Source of the DNA: Candidatus Heimdallarchaeota archaeon
GTDB lineage: Archaea; Asgardarchaeota; Heimdallarchaeia; Hodarchaeales; Hodarchaeaceae
DNA length: 64,000 bases
NCBI GenBank assembly: GCA_048881705.1
Contig: JBHLSH010000001.1
Coordinates: 140,688 to 204,687, forward strand
Direction of reading: 5' to 3'
Shown: one piece after another, positions 1-64,000 of the stretch
Numbering within the stretch: position 1 is the stretch's first letter
Layout of the letters: every line of letters starts with the position of its first letter
Notes under the pieces: generated by a model
Told to the model about the DNA's origin: nothing
The model's input: only the letters and a program-made list of their open reading frames with translations
The model's database searches: none
Made by a program: the position numbers and the translations under genes

Positions 1-369
1 TCGTAATTTCTTTAGACTAAGTTTTCGGCGGCTTATAATCAGATCTCGTATTCGCTCCCAGATAGGAGACCAATAGTATACAAAATAGCCGGTTTCCTTA
101 TCGCGCACGCGCCTATAACGAGCCAAAGACCTTTCATTCAATTTGTACAACGATTTTCTTACTTCCTTTAGGGCGATACGAGAACTCTCATTTATGGCAT
201 CATCGGGTTGGGATGAAGGAACTTCCGATTTTTCTTCGATCTCTTCATTGAGAAGGTTTACGATTTGTTCGTCAATAATTTCCTTCTGGTTTAGCAGGAT
301 ATTAAGAACACTCACAGTCACGGGATCTGTGAGTTTTAGCATTATGTCGTTTAACTGCGAAAAACGCAT
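1..369 (-). CDS. tfe: Transcription factor E alpha (TFE/TFIIE-alpha), 3' end runs off the left edge; not in the ORF track
   Basis: Manual translation from the ATG at 369 is open to base 1: MRFSQLNDIMLKLTDPVTVSVLNILLNQKEIIDEQIVNLL...IALKEVRKSLYKLNERSLARYRRVRDKETGYFVYYWSP. The (L/I)xEVRKxLYxL...YRRxRDxxTGxFxYYW winged-helix signature is typical of archaeal TFE. Confidence 0.9.
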   Translation of the reverse strand, partial: MRFSQLNDIMLKLTDPVTVSVLNILLNQKEIIDEQIVNLLNEEIEEKSEVPSSQPDDAINESSRIALKEVRKSLYKLNERSLARYRRVRDKETGYFVYYWSPIWERIRDLIISRRKLSLKKLR

Positions 370-509
370 AAATATGACCCGTGTCACTTTTTTGGAAGGA
401 AGAAAAATAAATTTTTCCAGATCCTTCTAGTTAATTCTGGTTGGCTTTTGCACCCACACAAAAAGTAACGAAAAACAGAAGAAACAGGGAGTCGTTTCAA
501 AGGCGCTTA

Positions 510-989
510 CTAGAAGTTTTCCAACTCTTTTAACGCCGCCATTATGGATTGAGATTCCGGCTTCTTAATCTTTACTGCTGGTTCCGTTAATTTTCCCATC
601 AACATGGCCAAGGCCTCTGATGTTTCCTTCATACGAACGCGTACCAGGCCTAGCTGGGCATCAGGCTCGGCTACCACGACGAGAATCCCCCTATCCCCTG
701 ATTGAGCGGTCAATATTTTACCATCAGTGAATTCAGCAAGCATGACGGACAGATTTCCTAGTGCCAGCGCACTACCTTGTTCTGCTGCACCACAGAAGAC
801 TGCTGAAGCAATTGCACCAATGCTCTCTAGATCAAATGCTCCCATTGTTTCGGAAACGAGCAAACGTGATGCACGCGCAATAGTAAGACCTGTACGATCC
901 CCGAGTAACGTCACCTTGATAGATGTGTCACTTTTAAGTAGCCGGGACAGTTCTGCGTTGATTTCATTCTTCTGCAAAACAGGATTCAC
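510..989 (-). CDS. Roadblock/LC7 (MglB-like) domain protein with C-terminal helical tail
   Basis: Roadblock pattern: VTLLGDRTGLTIA, DLESIGAIASAVF, LSVMLAEFTDGKILT, GILVVVAEPDAQLGLVRVRMKE. GTG start. Confidence 0.85.
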   Translation of the reverse strand: MNPVLQKNEINAELSRLLKSDTSIKVTLLGDRTGLTIARASRLLVSETMGAFDLESIGAIASAVFCGAAEQGSALALGNLSVMLAEFTDGKILTAQSGDRGILVVVAEPDAQLGLVRVRMKETSEALAMLMGKLTEPAVKIKKPESQSIMAALKELENF

Positions 990-1086
990 CCTTTAATCTC
1001 AATTAATCTCATTTAGGCCAGTGCCCTTTAAATTCTTTTGCCTATTGATTTAAGGATGCACAGAAATCGGGAACCAAAGTTGGATT

Positions 1087-1806
1087 CTAGAGTACAACAA
1101 TGACAATTACAAGGGCAATTACTGACCCCGCCAACAGAGCCAATAATGTACGGTTCTGGGTCAGTTTTCTCGAAATTTTCCCTAATGTTGATTGAACTTT
1201 CTGCAATTTAGAATTTACTTCGTTAATTTTTGTATCGATTTTATCGATTTTAACTCCCTGTTCATCCAAACGCCGAGCTAGGGTACCTAGATTCTGGGAT
1301 ATTTGGGTTATCTGTTCATTCATCCTATCCATAGAAGTTAAAAAGGAATTTTCAAGCATTTGGAGGCGTTCTTCTAGAGTTCCCACATTTTTAGAGGAAA
1401 TTGCTTCTCCTGGATATGCAATTTCATAAATCCGGGTACCAACACCCGTTTGTTCTTGGGGGCTCGCTCTTAAATCCATAGTTTCGATTGATTCGCTGAT
1501 TTCTCCCAACGTTCCACGAAGTAGCTGCATTTTTCGTTTTGTTTCATCAATTTCCCTAATCTTTTCATTTTGTTTTTTGATATCTCCTGGTTGAAGAAAA
1601 CGAGGCATAGATGCAAGTAATTTGGATGTCAATGAGCGTTTCTGGACCACTTGTTCTGACATTCCTCCCGAAAGATCAGCAGCCATTCCTTCCATCGATT
1701 CTAAGACAGAGTCTAAGTCATGAATGAAATTTACGAGAAGTTCTTTCTCGGTAGGTTCATCAGGTTTTTTAAACCATTTACTCAAACGTTTTGTAAAGAC
1801 CGACAC
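1087..1806 (-). CDS. Tail-anchored Q-SNARE-like protein
   Basis: C-terminal heptad region MDRMNEQITQISQNLGTLARRLDEQGVKIDKIDTKINEVNSKLQKVQSTLGKI, a basic linker (SRKLTQNR) and a terminal 20-aa hydrophobic helix TLLALLAGSVIALVIVIVVL. Confidence 0.78.
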   Translation of the reverse strand: MSVFTKRLSKWFKKPDEPTEKELLVNFIHDLDSVLESMEGMAADLSGGMSEQVVQKRSLTSKLLASMPRFLQPGDIKKQNEKIREIDETKRKMQLLRGTLGEISESIETMDLRASPQEQTGVGTRIYEIAYPGEAISSKNVGTLEERLQMLENSFLTSMDRMNEQITQISQNLGTLARRLDEQGVKIDKIDTKINEVNSKLQKVQSTLGKISRKLTQNRTLLALLAGSVIALVIVIVVL

Positions 1807-1984
1807 GTTTTTTTCGCCTGTTAAAGGTATACTCGGTAATGATTAGTTATAAATTGAGTTTACGCAGAATGTTATCCGCTCAATCTATTTATCGCTTTAT
1901 AAGAATAACTCAAAACGATATGAGACGGGAAATTTGGTATTACCAAGCAAAAGGGCCGTCTAGTAAATATGAACGAATGGTGTT

Positions 1985-3259
1985 TTAGTAAATCAGGTTG
2001 CCGTTTTCAACCACTAAACAGCCGTCCTTGAATACTTTCTCAGCTAGATTGATCCCATAATTGTAAGAAAAAAATTTGTGATTAGGAGCATTAAAAATCA
2101 CAATATCCGCTCTTTTTCCCTCCTCAAGGCTTCCTATGTCATGAGCTCGATCGATAGAATGCGCTGCATTGATAGTTGCAGCGGTGAGCGCTTCGGCTGT
2201 TGTCATTTTCATTCGAAGAACACCAAGAGTCATCATCATCTGCATAGACTCGCACATATTTGCTGCACTTACATCGGTAGCTAAAGCGACAGGTAATCCC
2301 TTATCAATTATGGCACGGGCATCCGCGTAAGTCCCTACATAGCAGAATGGAGAAGTTGGTAAGAAGATGATAATAGTACCTTGATCCTTAAGAGCTTCCA
2401 CTTCGTCCATTGGGGTGAATATCAGATGATCTACGGAGGTTACATCTCCTAAATCGGCAGCCAACTTAGCTCCCCCACTATGAGCCAACCAATCGCAGTG
2501 ATTTCTTAATTTCAATCCGTATTTTCTACCCGTTTCCAAAATCCGACGGCTTTGTTCAAGGTTGTAGTAGCCTCTTTCGCAAAATACGTCTATATATTCG
2601 GCTAGTTTTCGTTTGGAGATCTCAGGGATCCATTTTTCGACAATTTCATCGACCAAGTCGTCCACCCGCTCTTCAAATTCTGGTGGTATCCCCTGTGCCA
2701 GAAAAGTTGGAACGAGGTCAAGAGGATGGAGTTTATTCAGAGTGTTAATTATTTCCAGCTGTTTAATCTCCCCTTCGAAAGTCATTTCATATCCGCTTTT
2801 CGCTTCAATAGTGGTTGTTCCATGAATAAGCATCTTGTCTAGTATTTTGGAGGTTATTCCAATCTGTGTTTTAAAACTGGTCGCTGCAGTTTCTTTTAAC
2901 GATTTATTCATACCTCCGCCTTGAGCTTTAATCTCCAGATATGGAACACCTAATACAGCCATTTTTTCAAGTTCATCTTCTCTGGTACCAGCAAATACCA
3001 GATGGACATGAGGATCGATTAATCCTGGAGTCACAAGTTTTCCTGCGGCATCTACAACTTCAAATCCTTTATTAAGATGATTTAAAACATCCTGCGTCTT
3101 TCCGACAGCAATTATCCTCCCGTTTCTTACCGCTACGGCACCATCACGAATGATTCCCAATTCTCTCATTTTTGTTTTAACTCGAGGATCCTCACTTGAC
3201 CCGTTAAGCGTTACCAGTTCATTCGCATTAATAATAACGAAATCTGCTTCTAAAACCAT
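1985..3259 (-). CDS. hutI: Imidazolonepropionase
   Basis: PGLIDPHVHLVFAGTR, GTTTIEAKSGY, DVFCERG, SVDHL, LATD, TINAA motifs. Start moved to the ATG at 3259 (MVLEADF), which has a GGTGG RBS and removes the overlap with glnA. Confidence 0.93.
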   Translation of the reverse strand: MVLEADFVIINANELVTLNGSSEDPRVKTKMRELGIIRDGAVAVRNGRIIAVGKTQDVLNHLNKGFEVVDAAGKLVTPGLIDPHVHLVFAGTREDELEKMAVLGVPYLEIKAQGGGMNKSLKETAATSFKTQIGITSKILDKMLIHGTTTIEAKSGYEMTFEGEIKQLEIINTLNKLHPLDLVPTFLAQGIPPEFEERVDDLVDEIVEKWIPEISKRKLAEYIDVFCERGYYNLEQSRRILETGRKYGLKLRNHCDWLAHSGGAKLAADLGDVTSVDHLIFTPMDEVEALKDQGTIIIFLPTSPFCYVGTYADARAIIDKGLPVALATDVSAANMCESMQMMMTLGVLRMKMTTAEALTAATINAAHSIDRAHDIGSLEEGKRADIVIFNAPNHKFFSYNYGINLAEKVFKDGCLVVENGNLIY

Positions 3260-3288
3260 TTTTACCACCCGTATTTCTATTGATGATC

Positions 3289-4617
3289 TTAAACATCTAA
3301 ATATCTCTTTCTTTCCCACTCATGAACATAAACGTTGAAATCGTGCCATTCACGAGTTTTAACCTCGAGATATTTTTGGTAAAAATCCGAACCCAGTGAT
3401 TCTTCAAGGTCGCGATCTTTTCGAAGGTGATAAAGCGCCTCTCCGAAATTTCCTGGAAGTGTTTCAATTCCTCTTTCCGTACGCTCATTGGGACTCATTT
3501 TATAGATATCCTCTTCAACAGCAGGAGGGGGTATTAGTTTCTTTTTGATGCCATCTAGTCCTGTTGCGAGTAGGGCAGCATAAGATAAATAAAAATTGCA
3601 GGAACCATCAGTAGGACGATACTCCAGCCGCGCGGCTTTCTTTTTTCCAGGTGGGATTCTAATCAGCGTTGAACGGTTATAATTGGCCCATGAAATGTAA
3701 ACAGGGGCTTCCCATCCCGGCACAAGGCGTTTATAAGAATTAACTGAGGGATTTGTTATGCCTGTCAGACCTTTTGCATGAGCAAGAATTCCTGCCATGA
3801 ATCCTAACGCCATATCACTTAAGCCATGAGATTGAGCAGGATCCGCGAAAAGATTAACCTTGTTTTTATCATCCCGTAGATTAATATGGGTATGCAACCC
3901 TGCTCCGTATTCTCCGTGGAACGGCTTGGGCATAAAAGACGCGATGACTCCCTTTTTGGCAGCAATTATTTTTGTTAGGAATTTAACAAGATAAATAGTA
4001 TCCGCCATTCGTAATGCTTGATCGTAGGCCAAATTGAACTCGCTTTTTCCATGAGGAACCTCATGGTGATGTTTTTCAATTGCAATTCCTATTTGGCTAA
4101 AGTGTTTGGTCATTTCAAGACGAAGCTCTGCACCACGATCTGCTGGGGGAGAAGCTAGATATCCTGCTTCATCGATCAGTTTGATTTTATCGTGTTCTCT
4201 CATTTCAAACAGGAAGAACTCGATTTCACTCGCCGTATAACTGTTGACATTAGCCCCTAATGTGCCTTGAATGTTCTTCAAAACCTTTTTCAAAATAAAA
4301 CGGGGATCTAACTCGAATTGTTTGGTTGAATCTGGCTCGTACAAATCACAAACTACTCTTGCGACCCGTTGTGGAAACAAACCATGTGGAAGCACAATAA
4401 AACTACTGGGATCAGGTATCAACTTAACGTCACTCTTGCTGACATCAACCACTCCTAATGAACTACCATCCGTATGCATTCCTTCCTCAAAGATAGTCGA
4501 AAAATGCTTGACGGGAACCCAAAGCGTATGAAGGATACCCACTAGATCAGTGAATTGTAAAGCAATTTCTTCAACCTTTTCTCGTTCCATTACTTCCTCA
4601 ACTTCATTAATAGGCAT
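3289..4617 (-). CDS. glnA: Glutamine synthetase type I
   Basis: LQFTDLVG, DGSS, SEIEFFL, HHHEV, FMPKP..G..G.GLHTH, SYKRLVPGWEAP, NRSTLIRIP, RLEYR. Confidence 0.88.
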   Translation of the reverse strand: MPINEVEEVMEREKVEEIALQFTDLVGILHTLWVPVKHFSTIFEEGMHTDGSSLGVVDVSKSDVKLIPDPSSFIVLPHGLFPQRVARVVCDLYEPDSTKQFELDPRFILKKVLKNIQGTLGANVNSYTASEIEFFLFEMREHDKIKLIDEAGYLASPPADRGAELRLEMTKHFSQIGIAIEKHHHEVPHGKSEFNLAYDQALRMADTIYLVKFLTKIIAAKKGVIASFMPKPFHGEYGAGLHTHINLRDDKNKVNLFADPAQSHGLSDMALGFMAGILAHAKGLTGITNPSVNSYKRLVPGWEAPVYISWANYNRSTLIRIPPGKKKAARLEYRPTDGSCNFYLSYAALLATGLDGIKKKLIPPPAVEEDIYKMSPNERTERGIETLPGNFGEALYHLRKDRDLEESLGSDFYQKYLEVKTREWHDFNVYVHEWERKRYLDV

Positions 4618-4727
4618 GGATCAGGCTTCCTTATCCGATTTACTAACTTACAGGGATGGTTAAAACCATCTTTTAAGGGGTTATTTATGAAGCCTGACCA
4701 CGGAATGAATTCAAGGAGATATGGCAT

Positions 4728-5924
4728 TTGATATACCGAGATTTAAAACGTCAGATAATCCAAGAGGCCAGAGACTTGGAGGAGTACATCGTCCAAACAC
4801 GTCGTCATCTCCATATGCACCCAGAAACAGCATACGAAGAACATAAAACTGCAGATTATATTGAAAATGAACTAAAGAACCTTGGGTATGACACTGAAAG
4901 AACTGCGGGTACTGGGATCCTCGGAATCCTTAATAATGATTCTCAAGGAAAAACTGTGGCCTTACGGGCTGATATCGACGCGTTAAATATTACTGAGGAG
5001 AATGATATCCCATACAGAAGTAAAGTACCTGGAAAGATGCATGCCTGTGGACATGATGCTCATACAGCGATGTTATTAGGTGCGGCCAAAATTCTTTTCA
5101 AGTACCGAAAGGTTTTATCAGGTCCTCTGAAGCTGATATTTCAACCTGGGGAAGAAGGCAAAGCTGGGGCAAAGAAAATTGTAGAAGAGGGGCAGCTTGA
5201 CAATGTGGACACGATTTTTGGTCTTCATGTCTGGCAAGCATCATCATCGGGTGAAATAGCAACTGGGGCGGACGGGGCTTTATTTGCTTCCTCAGACCGT
5301 TTCACAATTAGAATTTCTGGGATCGGGGGACATGCCGCAATGCCTCATGAAACTGTGGATCCGATTCCTGTACTTTTCGATATATACAATGCACTCCAAA
5401 AGGTAATTTCACGTGAGATAGATCCCTTTGAACCAGTTGTGTTAACCATGCCGCGGATCGTGGGGAGTAGTGCCCACAATATAATCCCATCGGTTGGGAT
5501 CCTAAATGGAACGCTTCGAACACTAAATCCCAGGGTTCGCTCACGTATCTTGGATCGCCTTCAGGAGGTGGTCGTTGGATATTCACGAGCGTGGCGTTGC
5601 AAGGGATCAGTCAATATTGATCCCCTAGGCTATCCGGCCTTGATCAATGACAAAGATACCACAAAGAAGATTATTACGATACTCCATGATCTAGATGAAG
5701 TAAAACCAGCACCCCCGAGTATGATTGGCGAGGATTTCGGATTTTATTTACAAAGAACCAAAGGAGTTTTTTTCACTCTAGGGATCTACAATAAAGAAAA
5801 AGGGATAATTTATCCACACCATCATCCTCAATTTCAGGTAGACGAGTCGGTACTTTGGAAAGGAACCGCGATCTATGCCATTTCGGGCCTCTATTATTAT
5901 TTCAGCTCGGATTTTGAACCATGA
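4728..5924 (+). CDS. M20D family amidohydrolase
   Basis: RRHLHMHPE, LRADIDAL, MHACGHDAH, FQPGEE, GIGGHAA, GEDF, HHPQF. Confidence 0.9.
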   Translation: MIYRDLKRQIIQEARDLEEYIVQTRRHLHMHPETAYEEHKTADYIENELKNLGYDTERTAGTGILGILNNDSQGKTVALRADIDALNITEENDIPYRSKVPGKMHACGHDAHTAMLLGAAKILFKYRKVLSGPLKLIFQPGEEGKAGAKKIVEEGQLDNVDTIFGLHVWQASSSGEIATGADGALFASSDRFTIRISGIGGHAAMPHETVDPIPVLFDIYNALQKVISREIDPFEPVVLTMPRIVGSSAHNIIPSVGILNGTLRTLNPRVRSRILDRLQEVVVGYSRAWRCKGSVNIDPLGYPALINDKDTTKKIITILHDLDEVKPAPPSMIGEDFGFYLQRTKGVFFTLGIYNKEKGIIYPHHHPQFQVDESVLWKGTAIYAISGLYYYFSSDFEP

Positions 5925-5943
5925 AATCTGGTTGGATTTTTAT

Positions 5944-7434
5944 CTACAGCTTTCGTTTTCGGATCAGTTGAACACATTTGGAAATGTCTGGGGCCAATTC
6001 TCGGTCATGTATTAAAGAGGAGACTACCTCACGGATTGTGGAGTGGGTTTTCTCAGTTTTTGGTGCAAGAATGTCTTTATTTTCGGCTAAATCTATGGCT
6101 TGTGCCGCGCATAGTAATTCAATGGCCAGGATGTTGTGCAAATTTTGAATTATTTTTCGAGTTTTTGACGCTGCGGATGTACCCATAGAAGAAAAATCTT
6201 CTTGGTTTGCAGAAACTGGAATTGAATCAACAGAGGCAGGAGACGCGAGATGGTTGTTTTCAGCAACCAATGAGGCGGCAGTATATTGGGCGATCATTAA
6301 ACCAGAATTAGGCCCCGAAGTAGGGGCGAGAAAGGCAGGCAAACCACTAAGACTTGGATTTAACAAGCGTTCAACCCGTCGTTCTGAGATCGTTCCAATC
6401 CCTGTCATGGCTAGCCCCAAGAAATCCATTGCGATCGCAACAGGATGACCATGAAAATTTCCTCCAGAATAAATCTGATCGACCGAGAAAATCAGGGGAT
6501 TATCAGTAGAAGAGTTCATTTCCACCTCTACCACGTTTTCGGTATATCGAACTGCATCTAAGATAGCTCCGTGGACTGCTGGAACACAACGCAAGGAATA
6601 AGCATCTTGGTGAGGTATCTGATGCCGAACGCTCTTACTTCCATCCAAAATATCCAATATTTCCTTCGCTACATCTATCTGACCAGGATGTGGGCGAGCT
6701 TGATGTATCAACGGATTTAAAGCATCAATATTGGCCCTGTGCACCTCCATACTCATCGCAGTTGCTAGATTAGCGATCCTGATTAGATATTTTGCGTCTG
6801 CAACTGCTAATGCGGCGATCGCTGTCATTGCTTGTGTTCCATTGAGTAAGGCTAGTCCATCTTTGGCTCCCAATCGAAGGGAGGTAAGCCCTACCTTTTT
6901 CAGAGCTGCTCTACCAGTAATCCGTTGGCCACCAAAATCCACCCAACCTTTACCGATCAAAACCTGTGATAGATGTGCCAGCGGCGCAAGATCCCCACTC
7001 GCTCCAAGACTTCCCTGAGAGGGAACTACGGGGACAATATCGTGGTTTAATAGATCGACAAGGAGCTCGACCACTTCCAATCGTACCCCAGAATGTCCAC
7101 GCACAAGTTTATTGATTTGTAATACCATCATTCCCCTAACTACTTCTAAGGGTAGTTCCAACCCTACCCCTGCGGAGTGACTAAGAACAAGGTTTTCTTG
7201 AAGTTGATATACATCATCAGAAGACACCGGTACTTCCTGGAGATGTCCGAATCCCGTTGTAACACCATAAATTCGTCTATTCTGCTTCAAAACAGTTTGA
7301 ACGATATTTGCGGCCTGTTCTATTCTTGAAACAACCTCGGACGCTATTTCTACTGCATATTTGTCTCGTGTTATCAAAATTATATCTGAAATAGTAAGAG
7401 ATTCTCCATCTAATGTAACGACTGGCTTTTCCAT
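5944..7434 (-). CDS. hutH: Histidine ammonia-lyase
   Basis: IYGVTTGFG, MIO-forming GASGDLAPLAH, LLNGTQ, QDAYSLRC, GGNFHG, SANQED. Confidence 0.95.
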   Translation of the reverse strand: MEKPVVTLDGESLTISDIILITRDKYAVEIASEVVSRIEQAANIVQTVLKQNRRIYGVTTGFGHLQEVPVSSDDVYQLQENLVLSHSAGVGLELPLEVVRGMMVLQINKLVRGHSGVRLEVVELLVDLLNHDIVPVVPSQGSLGASGDLAPLAHLSQVLIGKGWVDFGGQRITGRAALKKVGLTSLRLGAKDGLALLNGTQAMTAIAALAVADAKYLIRIANLATAMSMEVHRANIDALNPLIHQARPHPGQIDVAKEILDILDGSKSVRHQIPHQDAYSLRCVPAVHGAILDAVRYTENVVEVEMNSSTDNPLIFSVDQIYSGGNFHGHPVAIAMDFLGLAMTGIGTISERRVERLLNPSLSGLPAFLAPTSGPNSGLMIAQYTAASLVAENNHLASPASVDSIPVSANQEDFSSMGTSAASKTRKIIQNLHNILAIELLCAAQAIDLAENKDILAPKTEKTHSTIREVVSSLIHDRELAPDISKCVQLIRKRKL

Positions 7435-7934
7435 GGTAATTTACTCCTTGTCATCATTTTTTTATAGGTCGTTGGGTATTCTAAGACAAATGTATAAGTT
7501 TTATAGCGTTTAGTGGACGCTATTATGGAGTAAGGCATGAAAATTATTAATGTTAATGAGGTGTATACTTCAATTTTAATAAACCAAGAGGTTTTCTACC
7601 GATGGAGAAAGTTGTATTCCCAATTTCTGAAACCTTATCCTATGGGTCGTAGTGGGGTTTATTTTTGCCATTATAATAGAATTGACACATGTTACATTTA
7701 TAAACGAAAAATTGAGCCCAATTACGAACGATCAAAAAATTTGAAAGGAAGAGTGGGGTTTCTGGAGTTGTCAACCCGACCTGTTCCATGCCTATTTCGA
7801 GGGGAATGAAGCCCTATCTCTCTTATCTTAAGTTCATATCTTGCCGGGAACTTTTCCACAGGCCAGTACTATTTATTTTATCAGATAGCTTATTTGCCCG
7901 CACTCCTGATTAACAAAAAACGAGCTAATGGGCA

Positions 7935-8369
7935 TTGATCCGTAATGATGTTGCCTTTATCATTGGATACAAGTTAGGAGAACTCGCTCGTTACTTGGAA
8001 CTGGCGATTGAAAGATCGAGTCGGACACCCAAGCGAGAAAGAGTTCTAGTTAGGGCCTTATATGTATACGAGACGTTGAAAAATCTAGAATCGGATCTAT
8101 CCCAGCTTCAATTCGCCGACGATGTGCATAAAGACATTGATACGTATGTCCAGCGGTTGGGCGAAAAGTATGGAGAGATTAGAAGACGTTTAGAAGAAGA
8201 AAAACCTCAAATGCAAGATAATCCGATGTGGGTGTCAAAAATAAAGCAAAAACTCTCCGTAATAAAACGAACCAATCAGGTTCTTGGGATGGAGGAAGTT
8301 AAGAATCTCCAGATTAAGCTTAAGTTCTGGAAAGACAGATTAACGATAGGTATGTCCTCCCAGCCTTGA
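7935..8369 (+). CDS. Hypothetical all-helical protein
   Basis: 144-aa ORF (TTG start) with protein-like amphipathic helices filling the gap between hutH and the converging fusion gene. No family recognised. Confidence 0.55.
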   Translation: MIRNDVAFIIGYKLGELARYLELAIERSSRTPKRERVLVRALYVYETLKNLESDLSQLQFADDVHKDIDTYVQRLGEKYGEIRRRLEEEKPQMQDNPMWVSKIKQKLSVIKRTNQVLGMEEVKNLQIKLKFWKDRLTIGMSSQP

Positions 8370-8396
8370 AAATTCTATTTTTTAAATGGTAAACAG

Positions 8397-11300
8397 CTAA
8401 ATCTGTAAATAATCTTCTGCAAGAACTTGTTCAAGCTTTTTTATGAGGTGAACGGCATTATCCTTTGTGAATATTAAAGGAGGTTTAATTTTAATCACAT
8501 TCAACAAGGGACCATCGAAACCAAGCAATATTCCTTCTTCTTTCATCCTTTCTACAACATATCGGGTTTTTAGCGGCGCTGGATCCTTTTTTTCCGGATT
8601 TATAACCAATTCAGCCCCAAGAAAGAGTCCCTCTCCTCGGACATCGCCAATTATCGGAAATCTCTCCTTTAATTTCAGAAGCTCCGTCTTGAGATAGGCT
8701 CCGATTTCGCGTGCATTTTTTTGAAGGTTTTCCGTTTGAATGACTTCAAGAACAGCTAATCCAACTGCACATGAGACGGGATTGCCTCCTGTGGTTGTAA
8801 AATATTCCATTCCATTATCAAATGCCCTTGCTATTTCTGGTGTTGTCACAACAGCACCTATAGGATGTCCATTACCCATTGGTTTTCCCAGGGTCACAAT
8901 ATCAGGCACCACATTCTGAAGTTCAAACCCCCAGAAATGGCTGCCCACTCTGCCAAAGCCCACCTGAACCTCATCTGCAATACAGACTCCACCGCAACTT
9001 CTGATATGTTTATAAACCTCTTCCAAGTATCCCTTGGGAAAAACAATCTGTCCTCCAACTCCAGGTAACGACTCACAAATAAAGGCCGCTGGGCCTCTTC
9101 CAGCTCCCTGCAAGCTTACCAATATTTGCTCTACTTCTGTAGCATATTTCTTGGATGCCTCTGGATCACCAGCTCTGTATAATCCCCGAAAAATATCTGG
9201 CATACTCACCTTATGTACGTAGGGAGGTGAACCTTGACCTCCGGGGCCTTCATGTTTGTAGGGACTGATATTGATTAATTCCCCAGTATTCCCGTGATAG
9301 GCATGATCGATGACGATTATGTCATGTTGTTTTGTATACGTCCTAGCTAGCCGCAAGGCTAATTCATTCGCTTCACTGCCACTATTGACAAAAAAACACA
9401 CTTTGAGAGGGTCGGGGAATGTTGCACACAAACGTAGAGCATATCTTACTAGATTTTCATGCAGATAACGCGTGTTAGTGTTTAAAACGATTGACTGGCG
9501 GCGTAAAGCATCCACTACCTTCGGATGATTGTGTCCAACATGTGGGACATTATTCACCGCATCAAGGTAAGAACGTGCATTTTGGTCATATAGATATTGT
9601 CCGTACCCCCTTACAATGTGCAAGGGATTTATATATGAGATACTCAAAGATGGGCCTATTTTCTGCTTTCTTAACATAAGAATCTCTTCCATAGATAGCC
9701 CATCTTGGGGAAACGATTCATCAGGAATCCGTAAGAAAATATTAGGGTCGAGACACACCGACAACCAGACTTTTTTTTGATTTGCTGGAATTTTGAAGGG
9801 GAACTTGTTTGTGGTTCCGAATAAACAGGTTGACAGCTGAAAATGAAGGAAATAAAGAGGGGTTTCACCCTTTAGTTTCCCCATATAACCCAAATGTTCC
9901 CCTTGGCTGATTTCATCACCAATTTCAAGGTTTTTTATCGAATCAGCCTCTAAATTTCTGTAAATAGTGAAATAAGTTAACTCTCCCTTGTCTAGATCTA
10001 GAATATGTTTGAGGATAAAGAGAGAAGTAAAATCAGACGATTCATGACCTTGTTTCCAGTAAACTTGACCATCAGCAGGACTGTAAATTGGTATACGGGA
10101 TATTAGGAATAAATCGTACCCTAGATGTATTGTTGGGGTTTCAACAGAACTGGGCAGATCAATGGTGTAATATAGACGCGGCTCATTATGTCTCCCAATA
10201 CCGATATTGATATTTGATTCTTTCATTCTGTCATAGATAAGACGCTGTAACCGGTCCTTATTCTGAAGTTCGTAAAATGAGCTGAATTCCAAACTATTCA
10301 CACTGAGATCAAAGACGATGTGCGGCTGATTTGAGAAGTTATATTCTATAATAGAAGTATGTGAAGTTCGAGCAAGCCATTGGCCTATACTTTGTGTTTT
10401 CAGAGAGGGGATCATTTTACATGCTATACGAAAGGATATATGGGCAAATTCGGGATGAATCTCTTTGAGCTGGTATAATGTTTTCCACGCCAAATCCTCT
10501 GAAATGCTCAGATATTCATTGTCGGGATCTATTTTCCGCTGATATGCCGATATAGTCACACTTAGACAGAGACGGAGACAAATAAAAATAAACAAGCATT
10601 CCACTTCCAGGTCAGTCAATGGAAATACGGAATGGAACCCTGTAACGGCTACTGAAGCAATACCAATTGGATTTTCTTTCCCAAGCATCAAATATGCAAT
10701 AGCAACTGCCAGCTCAAAAACGGTACAACTCTTTACCATATCTCCAAAATCTATGATACCAAAATCGTAGCTAAACGGCGTGGGCCGATAATTTACAATA
10801 ATGTTGAAATCGTTCGCATCGTTATGGATCACGCTCTTCCGTAACTTGCCTACCTTGGATTTCGTATTATTTTCAAAAAACGTCAAGAAATATTCTAAAA
10901 GCGCCTTTCTTTCAGGAAGTTGGATATATTCTTTATATCTTTCAATCACAGTATGAGCATGTCTTAAATCCCAGTGAAACTCACGTTCTGATGAAGGATG
11001 AGAAAAAGTTGACAAACCCTTAGTTAGTTCTCCGATAAAATGGCCAAATTTCGCAACAAGCTCTTCATGGTGAGGATTTATTCTTGCAAGAACCTTTCCA
11101 GGAAGATAAGTGAGCAATCTTATGAAATAATTCTCTTCTCCCCTTTTATAATGCCCAAGCAGATTATTATTCCTCGTCAAAATTATCCGTGGCGCGATCC
11201 CGGAAGCAACAGAAGATAGATGAATCAAGGCTTGATTTTGAAAATCAAGTATTTCCCTCTTCTCAAGTGTACTAGCAATCTTTAAAACAAATTCAAGCCC

Positions 11301-11456
11301 ATCCGATGCCCTTAGATAAAAATTTTGGTCACGTTCACTAGGAAACTCCTGTGCGATTCCGTTAACTCCGTACAGCTTCATGACAATTGCTTGGGCCTCT
11401 TCCTCCGAGAATTCGGGCCTTTTTAATGAGTGGTTCACTGAAATTCTAACCCGCAC
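8397..11456 (-). CDS. Trimodular fusion: APH/hydroxylysine-kinase-like domain, degenerate M23-like domain, class III PLP phospho-lyase (ETNPPL/PHYKPL-like)
   Basis: Kinase [10 protein letters not shown] and IDFGD. Middle HLGYD...SPADG...FLHFQ. C-terminal [48 protein letters not shown] (PLP lysine), GGNPVSCA. Confidence 0.87.
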
Positions 11457-11495
11457 GAATAATGATATAATTATAAGGTAAAAACGGGATCCAGT

Positions 11496-13382
11496 TCATA
11501 TTAATTGTATTTCGTATGTTTCCAAAGGGGGATAGAGATCGATGTCTGTACGACCTTCCACAAGGTGAATTAGTTCCAGATACAACTTCCGATAGGATGG
11601 ATCCCGTTGTTCGCTTATTCCGGGTATCAGAATGTCGTGAACTTTTGCTAACTCGATAGATTTAGAGTAACCGGCAGCTGCGTGTCTTAAGATGGCAGAC
11701 ATAGGATCCCATGTCAGAACCCTGAATATCCGTTCTTGAGAGATTTGGGTGCCGTCTGCTACGCAGACCTGGCCAGCATGAAGTGAGTATCCCACTCCTA
11801 CACCGCCGCCGCCATGATAACTTGTCCATGTGGCGCCACATAAGGAATTTCCGAGAAGATTAAGAACAGCATAATCCCCTATAGCATCGGATCCATCTTC
11901 CATCCCTTCTGTCTCGCGATAAGGACTGGCTACTGATCCTCCATCCAAATGGTCCCGACCAATAATAACTGGGGCCTTAATCAACCCATCTGCATACAGT
12001 TTGTTTAAAAGCATGCCGAACGCAGCCCTGCCCTTGTAGCCTGCCCAAAAAACTCGCGCAGGAAGCCCTCCCTCGAAGGGGATGTACTTCGAAGCCAAAT
12101 TAATCCAGTTTATCAACATTGGGTCATCGTGAAATAGCTTCTTCGCGTAAATATCTGTAGTACGAATGTCCTCTGGGTCATTTGACAACGCGGCCCATCG
12201 GAACGGTCCTTTTCCTTCACAAAACAAAGGACGAATGTAATTAATAACGAATCCTGCAAATCCAAACGCGTCACCAAGTCCAGCTGCATGCGCTTGAGCA
12301 CGAATGTTATTACCATAGTCAAATGTCTCAGCTCCCCGTTTTTGCAGGGTCAACATTGCCCGTACATGGCGTTTTACAGTTTTATGAGCCAGTTTCTTGT
12401 ACTTGACCGGATCGGATTTCCGCAGTTCAATTGCTTCTTCGAAGGACATCTCCGCAGGAATGTATCCATTTAGCATATCGTGAGCAGAGGTTTGGTCGGT
12501 CAATACGTGAGGTGTGATGCTCTCCGAAATCAAATACTCTAACAAGTCCACGGCGTTGCATAAAATGCCGATGGATATAGCTTCATCTTTCTTGGAGTAT
12601 TCTTGTGCAAGCTTGATACTTTCAGAAATGGATGTCGTTTTTATGTCAAGATAAGGGGTTCCCTTGTCACGTCCTTGGGCATAAATCCTATCCAGATTTG
12701 ATGGATCAATTTCCGCAATCAATGCCACCTTCCCTGCCATCTTAATAGCTAAAGGCTGAGCCCCTCCCATAAGTCCCAATCCCGCTGTTACAACCAATTT
12801 TTGTTCAAACGGCGATAGAGTAGCATAAGACGGTCTTTCTTCAGCTTTATTGATGGCGGCTACCAGTGTCTCATACGTTCCTTGTATAATTCCCTGAAGG
12901 CCAATGAAAATCCAGCTTCCTGCCGTCATCTGACCGTAAACGGTCAAACCCGCGTCTACAAACTCTTGGAAAGATTGGATCCAGTTGGGCACAATAATGG
13001 AATTGGTGATTACACACCTTGGCGCCAAAGGGTGGGTGATGGTTTTGCCATAGGGCACCCCAGACTGCATAAAAAGCGTTTCATTTTGTTCTAAGTTCTT
13101 TAAAAGATCAATAGTATCGTAAAAAGCTTTCCAGTTGCGCATTGCCTTCCCACTCCCTCCATAAATGAAAAACGTCTCCCAATCTTTGCCATTATGTAGA
13201 TTTGACAGAATTGCTCGGATGATACCCTCGGTCTGCCAACCAGCTTTTGTACTAGGTGCAAGTGCATTCGCTCCACTTGGTAATGGAGGTATTTTTTCAG
13301 GTTTTAAATCCAGACGCAGCCTTTCGCGCTCGGGTAACCTAAATTTTCCCCGCACAATCTCGTTCAAGCGAGTCTGTTTCAT
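11496..13382 (-). CDS. hutU: Urocanate hydratase
   Basis: YGGSGKA, QMTAGSW, QGIIQGTYET, DQTSAHD, DYGNNIR, GKGPFRW, GRDHLD, ASPYRETE, HGGGGVG. Confidence 0.95.
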   Translation of the reverse strand: MKQTRLNEIVRGKFRLPERERLRLDLKPEKIPPLPSGANALAPSTKAGWQTEGIIRAILSNLHNGKDWETFFIYGGSGKAMRNWKAFYDTIDLLKNLEQNETLFMQSGVPYGKTITHPLAPRCVITNSIIVPNWIQSFQEFVDAGLTVYGQMTAGSWIFIGLQGIIQGTYETLVAAINKAEERPSYATLSPFEQKLVVTAGLGLMGGAQPLAIKMAGKVALIAEIDPSNLDRIYAQGRDKGTPYLDIKTTSISESIKLAQEYSKKDEAISIGILCNAVDLLEYLISESITPHVLTDQTSAHDMLNGYIPAEMSFEEAIELRKSDPVKYKKLAHKTVKRHVRAMLTLQKRGAETFDYGNNIRAQAHAAGLGDAFGFAGFVINYIRPLFCEGKGPFRWAALSNDPEDIRTTDIYAKKLFHDDPMLINWINLASKYIPFEGGLPARVFWAGYKGRAAFGMLLNKLYADGLIKAPVIIGRDHLDGGSVASPYRETEGMEDGSDAIGDYAVLNLLGNSLCGATWTSYHGGGGVGVGYSLHAGQVCVADGTQISQERIFRVLTWDPMSAILRHAAAGYSKSIELAKVHDILIPGISEQRDPSYRKLYLELIHLVEGRTDIDLYPPLETYEIQLI

Positions 13383-13840
13383 ATGATAACCACCAAACGA
13401 CTGAGAGAATAGTGGGCTTTAATTCTTCAGGATTGATTTCTGAATTTAAAATGATACTTCTGCTCACGAAGTACTTGCTGATTCATTAAGCCGCCCTAAA
13501 GTCAGGGAGTCATCTTCTATTCAATCCCCAGTATATGAAAACATCCTTCAAGACGGCCAAGGATTCCACACTGGTACGCATCACCTACTCCATGCTTCCT
13601 TCAGTACCATGAGGACGCCCAAGCCGAACATTATGAAACAACTGATCATCCTACGAGAGGTAGCATCAAAGAACTATCAATTTTCAATGAAATCTTCTTA
13701 CCTCAAAGACATCTCCTTGAACAATCTTGGATTTCAACATTGGAAAACATTGCGGCGGTTGAACAAAAACGTACGATTCTTCTATATTTTATAATGACGG
13801 TGACAATTTAAAGCAAGTTATTTACCAATATTATTCAACA

Positions 13841-14818
13841 ATGAGTGAAGGCAAACGCATGAAATTGATAGAACAACAGCAGCAAGATAAGCAGCGATTG
13901 AAAGATATTCAAACACAACTGAACGCACTGAAAACTAAACTTTTAGCATTGGAAACTGAAAAGGAACGGATTGAACAGCAAATCGCAGGCCGTGAACAAG
14001 AAATCAGGGACCAAGCCAACTCTGAGAGTGATATAAGTCAAATTCAGCTACAAGAAGAAGGTCAATTGGGCATTCTAAAGGAAATTTGGTTTTTCCCCTC
14101 CTGGAATCAATTGATTGATACGAATTTTAAGGGATTTTATTTAAATCAGCCTGTAATGGAATTAAAAAGAGATTCCGTCTTGTTAATCCCGGATATTACT
14201 CTCACAGGAACTGACGAAACAACTGGTGAAGCTTTTATCCTTGTTGTAGGTGTTGGTGTTTATTATGCTCAATTCTCTATCTCTTTGGGAAAAATCATTA
14301 CAGATTTTCGTGAAATCTGCGGGATTGTATTACCCACTGAAGCTTTTATTCGAGCTCAGGATCAAGCCAGCTCGACAATCAACTCTCAAAAATTAGAAAT
14401 GACAGAGTACATGACTAAGATTCCGTTTACTTTTCTTTTAGAACGAGAAACAACTCAGATGTATATGCGAGGTGTTGTAACGAGGAATATAATGCATCCA
14501 AATAAGGAAATCTTTGATCTATTAGAAAATTTGTGTAAATCAAAAACGACACTTTCAGAGGAAGACGGCTTTAAGATTTTATCAGGGGGGTTATCTGCAG
14601 AACATTCAATCTACAAGAACGAATTATTAACAGAAAAACAAATACCTGAGTACAGTCGAATTACTGCGGGGTTAAAAAACGTTAAACCAACGTTAGGAAA
14701 GATTATGAGTACCTTACAGTTAGAAGAAATGAGGGCTCAGATCTTTAAGAATATAAAGCAAATCAAACACGATTATACCACTATTGGGCTTCCCCGATTA
14801 CGCGATTGGATGCCGTAG
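13841..14818 (+). CDS. Hypothetical protein with N-terminal coiled coil
   Basis: 325-aa ATG ORF. Residues ~5-60 are a Q/E/K-rich heptad stretch, followed by a globular domain I do not recognise. Converges on the GTPase gene. Confidence 0.72.
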   Translation: MSEGKRMKLIEQQQQDKQRLKDIQTQLNALKTKLLALETEKERIEQQIAGREQEIRDQANSESDISQIQLQEEGQLGILKEIWFFPSWNQLIDTNFKGFYLNQPVMELKRDSVLLIPDITLTGTDETTGEAFILVVGVGVYYAQFSISLGKIITDFREICGIVLPTEAFIRAQDQASSTINSQKLEMTEYMTKIPFTFLLERETTQMYMRGVVTRNIMHPNKEIFDLLENLCKSKTTLSEEDGFKILSGGLSAEHSIYKNELLTEKQIPEYSRITAGLKNVKPTLGKIMSTLQLEEMRAQIFKNIKQIKHDYTTIGLPRLRDWMP

Positions 14819-14915
14819 GCTTTTTATTGTATAAAAATGAAGGATTTTCTTTTTTCCTTATTATCCATTGTAAGAAGTAGGGTCTTAGGATAGGGAACGA
14901 AGTAATACGGAATGT

Positions 14916-15617
14916 TCAGTTTTTACTAAGTTCGGCCACCAGGATATCCCGAATGACTTGCTGGATGGGCATGATGATTCGTTGTACTGGCTGAGGTCGA
15001 GATTTCGGGTTCCAGTTTCCACTACTCCATGTTTCCTTTAATGCCTGTAAAGCCTCCAAACATGAAACTTCATGCACACTGGCAAAAGTGTCTCGTAACT
15101 TGTCCGAGACCCCTGCTTCCACCATCAAACGCCCAACATCTGCTGCCGAAATACGTGTGCCAACGGGTAAATCCATCTTATTTAGCATTATCTGCAATTT
15201 GACTTCTCCATTGAGGAGTTTATCTTCTAAGATCTCAAACAATTCCGTAAGCGAAGTTTTGTTCTCCTCCCACCGCGCAGATTCTGAATCCAACACGACT
15301 ATGATGCCATGAAGGCCATTCACAACGATCTTACGCATGCTTTTGAAACGATCTTGTCCAGGAGTCGTAAAGAGGTGATATTTAAATTCTCTTCCCGTAC
15401 CTGTACCCAAACCGAAGGTAGCCTGATCGAATCCGATGGTACGCTCCGTAGCCTTGTCTTCAAGTTTGAGGAAATTATAGACATTCTCGGGATCTTCCCG
15501 TTTTTTTATGGCGTGGAAAAGCGAGAGCGCCGTGGTCTTCCCAGCCATCGTTGCACCCCAAAAGACGATCTTAATTCCCTGTTTGCTCTCTTCAAAGACA
15601 ACCTCTTCTTGGCTCAA
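14916..15617 (-). CDS. Small GTPase, MglA-like (Ras superfamily)
   Basis: G1 GATMAGKT, switch I ERTIGFD, G3 FTTPGQ (MglA-type, lacks the DxxG Asp), GIIVVLDS, G4 NKMD. Confidence 0.87.
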   Translation of the reverse strand: MSQEEVVFEESKQGIKIVFWGATMAGKTTALSLFHAIKKREDPENVYNFLKLEDKATERTIGFDQATFGLGTGTGREFKYHLFTTPGQDRFKSMRKIVVNGLHGIIVVLDSESARWEENKTSLTELFEILEDKLLNGEVKLQIMLNKMDLPVGTRISAADVGRLMVEAGVSDKLRDTFASVHEVSCLEALQALKETWSSGNWNPKSRPQPVQRIIMPIQQVIRDILVAELSKN

Positions 15618-15837
15618 TATCAGTTCCTCGTGTTCCTGTATAGTACGTTTATAATGAGATTCGTGATCGTTCCGATGACGGATCTGCTCGAGAACGTGGT
15701 AACAGTGTGGTTCTAAATTTTCGATGTGTCTATCTTAAAAGCTGCTTGCTTTTTTTTAAAGATTAGGGAACGCTCTCAAAACCGACAATAAAACAAAATC
15801 AGAGGATCTTAGGTACAAGTGAAGGTGGAAAACACAG

Positions 15838-16563
15838 ATGACGGAGCATTATGATGTAATAGCGGTTTCTCCTCATCCAGACGACGCTGAGATCGGATGT
15901 GGCGGCACTCTAGCACTGCTATCGAACGAGGGATATCGCTGCGGAATCATTGACCTTACAGATGGGGAGCCCACGCCTTTCAATGATGACCCCGCAATTC
16001 GAATTGAAGAGTCGCTTCAATCTGCAAAAACATTAGGAATCGAACGAATTTTACTTGATCTGCCTAATCGTACACTTATGGATTCCATTAAGGCCCGTTT
16101 AGCTCTGGCAAGGGCATTCCGTCAAACCCAGCCACGAATCGTAATTGGAATGCAGGGGGTCACCCCTAATGCCTCGCCAGATCACCATCAAAGCCAATTG
16201 ATTTTTGACGCGGCAATCTTCTATAGTCGCCTATCAAAGTGGGAACATCACTTTGATGGGTTACCTCCCTGGCGTATACCTCAAACCTTTTACTATTACA
16301 CTGCTCGAGAAATCCATAGCGAAGGTTTTTTTCCCCTTCAGTTTATTGTTGATATTTCAAATCAATTCGAGAGAAAAAAGGAAGCTCTTTTGCAGTACAA
16401 AAGCCAATTTCGAGCTCATCCCTCATATAATCCACCTATCTTGGACTGGATTGAGGGCATGGGGCGCTATTTCGGCTCATTGATCGGTTGTAAATATGGC
16501 GAGATATTCTATGGAACCAAGGTTTTGAACGTGAATCTATTCCAAACCTATCTTTCGAGATGA
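15838..16563 (+). CDS. PIG-L/LmbE family Zn deacetylase (BshB1-like)
   Basis: SPHPDDAEIGCGG, DLTDGE, PDHH, VDIS...KKEALLQYKSQF, GCKYGEIF. Confidence 0.88.
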   Translation: MTEHYDVIAVSPHPDDAEIGCGGTLALLSNEGYRCGIIDLTDGEPTPFNDDPAIRIEESLQSAKTLGIERILLDLPNRTLMDSIKARLALARAFRQTQPRIVIGMQGVTPNASPDHHQSQLIFDAAIFYSRLSKWEHHFDGLPPWRIPQTFYYYTAREIHSEGFFPLQFIVDISNQFERKKEALLQYKSQFRAHPSYNPPILDWIEGMGRYFGSLIGCKYGEIFYGTKVLNVNLFQTYLSR

Positions 16564-17495
16564 CGGGAACGCGCGATTTTCGCCGCCATCAGGGCATATT
16601 CCAAAAATTCACGACTGCCTAGCTGGTCGATTGAGGCCTTTAACGCCTTTAGAATCTGTTCTTGCCGTTGGTCTTGCTTATCAAATGAGGGCTGGGAGAG
16701 GCATTTACTATAAAAGACGGCGGCATCTTGAAAATTCCCTAATTTGAAAAGCCCTTCTGCTATTGCATGATGATCGCTCCACGGATCTCGTTTGGACTCA
16801 GACTGCAATTCATCGAGTAAATCCGCATAATGTTTTAGGGCAATGATTGCACATCTTAAGGTATCGATTACCGCGTGTTTGGCCAGGATATCACATGCTT
16901 TAACTTGGAGAGACATAACCAGTCTTTTTTGTTCAGAGGGACGATCAGACATACTAGTACCTAATGTATCAAGCACTCGCCAATATTGAGGAATTTCATA
17001 GCCTTCGATAGGATCAGAAACTCGTTGAAGAATTCGTGACTTAGTGCCAAATTCGGCCAAATCCTTAACATCCATATTGGGACCAAGAATGTCAGCTAGA
17101 CCAATATCACGGAATTTTGGATTATAGTATGATCCCATATAGCTATAAAATTCCAAGTAGTTGGGGATAATGTTTGTTATATATTCCAACACCCTCCGTT
17201 TAAATTGTTCAAAGCGGGTATTATTTGTTAGATGAAACAAACAGATTTCGGATCCATGTGCTACACACATAGAGATAATTTGTCCGAGCGGTCCATCTGA
17301 TTCCAGTTTGAAGATACAAGTCCCGCTTGGTAGCGTAATCGGAATCTCGACCGTTTTTTCAAAGGTAGAAACTGTAAGGTCAGATACCTTTACCCAAGGT
17401 TCTGCCAAAACATTGGAAAATATCCAGAGCTCTGGCTGATTGGCCAGTTCAAATAATGTTTTTCGAGTTCTTTTGTGAGACACAGCCGTATCCAC
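16548..17495 (-). CDS. Hypothetical protein with C-terminal TPR-like helices
   Basis: 315-aa GTG ORF, 33 bp downstream of tgtA and on the same strand. C-terminal HHAIAEGLFKLGNFQDAAVFYSKCL is TPR-like. Confidence 0.68.
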   Translation of the reverse strand: MDTAVSHKRTRKTLFELANQPELWIFSNVLAEPWVKVSDLTVSTFEKTVEIPITLPSGTCIFKLESDGPLGQIISMCVAHGSEICLFHLTNNTRFEQFKRRVLEYITNIIPNYLEFYSYMGSYYNPKFRDIGLADILGPNMDVKDLAEFGTKSRILQRVSDPIEGYEIPQYWRVLDTLGTSMSDRPSEQKRLVMSLQVKACDILAKHAVIDTLRCAIIALKHYADLLDELQSESKRDPWSDHHAIAEGLFKLGNFQDAAVFYSKCLSQPSFDKQDQRQEQILKALKASIDQLGSREFLEYALMAAKIARSRHLER

Positions 17496-17528
17496 ACTGG
17501 TATCAATATCAATTCTAGATAAGTTTTT

Positions 17529-19454
17529 CTAACGTCGGACTCGCACGGCTACTCCACGGTTAAAATCCAGCATTTCAGGGACAGAAAGGACACTCTTTCC
17601 ATAATTCAGAAACGAACCTTGTTTATTCACGATAAGAACCTCCTCGCCGCATCGAATCATAGGATCCGCTTTTATAACGAACTTTGCCAAGAGATCTTTA
17701 TTCTGTTTGACAAATGGTACTGCTTCATCGCTCGCCTCGACTCGCATTTGAGGCCTAGGAAGGAAATTGTACAGCATCTCGGCAAATCTAGGCGACGGTA
17801 CAATAATGAAGTCGGAGGCCCTAAAAGTTCCTAAGAGATCATCACCTTCGGTAAAACGCCGTAACACCCCAGTTTTTTGCGATCTTTCAATTGTAAGGTT
17901 AATATTCTCAAGTAATTTATGAGAACCAGCTCCGAATTGATAATCAACAATTGCTTTTATGATATAAACGTCATCCCGCCTGCTTAAGGATCTTGGGCGT
18001 TCGAAAAAATCAAAACCTTGAAGAAGTTCGTTTTCAACGGAGACTGATGGATGGATCAATATTTCTTTGAATTTGGATTTAAATCTGTTAAGAAAAACCT
18101 CGATATATTCAATGATCTCTGAAGAAATTTCCATTGGAATCCGTTCGTGTTGTACCAAGGGATATACTCCTAGCAACTCATCGGGGATAATCCCAAAGGT
18201 GGGAGACAGGCGTATAACTTGATAAGACTGCGAGGAATGCAATTTTTGATTTTCCCGGGTAATAACCAACTTAGAACTCCAAGAAAAGAATCGTTCCATT
18301 ATTCTTTGGCGATAACGAAGTAACAGAGGCTGATTAATCAAGATTGGATGAGTGATCAGTAATGCTCTAGTCTTTGAAGCTGTTTCAAAGGGTTCGACGA
18401 GTTTTGATGTTGATTTGCCAAAAAGAAGGTTGATATTTTTCATCAATGAAGGATGAGCCGCTGCGCGGACCAGTGCTAGTTCATATAATCGCCCCTCTGT
18501 GATCGCTTGTCTAATTCTCCGAATTTCTTCCAGGCTCACAATCAAGTTATGTTTGGCTAACAGAATTGTACGGGTTTCCAAATCGAGGTGACGTAATTCT
18601 ACAGGGACAAAATTAACACACACCTCACATGAGCAAGGGAAATACTCCAGATTTTCCAAGTATTCAGTACCAGTTACCGTGATATAGCGATTTTTCTGGG
18701 CATAAAGCATATAGGCGGCAGAATCGAAAACATCAACACCAAGAAGTACCGCAATCCCAAAAATCATGGGATGTCCTGCCCCAAACAGATGAATCGGTCT
18801 ATTGGTGGGAAGATGCTGCTTGATTGTCAGAAGCATTCGAATAACGTTTTCATAATCATATTTCTCAAGGAGTGGAACAACTGATCCAAGAGGGTGAATA
18901 TGAAAAGGATGTTTGCGCATCTTTTCACATGATGATTCAATTAAATCCAAATGTATCCCCCCTTGAATAGGACCCGCCCATAGAATTGGATTATCGGAGC
19001 TTCTAAGCTTTAAATTTTCTTCAGCTCTCTTAACAGTCTTTTCCAATGCTGCTTTATGGTCCTCATACTTCTCAGTTTTGACCGGAACGTCCAAAAATAC
19101 CCCGATGTCGCTTCCTATTTGTTCCTGAAATTGTATAATCTCAAGGTTGGATACTTCGACATCCCCGTATTGCATTAGTTGAAATGCCCCCGAATCAGTC
19201 ATTATGGGGCCCGAAAACCCTAGATATTTATGTAATCCTGATTGAAGGACACTTTCTCGGTTTTCAGCGTTACGGAACAAGAGATATGCGTTAGTGATAA
19301 ATGCTTCCGCACCTAGACGAACCATTTCTTGAGGAGAAACCATTTGACGATTGGGATTGATGACTGGAAGTAACACTGGGGTCATCATCTTGCCATGGTT
19401 GGTTTCTAGCATGCCTATGCGACCCCACCCGTCTTTTTTCCGAATAGTATACAT
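17529..19454 (-). CDS. tgtA: Archaeosine tRNA-guanine transglycosylase (arcTGT) with C-terminal PUA domain
   Basis: GRIG...TPVLLPVINP, IMTDSGAFQ, WAGPIQGG, PIHLFGAGHP, GVDVFDSAAY, Zn site CSCEVC...HN, PUA region VDYQFG...FVKQNKDLLAKFV. Start set at the ATG at 19454 (MYTIRKKDG). Confidence 0.93.
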   Translation of the reverse strand: MYTIRKKDGWGRIGMLETNHGKMMTPVLLPVINPNRQMVSPQEMVRLGAEAFITNAYLLFRNAENRESVLQSGLHKYLGFSGPIMTDSGAFQLMQYGDVEVSNLEIIQFQEQIGSDIGVFLDVPVKTEKYEDHKAALEKTVKRAEENLKLRSSDNPILWAGPIQGGIHLDLIESSCEKMRKHPFHIHPLGSVVPLLEKYDYENVIRMLLTIKQHLPTNRPIHLFGAGHPMIFGIAVLLGVDVFDSAAYMLYAQKNRYITVTGTEYLENLEYFPCSCEVCVNFVPVELRHLDLETRTILLAKHNLIVSLEEIRRIRQAITEGRLYELALVRAAAHPSLMKNINLLFGKSTSKLVEPFETASKTRALLITHPILINQPLLLRYRQRIMERFFSWSSKLVITRENQKLHSSQSYQVIRLSPTFGIIPDELLGVYPLVQHERIPMEISSEIIEYIEVFLNRFKSKFKEILIHPSVSVENELLQGFDFFERPRSLSRRDDVYIIKAIVDYQFGAGSHKLLENINLTIERSQKTGVLRRFTEGDDLLGTFRASDFIIVPSPRFAEMLYNFLPRPQMRVEASDEAVPFVKQNKDLLAKFVIKADPMIRCGEEVLIVNKQGSFLNYGKSVLSVPEMLDFNRGVAVRVRR

Positions 19455-19492
19455 AAGATGCCGTTTCCTCTCTGAAATGTTAGCTTTCCCAT

Positions 19493-20911
19493 TTAAAAGC
19501 TTATTTTTTTGGCTAAATCTTGAATTATTTCCCATGCCTGGTTGACATGTCTCTCTTGAGTATCGGTTTGGCCTACTACGAATCGTAGACTATAGTTTCC
19601 ATTCAGTTTCGTATGAGTTAGATAGAGTTTTCCCGTTTGATTCGCTCTTACAAGCAATTCCTCATTCATTCTATTGAGTTTCTCCATATCTCTAATGGAT
19701 GAGGGCTTATATCTGAAACAAATTGTATTCAACGGAACTGGTGCTAATAATTCAAAATCATCTGCTTGTTCGATTTTCTTTTTCAGCATGTCTGTCATAT
19801 CTAAATGATATCGGATTTTTTCTTGCAACCCAGAAACACCAAAATGCCTGATAACAAACCATAACTTCAATGCCCGAAATCTTCGGCCAAGTGGAACCCC
19901 CCAATCTCGATAGTTATTCACATTTCTGGCCTGCGTCTTGAGATATTCGGGAGTGATCTCAAATGTCCGTACAAGAGCCTCGGAATCCTTTATGAAGTAA
20001 GCATTGCAGTCAAAATTTGTAAACATCCACTTATGAGGATTGAATGTGAATGTGTCAACATATTCTATCCCCTCAATCATCCAACGCTTTTCAGGGAGAA
20101 GTAGGGCGGTTCCTGCCAAAGCTGCGTCCACATGAAGCCATATCTTATACTTACTACAAATTTCCCCGATACGCCTTATTGGATCAATCGCGGTGGATCC
20201 AGTCGTTCCGATCGTAGCCACAACGGCCAGTGGAGTAAATCCATCATTAAGATCCCTTTTAATGATTTCGTCTAGTTTATCAGGTCGTAGCGCATAATTC
20301 TGATCCACGGAAACCTTCCTTAAATTGTTCTTTCCTAACCCAACGATCTTGACGTCTTTCTCAATACTCGAGTGTGTTTCACTTGAACAATATATTGTAA
20401 AAGCTCTTTTGTTATACAATCCAGTAGCATTGACCTCATAGTGAGTAGCCTTCTCTCTTGCGGTCAAAAGTGAGCAGAGAGTTGCAGTCGATGCTGTATC
20501 TTGAATTACCCCAGAAAAGGACTTGGGTAATCCAATCATATCCCTCAACCAATTCATCATCTTTTCTTCTAGCTCTGCGGCTGCAGGGGAGGTATCCCAA
20601 ATCATACACTGTGCAGCAAGAGTAGCTGTCAACATTTCAGCCAAAATAGATGGTCGGCTACTATTTGCAGGAAAATATGCGAAAAAACAGGGATGTTGCC
20701 AATGAGTAATTCCAGGAATGATTTTGTTTTCGAATTCACTGAATATGTGATTGAAATCCTCACCCACGGTTGGTGGTTCATCTGGGATCTGATTATAGAT
20801 CTCACGAGGTTTAACCTGTGATTTCACTGGATATTGTTCAACTGTCCCTAAATAATCAGTCATCCAATCAACTAGTATATGACCATTCTTACGAAATTCT
20901 TCTAAATCCAT
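19493..20911 (-). CDS. Aromatic L-amino acid decarboxylase (group II PLP decarboxylase, DDC family)
   Basis: PGITHWQHP.FFAYFPA, SPAAAELE, QDTASTA, HSSIEK, WLHVDAA, FNPHKW (PLP lysine), PEYL, DWGVPLGRRFRALKLW. Start set at MDLEEF (20911). Confidence 0.92.
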   Translation of the reverse strand: MDLEEFRKNGHILVDWMTDYLGTVEQYPVKSQVKPREIYNQIPDEPPTVGEDFNHIFSEFENKIIPGITHWQHPCFFAYFPANSSRPSILAEMLTATLAAQCMIWDTSPAAAELEEKMMNWLRDMIGLPKSFSGVIQDTASTATLCSLLTAREKATHYEVNATGLYNKRAFTIYCSSETHSSIEKDVKIVGLGKNNLRKVSVDQNYALRPDKLDEIIKRDLNDGFTPLAVVATIGTTGSTAIDPIRRIGEICSKYKIWLHVDAALAGTALLLPEKRWMIEGIEYVDTFTFNPHKWMFTNFDCNAYFIKDSEALVRTFEITPEYLKTQARNVNNYRDWGVPLGRRFRALKLWFVIRHFGVSGLQEKIRYHLDMTDMLKKKIEQADDFELLAPVPLNTICFRYKPSSIRDMEKLNRMNEELLVRANQTGKLYLTHTKLNGNYSLRFVVGQTDTQERHVNQAWEIIQDLAKKISF

Positions 20912-21019
20912 TTTAAAAACCAATTTCCTTATACTAACGCTAAGAATGAACGATGTAGACTTCCAAAACTTAGGGAATCAAAATTTCACCCAAGAAGCAT
21001 TTGGACAGAGGCGCGGAGA

Positions 21020-21499
21020 GTGTTTTTTAAAGTATGTTCGCACCACATTCTTGGCGATCATATTCTCGCAAACTTGGTATGGGGTTTATTTGTGGTGAAT
21101 AACGAGATTTTCTCACTTGAGGAGCCTTTTTCGTTTACGGAATTAGAAAAGAAAGGTTTAAGCATTAAACGGTCGGATCTAGCACAATTTGTAGAAAAAG
21201 GGAAACTGATGAGTAAAAAGATAGGCCGAATGACAATCTATTGGAATCATCCTTCGGTGACACCCGAAGCTACAACGGGCCTTGATTCCTTAGTTAATCG
21301 ACTGGAATTGGAAAACCAGGAACTGAAACGTGAGCTGCAATCTGAACGTGAAAAGGTACGCCGGTTTGAAATTCAAAATGGAGTTGACGAGCCGTGGAAA
21401 GAGGCAGCACTGGCCATGGCTCAAACCCTAGCTGAGCAAAAAGGAATTTCAATGCGGGAGGTGCTTGGTTATTTCAATGCTCCCCTTAATGAATTATGA
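21020..21499 (+). CDS. Mnd1-like winged-helix plus coiled-coil protein
   Basis: LAQFVEKGKLMSKKIGRMTIYWNHPS, then a coiled coil, then WKEAALAMAQTLAEQKGISMREVLGYFNAP. Both ends align without gaps to eukaryotic Mnd1 as I recall it. Start is uncertain (GTG 21020 or GTG 21092/21095). Confidence 0.7.
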   Translation: MFFKVCSHHILGDHILANLVWGLFVVNNEIFSLEEPFSFTELEKKGLSIKRSDLAQFVEKGKLMSKKIGRMTIYWNHPSVTPEATTGLDSLVNRLELENQELKRELQSEREKVRRFEIQNGVDEPWKEAALAMAQTLAEQKGISMREVLGYFNAPLNEL

Positions 21500-21509
21500 A
21501 GGCGATTTG

Positions 21510-22400
21510 TCATGTATCAAGTTCTTCCGATAAATCTGCAAGAGGAACTTCTTCCGCCTCTTTTTCTCCAGTTTCCCCTTCCTGAACCTCTCGAATCTCA
21601 GTTACTTCAGCCACTGTCTGGAAGATGCTATGAAGATCTTTGACTCGGAATTCATGTTCTTCTTCTTCGATTATTGTTGGTAAATGAACTTCCGCCCAAA
21701 CTTCATTTCCTGAATACCCTGTGAATGCAGAATGCATCTGCAGCTTCTCTTCGATAATTACTGAGTCCGTTAAGGTCAGGTTGGCAAAGCGAAGCTCGAT
21801 AAAACTGCCTTCGCTCTCCATCTCTACCTCAAGTGCAAAAGATTCCGCAAGGATTTCTGCGATAGACTGGAACATAGCTAAACTATGAATACTAGTGTCT
21901 TGTGCATTGACCAAGCAGAGATCTAGCTTTGGCCAGAGAATAAAAAGCATTCCTCGAACGTAATGTGTTTCGATAAGGTAATCCTGACTGCCTACAACCT
22001 CAGCCGGCTTCCTGCTAAACGATCTTTTCAACAAATCTGAGGCTGCACGACGGGATTTCGAATGTTTCTCGTGAATGATGGAGTAAAAATCATCTGTATG
22101 CACATAAACATCGGCCAACAGTGTGTGCCCTTCTTTGAACGAACGGGTGAGTTCCTTCACTCGCTGTGAATAACAGAATGTAGGCATCCCCTTCTTAGGC
22201 TCGCGTTTCAGTAATAGGACGTCCAAATACCGCCTTTCTGTACATTTCGGCCGAAGCATGTTCACAACTTTGTTATTCTGACATTGTTTAAGACAAAACT
22301 CCTTCCGATCCCGAACCATTTCCTCCCAGAGTGTAACGCCAGATACCCGGTTTAAGAAGCCCTGTGCAGTTTTGGAGCTTTCATTATCTGTCCAATTCAC
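21510..22400 (-). CDS. Hypothetical protein with acidic C-terminal tail
   Basis: 296-aa GTG ORF converging on the Mnd1-like gene (10 bp gap). Mixed alpha/beta sequence, with four Cys in the N-terminal third. Confidence 0.7.
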   Translation of the reverse strand: MNWTDNESSKTAQGFLNRVSGVTLWEEMVRDRKEFCLKQCQNNKVVNMLRPKCTERRYLDVLLLKREPKKGMPTFCYSQRVKELTRSFKEGHTLLADVYVHTDDFYSIIHEKHSKSRRAASDLLKRSFSRKPAEVVGSQDYLIETHYVRGMLFILWPKLDLCLVNAQDTSIHSLAMFQSIAEILAESFALEVEMESEGSFIELRFANLTLTDSVIIEEKLQMHSAFTGYSGNEVWAEVHLPTIIEEEEHEFRVKDLHSIFQTVAEVTEIREVQEGETGEKEAEEVPLADLSEELDT

Positions 22401-22723
22401 GAGAGTTCATCCAACCTATGACTGTCTGGCTGGGATACCCTTGCAAAACCACTTCCTAAAAACCCATCCCTACGAAGAAGCAGTTTGTTTAATGTCCGTA
22501 CTGCCCAATTAAGACTCCATAGAGGATGCAAGCTGTCTTATTAAACCTTTTATTTCGCTCAGAAATGTGTACTCAGACCCAAATAACATTTTATATTGTT
22601 TTACAACTAGTAAGGGGTTAAAAAATGATCAACCACCGATATTCACGAGTAGGATCCTCTGTGTTTATTATGTTGCTCGCAGTAGAGACTATAACCTAGA
22701 TTACGATATTAAATCCGTGAAAA

Positions 22724-23800
22724 TCATCTCATTTCCAGTGAGGTTCCACAAAAAGCACACACAGGTTGATCTTTCCCTTCCTGTACCTCGTTTGTGTTTT
22801 TGCAGTTGTGACAAAGGATGTAAACATTCACATCGTCTAATCTTCCTAGCGTGCCTTTTCCAGATAATGTTGAACCCTCCGCCTGCTCTTTCATTTTCAT
22901 GAAAAGCGGATTTGCTAATTCTTCTAAATTTTTTAAGGTATCTTGCAGATCTGAGAATTTTGCTTGCTCCTCTGCTTCTCGCTTCTTATGCTCGTGGTAT
23001 TCTTTTCGTTGCTTCGGCGTCATTCGTTCTAATTGTTGTAATTCTCTCAATCGATCCCGAAATTGATTTCGTTGAGTAAGGGATAATGAGTCGAGGAATT
23101 CGGGTGTGAAATTGGCTAGATCTACCAAATTCATGCTAGAAAAATCAATTTCATCTAAATTAGATGCTATATTCACAGAATTTGCCTGGGGCGGAGGGGG
23201 GGGAGGAGGAACTCCTGAAATTCCCTGCGATGGAGGGTGATTATTCGCGTTCATCCCCTTTGCTACTGATTGAATCTCGAACCGCAAATCCTTACGGATG
23301 GTGGCCAGAATCTCCCTCCGAATATCGTTTAAAGAGATTCGTCCTTGGTTTGCATTTTTGGATTTCATTTCTTCGATTTGTGCTTCTAGCGTTTTAAGAC
23401 GTTTTGCAAGACCCTCGTCCACACCAGTACTTACCATACTCATCTGTTTTATGCACGACTCGCACATTCCATCAATGAGCTCATCTTGAAAGGCCCCTCG
23501 ACCACAGGTTCGGCAGCTTTGAACCATACTAGCTAAATCAGAAAGCATACCACGCGACCTGTTACCTTTTACTCCCGATTTTTTTCTTATAGGTTGAGAA
23601 CGTCTTTTTTGCCCAGATGAACCCCTTTTGGGTTTTTTAATGGTAGGACTAGGTTTTTCAGAAACATCTACCCTGATACGGGACGTTTGGAAACTTCCCA
23701 ATTCTGCGAGAACTTCATCAACCAGCTGAAAGGGATTTTTGAGAACATTCACGACCGAAGTGAGACGTTTGATTGTTTCTTTTTCTAATCCATCTGACAT
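22724..23800 (-). CDS. Hypothetical multi-module protein (CxxC..CxxC finger, coiled coil, poly-Pro, C-terminal zinc ribbon)
   Basis: CRTC...CESC, KRLKTLEAQIEEMK, VPPPPPPQ, C-terminal CHNC...CAFC. Starts 3 bp after the stop of the upstream wHTH gene. Confidence 0.75.
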   Translation of the reverse strand: MSDGLEKETIKRLTSVVNVLKNPFQLVDEVLAELGSFQTSRIRVDVSEKPSPTIKKPKRGSSGQKRRSQPIRKKSGVKGNRSRGMLSDLASMVQSCRTCGRGAFQDELIDGMCESCIKQMSMVSTGVDEGLAKRLKTLEAQIEEMKSKNANQGRISLNDIRREILATIRKDLRFEIQSVAKGMNANNHPPSQGISGVPPPPPPPQANSVNIASNLDEIDFSSMNLVDLANFTPEFLDSLSLTQRNQFRDRLRELQQLERMTPKQRKEYHEHKKREAEEQAKFSDLQDTLKNLEELANPLFMKMKEQAEGSTLSGKGTLGRLDDVNVYILCHNCKNTNEVQEGKDQPVCAFCGTSLEMR

Positions 23801-23803
23801 TTA

Positions 23804-24511
23804 CTACTCACCACGATCTGGAATTTCCAATCCCGCCCTTTTCATAATAGAGCGCGCGGCCATTCCCTCGAACGAATCTGCTCCCTTCTTTGAATCATCA
23901 ATTATAATTGCTACCATTTTTACAAGGGATTCGAAGGATGGATTGATGAAATAGCGGATACCTGCTTCGAGAAGTTCACCAGGAGTGATATTACGCCGAA
24001 TTGCTGCTTGGTTAATTGCGGGCATATTCTGCTTAATTGTATCTAATACTTGTGGATCTAGGATTTGGATCTCAACCAGCTGTTTTTCCAGATTCTCAAT
24101 GTAGCTTTTTTTTTCTTTTAATTGGATGGTTAGGTTTTGTACGGACCGCTGGTAGTCTAAAAACCTCGAATCATCCAACAGACCACTAGAACGAACGTAA
24201 TCAGTGCATACACCACGGGAATCATTCACAATGATGTTTTGTTCCCTTTCAACCTTCTGTGCATAAAATTCTCGCCAATAGGTTTGATTAGGGAGCCCCA
24301 CGTAACGTCGAGATTGTCCCTTGGGAGATGAGACCTTAACGATCGCTACCTGATCCTGTGTTCGGTGGAGGGCCCCATCTACCTTCCCCCTCGACCATTC
24401 CAGTCTTGCTGCAAGATCTCTGACGGTCACAGGTTGAGCTAACCGTTCCAGCCTTGAAATGAGCTGAAAGTCGGTTACTTCGGAATCTCCACCGAAACCT
24501 TTGGGCACCAA
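23804..24511 (-). CDS. Winged-helix plus coiled-coil protein, Hop2-like candidate
   Basis: N-terminal wHTH LISRLERLAQPVTVRDLAARLEWSRGKVDGALHR, coiled coil DDSRFLDYQRSVQNLTIQLKEKKSYIENLEKQLVEIQ, then DPQVLDTIKQ, and C-terminal IMKRAGLEIP. Confidence 0.6.
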   Translation of the reverse strand: MVPKGFGGDSEVTDFQLISRLERLAQPVTVRDLAARLEWSRGKVDGALHRTQDQVAIVKVSSPKGQSRRYVGLPNQTYWREFYAQKVEREQNIIVNDSRGVCTDYVRSSGLLDDSRFLDYQRSVQNLTIQLKEKKSYIENLEKQLVEIQILDPQVLDTIKQNMPAINQAAIRRNITPGELLEAGIRYFINPSFESLVKMVAIIIDDSKKGADSFEGMAARSIMKRAGLEIPDRGE

Positions 24512-25089
24512 TAATCACCGAGTTTATGTTAAAAATGCGTTTAGACATGTCTATATAATAATAAAGAAATTGATAATAGAGATATTTTAGGAACGAATCA
24601 TAAGATTTTGTCAGGCCATTATAAACTTGTCTATATATGAATTAAGGAAATATAATACTCCATTTTCAAACTTAATGGATCATACCGATAGAAGAGCTTC
24701 ATATTTTCTGAATCAAGTCGCTGCAATTGCAACATTTTACAACCAGAATACCTTCATGACTCAAAGGATCTTGGTCTCTATTCGATCCTGGTTCTAGGTG
24801 TCATCGAAGCCAGTTTCCTAGAGAACCCAAAATGTTTTCACCACTACTGTGATCCAGGATTAATTGCTAGGCCTGGGTATGAACCTATTCACATATTCCT
24901 GGTACCTCATTTCAAATGGCTACTTCGTAGATAGCAAGCTTGCAGACCTATTATCTACAACCTATTTCTCATTGGGGGATACAAAATCAGAACATCATAG
25001 GAAAAAAAATGGACTTTCTTTTCAGGTTCCACTAAAGCCACTTTAATTTTTAATGCGGTATAAAAAAAGGAAACGGTTGAGCGATAATA

Positions 25090-25110
25090 TTTCGGTTTAA
25101 CGTACCGAAA
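25090..25110. promoter_or_regulatory. Inverted repeat TTTCGGT-N7-ACCGAAA upstream of the membrane-protein/copB/methyltransferase unit
   Basis: Perfect 7-bp arms in intergenic DNA, extendable by the outer AGCGA/TCGCT pairing. Confidence 0.35.
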
Positions 25111-25333
25111 ATCTCGCTTAGAAACCCCCAATCTATAAAATAAGCAAAAGTATCAGTGTTACGGACTCTCCGAATCATATCCTACGTACTTATTTTAAAA
25201 AACGTAGAACAATGAAAGCAACGTAACTGAAAGCTGACTTGTCGGAACAACTGTTGCTGTGAGGTTCAAACGTACGTTTTTCCGTGAACAGAAAGCAAAA
25301 AAAAACTAATGAAGAAAAAGGAGGTCATCTTAA

Positions 25334-25783
25334 TTGATACTTGATGTCCAGAATATATTTCATAATGGAGAAGATCACGGAATCTTTGGGATCTTCGAAA
25401 ACGTAAATCCAATGTGGATTTTGATGATTGGCATGATGGTATTGTTACCTCTGCTCGCTATCTGGGCCTATCGAGATGCAAGCCATCGAGATGAGAATGC
25501 AGCGTTGTGGATAATTGTGATTTTCTTTACCATGGGGATGGGTATCATCCTATATCTCATTTTTAGAGCTGCGGAACATCCAGCCCCTGTAGGCCGAAGC
25601 TATCCCGCTGAGCCCCAACCCGTTGCATATGGTTCTTCAACCAGAGCTCAATATGCCCCTCCCATTGAGCGCACACCCGTGTCACGCTATGGTACAAACT
25701 TTTGCGAGGTTTGTGGTGCCAAGCTTGAGGCAACCGATAGCTTCTGTCCGAAATGTGGAAGTTCAGTGAAGGTAGGTAAGTAA
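25334..25783 (+). CDS. Membrane protein: PLDc_N-like two-helix hairpin plus C-terminal zinc ribbon
   Basis: LAIWAYRDASHR...ALWIIVIFFTMGMGIILYLIFR and FCEVCG...FCPKCG. RBS GGAGGT upstream of the TTG start. Confidence 0.8.
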   Translation: MILDVQNIFHNGEDHGIFGIFENVNPMWILMIGMMVLLPLLAIWAYRDASHRDENAALWIIVIFFTMGMGIILYLIFRAAEHPAPVGRSYPAEPQPVAYGSSTRAQYAPPIERTPVSRYGTNFCEVCGAKLEATDSFCPKCGSSVKVGK

Positions 25784-25835
25784 ATCTAATCATGGGCAAA
25801 AAACAAAACAAATGAATGACTAATATCGCCTTGCA

Positions 25836-28253
25836 TTGATAGTAGGAGTTTTTTTCGCCGTGAATTCAGATTCAACACCTTCTGAGAAGGATTTTAAGAC
25901 CCAGAATCAACGATATATATCAGAAATGTTCGCTTCAGAAGTATATATGGGGCCTGATTGTTCCTGTCACATCGAGGATGTTCTCAAGAAAAAAAGTCAG
26001 CATATCATTGAAGTTCATGTAAACACGTTGGCACATACTGTCAATGTAAGGTATGATAGTCAGAATATTTCATCTAATGAAATAAAGAAAATCTTAGCAC
26101 AATGTGGGTATGAATGTTCCTCGATACCCCCTATGCATAAGATGAAAATGGGGCATCACCCTGCTGAACCTTCAAATCGAAAATCCATGGATCACGAAAT
26201 GGATCACAAAGAGATGACACACGAAGCGATGGCTCATAAAGGCATGGATCATGCGGGGAAGGATCCGTCCATGCACCATCGAATGATGGCCAAAGACATG
26301 CGAAACCGCTTTTTTATTACAGGAATCGTGACCATTCCCGTCCTATTGTTATCTCCCACAATTCAAGCCTGGCTTGGGGTGACCCTCCCGACATTCTTGG
26401 ATAATGAATTCTTCAACGAGCTGCTATTATTGTTATTCTCCAGTATTATTGTTTTTTATGGAGGTCTCCCTTTTTATCTAGGAGCCAAGAGATCGCTCAA
26501 GAATCGTCAGGCTGATATGATGGTATTGGTTTCCGTTGCAGTCATTGCTGCCTATCTGTATTCTCTTGGAACTACATTTCTCCCGTTCCTATCCGAAGCC
26601 CCAGATTTTTACTGGGAAATCTCTACTCTCGTAGTATTTCTTCTCTTTGGTCATTGGATGGAGATGAGAGCAGTTAGCGGCGCTTCGGGCGCATTATCCG
26701 AACTAGTTAAGCTCGTCCCCTCGCAGGCGAATATGGTACAAGGGGAGAATATTGTAGAAGTATCAACACAGACACTGAAAGTCGATGATATCATCTTAGT
26801 GAAGCCTGGAGAAAGTATTCCAACGGATGGCATGATTGTAGAAGGACACAGTTCGGTTAACGAATCTATGATCACGGGAGAGTCAGTACCTTTACCAAAA
26901 GGCGTAAACGATAATGTTATAGGGGGAACCATAAATGGACAAGGATCATTACGGGTGCAGGTAACAAAAATAGGTGCTGATACGACTCTTTCCCAAATTT
27001 CTCGAATGGTTCGCGATGCCCAAAGCTCTAAACCCCAGAGCCAAAAGCTTGCAGATCGGGCAGCTAATTATCTAACCATAGCAGCGTTGGGCGTGGGTTC
27101 TTTAACATTTATCTTTTGGTGGGTACTGATGGGGGCTGACCTAGCATTTGCTTTGACTCTAACAATTACAGTCATCGTGATTGCCTGCCCACATGCATTA
27201 GGATTAGCGATTCCGACTGTAACTTCAATCGCCACCAATTTGGCAGCTAAATCAGGAATGCTAATCAAGACAGGGAATACGTTTGAGGATGCACGAAATA
27301 TCGATACAATTGTATTTGACAAAACGGGAACCTTGACCTTAGGCGAATTTGGGGTATCTGACATTATTTTGACGGATGACTGGGATGAAAAAACCTTATT
27401 GATCAAAGCCGCCGCTTTAGAACAAAATTCCGAACACACCATTGCCCAGGGTATCGTTAAGAGGGCAGAACAGGAAGGCTTGTCTATCCCGAGGGTGTCC
27501 GATTTTCAAAGTATCACTGGAAAAGGAGCAACAGCTGAATTAGAGAACCAGAAACTTCATGTTGGCAATCCACGCTTAATGAAAGAGCTCCAAATAGAAC
27601 TAGGAGAATTTGAAGAAACGATAAACACCTTATCCGCCCAAGGTAAAACGGTTGTTTTGCTTGCATCCGAAAATCGTCTCAAGGGAATCATTGCATTAGC
27701 GGACATTATACGCAAGGAGTCATTTCAAGCAATTGAAGCTTTGCAACACATGGGAGTTAAGACTGCGATGTTTACAGGGGATAATGAGAGAGTCGCCAAG
27801 TATGTTGCTGACCAACTAGGACTAGATTATTATTTTGCGGAGTTATTGCCTGGCGATAAAGCAACAAAGGTCAAGGAACTCCAAAACCGAGGAATGTCGG
27901 TTGCTATGGTGGGTGATGGTGTTAATGATGCTCCAGCACTGACACAGGCGAATATTGGCATTGCAATTGGCGCGGGAACAGACGTGGCTGTGGAATCTGC
28001 CGATGTTGTTCTTATCAAGAATAATCCTTTAGACATAGCCAAATTAATATCCCTCAGTCAGGCAACAACCCGAAAAATGAAAGAAAACCTCGTTTGGGCA
28101 ACGGGATACAATACTCTAGCCATTCCCATTGCGGCAGGATTGTTAGCACCGCTAGGAATCTTTTTACGCCCCGAATGGGGCGCTCTGGCAATGGCCGCCA
28201 GCTCTATCATTGTTGTGCTCAACGCGCTCTTATTAAGGAGACAAAAGCTTTGA
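25836..28253 (+). CDS. copB: Copper-exporting P1B-3 ATPase (CopB type)
   Basis: TGES, CPHALGLAIP (CPH), DKTGTLT, SEH, TGDN, GDGVNDAPAL, GYN, MAASS, His/Met-rich N-terminus. True start is probably a little downstream of 25836. Confidence 0.92.
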   Translation: MIVGVFFAVNSDSTPSEKDFKTQNQRYISEMFASEVYMGPDCSCHIEDVLKKKSQHIIEVHVNTLAHTVNVRYDSQNISSNEIKKILAQCGYECSSIPPMHKMKMGHHPAEPSNRKSMDHEMDHKEMTHEAMAHKGMDHAGKDPSMHHRMMAKDMRNRFFITGIVTIPVLLLSPTIQAWLGVTLPTFLDNEFFNELLLLLFSSIIVFYGGLPFYLGAKRSLKNRQADMMVLVSVAVIAAYLYSLGTTFLPFLSEAPDFYWEISTLVVFLLFGHWMEMRAVSGASGALSELVKLVPSQANMVQGENIVEVSTQTLKVDDIILVKPGESIPTDGMIVEGHSSVNESMITGESVPLPKGVNDNVIGGTINGQGSLRVQVTKIGADTTLSQISRMVRDAQSSKPQSQKLADRAANYLTIAALGVGSLTFIFWWVLMGADLAFALTLTITVIVIACPHALGLAIPTVTSIATNLAAKSGMLIKTGNTFEDARNIDTIVFDKTGTLTLGEFGVSDIILTDDWDEKTLLIKAAALEQNSEHTIAQGIVKRAEQEGLSIPRVSDFQSITGKGATAELENQKLHVGNPRLMKELQIELGEFEETINTLSAQGKTVVLLASENRLKGIIALADIIRKESFQAIEALQHMGVKTAMFTGDNERVAKYVADQLGLDYYFAELLPGDKATKVKELQNRGMSVAMVGDGVNDAPALTQANIGIAIGAGTDVAVESADVVLIKNNPLDIAKLISLSQATTRKMKENLVWATGYNTLAIPIAAGLLAPLGIFLRPEWGALAMAASSIIVVLNALLLRRQKL

Positions 28254-28280
28254 TTCTTTGTTCTTTTCATCTAGAAATCA

Positions 28281-28913
28281 GTGTTAAATATGAACATAAA
28301 AGGTGTCCGAAGAAGATATGATTGGTATTCGACATTTTATGACAGATTTGAACAGCCAATGGAACAAATGGTCTTCAGAGACCTAAGGAGCCTTATCATT
28401 GGATCATTGAGGGGGAAAATACTTGAGGTGGGAGTAGGTACAGGGAAAAATATCCAGTATTATCAGTCACAGACTCAAGTTATAGGTGTGGATATTAGTC
28501 CTAATATGCTAAAGAAGGCCAAACAGAAGCTTTCTTCTTTTCACGGAAAAAGGATTGAGCTAAAACTGATGGATGTAGAGGAACTATCGTTCAAAGATGA
28601 AAATTTTAATATCGTTTTGTGTACCTTTGTTTTATGTTCTGTTCCTAATCCTACCAATGCAATTCAAGAGATGCTCCGTGTCTTAAAGCCTAGAGGCCAC
28701 TTAATCCTGATAGAACATGTGTTGAGCAAAATACCCCTCATTGCATATCTCCAAAAATTGGCTAATCCGTTTACGAGAGGGATTTTTGGTTTTAATATCG
28801 ATCGCGATACGCTTGAGATTCTAAAACAAGAGAAGGTACTAATTTCGAAAAATCAGAATTTGACCAAGACTGACATAATGAAGTTCTTTGTCTGTGAAAG
28901 GCTAGACCGCTAA
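28281..28913 (+). CDS. Class I SAM-dependent methyltransferase
   Basis: ILEVGVGTG, GVDISPNML, FVLCSVP, RVLKPRG...EH. Confidence 0.9.
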   Translation: MLNMNIKGVRRRYDWYSTFYDRFEQPMEQMVFRDLRSLIIGSLRGKILEVGVGTGKNIQYYQSQTQVIGVDISPNMLKKAKQKLSSFHGKRIELKLMDVEELSFKDENFNIVLCTFVLCSVPNPTNAIQEMLRVLKPRGHLILIEHVLSKIPLIAYLQKLANPFTRGIFGFNIDRDTLEILKQEKVLISKNQNLTKTDIMKFFVCERLDR

Positions 28914-28989
28914 ATTGTATATGGTAATCCGTGAAAAACTGATCAGAAACCAGGCTTTTTTTTCCTATCTATAGCTGTACCAGTGGAAT

Positions 28990-31347
28990 CTATCCACATT
29001 TAGAATATCCACAAACCCGACACAATACGCAGCCTTCACCATGTTCGACAATGTTGCCACAATCTGGACATTCAGGGCGTAACCCCGCAGTGCTGTGTGT
29101 GAGATATACCGCTTCATTTTGCTCCTTAGGCGTCAGTTGGGGTGTCGACTGTACTATGGTCGCTGGACTCTTGTGATTCCCGTTGGTACTGTATTGTGCA
29201 AGAAATCGTTCAACGGATTTAGCAACACCGTCTGCACACGAAAGAATTGGACCATCAGAACCAAATGTAGGACTAGGACAGCGGATTGATTTCAATTGTA
29301 GGACGATCTCTTCAGGTTCAATCCGGCTCCTTAAAGCAAGAGAGATCATTCGACCTAGAGCTTCGATATGTGAGGCAACACACCCCCCTGATTTTCCGAG
29401 GGATAAGAATACTTCTGTAAGCCCTTCTTCGTCTTCTTCGTTCATAGTGATAAAAAGATTGGTACCACATCCTACACGAAGCCGCTCAGTAATTCCTCGT
29501 GTAACATCGGGACGATAGCGTGGTTTCTTTTTAACGATTGACGGTGTTTCAATCGTAGGTGCGCTTTCGACGGTTTCACTTGCATTTGTTCCTTTTTTCG
29601 ATAGCACATCATAAGTGCGCGAGCCGGATCGATAAACGGTGATGCCCTTGCAACCCAGCTGATGTGCAAGTAAATAGGCTTCTTCTATTTCGGCTTCAGT
29701 GGCTGATTCAGGGAAATTTATGGTTTTACTAACCGCGCTATCTACGCCTGATGTTTGAAAAACAGCTTGCATTTTGACGTGCGCTTCAGGGGAAATATCA
29801 TGAGAAGTCACAAAAACCTCCCGTACGTCTTCGGGGATCTCATTGAGATTCGCAATAGAGCCTGTCTTTGCTACCTTGGCCATTAGGTCTGAAGAGTAGA
29901 ATCCCCGCCTTTTAGCGGTCTCTACAAAGAAAGGATAACCCTCAACAAGAATGTCGTCATCCAAAACTCGTCGTTCATATGTGAGCATAAATAATGGTTC
30001 AATTCCACTAGAGCATCCCGCAATTATAGAAAGGGTACCTGTGGGCGCTACAGTAGTTAAGGTGGCATTACGTAAGCCAGAATACTTGTCTGCAAAAATA
30101 CTTTTCTTAAAATTTGGGAATGATCCTCGTTCCTGCGCCAGCTGTTGGGATTCGCGAAGTGCGGCCGTGTGAATGAATCTCATCAGGCGCTTGCCAATAT
30201 CTCGACCCTCTTCTGAATCATACGGGATACCCAGTCTGATTAATAGATCTGCAAATCCCATAACCCCAAGGCCAATTTTACGGTTGGCACGTGTCATTTC
30301 ACCGATTTCATCCAATGGAAAAGTTGAAGCGTCAACTACATTATCAAGAAAGCGAACTGATAGAGAGACTGTCCGTCCGAGCTTTTCGAAATCTACCTGA
30401 TACTTGTCAGGATCCAGGGCATCTAGTTTAAGCATTTTCCCCAGATTAATTGAACCAAGATTACACGACTCCAAAGGGAGCAAGGGCTGTTCTCCGCAGG
30501 GATTAGTTGATTCAATGAGACCTATTTGGGGAGTAGGATTTGCCGCATTGATTTGATCAAGAAAAATGATTCCAGGTTCTCCCGTTGCATGCGCCATCCT
30601 CACAATCTTTTCAAACACATGACGGGCCTGCAACCGTACTACTTCTTGGTTATTTCGGGGATTGATCAATGAATAATCAGTATCGTTGCGAACAGCTTCC
30701 ATAAATTCTTCGGTAACACCGACTGATATATTGAAATTGTTTAGAGCTGTCAAATCAGTCTTACATTCAATAAAGTCAAGAATGTCAGGATGGTCTACTC
30801 GTAAGACACCCATATTCGCACCACGTCGGCGTCCTCCTTGTTTAATGATTTCTGTAGCCGAATTGAAAACCGTCATAAACGAAATGGGGCCACTAGCTAC
30901 TCCACCCGTGGTTTGGACTTTATCGTTCGCGGGACGAAGCCGCGAGAAGGAAAATCCAGTTCCTCCGCCAGATTTGTGAATGATAGCAGCATTCTTGATT
31001 GCATTAAATATGCTATCCATATCATCTTCAACTGGAAGTACAAAACAAGCCGAAAGTTGATTGATGGATGTCCCGGCGTTCATCAAGGTAGGGGAATTGG
31101 GAAGAAATTCCAATCTGGCCATCATATCATAAAATTGCTCTTCAGATTCCGCAGGATTTCCCCCATACTGGGCCTCCATTGCGGCAATTGCCCGCGCAAC
31201 TCGACGGAACAGTTGACCAGGAGTTTCAATAATTTCTCCTCGCTCATTTTGCAGGAGATAGCGTTTTTCGAGGACAATCTTGGCATTAGGTGTTAAAACA
31301 AGTTCTTCGTCTGGTTTTTTCTCTGTGGCGGTTGATACGGCAGTCAT
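28990..31347 (-). CDS. nrdJ: Class II (adenosylcobalamin-dependent) ribonucleotide reductase with fused TSCPD/zinc-ribbon C-terminus
   Basis: FLPNSPTLMNAG, SACFV, GGGTGFSFS, RRGANM, TNPCGEQ (thiyl Cys), ESCNLGS, VAPTGT, SKTINF, KGITVYR, IRC, CPDC...CRVCGYSKC. No intein seen. Confidence 0.95.
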   Translation of the reverse strand: MTAVSTATEKKPDEELVLTPNAKIVLEKRYLLQNERGEIIETPGQLFRRVARAIAAMEAQYGGNPAESEEQFYDMMARLEFLPNSPTLMNAGTSINQLSACFVLPVEDDMDSIFNAIKNAAIIHKSGGGTGFSFSRLRPANDKVQTTGGVASGPISFMTVFNSATEIIKQGGRRRGANMGVLRVDHPDILDFIECKTDLTALNNFNISVGVTEEFMEAVRNDTDYSLINPRNNQEVVRLQARHVFEKIVRMAHATGEPGIIFLDQINAANPTPQIGLIESTNPCGEQPLLPLESCNLGSINLGKMLKLDALDPDKYQVDFEKLGRTVSLSVRFLDNVVDASTFPLDEIGEMTRANRKIGLGVMGFADLLIRLGIPYDSEEGRDIGKRLMRFIHTAALRESQQLAQERGSFPNFKKSIFADKYSGLRNATLTTVAPTGTLSIIAGCSSGIEPLFMLTYERRVLDDDILVEGYPFFVETAKRRGFYSSDLMAKVAKTGSIANLNEIPEDVREVFVTSHDISPEAHVKMQAVFQTSGVDSAVSKTINFPESATEAEIEEAYLLAHQLGCKGITVYRSGSRTYDVLSKKGTNASETVESAPTIETPSIVKKKPRYRPDVTRGITERLRVGCGTNLFITMNEEDEEGLTEVFLSLGKSGGCVASHIEALGRMISLALRSRIEPEEIVLQLKSIRCPSPTFGSDGPILSCADGVAKSVERFLAQYSTNGNHKSPATIVQSTPQLTPKEQNEAVYLTHSTAGLRPECPDCGNIVEHGEGCVLCRVCGYSKCG

Positions 31348-32186
31348 GATTAGTCACTTTACTTGATGCCTTGAGGGCGGGATTTTGTCGGTTAAGAGGA
31401 TGAAGAGACCATACATCTCGGCCCCCTTAATTCGGAGGACGTCATCTCGTTATATCGAAAAGTTACTTCAAGACCCAATAATTAATCCTCTCACGAGAAG
31501 ATCTATCCCTTTTAGACAATACTTCATGGTATCATTACATTGTTTATTTAGGTTCTCCTGTGGGGTTCACAGTAATGGAAAAATCCGACAAAATCCATTA
31601 GATTCTTCAATAGTCCCCTAATAGCTAAATAGGAGCGAATTACCACCAAATCAAATCCTTGCAAATCGAGATAGTTCCATTATATTGTAACGCGAGCAAT
31701 CATCATACTTCCTACCTTTATCGTGCCAATGACCGGTGTGAAGATATTTATTGGAATCATCAGGTTTTTCTTAAATCTTTGAACATATCTTCGGATTGTT
31801 ACCAAAGGATACGGGATAATAGGGACGGGTGTTTCAAGAGTGTCTAGTTTTACACCCCTAGATTAGGAGAGTGGTATTAAAAGGATTCGTATCCGCTTTG
31901 TCAAATTATTATTTCGTATAACTCAAGTGAAATACTATTACAAACCGATTAGTCTTTTTCATGTGTCATTTGTAGGAGGAGATGAAATGGTTACTGGCTG
32001 TACCATAGATTTTCTCAGTAATCATCACAATAAAGCCTTAAAGAAAGAAGCAGATAATTTAGAAACTTGAAAACGATGTTTGAGTCGAATTCCCTCCGTT
32101 CAAACCATAAGAACCTCAACGAAGTAGGGGTCAAGTAAAAAACAACGCCTTTTTGATCCTGAGATATTTTTGGAAATAGCCCCTAC

Positions 32187-32253
32187 GTATTACTTCCGTA
32201 ATATGTCTTGGAAGATGTATTACTTCCGTAATATCCAGCGATGAACGTAATAT
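32187..32253. repeat. Tandem palindromic operator-like repeat TATTAC-TTCC-GTAATA x2 (30-bp period) plus a third half-site
   Basis: GTATTACTTCCGTAATAT at 32187-32204 and 32217-32234, and CGTAATAT at 32246-32253. Lies just upstream of an AT-rich TATA-like tract and the RHH gene. Confidence 0.75.
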
Positions 32254-32324
32254 GGTGATATTATATCTTATTTAAAAAAATAGAATGATGATGAAGGTCA
32301 GATCCTATTGGAGATGTAAATTAC

Positions 32325-32504
32325 ATGCGACTTATCACGGTCCACCTACCACCTGAGGCTGTACAAGGATTAGACGAACTAGTTCGCTCTGGTCGTTATC
32401 CGAATCGTAGTGAAGCCATCCGTTTTGCCATTCGGGATATGTTGAAAGATGAATTATGGAGTCTTCAGGGAACTCTGATATCTCACTCTCGGGACTCATT
32501 TTAG
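32325..32504 (+). CDS. Ribbon-helix-helix transcription regulator (CdrS/CopG-like), 59 aa; not in the ORF track
   Basis: Manual translation: MRLITVHLPPEAVQGLDELVRSGRYPNRSEAIRFAIRDMLKDELWSLQGTLISHSRDSF*. The G.YPNRSEAIR.AIR motif is the archaeal CdrS-type RHH signature. Confidence 0.9.
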   Translation: MRLITVHLPPEAVQGLDELVRSGRYPNRSEAIRFAIRDMLKDELWSLQGTLISHSRDSF

Positions 32505-32682
32505 CTGTGCTATAGTTCATCCCTCCTTCCTCTTTTTTTCATAGGAATTTGTTCCGATATCATGTTTTAGCTTTCTCAGCCAGACAGCATTTTTTAATCC
32601 GCACGATTTGAAAACAACAGATTGAATACCGAGACCATGACCCGTATGACTCCGTAAAACGAACACAGAAGTTGATAGCTAG

Positions 32683-33297
32683 GTGTTAAAACCAGTCAAA
32701 CGCTGGCGGATCGTAAAATCGAAGACCCCTATAATTGGAATTGATGACGGTGGATTTGATCGATTTGATCTCCACGAATATCTGGAGATCCCCGTGTTTG
32801 GTGTTATTATGAAGGGACGTGCCTATGTCGATGGTATCATACAATGCCAGATTCATCGGGACGATTCGGAGGCTACCTATAAGATCAGCGAAATGATTCT
32901 GAAGTCCTCTCATAAACCCCAGCTCCAGGCCATTTTTCTCCAGGGAATTACCGTTGGAGGATTTGGTGTAATTGACATTGATCAGCTATTTCGTCTCACG
33001 GAGATTCCAGTTGTTGTCCTCCTTCGGAAATATCCAGATTACCCTCGAATCAGGGAGGCCCTTGAGAGAACTTTTCCTGACGCAGAACAACGCTGGATAA
33101 GCATTAAACGCGCTGGAAACCCGATACAGATCCAAGAAGATCCGTTGATCCTTCTTCAAGTAGCTGGAATACATACAAAGGATGCGATGTTGTTGACCGA
33201 AAAGTGTACGACTATTGGAACAATTCCAGAAGCGTTACGAATTGCTCATTTCATTGGGGCCAGTATTTTTCGTCACGTAAGGAATAACGTGCAATAA
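32683..33297 (+). CDS. DUF99/UPF0215 family protein (endonuclease V-like fold)
   Basis: IIGIDDG, DGII, IFLQGITVGGFGVIDI, IPEALRIAHFIG. Confidence 0.85.
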   Translation: MLKPVKRWRIVKSKTPIIGIDDGGFDRFDLHEYLEIPVFGVIMKGRAYVDGIIQCQIHRDDSEATYKISEMILKSSHKPQLQAIFLQGITVGGFGVIDIDQLFRLTEIPVVVLLRKYPDYPRIREALERTFPDAEQRWISIKRAGNPIQIQEDPLILLQVAGIHTKDAMLLTEKCTTIGTIPEALRIAHFIGASIFRHVRNNVQ

Positions 33298-33317
33298 ATT
33301 GGCTGGACAAGCAGGAT

Positions 33318-34916
33318 TCACTTTCTATTGCTCGGGGGGTTAAATTCTTCATAGAGTAGAACAAGGGGTGCCAACATCCAGAATGCAGCTGCACCTGCAA
33401 CAAAAAGGCCGAAATTATGAGTTACTCCCAAGATCCCAATTAGGACTAAGATTCCACAGAAGAGAAGCGCAAGCAATGAATTCCGGACAACTCGAATCTC
33501 ACGATTCCAAACACTGCCTTCAGTTAGTGGAGTGTTCTTTAACAGAAGACCTTCCACCACTCCCGAGATTAAATAAAGAAACGTTCCTAAAGAGAATAAA
33601 TAAAAGGGAATCAGCTGGAGAAGTCGAATCACCAGATTTTGTTGTCGAGGTTCCCAAATTATGGCCAAGAAAGCAGTCACGGAATAGGAAATACCTACTA
33701 AACCAGGCAATAGATATCCCAAATGAAATTGGAAAAAGAATGGCCGGATAAAGGGCATATCGAACAAAACCAAAAGCGCAAGCAATGAGATCAACAGGAC
33801 AATACTAATTCCAGAGAAAAAGGCCATTGCATTGAGTATGAGTTCCAGTTTTTTGGGCCAGCTCAGGTGTGGTGATTTAAACAATTCTCGAAACCGAAGC
33901 CGAAGGAGACTACATGCTCCATGGGCCCAACGCCATAATTGAATGATCTGTCCCTTCGCAGACTCGGGAACCAGACCACGAGATCCTACCACGTTGAGAA
34001 AACGGCCCGTGTAGCCTTGAGCTAGAATTTTCATAGACGTATCAATATCCTCGATCAGGGTTTCTTCCGAAAATCCGTTAACCGCTAATAAGGCATCCCG
34101 ACGAAAACAACCTGTGGTTCCATTGAACAAAGCCACGCCCCGAGGGTCTTTCGCCGCTTCAAACACTTCAAAGAATTGAGAATAAAGAATCGAGTTTGCA
34201 GCCTGATAAACCTTCGTCAAATTTCTGTAAGATACTTTAGTTTGAATGTAACCTATATTTTCGTCTCCCATGACTTCTGCAAACAGTGCCAGAAGATCGG
34301 GAACTGGAATATGATCTGAGTCCAGGATTACAACTAGATCCCCATGCGTTTTGTCAAGTACCACATTTATATTCCCCGCCTTAAACCCCCGTGAATCTGG
34401 TTTCCAATGAAACGGAATTTGATGTTCCTGACAAAACTCACGTAATTGATCCGTAACTTTCGGATCTACTCCGTTGTCACTTACAATTATCTCATAGTCA
34501 TCGTACTTTAAGGCAAGGGTTCCAAGGAGAGTCTCTTTCAATATTGGGAATGGAGTCCCATGAGATGGAACGACGATACTAAACGAAGGGTGGTACGAGG
34601 TAACTGTCGGGGGGAATGGGGGTTGAGATCTAAACTTGAAGGCTCCAGAAATCATATAAAGGAGGTAGAACGCAAAAAGGTAACCAAATGCTTCAATGGC
34701 TAGGAGGAGGAGATTTAAAACAATGCCAAAATAGTCAGGATATGTTAAGATCTCTTTAAAACTGAAAGCTAGGTAAAGTGGGATAAAGCCCAAGACCAGA
34801 AGGGATATCCCTAGGGTAATCCATGAAATAATACGGTTTATCCATAAAATAAGCAAGATTTTCAGCCTGCTGAGAAATATCAAAAATTTAGCTTGCCAGC
34901 CAAGAAATCCGCCCAA
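33318..34916 (-). CDS. Processive GT2 glycosyltransferase (cellulose-synthase-like), multi-pass membrane protein
   Basis: GFKAGNIN, LDSDH (DxD), YIQT, FNGT, EDIDT, QLWRW (QxxRW), with N- and C-terminal TM helices. Start is uncertain (37-bp overlap with the upstream gene). Confidence 0.88.
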   Translation of the reverse strand: MGGFLGWQAKFLIFLSRLKILLILWINRIISWITLGISLLVLGFIPLYLAFSFKEILTYPDYFGIVLNLLLLAIEAFGYLFAFYLLYMISGAFKFRSQPPFPPTVTSYHPSFSIVVPSHGTPFPILKETLLGTLALKYDDYEIIVSDNGVDPKVTDQLREFCQEHQIPFHWKPDSRGFKAGNINVVLDKTHGDLVVILDSDHIPVPDLLALFAEVMGDENIGYIQTKVSYRNLTKVYQAANSILYSQFFEVFEAAKDPRGVALFNGTTGCFRRDALLAVNGFSEETLIEDIDTSMKILAQGYTGRFLNVVGSRGLVPESAKGQIIQLWRWAHGACSLLRLRFRELFKSPHLSWPKKLELILNAMAFFSGISIVLLISLLALLVLFDMPFIRPFFFQFHLGYLLPGLVGISYSVTAFLAIIWEPRQQNLVIRLLQLIPFYLFSLGTFLYLISGVVEGLLLKNTPLTEGSVWNREIRVVRNSLLALLFCGILVLIGILGVTHNFGLFVAGAAAFWMLAPLVLLYEEFNPPSNRK

Positions 34917-35743
34917 CCTTTGGTATACTTTTCTAGAGAATTAATATGGTTCCAATAGACTGGAGTATCGGGGACATATCCATATAGAACTCCATCTCCG
35001 GCCATGGCCGGGAATACATCTTTTTCTAAGGAAGAAACCTCTTTTTCAATATAGGAAAATACCTCGGGCTCAAATACATAGATTCCAGCGTTAATTAGTG
35101 TATAGTTCTTCTTCCCACCCGCAACAAATCGAATTACCTGTTCATCTTCATCTCCAATCTCAACTTGGCCGCCTTGTTCTGTTTTCAGGATAAACATGGA
35201 ACCAACTCCACCCTTATCGACGATCACACGATGAAATTTTACCAATTCCGTCAAATTACAATTGGTGACCAAATCACCATTCATTACAAGAAAAGTGGTT
35301 TGAAACTTAGATTTGTGCTGGGCCTTCACGTTTAGCAGCGCACCAGCAGTATCAAGAGGTTTATCTTCAATTACATAGCGCATGATGACTTCGGGGATTG
35401 TATGTTCCGAAAATTGAGTGCGAATATGTTCCCGAAGATAACCTACTGCCAGGAAAATGTCAGTTAACGCGTGTTTCCGCAATAAATCAATTGAATACTC
35501 TATTATGGGCTTATAACCTATTGGTAGCATCACGGGAGGTGTAGCAATTGAAAATGGTCGAAACCCAGTCCCTTTCCCTCCGCATAAGATGATGGCTTTC
35601 ACCGTATAGGCTTCTAAAGCAACTGTAAGGGCTTGGATGATAAACTGTTTGATGTTACCGTGTCCTGCAACATCAACGAGGTTTGCCCACAAACTTTGAT
35701 CGAACTCAATCGTGTACTTATGTGTAGGTGTACGTTGACTCAT
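34880..35743 (-). CDS. Sugar-phosphate nucleotidyltransferase-like protein with N-terminal RHH-like extension
   Basis: KAIILCGGKGT, LPIGYKPII, EDKPLDTAGAL, VMNGDL, INAGIYVF, SLEKDVFP. About 45 extra N-terminal residues (strand-helix-helix). Confidence 0.85.
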   Translation of the reverse strand: MSQRTPTHKYTIEFDQSLWANLVDVAGHGNIKQFIIQALTVALEAYTVKAIILCGGKGTGFRPFSIATPPVMLPIGYKPIIEYSIDLLRKHALTDIFLAVGYLREHIRTQFSEHTIPEVIMRYVIEDKPLDTAGALLNVKAQHKSKFQTTFLVMNGDLVTNCNLTELVKFHRVIVDKGGVGSMFILKTEQGGQVEIGDEDEQVIRFVAGGKKNYTLINAGIYVFEPEVFSYIEKEVSSLEKDVFPAMAGDGVLYGYVPDTPVYWNHINSLEKYTKGWADFLAGKLNF

Positions 35744-36006
35744 TTTTCTTGACTCATTTTTCTGAAGAGTTGTGGAAAATATTCAACAAATGCGTTAGGA
35801 TGAGGAAGCAGCCATCTTTGCGGCTTCGGATCTCTAAGGGCAGTATCTTAATACAAGTCGGACTCCAGTCTATTTTACGTATTAAAATGTTGTGTGGAAA
35901 GGAGGAAAGGTACACAGATAAGTGAATGAAAAACTCACATGTCCTGGTGTTTAACGGAGAGAGTGCGAAAGAGCAAAATTTTGCCTTTCGTACGTTTGGT
36001 ACATAA

Positions 36007-37038
36007 TTATTTTTCTCTTTCAACCAAGATTCGTACAAGAATCTGAAGGAAATCGAAAAGTTCCTGCGCAGCTGTATCTTCTGGATCTAGATTATCTTGA
36101 ATAGTGGCCAATTCACGTAGTGAAAATTCCAGGTATTTGTTTCGCACCTCTTGAACTTGGGGGCTGGCGCCACGAAAAATTTTAAGGATTTCACGCACCT
36201 CTTCATCGGTTTTTTCACCAACAGGCTTATTGTAGATCTCTTTAACCAGTTCTGCGTGATCTGTTTGTAATGCGAAGTATAGAAAGAGATTTCGTTTACT
36301 CTCTTGGATATCCCAGTAAGCAATTTTGCCAAATTGTTCCTGGTCGCCCTGAATGTCTAGAAAATCATCCTGAATCTGAAATGCTATCCCTGCCGCTACT
36401 ATAGCATCATGAACTCGTTCGGTAAAAAGATCTTCTCGACGGCCAGCAAAACACCCGAGCTTCACGCAACCCGCAAATACGATCGCGGTCTTAAGCTCCA
36501 TGATACGGATCACATGATCGAGATCAAACCCAAAGTTTTGATCTAAGCGATCTTCTAATTCTATCGCGTTACCTAGGCTGACCTGATAAGAATAATCGAG
36601 CACCAAGTCTAGTGTGGGCTCCTCTTTCAGAAGGGTCAATGCATAAGCATGAAGAATATCTCCATCATGAAGCGCGCGATCCGTCCCATGTACAATATGA
36701 AAGGCTTTCCTCCCTCTTCGTAGCGGCGCACGGTCAATCAAATCATCATGGATTAGGGTCATGTTATGCAAGAGTTCTATGGCTATTGCCGCATTGTACG
36801 ATCGTTCCATAGCTTCCTCCCGATAATCTACATTATCTACTAAGATCTTGGTTGTTACCGCGATCAAAGCAGGGCGCAGCTGCTTTCCTTTGGAGTTGAA
36901 AATAAATTTACGAATTCGTTCGCGGGTAGGACTGGTCATTCCATTGATGGCCTCATTGAGCTTGACGTTAAGAACCGCCATGATCTCGTCATCAATAAAA
37001 TTAGCCAATAGTGACACGGAAAAAAACCTCATGCCCAT
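36007..37038 (-). CDS. Polyprenyl (geranylgeranyl) diphosphate synthase
   Basis: GKQLRP, FARM LIHDDLID...RRG, KTA, SARM FQIQDDFLD, GK, DIQESK. Confidence 0.92.
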   Translation of the reverse strand: MGMRFFSVSLLANFIDDEIMAVLNVKLNEAINGMTSPTRERIRKFIFNSKGKQLRPALIAVTTKILVDNVDYREEAMERSYNAAIAIELLHNMTLIHDDLIDRAPLRRGRKAFHIVHGTDRALHDGDILHAYALTLLKEEPTLDLVLDYSYQVSLGNAIELEDRLDQNFGFDLDHVIRIMELKTAIVFAGCVKLGCFAGRREDLFTERVHDAIVAAGIAFQIQDDFLDIQGDQEQFGKIAYWDIQESKRNLFLYFALQTDHAELVKEIYNKPVGEKTDEEVREILKIFRGASPQVQEVRNKYLEFSLRELATIQDNLDPEDTAAQELFDFLQILVRILVEREK

Positions 37039-37392
37039 CTGTGACAGATTCGTTGATTAGAGGAATGCGTGTGGATATCTATGTCAATTTCTTTGGAATG
37101 GGTTCGGAACGGGGTTAATTACCATCCGATATTTAAGTTGTTTTTGGCCGTTTTTTTTGTCATAAAAGTTTCTTTCAAATATTATGTAGTTTTACTGGTT
37201 TTAATACATTTTGTTCTTCTACTATTCGAAGGAATGTTGTTTTTATCGGCTTTATATCTCTTAGAAGAAGTAAATACCAAATTTATCTGATCTAAGATTT
37301 GGATACCTGGTATATGGCTTACAGACATATATTATGAGCGTGAAGTTTTTGTAAGCGTTTTTTTAAATCCTGATTATTTAAAATGATACTGG

Positions 37393-38661
37393 ATGAGTCA
37401 ACAGTTGTCCATGCATCTATGTAAGCACTGTGGACGTTATACCCCCGCAGGCCGTTTTTGCGTTTTTTGCGGTGATAAACTACCCGAAACCAAACAGTGT
37501 TACCAATGTTACCAGGAAATCCCATTGTGGGTGGGATTTTGTCCCTTCTGTGGCGCCTTAAACGAAAGCATTTCCCAAACTACAAGTTCATCTCGAATTC
37601 GAAAGCTAATCAGGAAATTGAGAATTGTTTATCCCAGCCTCCTAATCATCTTTTTGCTTGCCGCTAGTTCATTAGTTCAACTTATCGCGGGCTACCTCCT
37701 TGCAGCGTCGGGTATAGTTTCAACAGTTATCGCCCCAAATACCCCAGAAGATGGATTGTTTATCCTTTTAACAGTGATTATAGGCACGTTAGTTATGATT
37801 GCCCTTCTCATAAGGGGGATCCCCATTTCCTTCGATCGTGAAAAGCATCATGGACTCAAATTCCAAACTCTATTTTTACTTGGGATCCTATTTGGGATCA
37901 CGGTATCGGTTATTGAGATCAGTGTTTCTCTTATCGAACTCGGTTTGGATTTGCTAGAACTAGACCAGATCCAAGAAACACCATATGACATCTTTTTTTT
38001 GGATCAAGTAAATATCCTATTGTTTATCATCCTAGCTGGACTCGTAGGACCTATTTTTGAGGAACTAGTATTTCGTCGATATGCGATTTCAATGTTGCTC
38101 ATTCAGCTTAGGTCAGATGAATTTGTGGTAATCACGAGTGCACTCATTTTTAGCCTAATACACCTTCCAGGAGATCTTCAGATTGGATCGCTGAGGTACA
38201 TTATTCTCCATCTTTCAGTTACATTCATCCTAGGGTTAATTCTGGGCATGGTATATTTAAGATGGGGATTCTCCTATGCTGTCGTTTTTCACGGCGCGTG
38301 GAATATTTTCTCGGTGATCATTTCCCTCGCGAGTCTTGCAGACCTCGAAATCCTAGTTGATACTGGTATAATTGTCCTCATAGTAACTTCATTTTGCGGA
38401 TTACTGGTTGGTATTTTTTCTAAACGTAGGTTATTAAAAGAAAGAATCAGATTCTTATCCCGTCCCTCTTTCGCTGATTTTCCTTATATTTTAGCAAACC
38501 TAATTCTTTTTATTATGTTCGAAATTGTACCGATGATAATGCTATTGATGATCCCTAGCTTAATCACGGTCGGATTTGTTATCTTCACGGAACTTTTGGC
38601 ATTATTGGCAGGCCCTCTGGTCATCAGGGAATTGAAAGGATCTAGGGCAATGCGGTCGTGA
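37393..38661 (+). CDS. Double zinc ribbon fused to a CPBP (Abi/type II CAAX) intramembrane metalloprotease
   Basis: N-terminal CKHC..FCVFC..CYQC..FCPFC. CPBP motifs FEELVFR, FSLIH, HGAWN. About 9-10 TM segments. Confidence 0.88.
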   Translation: MSQQLSMHLCKHCGRYTPAGRFCVFCGDKLPETKQCYQCYQEIPLWVGFCPFCGALNESISQTTSSSRIRKLIRKLRIVYPSLLIIFLLAASSLVQLIAGYLLAASGIVSTVIAPNTPEDGLFILLTVIIGTLVMIALLIRGIPISFDREKHHGLKFQTLFLLGILFGITVSVIEISVSLIELGLDLLELDQIQETPYDIFFLDQVNILLFIILAGLVGPIFEELVFRRYAISMLLIQLRSDEFVVITSALIFSLIHLPGDLQIGSLRYIILHLSVTFILGLILGMVYLRWGFSYAVVFHGAWNIFSVIISLASLADLEILVDTGIIVLIVTSFCGLLVGIFSKRRLLKERIRFLSRPSFADFPYILANLILFIMFEIVPMIMLLMIPSLITVGFVIFTELLALLAGPLVIRELKGSRAMRS

Positions 38662-38666
38662 ATCAT

Positions 38667-39683
38667 TTATCGCGAATAAGCACCAAAATGGGCTCGGGGA
38701 TCCTTAATAAAAACCGGGACAGCCGCAGCGCCTCGTTTAACCTCAATGTCGTGCATTTCTAGTACGCGAACGATCTCTTTGAAACGATTGCGGATTGTCA
38801 CGGGGGTGGTTTTCGCCGCACGAGCGATCTGTTGTTGCGTTCGGCGTTCCCCTGTTTTAACTCCTGCTATGTAAAGGCAGGCGGCTGCAATTGACATTGG
38901 GTTTTTACCCACCGTAATGCCATATTCACGGGTTCTTATTGCGATTTTCACCGCTGCCATGCGAGTGGGCATTGAAAGGGATAATTCCCCTCCTAATCGA
39001 TGGATCAGAGCTTCATGTCTCCCGCTGTCTGGTTTGGTTTGAAGATGTTGTATAATTGTCCTGACACATCGTCCCAATTCCTTAGATGATACATTGGCAT
39101 TTATGGCAACGTCTTTGAGAGTAAGTGGGATTTTTGTTTTTCTGCATGCTAGATAAAGACTCGCCGCAATCATTCCATCAATCGAGCGGCCACGGATCAG
39201 ATTCTTTTTCAAACATTCACGATATACTTTACTTGCGGTCTGGGCTGTTCGATCTGGTAGCTCCATTTGACTCCGTAATCGTTTTAACTCCCGAAGTGCA
39301 ATGCGAAGATTACGGATTTCAGCGGAATTCGCGTGGTTGTCTACGTTGCTCAACCGATTAAAAACAAGTCGTTTGGATGAAGATAGTTTCCTCCCTTTAC
39401 CGTCTTTCCGACTACGACCTATCTGGGTCTTTATCCCTAAATCAGGTTGCAGTAAAGTTAAGGGGGATCCACCTCGGGATCGATCCTGTTCCTCAAAATA
39501 ATCATATGCCCTCCATTCCGGTCCTCGATCTATAATCAAAGAATTAATGACAACGCCGCAGCATGCACATATAGCCTGGCCCGATCTTTGATCCGAAACG
39601 ATTTCACCCTCAGCTCCGCACTCTGGACATTTTTGTCCTCTCGGTTCACCAGGAAACTGATTCGGTTGTGTTCGCATAACCAT
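38667..39683 (-). CDS. tfb: Transcription initiation factor IIB
   Basis: CPECG...CACCG zinc ribbon, GPEWRAY, LIRGRSI..MIAASLYLACR, GKNPMSIAAACLYIA, TTPVTIRNRFKE. Confidence 0.95.
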   Translation of the reverse strand: MVMRTQPNQFPGEPRGQKCPECGAEGEIVSDQRSGQAICACCGVVINSLIIDRGPEWRAYDYFEEQDRSRGGSPLTLLQPDLGIKTQIGRSRKDGKGRKLSSSKRLVFNRLSNVDNHANSAEIRNLRIALRELKRLRSQMELPDRTAQTASKVYRECLKKNLIRGRSIDGMIAASLYLACRKTKIPLTLKDVAINANVSSKELGRCVRTIIQHLQTKPDSGRHEALIHRLGGELSLSMPTRMAAVKIAIRTREYGITVGKNPMSIAAACLYIAGVKTGERRTQQQIARAAKTTPVTIRNRFKEIVRVLEMHDIEVKRGAAAVPVFIKDPRAHFGAYSR

Positions 39684-39856
39684 CAGTGAATCATTAGATT
39701 AAAAAATTTTAAAATCTATCCAGAGAAATCCTCCGAAATACGGAGAGAATTACTAGATCGTACTACTAGATAGTTATCTTGGCAGCGTCAGAAAAGCATC
39801 GTTTTTCGAGCTTCGAAATCATTCCGGAACTGCTTGGAATTGGACGGTTACATCTG

Positions 39857-40777
39857 TCAGGTGTTGTTTGGTGGATGCTCCCGTCCCCTCAAGTATCGTT
39901 CTATGTAGAACTCTCCTGCCTTATAGCTAGAACGAACAAGCGGACCTGAGACTACATATAGAAATTCCATTTGGCTTGCGATTTGCTCCCATTGCTTGAA
40001 CATCTGGGGTGTAACATATTCAACTACTGGAAGATGCCGTCGGGAAGGCTGAAGGTACTGTCCGAAAGTTACGATGTCCACCTTATTCTTCCGTAGATCT
40101 TGTAGGGCTGCATGAACCTGGGTCATGTTCTCTCCTAATCCCAGCATTATCGATGATTTGGTTAGAATATGCGGATTCATGTCTTTGATACTTTTTAGGA
40201 CAAACAGTGATTGTTTATAGCTTGCCCTTTTGTCTCGAACCTTGGGAGTCAATTCCTCAGTGGTTTCAATGTTGTGGCCAATAACATCTGGTTTTGCTTC
40301 CACAATGGTACGTAAAGAGGCAAGGTTACCTTTAAAATCTGGTATAAGGATCTCTACTAGGATATCTGGATTCAATTCACGAAGGGTATTAATACACTGG
40401 GCAAGATGTGCTGCTCCACCATCTTCTAGATCATCACGATCGACTGAGGTTAGTACAACATATTTCAAAGAAAGATTGTTGATTACTTCCGCCACTTTTC
40501 GTGGTTCTTCTCGATCGAGCCATTTCCGTGGATTTCCCGCTGTAATATCACAAAATCTGCAGCCCCGAGTACAGACATCCCCCATGAGAAGAAATGTTGC
40601 TGTTCCAGATTCCCAACACTCGGTTATATTCGGACAAAAGGCCTCTTCACATACGGTGTGAAGGCTTTGTTGCTCTAGGAGTTGCTGGACGGTCCGATAT
40701 TGTCTGCGGGTTGGTAGTTTTGCTCGGATCCAGGTGGGCTTTGGTTTACTTTTCACCAGAATATCCTCAATAGCCAT
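39857..40777 (-). CDS. lipA: Lipoyl synthase
   Basis: CEEAFCPNITEC, CTRGCRFC, TSVDRDDL, HNIET, GQYLQPS, VRSSY. Start set at MAIEDIL (40777). Confidence 0.95.
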   Translation of the reverse strand: MAIEDILVKSKPKPTWIRAKLPTRRQYRTVQQLLEQQSLHTVCEEAFCPNITECWESGTATFLLMGDVCTRGCRFCDITAGNPRKWLDREEPRKVAEVINNLSLKYVVLTSVDRDDLEDGGAAHLAQCINTLRELNPDILVEILIPDFKGNLASLRTIVEAKPDVIGHNIETTEELTPKVRDKRASYKQSLFVLKSIKDMNPHILTKSSIMLGLGENMTQVHAALQDLRKNKVDIVTFGQYLQPSRRHLPVVEYVTPQMFKQWEQIASQMEFLYVVSGPLVRSSYKAGEFYIERYLRGREHPPNNT

Positions 40778-40861
40778 TTTAAATCCCCTTTTTTTAGCTT
40801 TTAAATACCCTGGGAAAAGCATGCTTTAGATGTCTCGGTAGAATACAGGTGAATTCCTCCG

Positions 40862-43258
40862 ATGATCTATCAATACGAGTTACAGGAATTTTTAAGAGGC
40901 CTTTCAGTCGAACAACTTCTGGCTGGCCTTGCAAGTCTCTTGCTGCTACTCGTTTTCGTGTTAGAATTGCGAAAATATCTCAAATACCGTAGTTATCCTG
41001 ATCTCTTAGAACTCTCAGGTATCGGTCTTTTGGCTACTTTATTGTTTACTGTTACTGGAGATCTATTATTATCGGGGCTTGCCGCCATTCTTGGCTTAAT
41101 GGTAATTGGAACCTTTGAAGTGAGAGAAAATGCCATTTGGGTTCGAATGATGGGGACGTTTACAGTCAGTTACGGATTTTTCTTTTTTATGACTCTCCTA
41201 GGACATATTACCACAAAGGTATTCCCCAGCACAGGAATAACCATCAAGAATATTTTGATAGGATGGGGATTTAATTCTGATATCAACATCCAGCAGTTCT
41301 TTGTTGGTATTGGCTATAATCTTATTATTTGGATAATGTTGGCAACAGCCTTTCTTGTTTTTGGCCGAAAATTCATTATAGTCACCAGATTTATCAGCCC
41401 TCAAATGGTATATTTGGTACTTTATCTCGTTGCATTATTCGTTATTTTACAGCTTAACCTCCCCGACCTAGCAAAGTATATCGCAATCTTCACAACTAAT
41501 GTCTTTATCTACTTGTTTTCTGGCCCTTTATTGACCATTTTGCTGGGAATAAAACCCCTGGACGACGAACGTGCCAAAAAGATTATTAAGGAGGTTCAGG
41601 AAAAGATACCCACTACGATACGAAAAATTGGTGTAGTTCAAGCCCCGATCCTTAATGCTTTTGCTTTTGGCCCATGGTTTGACCAACGGATTGCTTATAT
41701 CACCACAGATCTTTCTCAATTCACGGACGCTGAGATTAGGGGAATCACTGCTCATGAACTAGTTCATCTGAAGAAAAAGCATACACTAATCCTGCTTGTG
41801 ATTACTGCGATCGAACTCGCCATAAAAGCCCTAATTGATGCCCCTTCAACATATTGGGAATATGTACTTGGGTCAAATCAAACGTGGGACTTTCTTAGTT
41901 TTTGGTTGTTCAATATTATTCTTTTTGCATTTCTTCTAACTTTTGTAAAGATGTTAGAAGGCCAAGCTGATTGCGTAACCCGAGATTTGGGTTACGGTAT
42001 TGATTTAGCAGAATCGCTTTATCGTCTGGAGGGATTTTATTATGGAGTTGCAGGAGAAATCGGATTTAATGCTCAATTGATGACGGGAAAAAAACGTTCC
42101 AAGGATGAGAATATCCGTTTCATGGGAGACCAAGCCTACTATCTCTATCGTAATCTTGCCCCTAGTCGTATGACTTGTGTAATGAATCTTATTGCATCTC
42201 ACCCATTGACCAGTCTCCGCCTGGCTCTACAGATCGATCACTCCATTGGAGCGTTCAAGGCAGGCCTGATGGTTTGGTTATTGCTATTGCCTGGATTTCG
42301 TAAGCGTGCTATCAAGAAACTCCAAAGGAGCCATGAGGGCCTTGCAGAGCTACTTACACAAAAATATATGCGTGATTTCGGCACTGTTGGAGATTACCTC
42401 GAAATCACTTTCGAGGAATCGACAGCAAGATATTTTGTAGATCGCTATGTTCTCGCAAGACCGTGGCTGGTTGATGGACCAGCTTTTTGGGGGAAAATTA
42501 CAGAATATCAGCTCACAGATAATATTGTATCCCCTATTAAACTGGAAATGGATACTAGGGACGGAACAACTGTTACTCTTTCTAAAGGTGATTATTACAT
42601 TACTTTTGCTGAGCCAAATCACGAATATTTTACTAAAGGAGGGAGCAAAGTAATTTTAGACAATATAGAGCTTCGTAATGGTAAATTCAAGAAGTTTCAT
42701 TTTATTAATGAAAATGGAGAGAAATCTTCTACGCGATCAGGCCTAGGCTTGGATTTAGCAGATTTGGATCGAAAAGAGTATTGGTTGGTTTTCAAAGAGG
42801 GAGTACTCCAACCTTGGATCCTAAAAGAGGTTAACATTGGTAAAACATTTTCAGAATCTAATTTCTTGTTTGAAGATAATACTCAGACCCAATATCGGAT
42901 GTATGGTAATGAACTGGTAGTATTTACACCCCCACTTCTCCAGATGATTAAAAAGAAGAATTGGAAAAAAGAAAAAACGTTTTTTGATAGATTAAAACAA
43001 TTGGATGAGCCAGTTATTTTATACGACAAAGAAGATTTTGATATAGGAGCACCAATTAAGATTAATGCCGCTACGGACAGTTCTGTTGATTTCTTAGAAG
43101 GGAGAACTAGACGAGAGCTTCCTATAACCAAACTAGATGCCTTAATCTTAGATTATCCCTTCCATATGTTAAATATCAAGAAGGAAATGGGACTTGGAAG
43201 CAAAATTGCGTTTAAACTGCTAAATAGGGGAGTACAGGCAAAATATATTGGAATTTAA
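40862..43258 (+). CDS. M48 (HtpX/Ste24-like) membrane metalloprotease with extra N-terminal TM bundle and long soluble C-terminus
   Basis: NAFAFG, AHELVH (HExxH), LEGQAD, SHP...R. About 7 TM helices precede the protease domain and about 300 aa of beta-rich sequence follow it. Confidence 0.85.
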   Translation: MIYQYELQEFLRGLSVEQLLAGLASLLLLLVFVLELRKYLKYRSYPDLLELSGIGLLATLLFTVTGDLLLSGLAAILGLMVIGTFEVRENAIWVRMMGTFTVSYGFFFFMTLLGHITTKVFPSTGITIKNILIGWGFNSDINIQQFFVGIGYNLIIWIMLATAFLVFGRKFIIVTRFISPQMVYLVLYLVALFVILQLNLPDLAKYIAIFTTNVFIYLFSGPLLTILLGIKPLDDERAKKIIKEVQEKIPTTIRKIGVVQAPILNAFAFGPWFDQRIAYITTDLSQFTDAEIRGITAHELVHLKKKHTLILLVITAIELAIKALIDAPSTYWEYVLGSNQTWDFLSFWLFNIILFAFLLTFVKMLEGQADCVTRDLGYGIDLAESLYRLEGFYYGVAGEIGFNAQLMTGKKRSKDENIRFMGDQAYYLYRNLAPSRMTCVMNLIASHPLTSLRLALQIDHSIGAFKAGLMVWLLLLPGFRKRAIKKLQRSHEGLAELLTQKYMRDFGTVGDYLEITFEESTARYFVDRYVLARPWLVDGPAFWGKITEYQLTDNIVSPIKLEMDTRDGTTVTLSKGDYYITFAEPNHEYFTKGGSKVILDNIELRNGKFKKFHFINENGEKSSTRSGLGLDLADLDRKEYWLVFKEGVLQPWILKEVNIGKTFSESNFLFEDNTQTQYRMYGNELVVFTPPLLQMIKKKNWKKEKTFFDRLKQLDEPVILYDKEDFDIGAPIKINAATDSSVDFLEGRTRRELPITKLDALILDYPFHMLNIKKEMGLGSKIAFKLLNRGVQAKYIGI

Positions 43259-43309
43259 GGTTTTTCCATTCTTCAAGCGTTTAATAATTGACCTGATCTG
43301 AGAAACCCA

Positions 43310-44569
43310 TTAAGCTTGTCTCGTTCCCTGCAGAACCTCTTCTCTTATTATCGCTGCCCGTTCTTTGCGCTCCTGTAATGCCTGAGACAGTTGATCCGCT
43401 TCTCGGGTTTTTAAGGAAATTTCATCATTTTTGGCTGATAATTCAGCTTCGAGATTTTTAATACGGGTTTCGGTATCTTTCAGCTTCCTATAGGTTTCAT
43501 TGAATTCTACTGATGTCGCTTCTTCTTGTTTTTCACTGGATAGCTTACGCCATTCTTTTTTTTCCGAATCTAGTTTTCCTGTTTCGATGGCCTTGAGGAC
43601 TTGACGCACGTTATTGATTTCTTTTTGCTTTAATCCAAGATCTGAGGCGACATTTATCAATTCTTCAAATAAAACTATGATTTCTGGATTTCCTTCTCCT
43701 TCCTGAAGAAACTGGTGTACAGGATTTTCTTCATAAGCAAGAGCACTACTTACTATCCCAAAATCGCTCGAGATTGAGCCCCGCTGAGTTTCCCGAGCAA
43801 ATTTCTTGAAAATTTTCTTAAAAGAGTTCAAACGTCTCCCCATCTGGATTTCCAGCTCGGTCATACGAACAGATCGTTGATGTGATGCTTGGATGACGGG
43901 ATTCTCCATTAAAGAAGAATACTCTTGATCTATCTCTGACTTTTCCGTTAGTAGGACCTCTACCTCCTTTTGTAGCATCGAAATCTCAGATTTCTTCTCC
44001 TCAATCTTCTCCAAAATATCCTCAACATCATTCCTCAGACCTTCTAGATCTTCGCAGGCCTTTATCGCTTGATATTCCTCATCTTTCAGGGCACGAAGCT
44101 TTGCTAAATCATCACCGAGTTTACCTATTGGTACATAAAAAGATCTTTTCTTGAGCATAAAGTCGAGACCCATAATTTTATCTGCTTTCGCCTGTTCTTC
44201 GTTCACGTTGTTCAACAATCGTGACATTACCCTTATAAACTGCGATAAATCAGCATAAGTCAGATCTCGGCTCGTTTCGGGAATTTGGAATTTAGAAAAA
44301 TGTTCATTTAAGAAATGAACTAGATTATTCATGGCTCGAAGAGAACGAAAGTAGATTTTCCCCTTTTTTGTGATTTTTTGAATGCCTTCCTCAGTCAGTT
44401 GAGGATCCGTCTCCTCAATACTCTTCTCAATCCCTTCCAGTACTTTTTCGTTATTTTTCTGTATAGCCTGTCTAAGTTTTCGGCTTTGCTCGTACCCTTT
44501 ATTTATCGCGTCCTTCTTTCTATCTTCTACTATCCGAATATGATCAACAATTTCGTCAATGGCAGCCAT
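43310..44569 (-). CDS. Hypothetical long coiled-coil protein
   Basis: 419 aa, E/K-rich heptads at the N-terminus, the middle and the C-terminus. 25 bp downstream of the roadblock-like gene. Confidence 0.75.
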   Translation of the reverse strand: MAAIDEIVDHIRIVEDRKKDAINKGYEQSRKLRQAIQKNNEKVLEGIEKSIEETDPQLTEEGIQKITKKGKIYFRSLRAMNNLVHFLNEHFSKFQIPETSRDLTYADLSQFIRVMSRLLNNVNEEQAKADKIMGLDFMLKKRSFYVPIGKLGDDLAKLRALKDEEYQAIKACEDLEGLRNDVEDILEKIEEKKSEISMLQKEVEVLLTEKSEIDQEYSSLMENPVIQASHQRSVRMTELEIQMGRRLNSFKKIFKKFARETQRGSISSDFGIVSSALAYEENPVHQFLQEGEGNPEIIVLFEELINVASDLGLKQKEINNVRQVLKAIETGKLDSEKKEWRKLSSEKQEEATSVEFNETYRKLKDTETRIKNLEAELSAKNDEISLKTREADQLSQALQERKERAAIIREEVLQGTRQA

Positions 44570-44594
44570 TCAACCACCTGTGTCTACTGATTTG

Positions 44595-44999
44595 TTATTT
44601 GGCATAATACACGGAGGAGAGAAACAGTTCGTCCAGGCGTGTCACCATTAATTCAAGAAGAGGAGATCCCTCTTGTTTCTTCTTGAACCCAATTGTTAAA
44701 TGGTTGATCTCTCCTTCTTCATTTGTGTCGGATAAAAAATCTAGGCCTTGTAGCGAGGGTTGGCATTGTTCCCATATCTGAGGAATAACTGCGCTCATTT
44801 GTTCGAATTCATCCACTTCCATGTCTACAATTCTGTTTTCACTCCTTTTCAACCCAGTCAAAGGGAACCCACTCTCATCGGATACAAATGAGGCCACGAC
44901 ACGATGTGCTTGCGAATTACTATTCCTAATGGTCATTTGTTTTGATAAAATCGCCCTCAAGGACAATCGCATTTGCTCTTCAAGATTTCTACCTTTCAC
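44595..44999 (-). CDS. Roadblock/profilin/longin-superfold small protein (divergent)
   Basis: Helix, then VVASFVSDESGFPL, EFEQMSAVIPQIW, INHLTIG, LMVTRLDELFLSSVY. This order of elements matches Roadblock-like folds. Confidence 0.6.
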   Translation of the reverse strand: MKGRNLEEQMRLSLRAILSKQMTIRNSNSQAHRVVASFVSDESGFPLTGLKRSENRIVDMEVDEFEQMSAVIPQIWEQCQPSLQGLDFLSDTNEEGEINHLTIGFKKKQEGSPLLELMVTRLDELFLSSVYYAK

Positions 45000-45182
45000 G
45001 GCTTTTCGTCTCGCAATACTTTGGACGACCAGGTCATTTTACTTTACAATGGCAATTTACTTAAGATTTTTCACTATAACCACCTGGCCCTTAACTTGTA
45101 TAAACATAAAGAAAGCCAACTTTTTTGGGCTGGGTTCACCAAGTTAACCAGACCCATGATAGATATCCGGTGTAAATTTAGC

Positions 45183-48100
45183 ATGGCAGCGAATAAAGCT
45201 CCCCGTAGGGCTTTTCAGCGATTCATCACGGCGATTATCGTTTTTCTGCTTCTTGTTTCTTTGTTCCCTGGCGAAACCTGGATTTCACGATCATCCTCAC
45301 CAATGGGTCAGCATAAACAAAAACCTCTTGTCACTCCCGTTCCCAATACTGGTAAAAGGCAAATTCAAAGCCATCAATCGAATTCAAATGGAGATTTTAC
45401 TGGTTTTGACATAGAAAGCCTTGACGAGTATATGCACACGTTATACGATTCCGAGAATGGGATTTTTTCAGAAACCAAGGACGGATTTTTGACATCTACT
45501 GCCACCTATAATGGCCTTGCCATCATCCGATATCTCGGCCTAGACTACTATTTTTATGGTTCAGATTGGCAGAATGAAGAAAGTAATATTGCTACCAAAC
45601 TTACACTCGACCTCAAAGACGAGGCTGAGTCAGGAGGATTTCGTTTAACCTCAGATGTGAACACACCCACCCTGGAGGGATCATTTGGGGTTACGACATC
45701 TTTATGGATTATGGATGAACCACGACTGATGGAATGGGCCGTGGGTTTACTAGACTTCGTATACAACAAAACTTTCAATAGGGACACGATTCGGTTTCAT
45801 GAGGTAGGGCAAAATGCCTCCTTAAAGGCCACTTTTCAAGCTCTGACAATTTTGGATTTAATTCGTAAAATTGTCATTGTGCCGGAGCTCTTCGACGCAA
45901 CTATTACGCCCATTGTCAATCAAACGGTGTTAGATTTCATGACGAATTATTCTGTTGACATCTTCAATTTTATTTCGAGTAATCGTATAAATAATTCATT
46001 CTTTTACATTCCTCATCCCTACGGAACGCCCATAGAAGATACGTGGTATGCTCTCCGTTCAATCGAGATCTTAGAGTATTATTCAAAGATTGTTGGTCCG
46101 CCGTTACCAACAGCACTTACAACTTTTGAAATTTCTACTAAAAATTGGTTAAAAACTCAGATAAAGACAACAGGTCCCACTAAGGGTGGTTTTGGCGATT
46201 CTGAACATGCTACAATGGCAGAAACGGGACTAGGATATGCTATTTTGAATCTATTTAATGCCACCAATGAGATCAACCACACTAACACCGTGATCTTTAT
46301 TAATTCCTCCCAGTTTCTCCAGAGAGAGAACCGGACCTACTCTGAATCAGAATTGAATCAGGTTGGAGGGTTTGCACCGAATAATCTCACATTTGGTGTC
46401 AGACAATCTAACAAATTGGTGAACATTTATGATACATTTTACGCCGTTCTGACTCTTCTCTTATCCGGAAATATTTTTAATTCCATCGATATCTCCCTAG
46501 AGACCTCTCATTTTCAAAATGATCCCATATTGAATAGATCTGACTTCATTATTCAGGGAAGAACGGCTGAGTTAACACAAACCTTCAAAATATACAATTA
46601 TGAAAGTCATGGTGCCTTAAGTTTAAGGACCACATTGGATAATTGGAATACTACTGACAGGGATTACACAGAAACGAATCCAGCTTTTGTGGGAAAATCG
46701 GAAGCGAGATATATTTCCAATCTTGAAAATGATTCCGCTGGTACATTTAATTGGACTTTAGGAAACCATGGTCTTACTAATATGATCTCTATTAGGAATT
46801 TGCCTATTATCCGAGCTCCCGTATATCTTCTAAACACTTCCGTCTTTGTGGGATATTTGCCCAATGTGAAATTCACTACCTCAGACATTAAACCTGGTGA
46901 CAACGTTACAACCACCATTTTTGTCCAAAATCAGTCTGTTCTAGACTTTAAAACCTATAACATTACTACAGGAACCATAAGTGTAGATCTGACAACTCCT
47001 GATGACATTCAGACGAATGTTATCACATCTGAGCCTATCAATGTAACAACAGGTGCGGTATCCTTCTTTCTGAACTTTTCAAAACAAGCTCTATTAGGTA
47101 CATGGAAGATTACAATTACTTATACTCAGGCCGCCTTCAGTTTCTCTGTAATGGCACTCATCGAAGTCACCGATACTGTATTCCTTTATAACATCTCAAA
47201 ACTTACGGAATATTATCCCGGGCAAGTAATGAACCTGAATGTTTCCTTAAAGTATACTAATGGCGGGTTTACTCCCAAAGCCAATGCTACATTAGTTTTT
47301 ACCAGTAATTCTTCTAATCTGAAAGTTTTTTCTCTTTCCTTGGAATTTTTCGAAGGAAACGTTTATTCTACGAGTGGAACATGTCCAACTCGCCTACTTT
47401 ATGGCTGGTATAATACTTCGGTCCATTTCACATGGAATACATCAACTTCGATCCAACCAACGGATGCACGGAATGAAAGTCTCTCAGCGGTTTTCATCGG
47501 TGGCGTCCCAGTTCTGGTGCCAAAATCTTTCCAAACAGATTACCGTAGCTTGACTTTACTTAAAAGCAATGACATCTACGTTGGAGAAGAAATCTCACTT
47601 AATATCACAGTAGGTTTTAAAACACCTTCTAGCATCAATAATATCACAAGCACTACTGTTTTTGTTCAAGCAGGATTAGTCAACAATTCTCAACCTTCGG
47701 TGTATCTTCAAATTTTTCAAACTTCCTATTCCAGTAATTTGATAGTGTTTAGTAGTCTTATTAACCCAAATTTAGCTTCTGGAACCTATGGAACGCGCTT
47801 TCAGATAAAATCAGACTGGAATAATTCATACGTCTCTTTACATGATTTTACGGACAATTCCTTGGATGCAAGTTACAATTTTACTTTCTTAGGAGACTTA
47901 ACGCTGAAAAATGTGGTTTATCCTGAAACAATAGTGGCCTCTGGGCTACCTACCTATGCCCGGGACTCAACAACAATTCTGGCAATTGAGTTTGAGGTTT
48001 ACAACATTGCCTATGAGACCGATATTGCGGTTCCGGATTTGAATCTTTATGGCATATTGGACATTCAGGGGAGTGTAGGAGGGCTGAATCAATCTCTACC

Positions 48101-48371
48101 TAGTATTACCACCAGCCCAAGCACCCGCGGGCTCACGACCTATCGGATCACAGTCCCTTATTTTGCACTTAACCCAGGAGACTATCAAATTACAATATTC
48201 ACTTGGACTGCTATTCACGCTCACCTTGAAATAGGAGAATTATCACCCGGCTTTAAAGTGGTTGATACCTTTTCACCACAAGGCTTTATTCAACTGCACG
48301 AGGCCGCTATCATTGGAGCCGCTATCATTGGAATCATTCTCCTGTATTTGAATGTAAAAAGGCCTCGTTAA
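45183..48371 (+). CDS. Large surface glycoprotein: prenyltransferase/terpene-cyclase-like alpha/alpha repeats, Ig-like stalk, C-terminal TM anchor
   Basis: Signal peptide from the ATG at 45183 (MAANKAPRRAFQRFITAIIVFLLLVSLF), about six GGF...T..AL-type repeats, more than 25 NxS/T sequons, terminal AAIIGAAIIGIILLYLNVKRPR. Confidence 0.82.
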   Translation: MAANKAPRRAFQRFITAIIVFLLLVSLFPGETWISRSSSPMGQHKQKPLVTPVPNTGKRQIQSHQSNSNGDFTGFDIESLDEYMHTLYDSENGIFSETKDGFLTSTATYNGLAIIRYLGLDYYFYGSDWQNEESNIATKLTLDLKDEAESGGFRLTSDVNTPTLEGSFGVTTSLWIMDEPRLMEWAVGLLDFVYNKTFNRDTIRFHEVGQNASLKATFQALTILDLIRKIVIVPELFDATITPIVNQTVLDFMTNYSVDIFNFISSNRINNSFFYIPHPYGTPIEDTWYALRSIEILEYYSKIVGPPLPTALTTFEISTKNWLKTQIKTTGPTKGGFGDSEHATMAETGLGYAILNLFNATNEINHTNTVIFINSSQFLQRENRTYSESELNQVGGFAPNNLTFGVRQSNKLVNIYDTFYAVLTLLLSGNIFNSIDISLETSHFQNDPILNRSDFIIQGRTAELTQTFKIYNYESHGALSLRTTLDNWNTTDRDYTETNPAFVGKSEARYISNLENDSAGTFNWTLGNHGLTNMISIRNLPIIRAPVYLLNTSVFVGYLPNVKFTTSDIKPGDNVTTTIFVQNQSVLDFKTYNITTGTISVDLTTPDDIQTNVITSEPINVTTGAVSFFLNFSKQALLGTWKITITYTQAAFSFSVMALIEVTDTVFLYNISKLTEYYPGQVMNLNVSLKYTNGGFTPKANATLVFTSNSSNLKVFSLSLEFFEGNVYSTSGTCPTRLLYGWYNTSVHFTWNTSTSIQPTDARNESLSAVFIGGVPVLVPKSFQTDYRSLTLLKSNDIYVGEEISLNITVGFKTPSSINNITSTTVFVQAGLVNNSQPSVYLQIFQTSYSSNLIVFSSLINPNLASGTYGTRFQIKSDWNNSYVSLHDFTDNSLDASYNFTFLGDLTLKNVVYPETIVASGLPTYARDSTTILAIEFEVYNIAYETDIAVPDLNLYGILDIQGSVGGLNQSLPSITTSPSTRGLTTYRITVPYFALNPGDYQITIFTWTAIHAHLEIGELSPGFKVVDTFSPQGFIQLHEAAIIGAAIIGIILLYLNVKRPR

Positions 48372-48750
48372 CTAATTTTTGACAGATATCTCGGAACCAA
48401 TCTTCAAAAAAACGTGTCAAATCGTGGAGTCGAGAGGGAGTCAGTTGAGGCAGAGTCATACCAAGTATAACCAATGTATGCCGACGTGTATACTTTGCAA
48501 CGATCTGGGCGATTCTGCCGGCCAATTCGCCGTCTCGATGGGAAGGGAATGAAAAGCTACTGTAATTAGCACTTTTTTTGCCATTACTCCTAATATAGGG
48601 AACTCCAATCCCAAGTCCTCCCAAATGGTCATTTGGCGATGTTATATTAATGATTAGACCTTGTTTTGCGGAAAGACGGCCTTTTGTATATACGGTAGCG
48701 CTAAATTCATGGGAAGAAAATTCTGAACGAAATCTTGCTAATACCTGCAA
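48334..48750 (-). CDS. LpdD/PAC4-like small protein
   Basis: GLIINITSPNDHLGGLGIG...FPSHRDGELA..IAQIVAK....VILGM resembles the LpdD-type HIGA...H(R/K)(D/E)..la..A..la...vvv.G pattern. Confidence 0.6.
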   Translation of the reverse strand: MQVLARFRSEFSSHEFSATVYTKGRLSAKQGLIINITSPNDHLGGLGIGVPYIRSNGKKSANYSSFSFPSHRDGELAGRIAQIVAKYTRRHTLVILGMTLPQLTPSRLHDLTRFFEDWFRDICQKLVNEAFLHSNTGE

Positions 48751-48847
48751 AAATTTTCATCCCTGAATTGCCTGGATTAAAAGGTCGTGGATATGGCTAC
48801 GATAGGAATTAAACTGCATCGTAACAACAATAACGAAAACCCGAGTC

Positions 48848-49417
48848 TCAACTTTCCTCACTTGGTTCTCTAGGCGTTTCAATAGAAGAATCGGATCGAT
48901 TTTCGACGTGTGGACGATTTTCTTCCTCATTCTGCTGCGCCGATTCTACCTGAGCCTGCTGTCGAGATTCCATCTGTTTTCTAAGCAAAAAAACCTCTCT
49001 CTCCATTTGATTAACCTCATCTTCGCTTGACTGGATCTCTGTGTCGAGAGATGCTTTTTCATCGACAAGAGCACGTCTTTCGCTTTCGAGGTTGGCGATT
49101 TCCCCATTCAACACTGATAGTTGTTTCTCTAAAGAAGCGATTTTCTCCTTAGAAGACACCTTTGTTAATTCTAAATCGTTGATCCGTCCCCTAACTAATT
49201 CTAATTGGGTCGCAAGATCTTGGGATTTATTGTCTAGTTCAAATTTTCTTTTTCCAACTTTTTCGAGGATTTCTTCTAATTCCTGCTGCAATTCTTGAAT
49301 GGTTTTCCCTTTTTCATCTTCCGAGTCCACAATTATTTGGTTGGAGGTTCCTGGAGGGGAACAAACTGGACAAGGTGGCCTTATGTAGTAGGAACCGCAA
49401 CGAGAGCACTTGGGCAC
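48848..49417 (-). CDS. N-terminal Cys4 zinc-finger plus coiled-coil protein (paralog 2)
   Basis: MPKCSRCGSYYIRPPCPVC followed by about 120 aa of continuous heptads. Confidence 0.8.
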   Translation of the reverse strand: MPKCSRCGSYYIRPPCPVCSPPGTSNQIIVDSEDEKGKTIQELQQELEEILEKVGKRKFELDNKSQDLATQLELVRGRINDLELTKVSSKEKIASLEKQLSVLNGEIANLESERRALVDEKASLDTEIQSSEDEVNQMEREVFLLRKQMESRQQAQVESAQQNEEENRPHVENRSDSSIETPREPSEES

Positions 49418-49418
49418 T

Positions 49419-49901
49419 CTATTCTACCTCCTCATTTCCTTTCAAAATCAACCTTAGATCTTCGATTTCTACTCTTTTCTGGGTTTTAATTTCCACCAAT
49501 TTAAGAAATTTAACTCTGGAGGCCTCTAAATCATGCTTCAAGCCCGTGTTTTGTTGAACTAGATCCTGTTTTTTCATCAGGATGCTATTGAGTGCCGTTT
49601 CAAGGCGAGCAATCTCAAGCTGAATGGTATCAATCTCCTCTTGTAATTTCGCCTCCTCATCTGACTCAAGGGTGAGTTCATCCGTCATACTCTTGACTTT
49701 GGCTCCTTTCACTTCATCTAGCTCTTTCAGTTTTGCTTCAGCTTCTTCAATTTTATCTAGCAATTCAATTGGATTAATAATCCGTACCGTACGCTCCTGC
49801 TCAGTTGAGACGGTTTTGACGGGGGAGTCGGGATCCTCTTCACTTACACACGAACAGACTTTTTCACTGTAATAAGATCCGCAATTTGTACAAATCGGCA
49901 C
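49419..49901 (-). CDS. N-terminal Cys4 zinc-finger plus coiled-coil protein (paralog 1)
   Basis: MPICTNCGSYYSEKVCSC followed by about 110 aa of heptads. Stop is 1 bp from the next ATG. Confidence 0.8.
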   Translation of the reverse strand: MPICTNCGSYYSEKVCSCVSEEDPDSPVKTVSTEQERTVRIINPIELLDKIEEAEAKLKELDEVKGAKVKSMTDELTLESDEEAKLQEEIDTIQLEIARLETALNSILMKKQDLVQQNTGLKHDLEASRVKFLKLVEIKTQKRVEIEDLRLILKGNEEVE

Positions 49902-49963
49902 CTTTTCAACCTCTCATAGGACTTGATATTCCTCGTATAGCTACTACCTACCCTTCCATTCCT

Positions 49964-49994
49964 TTCCGTTATATTTTAAGCGTTCCGTTATATT
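49964..49994. promoter_or_regulatory. Direct repeat TTCCGTTATATT x2 (19-bp period) in the divergent promoter region
   Basis: Copies at 49964-49975 and 49983-49994. One mismatch from the TTCCGTAATAT core upstream of the RHH gene. Confidence 0.55.
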
Positions 49995-50062
49995 GTGGAT
50001 AATAAGCACCGCCCTCCATATCTGCGAGTTTTAAGTTCTACTGTCCATTAGAAGGGTCTATA

Positions 50063-52714
50063 TTGTTATCACAAAATATAAATCGAATTTATCTGGTCAT
50101 CATGGTGCCAATCTCTCAAAAACGGACAATTCTAATATTAGGATTTTCCCGTGGGAAAATAAATCAATCTAAGCCATTAATTCGTGGAAAAATTGAGTAT
50201 AATTTCAAGCATGGAAATTTATGGCGACCATGGCGGATCCATTGGGAAGAACACGGAAAGTGGAAACCATATCCGCCCAACAAAGACATGATTCAGAAGT
50301 TACTCCAAAAATCACGTAAGATCTTATTGGACTCTGGTCTGACAACAAAAGAAAAAGGAGGGATTCAAAAGTTCTGCAAGGATTTTAACATTGACACCAT
50401 TATTAACGAGGTCCTTCTATGCCCATTCTGTATCGCTTCCGATAAATATTCCATTCTTAAATCCAATAATACGTACCTGGCATACAAGCGAGAAGTGTGC
50501 AAAACATGCGCTATAGAAGAGCTTGAAAAAGATTTAAATGCCAGAAAAGTCTCCTTGCTTAGCAGCCCGGGCTTTAAGAAGTATGCATTATCTTTATTGG
50601 ATCGTTTTCATAACACTGAACAAGTGATTACAGTTCTGACTAGTAAGGAACCTGTCGTCAGTGATCTAACTTTGGTTCAAAAGTTAGATAAATCTTCTAA
50701 AAAGGAGCTTCCTATCCTATCCCTTCCCATTACTGAGTTCGGCCTTCCCGACTTCCTTGTCGAAGTTTTAAGAAATAGGGGGATAACAATATTTCTGCCA
50801 GTGCAAACTCTATCGCTCCGCGCTGGTCTCCTGGAAAACAAGAGCCAGCTGATTATAGCCAATACAAGTGCAGGAAAAACTTTGATAGGGGAAATGGCGG
50901 GAGTTTGTAATATTAAAAAAGCAAAGAATAAAAAATTTATATTTACTGTCCCTTTGGTGGCCTTAGCAAACACTAAATTTGATGATTTCAAACGTTTATA
51001 TGAGAAACAACAAGGAATTCGCGTTGGGATCAGAGTAGGACGTTCTCGTATATTCGATAGCCTCAAGGAGAAAAAGAAGTTCTATCGGGACAGGTATTCT
51101 TTAGCGGGGGCGGATATAATAGTCGCAACCTATGAAGGCCTAGATCTTTTGTTTAGAGCTGGCCAATTGAACTTTGATGAAGTCGGAACCATAGTAATAG
51201 ATGAAGCCCAATCTCTCGCAGATCCTGATCGGGGGCCGATGCTGGATTGTCTGCTCGCAAAAATCAGAGTATATGCGAGTGGTGTTCAAGTTGTGGCCCT
51301 TTCGGCCACTGTTGGAAACCCGAAACAGTTTGCATCTGACCTTTCTTTGGAACTAGTCACTTTCGATCATAGACCAATTCCTCTCGAAGAACATCTACTT
51401 ATTTCACGTAGTGTTGAGGAAAAAATGCGTCAGATCCGTCAGCTCTGTGAATCAGAAAGCCGCCTGGTTTCGAAATCTGGATCACGTGGTCAAACTATCG
51501 TTTTTACAAATTCTAGACGCAGAACCGCAGAAATCGCTGATTACCTAGGACAAATAGGATCAAGTAGAATGAAGGCTAAAGCTTATCATTCAGGGCTTTC
51601 TTACACATTAAGAAGACAGATTGAAAGAGAGTTCAGCTCGGGAAAGTGCCCAGTTGTCATCAGTACTTACGCCCTAGGTGCAGGCGTCGATTTTCCTGCC
51701 TCCCAAGTGATTTTTGAGTCGATGATGATGGGTAACAAACCCCTCGATCCTAACAGTTTCACACAGATGTTGGGTAGGGCGGGTCGGTTAGGGAAACATG
51801 ATCGTGGGCGAGTGATATTTTTATGCCTTGGAGAGGAAATTTCCTCATTAGATTCCCGCAGCGAGATCGAAATAGCATTTCAACTACTCAATTCAGAACT
51901 GGCCCCAATCGAGCCAAATCATAATGGTGATGCGTGTGCAGAACAAATTCTCTCTATATGTTCTTCTGCCAAACAAATCGATCCCAATGATGCAAAACAA
52001 ATTTACCAACAGATGATCGGAACTACAAGCTTTCCATTTATGGAGCATGCAAACTATCTTATTAAAAAGGGATTTTTACGGGTGAGTTCAACGAATCGAA
52101 GAGATAAACGTGTCCTTGAAGTCACCTCGCTTGGACGAGCTGCAACTCTCTCGTTTTTCTCTCCAAATAAGGTCTTATCTATTGTAACTATGCTCCGTCG
52201 TGGAAAGCATTTTGTCCCTATTGCTCTAGAAATGAATCCTCTAAGAAATATCTATTTGTCGAGGAAGTTACACGCTTATCTTGAAAAAACGTATCATATG
52301 AGGTTTTCGACGCGTTTAATCAATAGTCCTGTTTTGGATGTAATGATGGCGTCCCTCAAGGGAAAAGAATCAACTGAACTGAACAAATGGTGTCTCAATG
52401 TCTTCTCCAAATGGACTCAGAGTTTTTTCAAATGCTCCTGTCCCGAAAATCCTTATTGTGAGCACGGTCAGCAGGAAATAGGGCGGTTCATAGTGGATGA
52501 ACGTCTTGACGGGAAAAATGTAGGGCAAATTGCCACGACCATAACCAAATTCGAGCTTTTGATATATCCTGGAGACGTTCTTTCATTCCTAAATGGATTT
52601 ATCCATGAATTGGAAGGAATTCAGCTTATCGCGCAGGCAATCGACAGGACCAAACTGGGGAAAAACATAGAACTGCTGATTAATCGACTTGAGACTCCTA
52701 GTTTTGATATCTAG
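50063..52714 (+). CDS. Archaeal superfamily II (Ski2-like, COG1202-type) DExH helicase
   Basis: PVQTLS (Q motif), ANTSAGKT, VPLVALAN, DEAQ, LSAT, YHSGL, GAGVDFP, QMLGRAGR, C-terminal CSC..PYCEH. The ATG at 50102 may be the true start. Confidence 0.9.
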   Translation: MLSQNINRIYLVIMVPISQKRTILILGFSRGKINQSKPLIRGKIEYNFKHGNLWRPWRIHWEEHGKWKPYPPNKDMIQKLLQKSRKILLDSGLTTKEKGGIQKFCKDFNIDTIINEVLLCPFCIASDKYSILKSNNTYLAYKREVCKTCAIEELEKDLNARKVSLLSSPGFKKYALSLLDRFHNTEQVITVLTSKEPVVSDLTLVQKLDKSSKKELPILSLPITEFGLPDFLVEVLRNRGITIFLPVQTLSLRAGLLENKSQLIIANTSAGKTLIGEMAGVCNIKKAKNKKFIFTVPLVALANTKFDDFKRLYEKQQGIRVGIRVGRSRIFDSLKEKKKFYRDRYSLAGADIIVATYEGLDLLFRAGQLNFDEVGTIVIDEAQSLADPDRGPMLDCLLAKIRVYASGVQVVALSATVGNPKQFASDLSLELVTFDHRPIPLEEHLLISRSVEEKMRQIRQLCESESRLVSKSGSRGQTIVFTNSRRRTAEIADYLGQIGSSRMKAKAYHSGLSYTLRRQIEREFSSGKCPVVISTYALGAGVDFPASQVIFESMMMGNKPLDPNSFTQMLGRAGRLGKHDRGRVIFLCLGEEISSLDSRSEIEIAFQLLNSELAPIEPNHNGDACAEQILSICSSAKQIDPNDAKQIYQQMIGTTSFPFMEHANYLIKKGFLRVSSTNRRDKRVLEVTSLGRAATLSFFSPNKVLSIVTMLRRGKHFVPIALEMNPLRNIYLSRKLHAYLEKTYHMRFSTRLINSPVLDVMMASLKGKESTELNKWCLNVFSKWTQSFFKCSCPENPYCEHGQQEIGRFIVDERLDGKNVGQIATTITKFELLIYPGDVLSFLNGFIHELEGIQLIAQAIDRTKLGKNIELLINRLETPSFDI

Positions 52715-52726
52715 AACCCCCATTCT

Positions 52727-52906
52727 TCATGTTCCTGTCGTTTGTGTCCTTCGATAGTACTTGAGAAGAAGTCCGAGGCCTACAAAAGCAACCAAGAAGC
52801 CAACAATGTAGAATAGGGTTTCTGTCCAATCACCCAATGTTCCGCCAAACCCAGCAATTAGCAATCCTGCAATAATTAATATGGTACCTACAAACAAATC
52901 TTTCAT
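52727..52906 (-). CDS. Small two-TM membrane protein, 59 aa; not in the ORF track
   Basis: Manual translation: MKDLFVGTILIIAGLLIAGFGGTLGDWTETLFYIVGFLVAFVGLGLLLKYYRRTQTTGT*. GGTG RBS, positive-inside tail, fills the gap after the PMM gene. Confidence 0.75.
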   Translation of the reverse strand: MKDLFVGTILIIAGLLIAGFGGTLGDWTETLFYIVGFLVAFVGLGLLLKYYRRTQTTGT

Positions 52907-52962
52907 TGTCTTACACCCTTTAAAAAATCTTAACTTTTTTTGTTTCTTGCCTCATAACTTAA

Positions 52963-54360
52963 CTATGTTTCTCTTATCTTCTCTATTTCACCAGTGATGA
53001 GCTCTTGCATATACCTCTGATAGTAGCGTAGACGCTGAGAGGTACTGGCCTCTGCACGACAAGAAATCACGGGTTCTGTGCCACTTTTTCGCACGAGAAT
53101 CCAACCATCATCGAATTCAGCTCTGATCCCATCAATCGTTATAATTTCATTGGCCTCTTCAGAAACGATGTTTTGGATATTCTCAACGATTTTTGATTTT
53201 AGGTGATCAGAACATGGTATACGTATTTCTTCAGAAGCAGAGTAGAACGGTAAATTCTTGAGAAGGGACGATAAAGGTTCCTCGGAATGTGTGAGAATCT
53301 CTAGAACCCGTAAAGCAGAATAAACGGCATCATCAAAACCATAATAATCGCCGCCAAAATAAAAGTGGCCACTGAGCTCTCCTGCAAAAATTGCACCTGA
53401 TCTGAGTAGTTTTTCGTGAATCCAAGAATGACCTACCTTAGAAAATTGAACTTCTGCACCTAATTTGGTTAAATATTCAAGAGTTGCTCGAGAAGTCTTT
53501 ACATCGATCATAATGATTGCATTGGGATTTTTATGTAACAAATATTCTCCAATTAACATTATTACTTGATCAGAAGGTATGATTTTTCCTTGATCATCCA
53601 CGACACCGATTCGGTCACCGTCTGTATCAAAGCCCAGCCCGATGTCAAGGTTATTTTCTCTCACCAATTCTTGCAGATAAATCATACACTCAGATTTAGC
53701 AGGATCAGGTATCATAATGGGGAAATGACCATCTGGTTGGGGATTTAGGGCTTTTACATGAATACCAGCGGAGCTCAATAAATCTATTATTGGAAAACAA
53801 GTACCATTTCCAAGTTCTACTCCGACACGAACCTCTCGTGCAGGATAGAAATGCTCCCTTTGATAGTCCCAGTACTGAGCGGTGGTTACCGCTATGGGCT
53901 GAAGAAGCTGCCCATACTCTCTGATCTCATGGGATGAAACATGCTTCTTTTCTAGCTGCTCAACCCTCCTCTGAATGTGACGGAAGAAATTATCAATATG
54001 GAATGCGACTCCATTCCCATCACATACCTTGATCCCATTGTACAATATAGGATTATGACTTGCAGTGATCATTATTCCCCCATCGACAGCGGCATTATGG
54101 GCTGCGAGAAAATAAATGGTTGGCGTTGTACAGAGCCCCACATCAATTACGTTGCATTGGGCCTCCATAAGACCCGCTGCTAATGCCGATTTTATTACTG
54201 GGGTGGAGATTCTGACATCGCCACCCATAACAACTGTGCTAATAGCTCCAAATGCTTCGCCAAACGCCCTTCCCAAATTCAAAACGGTTTCTAATGAAAA
54301 ATCATGTGGAAACTCTCCTCTGATATCATAAGTTCTAAACAGGTGATCATAATGGGACAA
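52963..54360 (-). CDS. Phosphomannomutase/phosphoglucomutase
   Basis: FRTYDIRG, ITASHNP (phosphoserine), FDTDGDR, GELSGH, VRKSGTEP. Confidence 0.93.
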   Translation of the reverse strand: MSHYDHLFRTYDIRGEFPHDFSLETVLNLGRAFGEAFGAISTVVMGGDVRISTPVIKSALAAGLMEAQCNVIDVGLCTTPTIYFLAAHNAAVDGGIMITASHNPILYNGIKVCDGNGVAFHIDNFFRHIQRRVEQLEKKHVSSHEIREYGQLLQPIAVTTAQYWDYQREHFYPAREVRVGVELGNGTCFPIIDLLSSAGIHVKALNPQPDGHFPIMIPDPAKSECMIYLQELVRENNLDIGLGFDTDGDRIGVVDDQGKIIPSDQVIMLIGEYLLHKNPNAIIMIDVKTSRATLEYLTKLGAEVQFSKVGHSWIHEKLLRSGAIFAGELSGHFYFGGDYYGFDDAVYSALRVLEILTHSEEPLSSLLKNLPFYSASEEIRIPCSDHLKSKIVENIQNIVSEEANEIITIDGIRAEFDDGWILVRKSGTEPVISCRAEASTSQRLRYYQRYMQELITGEIEKIRET

Positions 54361-54368
54361 CTAGAGTA

Positions 54369-55172
54369 TCACTCCATCGATTCAGGTGGTTGTAAAAGCT
54401 CGTCCAGGGTTTTTGGAGGTGGATGGAGAATGTTTTGGAGCTTCGGCCAGGCCCAGGAGTACCTTATAAATGGAAAATAACGATCTTGGATTTCTTGACG
54501 ATAATTTTCGAGGAATGAGGTAATTGCTGAGTCTGTTGCATGGGGATAGCCCTTTCCCAGAGTCACACTGGGCAATCCCCACTCCTGCTCAATTTCCCGC
54601 AGTCGTTCATCACGGATAGATTTTGACACACAAGAAGCCGCGGATACAACTGGAAACTTGCGATCACCGCCTGTGGATATCATTACACGCTTTTCGAATC
54701 CATTATGCGGTTTTATATCAAAAACACACAGATCGTTGGTACATGAAATCGGATTAGCTTGAATCTGGTCATCCCTGCTTTGAATAATTCTCATAAGATG
54801 CTTTCTTGCATATATGGGAGGCCCAATAGTATCGACTACCAGCTCTGATGCGGTCAATTTAACTATGAGGTTACCTATCTCCCGTAGTTCTAGGAGATTT
54901 AGATTATCTCTTGGTCTATTTTTGAGAGTTTGATCGATGTTTTGGGCTGTAATTTCGGTTATCAATGTTTGTTGGGCATATTCTTTGATTTTATTCGCTA
55001 ATTTGTCGCGTTTTTTTTGAGCTGTGGCTGATGTGAAAAGCTTGGAGTCTTTTAATCCAGCGGCCACAAGCTTTTGTATACTTTCTTGGTCCAAAGTAAC
55101 CCCTACTATAATAAGTGGCCCAAAAACACTCCCTCTTCCAGCTTCATCGACGCCAGATAAAATTACGGGCAA
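54369..55172 (-). CDS. rnhB: Ribonuclease HII
   Basis: GVDEAGRG, DSK, VVD, GD..FPVVSAAS.VSK, G.GYP. Confidence 0.92.
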   Translation of the reverse strand: MPVILSGVDEAGRGSVFGPLIIVGVTLDQESIQKLVAAGLKDSKLFTSATAQKKRDKLANKIKEYAQQTLITEITAQNIDQTLKNRPRDNLNLLELREIGNLIVKLTASELVVDTIGPPIYARKHLMRIIQSRDDQIQANPISCTNDLCVFDIKPHNGFEKRVMISTGGDRKFPVVSAASCVSKSIRDERLREIEQEWGLPSVTLGKGYPHATDSAITSFLENYRQEIQDRYFPFIRYSWAWPKLQNILHPPPKTLDELLQPPESME

Positions 55173-55173
55173 T

Positions 55174-56274
55174 TCAATCTATTCCAGTCATTTCAATTGC
55201 ATTAACTGCGGCCTGATGCGTAAGGCCTTCTGATAGAATTGTATATCGGTCAGGACGAATGTTATGGGCCATTGTGAGCGCCTCTAGTAGAATATCACGG
55301 TCAATGCCGAGGTCTTGAAGTGTCGCGGGTGCATTTACTTCTTTTAGAATTCTTGAAATCCTCTTCCAATTTCCGCCATGCAAATACATCATCAAAATTG
55401 AACTAAGGCCTGTTTGGTGACCATGAGCTAAAGTAAAATCATATTTAGGGGCCAATTTATCTAAGGCATGGCTCACGAGATGTTCTGAACCGCTAGCTGG
55501 TCGCGATGACCCTGCAATGCACATTGCGACCCCACTACTCCCTAATGCTTTCATTAAAACCCGAACTCCTTGTTCGCTGAAAAATTGTCTCCCCAAGGAT
55601 TTGATACCTTCCTCTACCATCGTAGCGGTCATCTCTGAAAATGTTGCTGCATATATATCAAAACTAACTCCTTTTAATCGTTGAGCTAACCTCCAATCTC
55701 TCACAGCTACCCATTTAGAGAGAATATCTCCCACCCCTGCAGTTAGAGATCCTTTGGGTGCCCCGCTTATTAGTGTTGTATCCCCCACAATAGCAAGTGG
55801 AGAGATAGGCTTGAGTTCAATTGGTTTTTCTTTGGATTTTGACCTAGAAATCTGTTCCCGTAAAATGTAGTTTATGTACGGACTTGAGAATCCATCATGA
55901 CTTGCATTTGTAGGTACAGCGATGTATTCAGTATTAGCCATTCCAGCAATGATCTTGACATAATCAATCACTTTACCTCCACCAACGGCCATCAAGAATG
56001 TTGTGCGATCGGTTGAGATTGAGGAGGCTAGAGAATGGAGTTGAGATAGCTTTATAGTCTCAGGAAGTGCTGTATGTGAAAATTCGATCGAATTCGGGGT
56101 TTCTTGAACAAGGGGAATGATCATCCTTTCCGTAATTCTTTTGGTATGGGTTTGGCCACTAAAAATTCGGATTTTTTTAATTCCCAGTTCATGAAACACA
56201 TTGGGAAGTCGAGAAATGGCATTAGGCCCGAAAGAAACGAGCCTTGATACATTAATGGTCTGAATATGTGCCAA
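55174..56274 (-). CDS. egsA: NAD(P)-dependent glycerol-1-phosphate dehydrogenase
   Basis: GGGKVID, PTNASHDG, SRPASGSEHLVSHALD, HGHQ, RPDRYTIL. Confidence 0.93.
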   Translation of the reverse strand: MAHIQTINVSRLVSFGPNAISRLPNVFHELGIKKIRIFSGQTHTKRITERMIIPLVQETPNSIEFSHTALPETIKLSQLHSLASSISTDRTTFLMAVGGGKVIDYVKIIAGMANTEYIAVPTNASHDGFSSPYINYILREQISRSKSKEKPIELKPISPLAIVGDTTLISGAPKGSLTAGVGDILSKWVAVRDWRLAQRLKGVSFDIYAATFSEMTATMVEEGIKSLGRQFFSEQGVRVLMKALGSSGVAMCIAGSSRPASGSEHLVSHALDKLAPKYDFTLAHGHQTGLSSILMMYLHGGNWKRISRILKEVNAPATLQDLGIDRDILLEALTMAHNIRPDRYTILSEGLTHQAAVNAIEMTGID

Positions 56275-56291
56275 AAGATAACCTCGGAGCT

Positions 56292-57350
56292 CTAGGATGA
56301 GTCTTCGTCATTTTGGGGAGTTATATCTTTAAAACTTTCTCTAAAAGTTGAATCCTTCGAGACCCGTATCAATTCATTACCACCAAGCTTAATGATTGAA
56401 TATCCGCCCAAAAGGCCCAGGATAAACGTTTTCATTACACGATCGATCACCGCGACCAAGGTAGCAAACGTTCCTGGATAATTGGGAGCGTTAATAAGGA
56501 CAAAAGCTACCATTACTTCGTATCCACCGATTGACCCTGGTAATATCGGGAAGAAAAAGGTAATATTGCCTGCGGCTGACGCCGAAATTGCCCATGGAAG
56601 ATCAATGAGTTCAACCACTGGAAAAACCGAAGTGGCAATCACAAATAACATTACGCCCTCTAGTAGCCAGATTGCAATAGAGGTTACAAGCCCTTTGATT
56701 AGTAAGGACGGAGTCGAACTAAGGTCACTTACTCCAAGAATAAATGATCTATAAGCAGATGATAATCGTATCTCTAGAAATTTCGGGAAGAGGCTGATAA
56801 ACCTGATCCCTATCTCGGGGTGCCAGCTAAAGATCGCAATTATGCACAACCCTATGCCAGTAATAATGAATAATAGAAAGATTAGAGTTTGAAGGACTTC
56901 GTAGTCGGATGTCTGAGGTAAAGAGCCCCCGATGGCGATCAAGCTTCCGATGATAACTACAAGAAGGCTTATTACGCTCAAAACCTGTTCAATAACGATT
57001 GACGAAAAAGTATCCGCGTAACGTGTATCATGATATCTTTTCAATACGTATAATCGAACTGTTTCCCCAGCACGGGCAATTGTAAACAAATTTATTGCCA
57101 GGGCTGAAACTGTTGGCGGAGCTAACGTTTTCATTGAGAGATCAACTCCTTGGGCCTGAAGGAGAATTTTCCAGCGATATGTTCTTACAATAAGATCAAT
57201 AAAATATAGTACGCTCAATATTGAAACGACCCAGATCCCTAAATGGAGCAATTTGTCTACAAGAGTCTCCGGATTGATCCATATCAATAAGAGAAGCAGG
57301 ACGCTAAACGTCAGAGCGTAAATCACTAAGTTGTAATACCGATTTGGCAT
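56292..57350 (-). CDS. UPF0104 / LPG-synthase-TM (flippase-like) membrane protein
   Basis: RTYRWKILL, AINLFT.ARAGE.VR, PGSIGGYE, DR motif near the C-terminus, about 8 TM helices. Confidence 0.85.
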   Translation of the reverse strand: MPNRYYNLVIYALTFSVLLLLLIWINPETLVDKLLHLGIWVVSILSVLYFIDLIVRTYRWKILLQAQGVDLSMKTLAPPTVSALAINLFTIARAGETVRLYVLKRYHDTRYADTFSSIVIEQVLSVISLLVVIIGSLIAIGGSLPQTSDYEVLQTLIFLLFIITGIGLCIIAIFSWHPEIGIRFISLFPKFLEIRLSSAYRSFILGVSDLSSTPSLLIKGLVTSIAIWLLEGVMLFVIATSVFPVVELIDLPWAISASAAGNITFFFPILPGSIGGYEVMVAFVLINAPNYPGTFATLVAVIDRVMKTFILGLLGGYSIIKLGGNELIRVSKDSTFRESFKDITPQNDEDSS

Positions 57351-57356
57351 CCCATA

Positions 57357-59282
57357 TCACATTTCTTCAACTATTGGAATACCCAATAGATGTAGGGCAT
57401 TAACCATAACGATTTGGAAGGCACGAACCAAGTCGATACGAAAGGCTTGAAGATCTGGATTATCCGCTGATATTACACGAGAAGTCTCATAGAAACGATT
57501 AAAAGCTGCCGCTAGTTCATAGGTGTAATTGGCAATCTGTATGGGCTGAAATGCCGAGGCAGCTTTAACAACAACCTCTGGAAACTCAGCCATCTTCAAG
57601 ACCAAGCTTTGTTCATGAGAGGTAATTTGGGAATTTATGAGGACATATTTCCGCGGGATGAAGGAGGAGGGGAGCTTCTCAAGAATTTTTGATGCTCTGA
57701 CGTATGCATATTGCAGAAATGGGCCGGTATCACCCTCCAACGAGGTCGCATCATCAATTGTAAATTTAATCTCGGTTTCCGTTGAAAATTTTGCCAACCA
57801 ATAGCGGATGGCCCCAATAGCTATTCTTTTGGTTATCTTCTCCTTTTTACGAAGATCTTCCCCAAGATCAGGTCTTTTTGAGGTGAGAACCTTAAAGGCC
57901 GCCTCCTGTGTGTCCTCTAAGACAGCATCAGCCCAAGCCCGTTCCTCAAACCAATTCCCCGTTCTTCCCGAGAACCGAGCGTGGGGAGCAGATACGTGCT
58001 TGTAGGATCTATGGTATGAGTTTTGAAACTGTTCATTAAGATTCAGAAGCTTCAATGAATAGCGTACAATATCCTGTAGATAGTCTTGTTCTACCCCGAT
58101 TACATTGCACACGCGATCTGCGTTTCCAAATTCCCTTTTTTGATGTGATCGCTCTAGATCCAAGTCAGTACTAGTCCAAAGAGGTCTTTGGGTATGTATA
58201 TCCACTCCCTGACATGTTAGAGGGCTACTAAGAAGTGGAGTTTTCACCAAACCAAATTTCCAAAGCTGTAATGCGACATCATGTGCTACATACGTAGGGA
58301 CACCGTTAGATCGTACGAAGATTTTGGATGGATTTTTTTTATCTTGAAATTCGGGCAAACGACCCAAATCCGCGATAAAACATCCGGCATTCACTCCATC
58401 CTTTTCCCACATGAATGCATCATTCTTTTCAAGAAGTTGAAAAGTTTCTTCCCAGATACCTGATCGGGAAATATCTGACTCCCATACCAAGTAATCATAG
58501 GTGATTCCGTGGCGCCAGGCTGTCTCCAAGTTGGCATCAACACAGGCCTGACAAATAGATCTCATGTACCGATACAGAACTGGATCTTTTTTTAGCTCAA
58601 TCATTATTCTATCGACTTCGTTCCAGTTCTCGTCTTTCTCCAGTAGATCGTTACAATAGGAATAGACCCTACCCAGCCAGACATCAAACTTTTCTTGTAA
58701 GGCTCGTTTGACGTCCAGATGGTGACTATTGAGGTACCCCCAAATTAGGGTAGCAACCTGTCTTCCCAAATCATCGATTAAGTTCTGAACTTCTACCTGC
58801 CATCCATTCCAATAGTATAATCGAGCAATAATGTCACCTAGAACCGCATTTCGTAAGTTACCTATATGAAGCGGTTTTACGGGATTGATTGATGTGTGCT
58901 CAACAACTATTTTTCTGTTGACTCCACTCGTGTTTTGCCCATACTGCTCATCGGCCATCAGAATTTTCTGAGTAAGATGAGGTATCAAGGTTATAAAATC
59001 AAAGAAAAAGTTCACATATCCTTTTTTTGCCTCAGCTCGGGCTATGAATCCTGTATCTGATAGCTTAGAGTTTAAAATTTTCGTTAGAGTTTCGGCAATT
59101 TGAAATGGTGACTGTTTGAGTTTTTTGGTTAGCTTAAACGCGATATTGGAAGACCGCTCACCAAATTCGATTGAGGGAGGGATTTCTATTGAATCTCGAA
59201 TGGTTTCCCTTAGGTTCGAATCTATCTCTGTCAGCGTATTGATAGATTTTTCAAGTAACGGATAAACCATATCACTAAGCAT
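57357..59282 (-). CDS. argS: Arginyl-tRNA synthetase
   Basis: EHTSINPVKPLHIGNLRN, VIGVEQ, FSGRTG, EGDTGPFLQYAYVR, DALR-type FNRFYE...IVEEM. Confidence 0.95.
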   Translation of the reverse strand: MLSDMVYPLLEKSINTLTEIDSNLRETIRDSIEIPPSIEFGERSSNIAFKLTKKLKQSPFQIAETLTKILNSKLSDTGFIARAEAKKGYVNFFFDFITLIPHLTQKILMADEQYGQNTSGVNRKIVVEHTSINPVKPLHIGNLRNAVLGDIIARLYYWNGWQVEVQNLIDDLGRQVATLIWGYLNSHHLDVKRALQEKFDVWLGRVYSYCNDLLEKDENWNEVDRIMIELKKDPVLYRYMRSICQACVDANLETAWRHGITYDYLVWESDISRSGIWEETFQLLEKNDAFMWEKDGVNAGCFIADLGRLPEFQDKKNPSKIFVRSNGVPTYVAHDVALQLWKFGLVKTPLLSSPLTCQGVDIHTQRPLWTSTDLDLERSHQKREFGNADRVCNVIGVEQDYLQDIVRYSLKLLNLNEQFQNSYHRSYKHVSAPHARFSGRTGNWFEERAWADAVLEDTQEAAFKVLTSKRPDLGEDLRKKEKITKRIAIGAIRYWLAKFSTETEIKFTIDDATSLEGDTGPFLQYAYVRASKILEKLPSSFIPRKYVLINSQITSHEQSLVLKMAEFPEVVVKAASAFQPIQIANYTYELAAAFNRFYETSRVISADNPDLQAFRIDLVRAFQIVMVNALHLLGIPIVEEM

Positions 59283-59576
59283 TGTTCCAGTTCACCGGTA
59301 TTCAATCAATATCTGCGGAGAAAGAATCTATTTTTCTGTTTTCGCTAAGATACGATTCGAGAATATTACAGCAAGAAATGAAATTACAACGTTTCTAATT
59401 CGAATTTGTTAAATATTTCAAGACAAACCAATTTCTCAGAATCATAGCTTCTTTGAAAGATCCCCATTCAATCCAGGGGCTAATCTAATGGCCCTTTACC
59501 ATTTAAAAAAAGTCAAGAGGAGGCAATTGTTGGAGGGAAGCACATTCCATGAATTAATTCTAGTTGGTGACGCTTA

Positions 59577-60857
59577 TTGGTACCTTATTATGCACAATTA
59601 GCTGATTGGACACGATTCATTCCTGAGAGTGAAATCAGGCGTTTGCTGAAGATTAAGGTCAAGTACTATTTTGCGGGAGGATTACCAGGTAGTCTTCCTT
59701 TAGATACCTTTAAGAACATATTAACGGAAATTGGAGATGATTTGGAGACCAATGGAATTCATATTTTGAACTATGGTCCTACAACTGGCATTCCTTCCCT
59801 AAAACGTACCTTAGAGGAGAGATTGATCCGGGTGGACGGAATTTCTATTCCTCGAGGTCCAGAAGATATACTTGTCTCTACCGGATCCCAGCAGATGATA
59901 TATGGGCTTCTTGATGTTCTATTACGTCCCAGAGACGTTGTGATTATGCCCCGCCCAGCATATCTAGGGTTCGTGGTACCTGTTACCAAACTTGGTGGAG
60001 ATGTTCTCACTGTACCCAGTGACAGTGGTGGAATTACTCCTGAAAATGTCCAGAAAGCTGTTGACACTAGTAAAAAAGTTCTCAATCGCACGCCTAAGGC
60101 GCTTTATGTTGTTCCTGACTCTGATAATCCTACGGGAACTACCCTCTCTGAAAAACGACGTAAACAGATCTTCGAAATCTGTGCATCTGAGGAAATTCTA
60201 GTTATTGAGGACGCCGCTTATCGCGAGATCCAGTTCGAGAAGGTTCCGCCCCCTATCAAATACTACGATTCGGAGAATGAATGGGTTGCATATCTCCGTA
60301 CCAGCAGTAAAGAAGCTGCGGTTTTGAGACTGGGGTATTCCGTAATTCCAGAGGTTTTAATGCCAGGGATGACTAAGGTTAAAGGATACTTGGATCTATG
60401 TACTCCAACTCTCAATCAAAAGATTCTAGAGATTTATTATTCCAAATATATTGATAACGTTTTAAAGGATAATCTAAAGGTCTATAAAGAAAGACGCGAC
60501 ATTATGCAAAAGACTATAGATGCTCATTTTCCTTCAGCCGCTTCTCGGACAAACCCTACGGGGGGATTCTTCTTTTGGGTCAGGTTAGAAGACGAAACGT
60601 TCAATTCAACTCGTTTTCTCCAAGACATTGCCATCCAAAATGATGTCATCTATGTACCCGGTCAGGCCTTTTATCCCATTCGGGGGTACTCCATTCATGC
60701 GACGGAATCAGGACTCTTTGGAAATCGAGTTAAAACCAATGGAATGCGTCTTAGCTATTCGTTTACCTCTCCTAAGGCCATTGAAGAGGGTTTGTCCCAG
60801 CTGGGAAATCTTCTCACGAAGGAAATCGAACCTAAAACGCATCTGGTTCATTCCTAG
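59577..60857 (+). CDS. Class I PLP aminotransferase (2-aminoadipate/aromatic, ARO8/LysN-like)
   Basis: SEIRRLL, FAGGLP, LNYG.T.G, GSQQ, NPTG, EDAAY, TSSK...RLGY, GGFFFW, VPG.AF, RLSYS. Confidence 0.9.
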   Translation: MVPYYAQLADWTRFIPESEIRRLLKIKVKYYFAGGLPGSLPLDTFKNILTEIGDDLETNGIHILNYGPTTGIPSLKRTLEERLIRVDGISIPRGPEDILVSTGSQQMIYGLLDVLLRPRDVVIMPRPAYLGFVVPVTKLGGDVLTVPSDSGGITPENVQKAVDTSKKVLNRTPKALYVVPDSDNPTGTTLSEKRRKQIFEICASEEILVIEDAAYREIQFEKVPPPIKYYDSENEWVAYLRTSSKEAAVLRLGYSVIPEVLMPGMTKVKGYLDLCTPTLNQKILEIYYSKYIDNVLKDNLKVYKERRDIMQKTIDAHFPSAASRTNPTGGFFFWVRLEDETFNSTRFLQDIAIQNDVIYVPGQAFYPIRGYSIHATESGLFGNRVKTNGMRLSYSFTSPKAIEEGLSQLGNLLTKEIEPKTHLVHS

Positions 60858-60880
60858 GCCTTTCTTATTTGCAAAGTACC

Positions 60881-62560
60881 TTATGAAAACTTTCCTGGAT
60901 TTATATACCATGTATGTCCCGGAAACGCCTGCGGCCTTAGCTGTCGCATGAAAGTGTTGCAAAGTTTGTGTGTTCCTGTGAGAACCGCTAAATCAAGCCA
61001 ATTCCAAGAGGTTTCTTGGGCAGATTTCTCAGGTGTAAACCGCCCGTAATTTATTGACAGCATCAGCTCGCTTCTCCGTACTTGCTGCCTCAATTGCTGA
61101 TTTTGCGGGTGATTCTCTAATGCTGATTTCATTTCCTCAAGTCGAGTAGTCTCGTCAATGTACTTAGATTTTAGTAGGTGTTGCATTTGATTTAATGATT
61201 TTTGAAGACTAGATTCATCTGTACTGTTGTTAAATTGATCAAAAATTAAGTATGTTTGCTCTTCTAGCAATAGGGTTTTGTTTTCAATCGCAGATTTTTC
61301 GGCCCAAGGAGAATTGTAATAAATCCTGTTGGAACGGATCGTGATTGGAATAAGGTCGATCTTAAGCCGTTTCATTGCAGGAACCACTGCCGAATAGTAC
61401 TGAACTTCTCCACTACCTCCAACATGAACCAACAGGGGGAAAATCAGACTATTTATCACGGCTCTAGAATCAGATCGAGGTGTTATGTGAGGAGCCATCT
61501 CGCTAAAGTCTGGGTGATCTGGATTATATGAGAAGCTATAATTCTCCGCACAGGCAGGACATTGCCCCTCCAGTGTGCCTAGTCTAACTACGTGTAATTC
61601 GACTCGGGTTTTGTGGGGGCATTGAAGACATTCCAGAAAGAAGGGAACGTAATCAGACGTCCTAACAGGGAGCCCAGGAGAAATAGATTGAGAAATCAAG
61701 CTATCATGTATTTGATTCAAGGTGTCAATATATTGAAGACGGTTGGTTTCTTGCATAAGAAATTCGAATCCAGGCAGTATCAGAGTACGAAATTTCAAAT
61801 CACTTGAAGGGCAGATAAAGATGTCCAATCGATTCTGAATATTGAAAAGTTTACTCCAAATCAGTTCGGTCCAATGGGAAAAATTCTCAGCCGATATTCT
61901 GCTCTCAAACATTAAATGGTACCATTGATAGAATCGTTCCAATAGTAGGAGGCGAAGATCTGGCCTAACCTTGGCCATCTTCATCAACTGTCGTAGGTTT
62001 TCATGGATCTTATGTTCGATTTCTTCCAACCACGAGAGATGGGGAGCAGGAACCTTGTACATAGGGGTGGCCTCCGGCACTCCCCATGAGGAGGGCGTGA
62101 GAACCAGTCCCGTAGGAGATTTGGCCTGTGGAACACGGGCAATGGTTAATTCGTTTTGAATGGCGTCATGATCACCAATATAAAAGAACGTTCCAATTCC
62201 CAATAGATCACCCAGCCACGAGGATAAAGAAATCTTATTCGCTAAGAAGGATGGCCCTCCAAGCATCAAGGGTTGATGTCCCACATCTAAAAAGCCGTGG
62301 TTAAGCCGATTTAGGGCTTCTTGAACCTCGAATGTCAATGTTCCCAAGCTTTTGTGTCGTTTAATGACGATTCGACGGAGTTCCTCAATATTATCAAGGT
62401 ATTTATCAAGATTTACGGTTTTTTGCTGATTGATCACCATTTTTTTGAGCATCTGATATGAAGATGGGACTTTTCCCCACAGGTTCTGACTAAGCTTCGT
62501 GGGCGAGCCCATAGCGGCCAAACGATATAGTTCTAATTGTGAAGTAGTCCCACTATTCAT
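60881..62560 (-). CDS. BshC-like (bacillithiol cysteine-adding enzyme family) protein
   Basis: VGHQP.MLGGP...KI, GDHDAIQNE, GGSGEVQYY, C-terminal coiled coil. Contains an inserted CLQC...CPAC. Confidence 0.7.
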   Translation of the reverse strand: MNSGTTSQLELYRLAAMGSPTKLSQNLWGKVPSSYQMLKKMVINQQKTVNLDKYLDNIEELRRIVIKRHKSLGTLTFEVQEALNRLNHGFLDVGHQPLMLGGPSFLANKISLSSWLGDLLGIGTFFYIGDHDAIQNELTIARVPQAKSPTGLVLTPSSWGVPEATPMYKVPAPHLSWLEEIEHKIHENLRQLMKMAKVRPDLRLLLLERFYQWYHLMFESRISAENFSHWTELIWSKLFNIQNRLDIFICPSSDLKFRTLILPGFEFLMQETNRLQYIDTLNQIHDSLISQSISPGLPVRTSDYVPFFLECLQCPHKTRVELHVVRLGTLEGQCPACAENYSFSYNPDHPDFSEMAPHITPRSDSRAVINSLIFPLLVHVGGSGEVQYYSAVVPAMKRLKIDLIPITIRSNRIYYNSPWAEKSAIENKTLLLEEQTYLIFDQFNNSTDESSLQKSLNQMQHLLKSKYIDETTRLEEMKSALENHPQNQQLRQQVRRSELMLSINYGRFTPEKSAQETSWNWLDLAVLTGTHKLCNTFMRQLRPQAFPGHTWYINPGKFS

Positions 62561-62822
62561 ATAACATCAGGAGCGGGAGTGATGTAAATGGTTCAAATTC
62601 GTTCTGGTACGGTTAAAAAAAACCTATCCCCTAGGTTTCTGGGTAAAATCCTACGATTTCCCTTGTGGATCCGTTCCAGTAACCCCCGTCTCAGGAGAAT
62701 ACATACTTCATTTCAAAATTCTTTTATAGCTGGCTTCTAACAAACAATTAACACCAGCATCTGTAACGGTCCAGAATCTGTAACGGAATCCCGCGTTTTT
62801 AATTGTCCAAGAGGTTTCCTTC

Positions 62823-64000
62823 ATGCAGCTTAATAGATTGATGAAGAACAAAAAACGAGCTATTTCTCCTGTTATTGCAGTTATTCTACTTATCGGGCTT
62901 GCAGTGGCCGCTTCCGCTGCAATATTCCTCGTTATTCTTCCCCTATTATCACCAACTAGTAATTTGCAAATTAATGACGCATTTGTTATCTATGATGCAG
63001 ATTACACCAAAAATTTAGATCAAGGGGAAGGATTCGGTAAAGGTACGATTACAGTTGCAAATGTAGGAACGGGAGAAATCAATCTTCTCTCGATGAAGGT
63101 CTTTTGGGGATCAACTGTGAGCGGCCCCTGGAATGAAATCACAGCAGGAGTAGCGTCTTTCCAGAATATCTCGAATAGTAATCCATACACAGTTCCACCT
63201 CTTACCACGGACAAGGATTTATCGGTTCGATTTCCAATTCCTGTTGAGAACGACAACCAAACCCTTTTCTACCGACTAACTCTTCAAACTGATGAAGGAG
63301 CAACACTAGATACCAGCCTTGAAGAAGAAACGGTATCTTCAAACGATATGAGACTGATCAAGGACCAACCCGACATCTCGTTCACGGGAACAATCGGTAC
63401 TATACGTAAGACGAATACAATTTCCCCTGTTGTAGATGATAATGCAGGTATTAAGAATGTGACATATGAGGTCTCTGCGGATCCGAGCTTTTCATCTATT
63501 GATCAAACTAAAGTTATAACTGACTCATCTTTATGGCAATGGAGTTGGAATACGTTTAACTACACAACCGAAGGGTTAGATAACGGAACCTACTATATTC
63601 GAATCACAGTCTATGATTATGCTGGATTGTCAGCCGTTGTTGAACCTGGCAGTTTCGTTATTGATAATGACTATATCGCTCCGAATATAGATGTTTTATG
63701 GATCACCGATCCCTATCCAAACAACCAAACTGGAGAAGTAGGAGAAAGTATTTCTTTAACTGTTGAAATACTTGATGGAGGAACCCAAGTAGTCGGTGCT
63801 TCGGAAGTTGAATCAGTATTTCTGTATCATCGAGTTAGTGGTTCTTCAGATGTTTATAACCCAGTTACGATGTCTAGATCTGGATTAACAAATAATTGGA
63901 CAGGAACTATATCTTCAGGTTTTGTTGATTCAGTAGCTCTCGATAATGGACTCGAAAGTTATGTTGTAGCCGCTGATGACTCTGGAAATATAGCAAACAC
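62823..64000 (+). CDS. Type IV pilin-like protein (class III signal peptide) with Ig-like extensions; runs off the right edge; not in the ORF track
   Basis: Open from the ATG at 62823 (GAGGT RBS) to the window end: MQLNRLMKNKKRA/ISPVIAVILLIGLAVAASAAIFLVI..., later LDNGTYYIRITVYDYAG and YVVAADDSGN. Confidence 0.88.
   Translation, partial: MQLNRLMKNKKRAISPVIAVILLIGLAVAASAAIFLVILPLLSPTSNLQINDAFVIYDADYTKNLDQGEGFGKGTITVANVGTGEINLLSMKVFWGSTVSGPWNEITAGVASFQNISNSNPYTVPPLTTDKDLSVRFPIPVENDNQTLFYRLTLQTDEGATLDTSLEEETVSSNDMRLIKDQPDISFTGTIGTIRKTNTISPVVDDNAGIKNVTYEVSADPSFSSIDQTKVITDSSLWQWSWNTFNYTTEGLDNGTYYIRITVYDYAGLSAVVEPGSFVIDNDYIAPNIDVLWITDPYPNNQTGEVGESISLTVEILDGGTQVVGASEVESVFLYHRVSGSSDVYNPVTMSRSGLTNNWTGTISSGFVDSVALDNGLESYVVAADDSGNIAN

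Follow-up and report, generated by a model that had tools for sequence, protein, structure and literature searches.

The gene at positions 1087..1806 of the window, by which we mean the entire 64,000-nucleotide stretch of DNA analysed, encodes a protein which acts like a Q-SNARE and belongs to the prototypic SNARE family of the Heimdallarchaeia. We consider it probable, at roughly 85%, that membership of this family as a Hodarchaeaceae-type orthologue of HPS1, forming homotetramers and zippering membranes, is the best explanation of its features. The finding is real, was read correctly and is already known. As the orthologue has been both published and crystallised, the gene described here is not new; it is one more orthologue of a published protein. 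A sequence-only reading of this DNA had proposed a tail-anchored, Q-type SNARE-like protein of a class known from Heimdallarchaeia, and the match to the HPS1 family bears this out.

The open reading frame, as translated from the window, lies on the minus strand and comprises 239 amino acids and a stop codon. It begins with GTG, and the alignment places the same start residue in homologues which use ATG start codons. A helical N-terminal region is followed by a SNARE motif of about 60 residues, a short linker and a transmembrane (TM) segment at the very C-terminus. The parts of the gene are:

1087..1806, minus strand: whole coding sequence of the SNARE-like protein; the family profile covers residues 1-239 (E 3.4e-129).
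1771..1803, minus strand: N-terminal basic amphipathic helix, residues 2-12; predicted by AlphaFold2 (AF2) with low confidence, and conserved.
1480..1749, minus strand: N-terminal helical hairpin, residues 20-109; predicted in the AF2 model of residues 1-142.
1405..1428, minus strand: linker motif YE..YPGE at residues 127-134, placed after the N-terminal domain and ahead of the SNARE motif.
1159..1359, minus strand: SNARE motif, residues 150-216; the same segment as was expressed and crystallised for HPS1.
1174-1332, minus strand: the 16 core layers, residues 159-211, from layer offsets placed on the translation.
1258..1260, minus strand: the 0-layer glutamine, Q183, within LDEQG; invariant in 33 homologues.
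1150..1173, minus strand: basic juxtamembrane linker SRKLTQNR, residues 212-219, read directly.
1090..1149, minus strand: C-terminal TM anchor, residues 220-239, read directly; the AF2 helix spans 219-238.

The hydrophobic stretch of residues 220-239 runs unbroken up to the stop codon, and the protein is thus tail-anchored with no luminal extension. The basic linker and terminal TM helix without a luminal tail which had been described from the letters alone are therefore found as described, with SRKLTQNR at 212-219 and the TM helix at 220-239 reaching the stop.

The placement of the layers also held, letter for letter. With Q183 as layer 0, layers -7 to -1 are occupied by M159, M162, I166, I169, L173, L176 and L180, and layers +1 to +8 by I187, I190, I194, V197, L201, V204, L208 and I211, such that all 16 layers claimed between nt 1174 and 1332 are in register. 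A single polar residue, Q183, sits amid 15 hydrophobic layers at the canonical spacing of three and four residues. The frequency of such a pattern was gauged by scanning all six frames of the 3.96-Mb assembly (155 contigs), in which 4,856 open frames reach 100 aa or more and together contain 1.37 million residues. The SNARE-like gene is the sole site in the genome at which all 15 of 15 layers around a central Q or R are I, L, M, V or F, and the single site with 14 of 15 such layers falls in a polytopic membrane protein. The 16-layer pattern exceeds chance expectation.

The layers are equally well preserved among relatives. In 33 of 33 homologues, at 55-94% identity, every layer is I, L, M or V and Q183 is invariant. 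When the comparison is widened to 18 sequences with identities as low as 26%, a Thr at +3 (once) and an Ala at +6 (six times) are the only exceptions among the layers; the 0-layer residue is Gln in 15/18 of these sequences and His in 3/18. Some distant members of the family thus carry a 0-layer His. Outside the layers, the 33 homologues share an invariant W11 and nearly invariant K10, K13 and K14 in the region of the N-terminal helix, an invariant Y127, E128, P132, G133 and E134 in the linker motif YE..YPGE (33/33), and an invariant K214, L215, T216, Q217 and N218 in the juxtamembrane linker. Even in the set reaching 26% identity, P132 and G133 retain a conservation of at least 90%.

Among 5.8 billion proteins searched, 67 proved homologous at 54-94% identity (E 1e-64 to 1e-142). 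With few exceptions, these measure 239 aa and stem from metagenome-assembled genomes (MAGs) of Hodarchaeales or Heimdallarchaeota. Their annotations read 'hypothetical protein' or, where assigned automatically, 'archaellum component FlaC', 'chromosome segregation ATPase' or 'RecN'. The family was described as 'Heimdallarchaeota prototypic SNAREs' by Neveu et al. (2019/2020; bioRxiv 10.1101/810531), who studied HPS1 (PWI47941.1, from Ca. Heimdallarchaeota archaeon B3-JM-08, expressed as residues 150-216) and HPS2 (OLS22354.1, from Heimdallarchaeota LC_2), and who showed HPS complexes with neuronal syntaxin-1, SNAP-25 and synaptobrevin. Further work on HPS1 by Bentahar et al. (bioRxiv 10.64898/2026.10.19.760048) found a helical protein which unfolds only above 90 C, a 34-kDa tetramer by SEC-MALS of an F155W mutant, and, in a 2.4 A crystal structure, a parallel homotetrameric four-helix bundle of 16 layers with four copies of Q183 at its centre; molecular replacement used the syntaxin-6 chain 2nps_D. 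According to the same study, full-length HPS1 is targeted to the ER in human cells, its complex resists disassembly by murine NSF, and one such SNARE gene per genome is usual, with duplications being rare (bioRxiv 10.64898/2026.10.19.760048).

Among the sequences aligned here, F155 and Q183 occur together only in the 239-aa Hodarchaeaceae type; in other clades, the 0-layer position lies between 179 and 187. Since the F155/Q183 numbering, the length of 239 aa, the family and the taxon all agree, we assign the gene as the orthologue of HPS1, an assignment which rests on these four correspondences.

The oligomeric state of the orthologue is echoed by modelling. A four-copy model of residues 150-216 scored 0.83, the best of three controls scoring 0.00; the score mark was calibrated on proteins of known structure, being reached by 20 of 30 proteins solved as one-chain pairs, compared with 1 of 23 single-chain structures. 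The tetramer runs agreed in at least 98% of contacts, with a partner pLDDT of at least 87, and the modelled interface includes all 16 layer residues. As the lowest-error contacts pair the same residues (187-187, 190-190, 194-194, 197-197, 201-201 and 204-204), the predicted bundle is parallel and in register. Several aspects of the model temper its reading: it was built on our own alignment, its four copies are set against a calibration on pairs, and eukaryotic SNARE bundles may have been remembered by the predictor. The model indicates likeness to a SNARE bundle, not binding. Four copies of residues 150-216 would amount to 30.6 kDa, consistent with the 34 kDa published for the tagged HPS1 fragment.

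The region preceding the SNARE motif had been read as helical and as a potential Habc-like bundle, of which the first part stands and the second is possible. The full-length AF2 model is of low confidence (pLDDT 62) and breaks the SNARE helix at 183-189, a break which we attribute to modelling a single chain of an oligomer. Residues 1-142 modelled separately reached a pLDDT of 76, with 82-91 over residues 21-100, and were predicted to form helices at 2-12, 20-54, 59-65 and 74-109, with a weaker, low-confidence helix at 116-130. In this model, the confident part consists of two 35-residue helices (20-54 and 74-109) packed as an antiparallel hairpin and connected through the short helix 59-65, with an invariant P68. 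The sequence-only reading is thus supported as far as a confident two-helix hairpin at 20-109; the third helix is of low confidence and no Habc match was obtained. Foldseek returned nothing in the PDB at E <=0.001 for the full-length AF2 model (pLDDT 62), its best rows being designed helical bundles and chlamydial IncA at E 0.35. With VIA-align, no syntaxin or Vti1 Habc domain was among the best 50 rows for the N-terminal model against 48,161 chains; these rows comprised generic hairpins (CHMP4B, Snf7, SMC arms and designed hairpins) at Z 8.4-10.1, a range below the level which is meaningful for helical proteins. The syntaxin profile PF00804 likewise gave no match on the SNARE-like gene. A Habc-like three-helix bundle is possible in light of these models, and such a bundle is likewise a prediction in both papers (bioRxiv 10.1101/810531; bioRxiv 10.64898/2026.10.19.760048). 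The N-terminal hairpin probably serves, together with the invariant YE..YPGE linker, to regulate or orient assembly.

The relation to eukaryotic SNAREs is consistent but weak when judged from sequence. With hmmscan, Pfam SNARE (PF05739) is the top family (E 8e-5; residues 187-237 on profile positions 3-53), at 23.0 bits against a cut-off of 26.8 and barely above the coiled-coil families Snapin_Pallidin, DUF7310 and Dynamitin. V-SNARE_C (PF12352) scores 21-22 bits against a cut-off of 27.1, and synaptobrevin (PF00957) 17.1 bits against 26.4. In a six-frame search of the genome with PF05739, the gene is the best match at 26.4 bits, reported as reaching 26.8 with neighbours, and the next match scores 13.9. 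A comparison of SNARE models with generic coiled coils had been put forward as a check; Pfam SNARE does rank first, but only narrowly, below cut-off and at the level of sequence.

Other searches point in the same direction with similar faintness. Using phmmer, the LDEQG of the query is aligned to the LDEQG at the 0-layer of the SNAP-25 N-terminal motif, at an E of only ~0.02-0.05. A PDB search with the single sequence yielded no close relative (best E 0.0055). The family profile found syntaxin-6 (2nps_D, E 4.5e-5) as its best natural match in the PDB, followed among natural proteins by SNAP-25, SNAP-29, syntaxin-7 and syntaxin-1A, amid designed bundles, reovirus sigma-1 and chemoreceptors. Against 1.84 billion representative proteins, the 19 proteins below 1e-30 are the family itself and are followed mostly by long coiled coils; this profile also gathers unrelated long coiled coils and designed helical bundles by the hundred. 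Ten short matches were chosen by length and by a span reaching the C-terminal, membrane-anchor end of the profile. SNARE-family Pfam models (SNARE, V-SNARE, V-SNARE_C and Use1) match seven of the ten, six of them above cut-off, and the other three are XhlA/DUF7310-like proteins.

These results bear on an assertion which we consider highly improbable, namely that the protein is a generic tail-anchored coiled coil of the XhlA, FlaC or holin kind, and that its SNARE likeness reflects convergent heptad periodicity instead of homology. The sub-gathering Pfam SNARE score, nearly equalled by coiled-coil families, would suit such a protein, as would the FlaC, chromosome segregation ATPase and RecN labels given to homologues by public pipelines and the three XhlA/DUF7310-type proteins among the ten anchor-end matches. 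However, the exact 16-layer length with one central polar residue occurs nowhere else in the genome and persists in relatives of as little as 26% identity, LDEQG aligns with the SNAP-25 0-layer, and XhlA is absent from the top 25 Pfam families for the protein. The natural PDB matches are, moreover, headed by syntaxin-6 and include SNAP-25, SNAP-29, syntaxin-7 and syntaxin-1A, and the orthologue forms SNARE-like four-helix bundles as well as mixed complexes with neuronal SNAREs. For the family, class HMM scores above noise in the Tracey database and a phylogeny joining it to eukaryotic SNAREs have also been reported. What decides the case for SNARE nature is the biochemical and structural work published on the orthologue.

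A resemblance to the SNAP-25 Qb helix had also been claimed. The alignment of LDEQG by phmmer (E ~0.02-0.05) supports the likeness, while the implied class does not follow: the Pfam SNARE scores are similar to one another and sub-threshold, and the family has been placed as a clade of its own outside Qa, Qb, Qc and R (bioRxiv 10.64898/2026.10.19.760048). On these two grounds, the protein appears to be neither a Qb-SNARE nor a member of any other eukaryotic SNARE class.

Within the 90.9%-complete genome, the family profile detects one copy (E 3.4e-129). A genome-wide search for an R-SNARE partner had been suggested; profile searches of the 91%-complete assembly found no second SNARE, syntaxin, synaptobrevin or longin above cut-off, and therefore no R-SNARE partner, and the orthologue assembles with itself. 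Across the whole genome, the synaptobrevin and V-SNARE_C models match the SNARE-like gene only, below their cut-offs, and searches with syntaxin (PF00804) and longin (PF13774) gave only noise, equal to that in control bacteria.

Among genomes of the Heimdallarchaeia, an Asgard class, 37 of 83 match the family profile, one of them carrying a tandem pair. The matches are distributed by family as 19/21 (f1), 2/2 (f2), 1/1 (f3), 3/3 (f5) and 11/12 (f6); two further families of the same class, f4 and f7, gave no match in 31 and 12 genomes, respectively. Across 301 genomes of the phylum, all 36 matching genomes, this one included, fall in these five families, and a sample of 224 genomes from outside the class contains no match. 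In the two same-genus genomes that gave no match, the orthologue of the Roadblock gene described below is only partly matched or lies at or near a contig end, so the SNARE gene was probably lost to assembly breaks. Identity follows taxonomy, at 61-94% within the genus, 33-36% to the sister family and 27-32% to other families.

This distribution is relevant to lateral acquisition of the gene from a eukaryote, as opposed to descent of an archaeal precursor. The literature attributes SNARE genes of Legionellales to transfer from eukaryotes, and the patchy distribution of the family within its class might be read in a similar manner. Against this, the gene is single-copy in five families of the class, its divergence tracks taxonomy, it fits no eukaryotic class and its conserved local gene order is archaeal. 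We consequently regard transfer from a eukaryote as extremely improbable and retain the reading of an HPS1 orthologue native to this archaeal family.

The conserved gene order concerns the downstream side of the gene, where two features are found:

510..989, minus strand: Roadblock/LC7 gene, separated by 97 nt from the SNARE gene on its downstream side (Robl_LC7 in Pfam at E 1.2e-7, which passes the cut-off).
1-387: TFIIE-alpha gene, next after the Roadblock/LC7 gene and truncated at the end of the window.

The order SNARE-Roadblock-TFIIE-alpha is preserved in 17 of 17 same-genus loci that extend far enough to reveal it, and the SNARE-Roadblock pair recurs in one genome of the sister family, in which the SNARE protein is only 36% identical. 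The upstream neighbour varies across loci in both identity and orientation. Orthologues of the Roadblock protein, at 52-99% identity, are confined to these two families (Hodarchaeales), with paralogues of ~30-40% identity found elsewhere. In other clades, a 346-aa protein adjoins the SNARE gene in five of eight loci examined; it matched no Pfam family and no PDB relative. Two paralogues of this 346-aa protein are encoded in the present genome, one of them at 13841-14818 of the window. A scan of positions 300-2100 for sigma-70 promoters and intrinsic terminators, which was not designed for archaea, gave no excess over shuffled sequences. The 97-nt spacer between the SNARE and Roadblock genes contains the sequence TTTAAA.

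No report of SNARE-Roadblock linkage in Hodarchaeales was found in the literature. One may speculate that the Roadblock/LC7 paralogue is a dedicated partner or switch of the SNARE, for example as a free-standing counterpart of the longin/roadblock-fold trafficking regulators of eukaryotes. Linkage by itself is not proof of binding, and we consider this unlikely; if true, the pair would constitute a minimal two-gene module of a SNARE plus its regulator.

Taking the protein as a homotetramer-forming HPS1 orthologue, its mode of action may be pictured as follows. The protein would be inserted post-translationally via its C-terminal tail anchor, conceivably with the aid of the Get3/ArsA-type ATPase encoded in the genome (E 1.2e-84), a family which also occurs above cut-off in 13 of 14 control genomes. 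Judging by the crystal of the orthologue and the model presented here, four identical tail-anchored chains would then zipper into a parallel, in-register bundle of 16 layers with four Gln183 at its centre, and the short conserved basic linker would couple this bundle directly to the membrane anchor. With copies in two apposed membranes, zippering from N- to C-terminus could draw the membranes together, leading to tethering and possibly to fusion. A bundle of such stability would presumably be recycled by a non-NSF AAA ATPase such as Cdc48. As a whole, the homotetramer may represent a one-gene forerunner of the eukaryotic QabcR machine.

The last of these steps is where a second account of the cellular role enters. 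A true member of the HPS family could instead assemble its bundle in cis and act as a membrane-anchored scaffold, tether or bending element, not as a fusogen; this account departs from the best explanation in cellular role only. The homotetramer is an assembly of four identical helices without a built-in preference for trans over cis, the orthologue complex is extremely stable and NSF-resistant, and the authors describing the family regard tethering or bending as options. These genomes are not known to encode an SM protein, a tethering complex or a second SNARE. Additionally, a cultivated Heimdallarchaeaceae archaeon with internal membrane compartments reportedly has no clear SNARE homologues, which implies that compartments do not require this protein and lends the cis account some further credence. 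Conversely, a parallel, in-register, 16-layer bundle beside its anchor has the working geometry of eukaryotic fusion, and the short conserved linker ties it rigidly to the TM helix. We hold a role in cis to be possible, albeit tentatively so, and continue to favour an HPS1 orthologue which zippers membranes.

To our knowledge, archaea offer no other candidate ancestor of the eukaryotic membrane-fusion machine than the Heimdall SNAREs, and the family accordingly bears on the origin of endomembranes. The present copy brings no new kind of evidence to this question, being one more orthologue of a protein which has already been expressed, tested with neuronal SNAREs and crystallised. Its value is practical and modest. 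Firstly, public annotation still labels such genes 'hypothetical' or 'FlaC/RecN'. Secondly, it provides a clean sequence from the Hodarchaeaceae. Thirdly, the analysis documents that Roadblock is a conserved neighbour and that the YE..YPGE linker motif is invariant, and neither gene neighbours nor this motif are discussed in the two papers (bioRxiv 10.1101/810531; bioRxiv 10.64898/2026.10.19.760048).

Among known systems, HPS1 is the closest. It shares with our protein the sequence of N-terminal helices, 16-layer SNARE motif, short basic linker and terminal TM segment, the numbering of F155, Q183 and the motif at 150-216, the lineage and the pattern of one gene per genome, and the homotetramer modelled here is parallel and in register as in the HPS1 crystal. 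What separates the two is their source: ours stems from a separate MAG, proteins of the 239-aa type are 59-94% identical to it, and no functional distinction is apparent. HPS2 and the SNARE-like proteins of the Heimdall and Kari clades belong to the same family, with the same domain order and conserved layers (profile E 1e-56 to 1e-91), but are 26-32% identical and 235-245 aa long, and some carry a 0-layer His; at their loci, a 346-aa protein without a known family adjoins the SNARE gene in place of Roadblock.

Proteins of the XhlA, FlaC and DUF7310 types are likewise short helical coiled coils, some with a C-terminal TM segment, and obtain similarly weak Pfam scores, but have no set 16-layer motif in which a single central layer is polar, and they are not known to form bundles of the SNARE type or to bind SNAREs.

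Eukaryotic SNAREs are heterotetramers (Qa, Qb, Qc and R) with a 3Q:1R layer, recycled by NSF/SNAP and controlled by SM proteins, whereas the archaeal protein is the product of one gene with no partner SNAREs found in its genome and, judging by its orthologue, forms a homotetramer with a 4Q layer and no NSF sensitivity. Compared with eukaryotic Q-SNAREs, it also falls below Pfam cut-offs, has no class assignment and shows a two-helix hairpin as its confident N-terminal part. By sequence, its closest eukaryotic Q-SNAREs are syntaxin-6 (Qc, 2NPS chain D) and the N-terminal motif of SNAP-25 (Qb). The likeness to eukaryotic Q-SNAREs extends to the 16-layer heptad register, the Gln at layer 0, the LDEQG motif, a tail anchor which follows straight after a short basic linker and, in the model, the parallel four-helix bundle.

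Downstream of the SNARE gene the gene order is constant: SNARE, Roadblock/LC7 and TFIIE-alpha follow one another in 17 of the 17 same-genus loci that extend far enough to reveal the order. The gene upstream, unlike this downstream arrangement, differs among them. The downstream genes of the window are as follows.

510-989, minus strand, Roadblock/LC7 gene, directly after the SNARE gene
1-387, minus strand, TFIIE-alpha gene, after the Roadblock/LC7 gene

The Roadblock orthologue (52-99% identity) is restricted to the two Hodarchaeales families and is more highly conserved than the SNARE (80-88% versus 61-78%). One sister-family genome carries a tandem SNARE duplicate (L033, on contig G069:C473; 719-1438 and 1498-2211, minus strand), which is among the rare two-copy cases, and its Roadblock orthologue lies on a different contig. 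Immediately upstream of the SNARE gene in the window, positions 1985-7434 appear to hold histidine-utilisation genes, putatively assigned by reading their translations alone.

1985-3319, HutI-like amidohydrolase
3289-4617, glutamine-synthetase-like gene, overlapping the HutI-like gene by 31 nt
4728-5924, M20-type amidohydrolase
5944-7434, HutH-like ammonia-lyase

Within the protein, the linker joining the N-terminal hairpin to the SNARE motif, otherwise variable and of low confidence, contains the motif YE..YPGE (residues 127-134; window 1405-1428, minus strand), which is invariant in 33 close homologues and whose Pro-Gly pair is retained down to 26% identity. At the 0-layer, His replaces Gln in three distant family members (EHG versus EQG), with every other layer retained.

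L032:577-1287, His-0-layer SNARE
L035:3-710, His-0-layer SNARE
L036:1477-2193, His-0-layer SNARE

The family is confined to Heimdallarchaeia apart from public records bearing other labels, namely the nearest homologue, MFW9854039.1 (94% identity), labelled 'Candidatus Thorarchaeota archaeon', and others labelled 'Promethearchaeota'; these are probably mislabelled MAGs. JGI names like FlaC and RecN on homologues are coiled-coil artefacts.

At five of the eight loci examined in the non-Hodarchaeales clades (L034, L036, L038, L039 and L041) the SNARE gene is adjoined, mostly in divergent orientation, by a gene for a protein of ~346 aa (starting MKKLDIE), for which we found no family in Pfam and no relative in the PDB. 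The window's own genome encodes paralogues at C22:10946-11920 and within the window, where the paralogue is convergent with a small-GTPase-like gene.

L039:208-1248, minus strand, example of the ~346-aa neighbour
13841-14818 (window), plus strand, paralogue with an N-terminal coiled coil
14916-15617 (window), minus strand, small-GTPase-like gene of 233 aa (GATMAGKTT...TPGQDRF...NKMD)

In one Heimdall-clade genome, the SNARE gene is followed by a HAD hydrolase gene and then, at a distance of ~0.8 kb from the SNARE gene, by a small-GTPase gene; this Ras/Rab-like protein (L037:192-719, plus strand) matches the Pfam Ras family with an E-value of 5.6e-37.

Follow-up and report, generated by a model that had tools for sequence, protein, structure and literature searches.

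The window analysed here, a stretch of 64,000 nucleotides of DNA from an Asgard archaeon, encodes a small protein that we read as a minimal member of the Hop2/Mnd1/Swi5 superfamily. Going by its sequence, it is probably not an orthologue of Mnd1, since the three-zipper rod and the Hop2 partner are both missing. To our knowledge, Hop2-Mnd1 and Swi5-Sfr1 are listed with those factors of recombination and meiosis that lack prokaryotic counterparts. Our preferred reading, to which we give a probability of roughly 0.6, is that this minimal superfamily member acts as an accessory cofactor of RadA. The original prediction had presented the gene product as a shortened ancestral Mnd1. Its homology is borne out by profile-profile, profile-sequence and structure searches, but the choice of Mnd1 rather than Hop2 or Swi5 is not, because the best match of the C-terminal module is Swi5.

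The coding sequence and the architecture of its product

The forward-strand frame at 21020-21499, from which the original prediction started, is indeed open, and its longest reading gives 159 amino acids. The beginning of that frame is, however, not the likelier start. The coding sequence most likely runs from a GTG start codon at 21092 to a TGA stop codon and specifies 135 rather than 159 amino acids, as judged from the starts of homologues and from an in-frame stop codon upstream in the closest relative. Twenty-four close homologues, taken from a collection of 5.8 billion proteins, are 131-144 residues long, and all of them (24/24) begin at the residue that is encoded by GTG 21092; the 5′ extension at 21020-21091 is absent from every one. 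In the closest relative, whose protein is 93% identical, the stop codon lies inside this extension, where the DNA is identical at 160/170 positions. The extension holds an A/T-rich, putative TATA-like element at about 21023-21035. When 136 codons were compared with those of the same relative, 16 synonymous and 9 non-synonymous differences were counted, a pattern that would be expected for a gene under purifying selection. The features of the gene are as follows.

21092-21499, forward strand: most likely coding sequence of the Mnd1/Hop2/Swi5-like protein (from homologue starts, the stop codon upstream in the relative, and codon differences)
21020-21091, forward strand: 5′ extension, likeliest an untranslated leader or promoter (without counterpart in homologues; stop codon in the relative)
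21092-21247, forward strand: predicted winged helix of the Mnd1/Hop2 type spanning residues 1-52; wing motif KKIGRMxIYW (AlphaFold2, Pfam, hhalign)
21278-21376, forward strand: predicted single coiled-coil helix, leucine-zipper-like, residues 63-95 (AlphaFold2 with pLDDT 80-96; hhalign)
21392-21484, forward strand: two predicted capping helices with the invariant end motif PWKE..MA..L.EQK...E.L.YFNAP (AlphaFold2, invariant columns)

The order of parts that had been proposed from the letters alone, a winged helix, one coiled coil and a short helical cap, was found again in an AlphaFold2 model built with the family alignment (mean pLDDT 75.5 for the whole protein and 85.6 for the C-terminal half modelled alone). 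In this model, the winged helix (residues 1-52) is followed by a low-confidence linker, a helix at 63-95, and two short helices at 101-117 and 121-127. The coiled-coil helix is 33 residues long and forms the one zipper between the winged helix and the cap. It is placed by hhalign against the last zipper of MND1, and in relatives Pfam sets it against the Swi5 coiled coil. Conservation across the family is highest in the C-terminal cap with its end motif, and not in the DNA-binding head. A homodimer predicted from two copies of the protein scored 0.37, where the mark was 0.42 and one control gave 0.38.

Kinship with Mnd1, Hop2 and Swi5

Hop2, Mnd1 and Swi5 have been related to each other by HHpred, and the LZ3wCH end, in which capping helices fold back on the last zipper, is known to resemble Swi5-Sfr1C and to bind the Dmc1 filament (Kang et al., 2015; PMC4402518). 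Since the three families are already linked in this way, matches to Hop2, Mnd1 and Swi5 together are what is expected of a superfamily member.

The sequence link is strongest with MND1. For this comparison, vertebrate MND1 sequences, which make up its eukaryotic side, were fetched with a bait of 46 residues built on a block of the original prediction; the bait matched human MND1 at 100%, and both of the MND1 blocks quoted in that prediction are present in the vertebrate sequences. Against them, hhalign gave the archaeal family profile a probability of 96% (P 4.3e-9) at about 19% identity. The alignment is colinear over 144 columns, from the winged helix to the last residues (profile positions 11-154 against MND1 22-202), and places in the register first proposed both archaeal blocks as well as the ELEK..KG segment that precedes the first of them. 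Since reversed and column-shuffled controls gave P of 0.036 or more, the match to MND1 is, on these scores, more than chance. Taken by itself, the winged helix reached a probability of 94-95% (P about 1e-7). The C-terminal half by itself gave P values from 7e-4 to 3e-3 and kept the expected register, its cap lying against W169...FGIPED; a profile of only the cap had no significant match to MND1. About residues 77-115 of MND1, which link its wing to the last zipper, have no archaeal counterpart.

Comparison with Pfam gave a divided result, in which the family carries the kinship and the window copy stays below every cut-off. The window copy obtained 14 bits with the Mnd1 winged-helix profile PF03962 (cut-off 23.5; E 0.04-0.07), on the wing, and 15-16 bits with Swi5 (cut-off 22.1; E 0.013-0.022), at profile positions 50-75, which belong to the cap and not to the coiled coil. 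Among the 24 close members, matches at E of 1 or less were found to the Mnd1 winged helix in 24/24 (the best at E 9.4e-6), to Swi5 in 18/24, and to the Hop2 winged helix in 12/24. Three relatives exceed the Swi5 gathering cut-off of 22.1 bits over profile positions 1-79, namely P0048 (30.2), P0031 (28.3) and P0028 (24.5). P0028 and P0031 are tied to the window protein by the family profile in an exhaustive HMM search (about 1e-26 and 1e-21), and P0048 was recovered with the wider family profile A3 in a wider word-indexed search (1.5e-33). As for the LZ3wCH domain (PF18517), on which the Mnd1 proposal was to be checked, P0031 is the only relative that matches it, at E 0.0038.

With an E limit of 0.001, the exhaustive search, which was run with the close-family profile against 1.8 billion representatives, returned 20 proteins. 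None of these 20 was recognised as a eukaryotic relative, and the word-indexed search with the wider profile gave no match bearing a eukaryotic name. Several of the relatives differ in size and composition. Two longer archaeal forms of metagenomic origin, P0043 (355 amino acids) and P0044 (265 amino acids), have about 90-100 residues of coiled coil, a length nearer that of eukaryotic Mnd1 and Hop2. With such forms in the family, the 135-residue protein may be either ancestral or reduced. Another, P0029 (274 amino acids, from a record named Hodarchaeota), has two nearly identical winged helices in tandem, which are followed by the zipper and cap.

When the wider-family profile was compared with all sequences in the PDB, Giardia Mnd1 headed the list (4y66_A, E 4.8e-5), followed by the Hop2 winged helix (2mh2, E 5.5e-4), and S. 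pombe Swi5 stood fifth, over nearly its full length (3viq_B, E 5.9e-3). A profile restricted to the cap retrieved no Swi5, Mnd1 or Hop2 from the PDB.

Searches with the predicted model point to the same proteins. With the whole model, the best Foldseek match was a chain of the Hop2-Mnd1 complex (4y66_C; 134 columns, probability 0.95, E 0.013), ahead of the Hop2 winged helix in second place. In the ESM Atlas, eukaryotic Mnd1 makes up the four structure clusters closest to the model, with TM 0.46-0.50 by query over 98-113 residues. With the C-terminal half, two Swi5 chains of 3viq ranked first and second in Foldseek, at E values that are not significant (0.67 and 1.7), and in VIA-align Swi5 reached a Z of 5.1 over 74 residues, the runner-up scoring 3.2.

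Judged by these comparisons, the winged helix is homologous to that of Mnd1 and Hop2, and the zipper and cap together are the probable counterpart of the Swi5 domain and of the LZ3wCH end of Hop2-Mnd1. Membership of the superfamily, as delimited by HHpred and structure (PMC4402518), calls for a parallel zipper that ends in capping helices and for sequence kinship to at least two of the three families; such kinship is seen in the PDB ranks, in Pfam across the family, and in hhalign. On the same profile scores, the protein cannot be assigned to Mnd1 over its paralogue Hop2 or over Swi5, because the C-terminal module matches Swi5 best and the winged helix also matches Hop2.

The likeness to each known system has its limits. 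With Mnd1 (PF03962, PF18517; 4y66), the archaeal protein shares the order of winged helix, coiled coil and capping helices, together with a wing motif KIG....YW and a terminal W...FG(A/I)PE(D/E) in the same register, and Mnd1 is its best whole-protein match by sequence and by structure. However, Mnd1 has about 205 amino acids as against 135, and it has three zippers with two kinks and about 100 residues of coiled coil, whereas the archaeal protein has one zipper of 33 residues. Mnd1 is also an obligate heterodimer with its paralogue Hop2 (TBPIP; PF07106, 2mh2), whereas the archaeal genome has no gene for a paralogous partner. In addition, and in contrast to Mnd1, the archaeal protein is dispensable and has no tie to meiosis, and the window copy remains under the Pfam cut-offs. 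With Swi5/Sae3 (PF07061; S. pombe Swi5, 3viq chain B), the likely counterpart of the whole Swi5 domain is the coiled coil taken with the capping helices; in structure, the C-terminal half matches Swi5 first (E 0.67, Z 5.1), and relatives lie above its curated cut-off. Swi5 has no winged helix, whereas the archaeal protein carries one fused at its N-terminus. DNA binding in Swi5-Sfr1 comes from Sfr1, whereas no Sfr1/Mei5-like partner was recognised in the archaeal genome. The window copy, moreover, matches Swi5 in the cap only, at 15-16 bits.

Distribution, genomic setting and a possible role with RadA

A full-length family match was found in 13/400 Asgard genomes, that of the window included, which fall into five families in the grouping of the search tool. 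The carriers are 7 of the 21 other genomes of the genus, together with members of a sister family of that order and of three other families; one further Asgard genome has a fragment of the cap at the end of a contig. All named members come from Asgard archaea, with records named Hodarchaeales, Odinarchaeota and Thorarchaeota, and the family is small, patchy and so far known only from this group. The names given to records within the genus are not uniform, as P0002, P0016 and P0022 appear at NCBI under Thorarchaeota, Hodarchaeum mangrovi and Hodarchaeota and belong to one GTDB genus. Where the closest relative is labelled Thorarchaeota, the submitter has probably misassigned it. Taken together, the names make a Hodarchaeales-type Asgard archaeon the most likely host. 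Transfer between Thor and Hod lineages was considered and dropped, since this single GTDB genus holds records under both names. Elsewhere in the Asgard archaea, a protein of 167 amino acids (locus L031, 1342-1845, reverse strand) resembles the family profile in its winged helix and coiled coil, at E 1e-7 to 6e-10. It has a different C-terminal segment, its type occurs in 5/5 genomes of another Asgard family, and it may represent a more distant branch.

Five genomes of the genus, which are 93-99% complete and one of which is a single contig, have no family member anywhere, and the same five keep the neighbouring gene for a protein of 296 amino acids. The gene is dispensable and codes for an accessory rather than a core factor; since near-complete genomes do without it, it is not needed for recombination as such. 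A profile search of the window's own genome found a single copy, with the next match at E 0.14 and no paralogue, and nothing else in that genome reaches the Pfam cut-offs of Hop2 or Mnd1.

Two RadA clades have been described in some Asgard lineages (PMC12722695). The genome studied here has three full-length RadA-like genes with an N-terminal HhH (contig 1, 22670-23410; contig 82, 12753-13493; contig 40, 33632-34282), two of which share 62% identity, with the third at about 39% to each of these two, and it also has a shorter RadB-like gene. Between 3 and 5 RadA paralogues are present in each of 22 genomes of the genus, with 5 in the single-contig genome, and within the genus their number bears no relation to the presence of the gene (3-5 with or without it).

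By analogy with the eukaryotic complexes, a role as RadA cofactor can be pictured as follows. Two chains would pair through the zipper and, since the genome encodes no paralogue, would probably be copies of one and the same protein. Pairing would set two winged helices side by side, and these could hold duplex DNA, while the end formed by zipper and cap would dock on the RadA-ssDNA filament and stabilise it. A filament stabilised in this way would more readily capture the donor duplex and carry out strand invasion. Its possible clients are the three full-length RadA paralogues of the genome.

The flanks of the gene are ordinary chromosomal genes without a compositional break, among them those for a PLP-dependent decarboxylase, archaeosine tRNA-guanine transglycosylase, urocanase, an Arf-like GTPase, a P-type ATPase and ribonucleotide reductase. 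The nearest neighbours downstream are the following.

21510-22400, reverse strand: protein of 296 amino acids without a Pfam match, with an acidic C-terminal tail; convergent, with 10 bases between the stop codons
22724-24511, reverse strand: two-gene unit for a protein of 235 amino acids with a winged helix and coiled coil, and a protein of 358 amino acids

The 296-residue protein is encoded by the only conserved neighbour, which lies tail to tail with the Mnd1-like gene in the genus and the sister family, and is present also where the Mnd1-like gene is not. As the two genes converge, they are not co-transcribed. The 235-residue protein has a weak MarR-type match, and the 358-residue protein has two zinc-ribbon-like cysteine clusters, a coiled coil and a proline run; this fast-evolving pair has 20-33% identity within the genus, and hhalign shows no relation between it and the Mnd1-like family. 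Both the 296-residue neighbour (21510-22400) and the 235-residue protein (23804-24511) were considered as partners and set aside, since neither has profile similarity to the family. Small GTPases also occur nearby: one of the Arf/Ras-like type is encoded in the window at 14916-15617 on the reverse strand, and the Mnd1-like gene of the sister family (locus L050, 7841-11156) is adjoined by genes for two more small GTPases and a Roadblock-like protein. No recombination genes were found near the Mnd1-like gene in any lineage examined, four other lineages included.

This last observation would suit a true Hop2/Mnd1/Swi5 homologue that does another job, either as a small DNA-bridging or chromatin protein or as an adaptor whose cap binds a partner other than RadA. 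The patchy distribution of a dispensable gene, the lack of any relation in the genus between its presence and the count of RadA paralogues, and a cap that is the most conserved part are consistent with such a job as well. It is nevertheless rather unlikely, because the module acts on Rad51/Dmc1 filaments in every characterised member (Hop2-Mnd1, Swi5-Sfr1 and Mei5-Sae3; PMC4402518), and RadA is the direct archaeal counterpart of Rad51/Dmc1.

The structure searches also raise the question of whether the protein is an ordinary archaeal winged-helix transcription regulator that dimerises by a coiled coil, in which case its likeness to Mnd1 and Swi5 would come from a common fold and from coiled-coil composition. 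When VIA-align compared the whole model with 48,161 chains, the winged helix alone was matched, at Z 6-7 across many regulator families, and it ties there with ArsR, PadR and MarR regulators while the Hop2 winged helix stands at 6.3. Taken from the predicted model, the winged-helix fold alone does not tell Mnd1/Hop2 from other winged helices. Some distant members also score higher in Pfam for HTH_20, IclR or TrmB than for Mnd1. The profile of the C-terminal half has Swi5 as its only natural full-length match in the PDB, with designed and GCN4 coiled coils scoring as high, and a feature search of the ESM Atlas returned generic HTH clusters, all under the reliable score. Regulators with a coiled-coil tail, such as Sso10a (4hw0), Phr (2p4w), PadR and ArsR, share with the archaeal protein both the fold at Z 6-7 and a helical extension for dimerisation, but none of them has the conserved W...YF.AP cap, and across the family no profile match to them comes near the match to Mnd1. 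Against a regulator also stand the hhalign match, which runs colinear through both domains and stands up to the reversed and shuffled controls, the three related recombination factors within the top five PDB sequence matches, the Swi5 match of the window copy in the cap outside the coiled coil, and the relatives above the curated Swi5 cut-off. We regard an ordinary regulator as improbable. Finally, horizontal transfer from a eukaryote with later shortening would account for the patchy Asgard distribution, but it can hardly be credited for a protein with only about 19% identity to MND1, with no eukaryotic relative recognised in the exhaustive HMM (1.8 billion representatives) or word-indexed searches, and with members in several Asgard families.

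A probable origin of recombinase accessory factors before eukaryotes

We found no paper describing an archaeal Mnd1 or Hop2. A preprint of October 2026 lists, in a single line without description, a weakly connected Asgard-eukaryote structural cluster named 'Swi5/Sae3' (PMC13734099). It counts this cluster among the families not previously reported, and the cluster may be the family described here. The view held in the original prediction, that such factors are regarded as eukaryote-specific, is thus nearly intact in the literature, with this one line as the exception.

The duplication that gave Rad51 and Dmc1 has been placed after the split from the known Asgard archaea (PMC12722695). A putative DNA-binding head of the Mnd1/Hop2 kind joined to a putative filament-binding tail of the Swi5 kind suggests that recombinase accessory factors are older than this duplication, and the Mnd1/Hop2/Swi5 part of the toolkit for repair and meiosis probably predates eukaryotes, as far as sequence kinship can tell. 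A bolder proposal, which we put forward only tentatively, is that the family is the surviving pre-duplication form of Hop2-Mnd1 and Swi5-Sfr1, which pairs with itself and activates one of several RadA paralogues of the Hodarchaeales type. The protein of 135 residues is simple and expressible, which makes the question of origin testable, and the 3-5 RadA paralogues in the same genomes are natural candidates for its clients. If the proposal is true, the machinery for donor-duplex capture existed before eukaryotes and before meiosis, and both eukaryotic activator complexes would be linked to one ancestor.

Follow-up and report, generated by a model that had tools for sequence, protein, structure and literature searches.

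A small Asgard archaeal protein resembling Mnd1 and, more clearly, Swi5 in sequence lies in a block of two separately conserved gene pairs

The window, a stretch of 64,000 nucleotides from a Candidatus Heimdallarchaeota archaeon of the order Hodarchaeales, contains a block of four open reading frames (ORFs) that the original prediction had read as a recombination and pairing module, with an Mnd1-like gene (A) and a Hop2-like gene (D) enclosing two accessory genes (B and C). The layout itself was borne out, with gene A (21020/21092-21499) on the forward strand and B, C, and D all on the reverse strand:

21092-21499, forward strand: gene A, 135 amino acids, with winged helix, leucine zipper, and Swi5-like capping motif (Asgard winged-helix/Swi5 family)
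21092-21262, forward strand: winged helix of A, residues 1-57, ending in an invariant G-R-x-x-x-Y-W wing
21278-21370, forward strand: leucine zipper of A, residues 63-93, a single long helix in the AF2 secondary structure
21386-21484, forward strand: capping helices of A, residues 99-131, with an invariant, Swi5-like P-W-K ... A ... E-Q-K ... E-V-L-x-Y-F-N-A-P motif
21510-22400, reverse strand: gene B, 296 amino acids, with four invariant cysteines in a helical N-domain and an alpha/beta C-domain
22724-23800, reverse strand: gene C, 358 amino acids, second gene of the D-C operon
23801-23803, reverse strand: spacer between D and C, exactly 3 bp from the stop of D to the start of C
23804-24511, reverse strand: gene D, 235 amino acids, first gene of the D-C operon

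Genes A and B are convergent with stop codons 10 bp apart, and the ORF coordinates confirm the 3 bp between D and C. Also as predicted, the block is flanked by housekeeping genes encoding an archaeosine tRNA-guanine transglycosylase (TGT and PUA domains, 5.6e-80), a PLP decarboxylase (3e-107), and a P-type ATPase, and no integrase or transposase was seen among the neighboring ORFs, part of which were scanned. The window contains no RadA: All four RadA-family genes of the genome (three RadA-like and one RadB-like) lie outside, the nearest of them on the same contig around 118 kb upstream. Reading the block as a defense island or prophage was rejected because PADLOC and PHROGs gave no match for any of the four proteins. 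None of the proteins reached a cut-off in individual Pfam and NCBIfam scans, an Rfam scan of 20-26 kb returned nothing, and a scan for promoters and terminators stayed at the level of shuffled sequence with bacterial-type models that are uninformative for an archaeal host.

Across 24 Hodarchaeales genomes, 22 of them in the genus, synteny and co-occurrence resolve the block into two separate conserved pairs, A-B and D-C. Gene A adjoins and converges with B in all nine A-bearing genomes of the order, including one from a second family (G069), with stop-to-stop gaps of 4-57 bp, and in G053 B still has a decayed A remnant beside it. In 20 of the 22 genomes of the genus, the ortholog of C directly follows D in a tight operon, and their junction in these relatives varies between an overlap of 1 bp and a gap of around 17 bp. 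The co-transcription of D and C that had been proposed from their spacing is thus backed by a conserved operon, but this operon does not travel with A. All four genes are found together in only three genomes (G000, G061, and G048, the last with D-C inverted), and B adjoins D-C in G050; otherwise, distances from tens of kb up to Mb separate the pairs in the relatives that allow both to be placed on a single contig, and the pairs are on separate contigs in the others. In near-complete genomes G058 and G065, for example, B is found beside tgtA (in G058 also nrdJ) without A, at a distance of 2.4 Mb or 110 kb from D-C.

The families were expected to be linked and concordantly distributed. Instead, D occurs without A in 13 genomes, and A was found with no detectable D in seven others (G063, G069, G070, G087, G088, G089, and G397). 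Because the pairs are unlinked in relatives and the distributions of A and D are discordant, the four genes do not form one module. A is absent from 13 of the 22 genomes of the genus, two of these being 96-99% complete, and is therefore not essential; its losses within the genus number at least three. Thirteen genomes that lack A retain B at 56-65% identity, and A has no B neighbor at all in four other Asgard genomes, so that neither gene needs the other.

Gene D combines a MarR/TrmB-like winged helix with a coiled-coil stretch that is variable and absent or shortened in several orthologs, followed by a helical C-domain, and only 10 relatives of it were found among 1.84 billion cluster representatives. 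Its "Hop2-like" label is not borne out: The D profile matched the regulators MJ223 (E 0.0018) and ST1889 (E 0.0053) in the PDB but neither Hop2 nor Mnd1, the neighbors of its ESM Atlas model belong to the TrmB/MarR/ArsR families, and none of 11 D-family representatives matched TBPIP, Mnd1, or Swi5 in Pfam. Comparing the A and D families with hhalign gave a P of 2e-4, with a signal confined to a 42-column winged helix-turn-helix (wHTH) core; the C-terminal motif scored 22.4 versus a block-shuffled maximum of 22.3. We rejected D as a paralog of A because this core alone rose above reversed, column-shuffled, and block-shuffled controls. D-C is therefore best described as a separate, genus-wide operon in which D would be translationally coupled to its partner C, and its role is probably regulatory or scaffolding.

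Protein C itself starts with a basic, serine-rich linker that is followed by a zinc ribbon, a coiled coil, a poly-proline tract, a helical region, and a C-terminal zinc ribbon. It has no family match and produced only sub-threshold hits in Pfam, and every genome encodes a paralog of around 535-600 amino acids that has the half with the poly-proline, helical, and zinc-ribbon parts in common with it. Protein B (AF2 model with pLDDT 73 and pTM 0.68) has its invariant cysteines, as judged from the alignment, at C36, C40, C53, and C76 and has 72 homologs, all unnamed and all without Pfam domains. Searches of Pfam, NCBIfam, Foldseek PDB, VIA wide, and Atlas yielded no informative family or convincing fold for it; the three structural searches returned only weak CesT/YbjN/TRCF-like matches for residues ~137-271 that are in the noise range (Z ≤7.1). 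An ESM Atlas feature search with B and D found nothing at ≥0.9. Neither the lack of family matches for both proteins nor the weak and generic folds matched by B bear out the suggestion that B and C are accessory recombination subunits, and B is a Hodarchaeales-specific, nearly universal four-cysteine protein separate from any such module.

For gene A, comparison with homologs places the true start at GTG 21092, giving a protein of 135 amino acids. Since the 25 homologs, of ~131-144 amino acids, begin at the equivalent of 21092, they lend no support to the longer ORF that starts at GTG 21020. An A-family profile search detected one copy in this genome, and one other Asgard genome (G397) holds both the short form and a long form of ~265-278 amino acids. 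The AF2 model (pLDDT 76) places one 31-residue helix between winged helix and cap where Hop2-Mnd1 has three consecutive zippers, and the family alignment shows heptad-like conserved L/E/K columns in this zipper. Conservation in the family peaks not in the DNA-reading helix but in the C-terminal cap, which has at least 20 invariant residues. A complex prediction with two copies of A scored 0.37 against a mark of 0.42, which counts neither way.

The resemblance of A to Mnd1 that had been proposed holds at the level of remote homology. The broad family profile A5, searched against 177,635 PDB sequences, matched Mnd1 of Giardia best (4y66_A, E 3e-5) and Hop2 second (2mh2, E 3.5e-4), closely followed by BlaI (E 0.0028) and ST1889 (E 0.0042). 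Foldseek over 350,542 chains likewise ranked 4y66_C, 4y66_F, and 2mh2 as the top three. The Pfam Mnd1 HTH model was matched below its cut-off by all 23 A-family members that were scanned (best 9.4e-6) and TBPIP/Hop2 by 11, and two members carry a precomputed Mnd1 HTH domain. No Pfam cut-off was reached in these scans, however, with the window's own A scoring 14.5 bits for Mnd1 against a cut-off of 23.5, and scans of this whole genome with the Mnd1, TBPIP, Swi5, Mei5, and LZ3wCH models gave nothing over cut-off; the LZ3wCH model (PF18517) had no match at A. The Mnd1 HTH model is also unspecific, with matches in 83 of 400 Asgard genomes of which the best are ordinary wHTH proteins; other Asgard ORFs that score higher than A on this model turned out to be of this kind, and winged-helix models match control genomes equally. 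Structure-only alignment with VIA-align ranked generic wHTH regulators (Z ~7) above Hop2 and Mnd1, which were not among the matches listed.

The likeness to Swi5 is clearer. Swi5 is matched by 21 of the 23 A-family members, and PF07061 is among the precomputed annotations of three database members. The window's A scores 16.0 bits as a whole protein, below the cut-off of 22.1, and its C-terminal half alone scores 18.2 bits over profile positions 50-75 of 80 only. In other Asgard genomes, family members reach 22.1-29.8 bits with a match that spans positions 1-79 of 80, and distant ones among them exceed the cut-off with 27.4 and 24.5 bits over the same positions. An unbiased scan with Swi5 across 400 Asgard genomes ranked A-family loci in its first four places, and none of 14 control genomes gave a match. 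Against the C-terminal A profile, Swi5 of Schizosaccharomyces pombe (3viq) reached an E of 0.38 only, and C-terminal-only profiles searched against the PDB mostly retrieved designed repeats and coiled-coil peptides. No Sfr1/Mei5 partner (PF10376) was matched in this genome, which is 91% complete, at E up to 10, and no recombination genes are found among the neighbors of any A homolog. Judged by sequence, A thus appears to resemble Mnd1 and, more clearly, Swi5.

An Mnd1/Hop2-like heterodimer of A and D, to which B and C would be accessory within a single chromosomal module, could be argued from the few genomes in which the genes adjoin, from the hhalign P value, from the Y-W after the wing that is kept in both A and D, and from a short "N-I-T-P-x-E-L-L" motif of D that is reminiscent of the A cap. 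We nevertheless consider this very improbable, given that the hhalign signal does not extend beyond the wHTH core, that the C-terminal motif does not stand out from block-shuffled controls, that D matches none of Hop2, Mnd1, and Swi5 and has had its coiled coil deleted in several orthologs, and that the pairs occur one without the other or up to 2.4 Mb apart. More modestly, the convergent genes A and B could be a functional unit of their own, for example if the CesT/YbjN-like domain of B chaperoned or regulated A or if antisense read-through coupled their expression. Their adjacency in every A-bearing genome of the order, the remnant of A beside B in G053, and the weak similarity of the B C-domain to small protein-binding chaperone folds would fit, but genes in convergent orientation are not co-transcribed, the B fold matches are in the noise range, and each gene is found without the other as neighbor, so that we regard this unit as unlikely, if less so than the four-gene module.

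A stronger competitor takes A for a transcription factor of an ordinary kind, a winged-helix dimer as in BlaI/MecI or TrmB-like regulators, whose likeness to Swi5 and Mnd1 is convergent or too remote to say anything about function, with the block consisting of lineage-specific regulators and proteins of unknown role. The generic regulators found by structure-only alignment, the closeness of BlaI and ST1889 behind Mnd1 and Hop2, the wide matches of the Mnd1 HTH model, the patchy distribution and dispensability of A, and the absence of recombination genes nearby are all in line with this possibility, which we take seriously without preferring it. What speaks against a plain regulator is that Mnd1 and Hop2 rank first with two separate tools (Foldseek and the A5 profile) and that the best-conserved part of A is the cap, recognized as Swi5-like by the unbiased genome scan, which a helix serving dimerization alone would not need. 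On balance, we lean toward a reading in which two independently conserved pairs adjoin by chance and A is an Asgard winged-helix/zipper/Swi5 protein, from which we infer a role as RadA cofactor.

As such a protein, A combines a DNA-binding domain like that of Mnd1/Hop2 with a Swi5-like tail and so appears to be related, in compact form, to the proteins that help Rad51 and Dmc1, the recombinases of eukaryotes. Its zipper would bring two chains together as a parallel dimer, probably a homodimer since there is no A paralog in this genome, and the two winged helices of the dimer could then hold duplex DNA. The capped end may contact the RadA filament and either stabilize it or help to capture the donor duplex, and the RadA paralogs of the genome would be available targets. 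A small and soluble-looking A together with RadA proteins that are easy to handle makes this hypothesis directly testable.

Hop2-Mnd1 and Swi5-Sfr1 are usually treated as eukaryotic inventions, and Hop2 and Mnd1 are part of the "meiotic toolkit" used for inferring sex in early eukaryotes; to our knowledge, there is no meiosis in archaea. A four-gene "pre-meiotic module" was a tempting reading of the block, but it is wrong and is now removed. If A indeed has a winged helix of the Mnd1/Hop2 type fused to a capped zipper like that of Swi5, it would provide an archaeal root for these cofactors. We tentatively entertain the further possibility that the family, with its short (135 amino acids) and long (265 amino acids) forms, is the prokaryotic stock of Hop2/Mnd1 as well as of Swi5/Sae3. 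The dedicated cofactors for loading and steering Rad51 and Dmc1, meiotic ones included, would then pre-date eukaryotes and have assisted RadA in Asgard archaea.

Among known systems, D is closest to MarR/TrmB/Lrs14-type archaeal regulators (MJ223, 1KU9; ST1889, 2D1H), to which its N-terminal 70 residues align with E 0.0018-0.0053, but it stays below every Pfam cut-off and differs from them by its lineage-specific helical C-domain and its coupling to the zinc-ribbon/poly-proline protein C. Swi5/Sae3 (PF07061) is the small subunit of Swi5-Sfr1 and Mei5-Sae3, the activators of Rad51 and Dmc1. Like A, it has a zipper and, behind it, capping helices with a terminal motif of the "...RG-x-T-x-x-E-V-L-x-x-F-G-x-P" type, but it lacks the N-terminal winged helix of A and works with Sfr1/Mei5, a partner not found in the genome of A. 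Hop2-Mnd1 is an obligate heterodimer of paralogs encoded in one genome with three consecutive leucine zippers in a rod of ~150 angstroms, whereas A is a single gene in this genome with one zipper of ~30 residues and 135 rather than ~200-230 amino acids, without a PF18517 match and with a C-terminus that matches the related Swi5 model instead. Kang et al. (2015, PMC4402518) report an HHpred connection of Hop2 and Mnd1 to Swi5 and describe LZ3wCH, the recombinase-binding far end of Hop2-Mnd1, as superposable on Swi5-Sfr1C and as able to bind the Dmc1 filament by itself. A would also back the published idea that both complexes share one filament-binding module. A 2026 preprint lists Swi5/Sae3 as an Asgard-eukaryote structural cluster. 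Despite its differences from Hop2-Mnd1 (PF03962/PF07106, PF18517; 4Y66, 2MH2), A follows the same order, in which a winged helix (wing "...K-I-G-x-x-x-Y-W") comes first, a parallel-zipper region next, and C-terminal capping helices last, and its family is an Asgard-restricted, one-zipper miniature of this architecture.

The block at positions 21020-24511 of the window holds four ORFs, here called genes A to D, and lies in a genome of 3.96 Mb (G000; 155 contigs, 91% complete). Near-identical proteins in the databases carry names that place this genome in Hodarchaeales, and it also encodes three RadA-like genes and a RadB-like one.

Gene A: start at 21092 (GTG; a longer ORF runs from 21020), 135 aa, plus strand; set from ORFs and homolog starts
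Gene B: 21510-22400, minus strand; ORF
Genes C and D: within 21020-24511, both on the minus strand; ORFs
RadA/Rad51-family and RadB-like genes: G000 contigs C1:22670-23410, C82:12753-13493, C40:33632-34282 and C49:20796-21386, outside the window

We set the start of gene A at GTG 21092 because its homologs (131-144 aa) begin at the equivalent position, so that its product has 135 and not 159 residues. The stop codons of A and B are 10 bp apart. Part of what the original prediction had described at this locus was borne out, namely the four ORFs, the 3 bp between the stop of D and the start of C, and flanking genes including tgtA (TGT and PUA domains), a PLP decarboxylase and a P-type ATPase, next to a small zinc-ribbon membrane protein, a methyltransferase and nrdJ; its four-gene recombination/pairing module and its Hop2-like gene D were not. 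It had also correctly noted that the window contains no RadA. The RadA/Rad51-family genes of G000 score strongly (316, 302 and 210 bits; the RadB-like gene, 38 bits), and it may be worth looking separately at the two full-length, near-equal RadA paralogs of this Hodarchaeales genome. No defence or phage family matched any of the four proteins. If the decarboxylase ORF is read from the first possible start codon, it shares 43 bp with the beginning of tgtA (19493-19535, minus strand). Upstream of D, about 820 bp (24512-25333) contain no ORF of at least 100 aa and no Rfam match, which is long for an otherwise tightly packed genome.

Each of the four families was searched for across the order (24 genomes), and A also across the class (83 genomes) and the phylum (400 genomes); these searches were combined with ORF-level mapping and gene-order maps. 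Two separate pairs emerged. Gene A is present in 8 of the 22 genomes of the genus and convergent with B in every one, as it also is in G069 from a second family, with 4-57 bp between the stops. Gene B is found in 21 of these 22 genomes (56-65% identity) and in nearly all Hodarchaeales genomes. C directly follows D in 20/22, and the spacing at this junction varies between a 1-bp overlap and about 17 bp. The full set of four is found side by side in just three genomes: G000, the closely related G061, and G048, the last with D-C inverted. Elsewhere, B adjoins D-C without A (G050), lies between nrdJ and tgtA without A with D-C 2.4 Mb away on the same contig (G058), or adjoins tgtA without A with D-C at a distance of 110 kb (G065); in G058, G065 and G059, D-C occupies another, shared conserved context. 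The D profile matched in 21/24 genomes of the order but gave no match in G069, in G070 or in five genomes of 91-96% completeness that carry A. Genes A and D are unlinked and discordantly distributed, the very pattern that the original prediction had named as its refutation, and a four-gene module is not supported. The tree of B shows at least three losses of gene A: It is missing from one well-supported clade of nine genomes, from G052, G053 and G054, and also from G050. In G053, a 22-residue remnant of the C-terminal motif of A with an in-frame TAG (C127:27131-27196) adjoins an intact B gene (26206-27072) and is a decayed A gene.

Gene D has only 10 relatives in an exhaustive HMMER search. 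In their alignment, the winged helix is conserved and the C-domain is helical; of the coiled coil between them, about half of the representatives have a shorter version or none. Among PDB sequences, the D profile ranks two archaeal winged-helix proteins, MJ223 and ST1889, highest and MarR proteins next, and the ESM Atlas model of D has neighbours in the TrmB/MarR/ArsR families. Since no member matches TBPIP, Mnd1 or Swi5 and the coiled coil is this variable, we reject D as a Hop2-like protein. Profile-profile comparison does connect the A and D families (P 2e-4); without realignment, the match spans 42 columns of the helix-turn-helix core, and the likeness of the D C-terminal N-I-T-P-x-E-L-L to A does not exceed block-shuffled controls.

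For genes B and C, we found nothing that links them to recombination. The 72 homologs of B are all unnamed and of Hodarchaeales type, and four invariant cysteines in the helical N-domain (C36, C40, C53 and C76; C-x3-C-x12-C-x22-C) may form a metal site of unknown type; the structure model is moderately confident, and C-domain matches to CesT/YbjN/TRCF-like folds lie in the noise range. The product of gene C has a coiled coil, a poly-Pro tract and two zinc ribbons. Every genome of the genus has a longer paralog of 535-600 aa (e.g., L101:3801-5402 on contig C43 of G000) that shares the poly-Pro tract, the helical region after it and a zinc ribbon, differs at the N-terminus, carries an additional C-terminal domain and has no Pfam match.

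The A family alignment shows a short winged helix with an invariant G-R-x-x-x-Y-W at its end, a single helix of about 30 residues (the zipper) and a very strongly conserved C-terminal motif (the cap; P-W-K-x-x-A-x-x-M-A-x-x-L-x-E-Q-K-...-E-V-L-x-Y-F-N-A-P), and the AF2 model (pLDDT 76) has the same three elements. The Mnd1-like label first given to A holds in part. The Pfam Mnd1 HTH model hits 23/23 members below cut-off (TBPIP/Hop2, 11/23), and two members carry a precomputed Pfam Mnd1 domain. With a broad profile that included distant Asgard members from the phylum scan, Giardia Mnd1 (27.5 bits, E 3e-5) ranked first and mouse Hop2 (E 3.5e-4) second among 177,635 PDB sequences, and the top three Foldseek chains are Hop2-Mnd1 entries, with marginal E-values. 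However, the Mnd1 HTH model also matches many unrelated Asgard winged-helix proteins, and in structure-only realignment generic winged-helix regulators rank equal to or above Hop2/Mnd1.

The C-terminal half resembles Swi5. Pfam Swi5 matches 21/23 members on the cap alone, and two distant members exceed the gathering cut-off over the whole 80-position profile (L104, 27.4 bits, E 3.7e-6; L016, 24.5 bits). When 400 Asgard genomes were scanned without bias for Swi5, the four best matches were exactly the A-family loci, all above cut-off and spanning positions 1-79, while other matches covered the coiled-coil part only; 14 control genomes gave no match. Three database members carry precomputed Swi5 annotation. 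In another database protein, P0123 (246 aa, from a 1983-bp JGI metagenome contig), a near-perfect A zipper and cap follow 180 unrelated N-terminal residues; the protein may be a true fusion or may have arisen through an error of assembly or gene calling.

The Swi5 link has a bare precedent in a preprint of October 2026, where "Swi5/Sae3" is named as one of the structural clusters shared by Asgard archaea and eukaryotes; its direct connectivity is weak, and the preprint describes it no further. We found no paper linking Mnd1 or Hop2 to archaeal homologs, and three points appear to be new: the fusion to a winged helix, the reading as Mnd1/Hop2 and the distribution of the A family.

Kang et al. 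2015 (PMC4402518) linked both Hop2 and Mnd1 to Swi5 by HHpred. In their work, LZ3wCH, the third zipper of Hop2-Mnd1 with its cap, could be superposed on Swi5-Sfr1C and sufficed for Dmc1 filament binding, and duplex DNA was bound by the paired winged helices. By this equivalence, gene A has both functional ends of Hop2/Mnd1 on one zipper. It would form a parallel dimer, probably a homodimer given the single profile match in this genome, whose winged helices would bind duplex DNA and whose capped end would bind the RadA filament. Homology to Swi5/Mnd1-type proteins is, in our assessment, moderately probable; the predicted role as a RadA cofactor is a more tentative proposal, and no recombination gene adjoins any A homolog. 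Gene A differs from Hop2-Mnd1 in lacking three zippers, PF18517 and a paralogous partner, and from Swi5 in that this copy stays below cut-off and lacks an Sfr1 partner. One Asgard genome, G397, encodes two A-family paralogs (L103:3977-4432 and L108:3500-4336). One is short; the other, of about 265-278 aa, has an N-terminal tail rich in K and E, and some 85 residues of coiled coil precede its cap, which is the same. This pairing is reminiscent of Hop2/Mnd1 and offers a hint as to the origin of a two-paralog system. Gene A is a credible compact Swi5/Mnd1-type protein that most plausibly works like Hop2-Mnd1 and Swi5.
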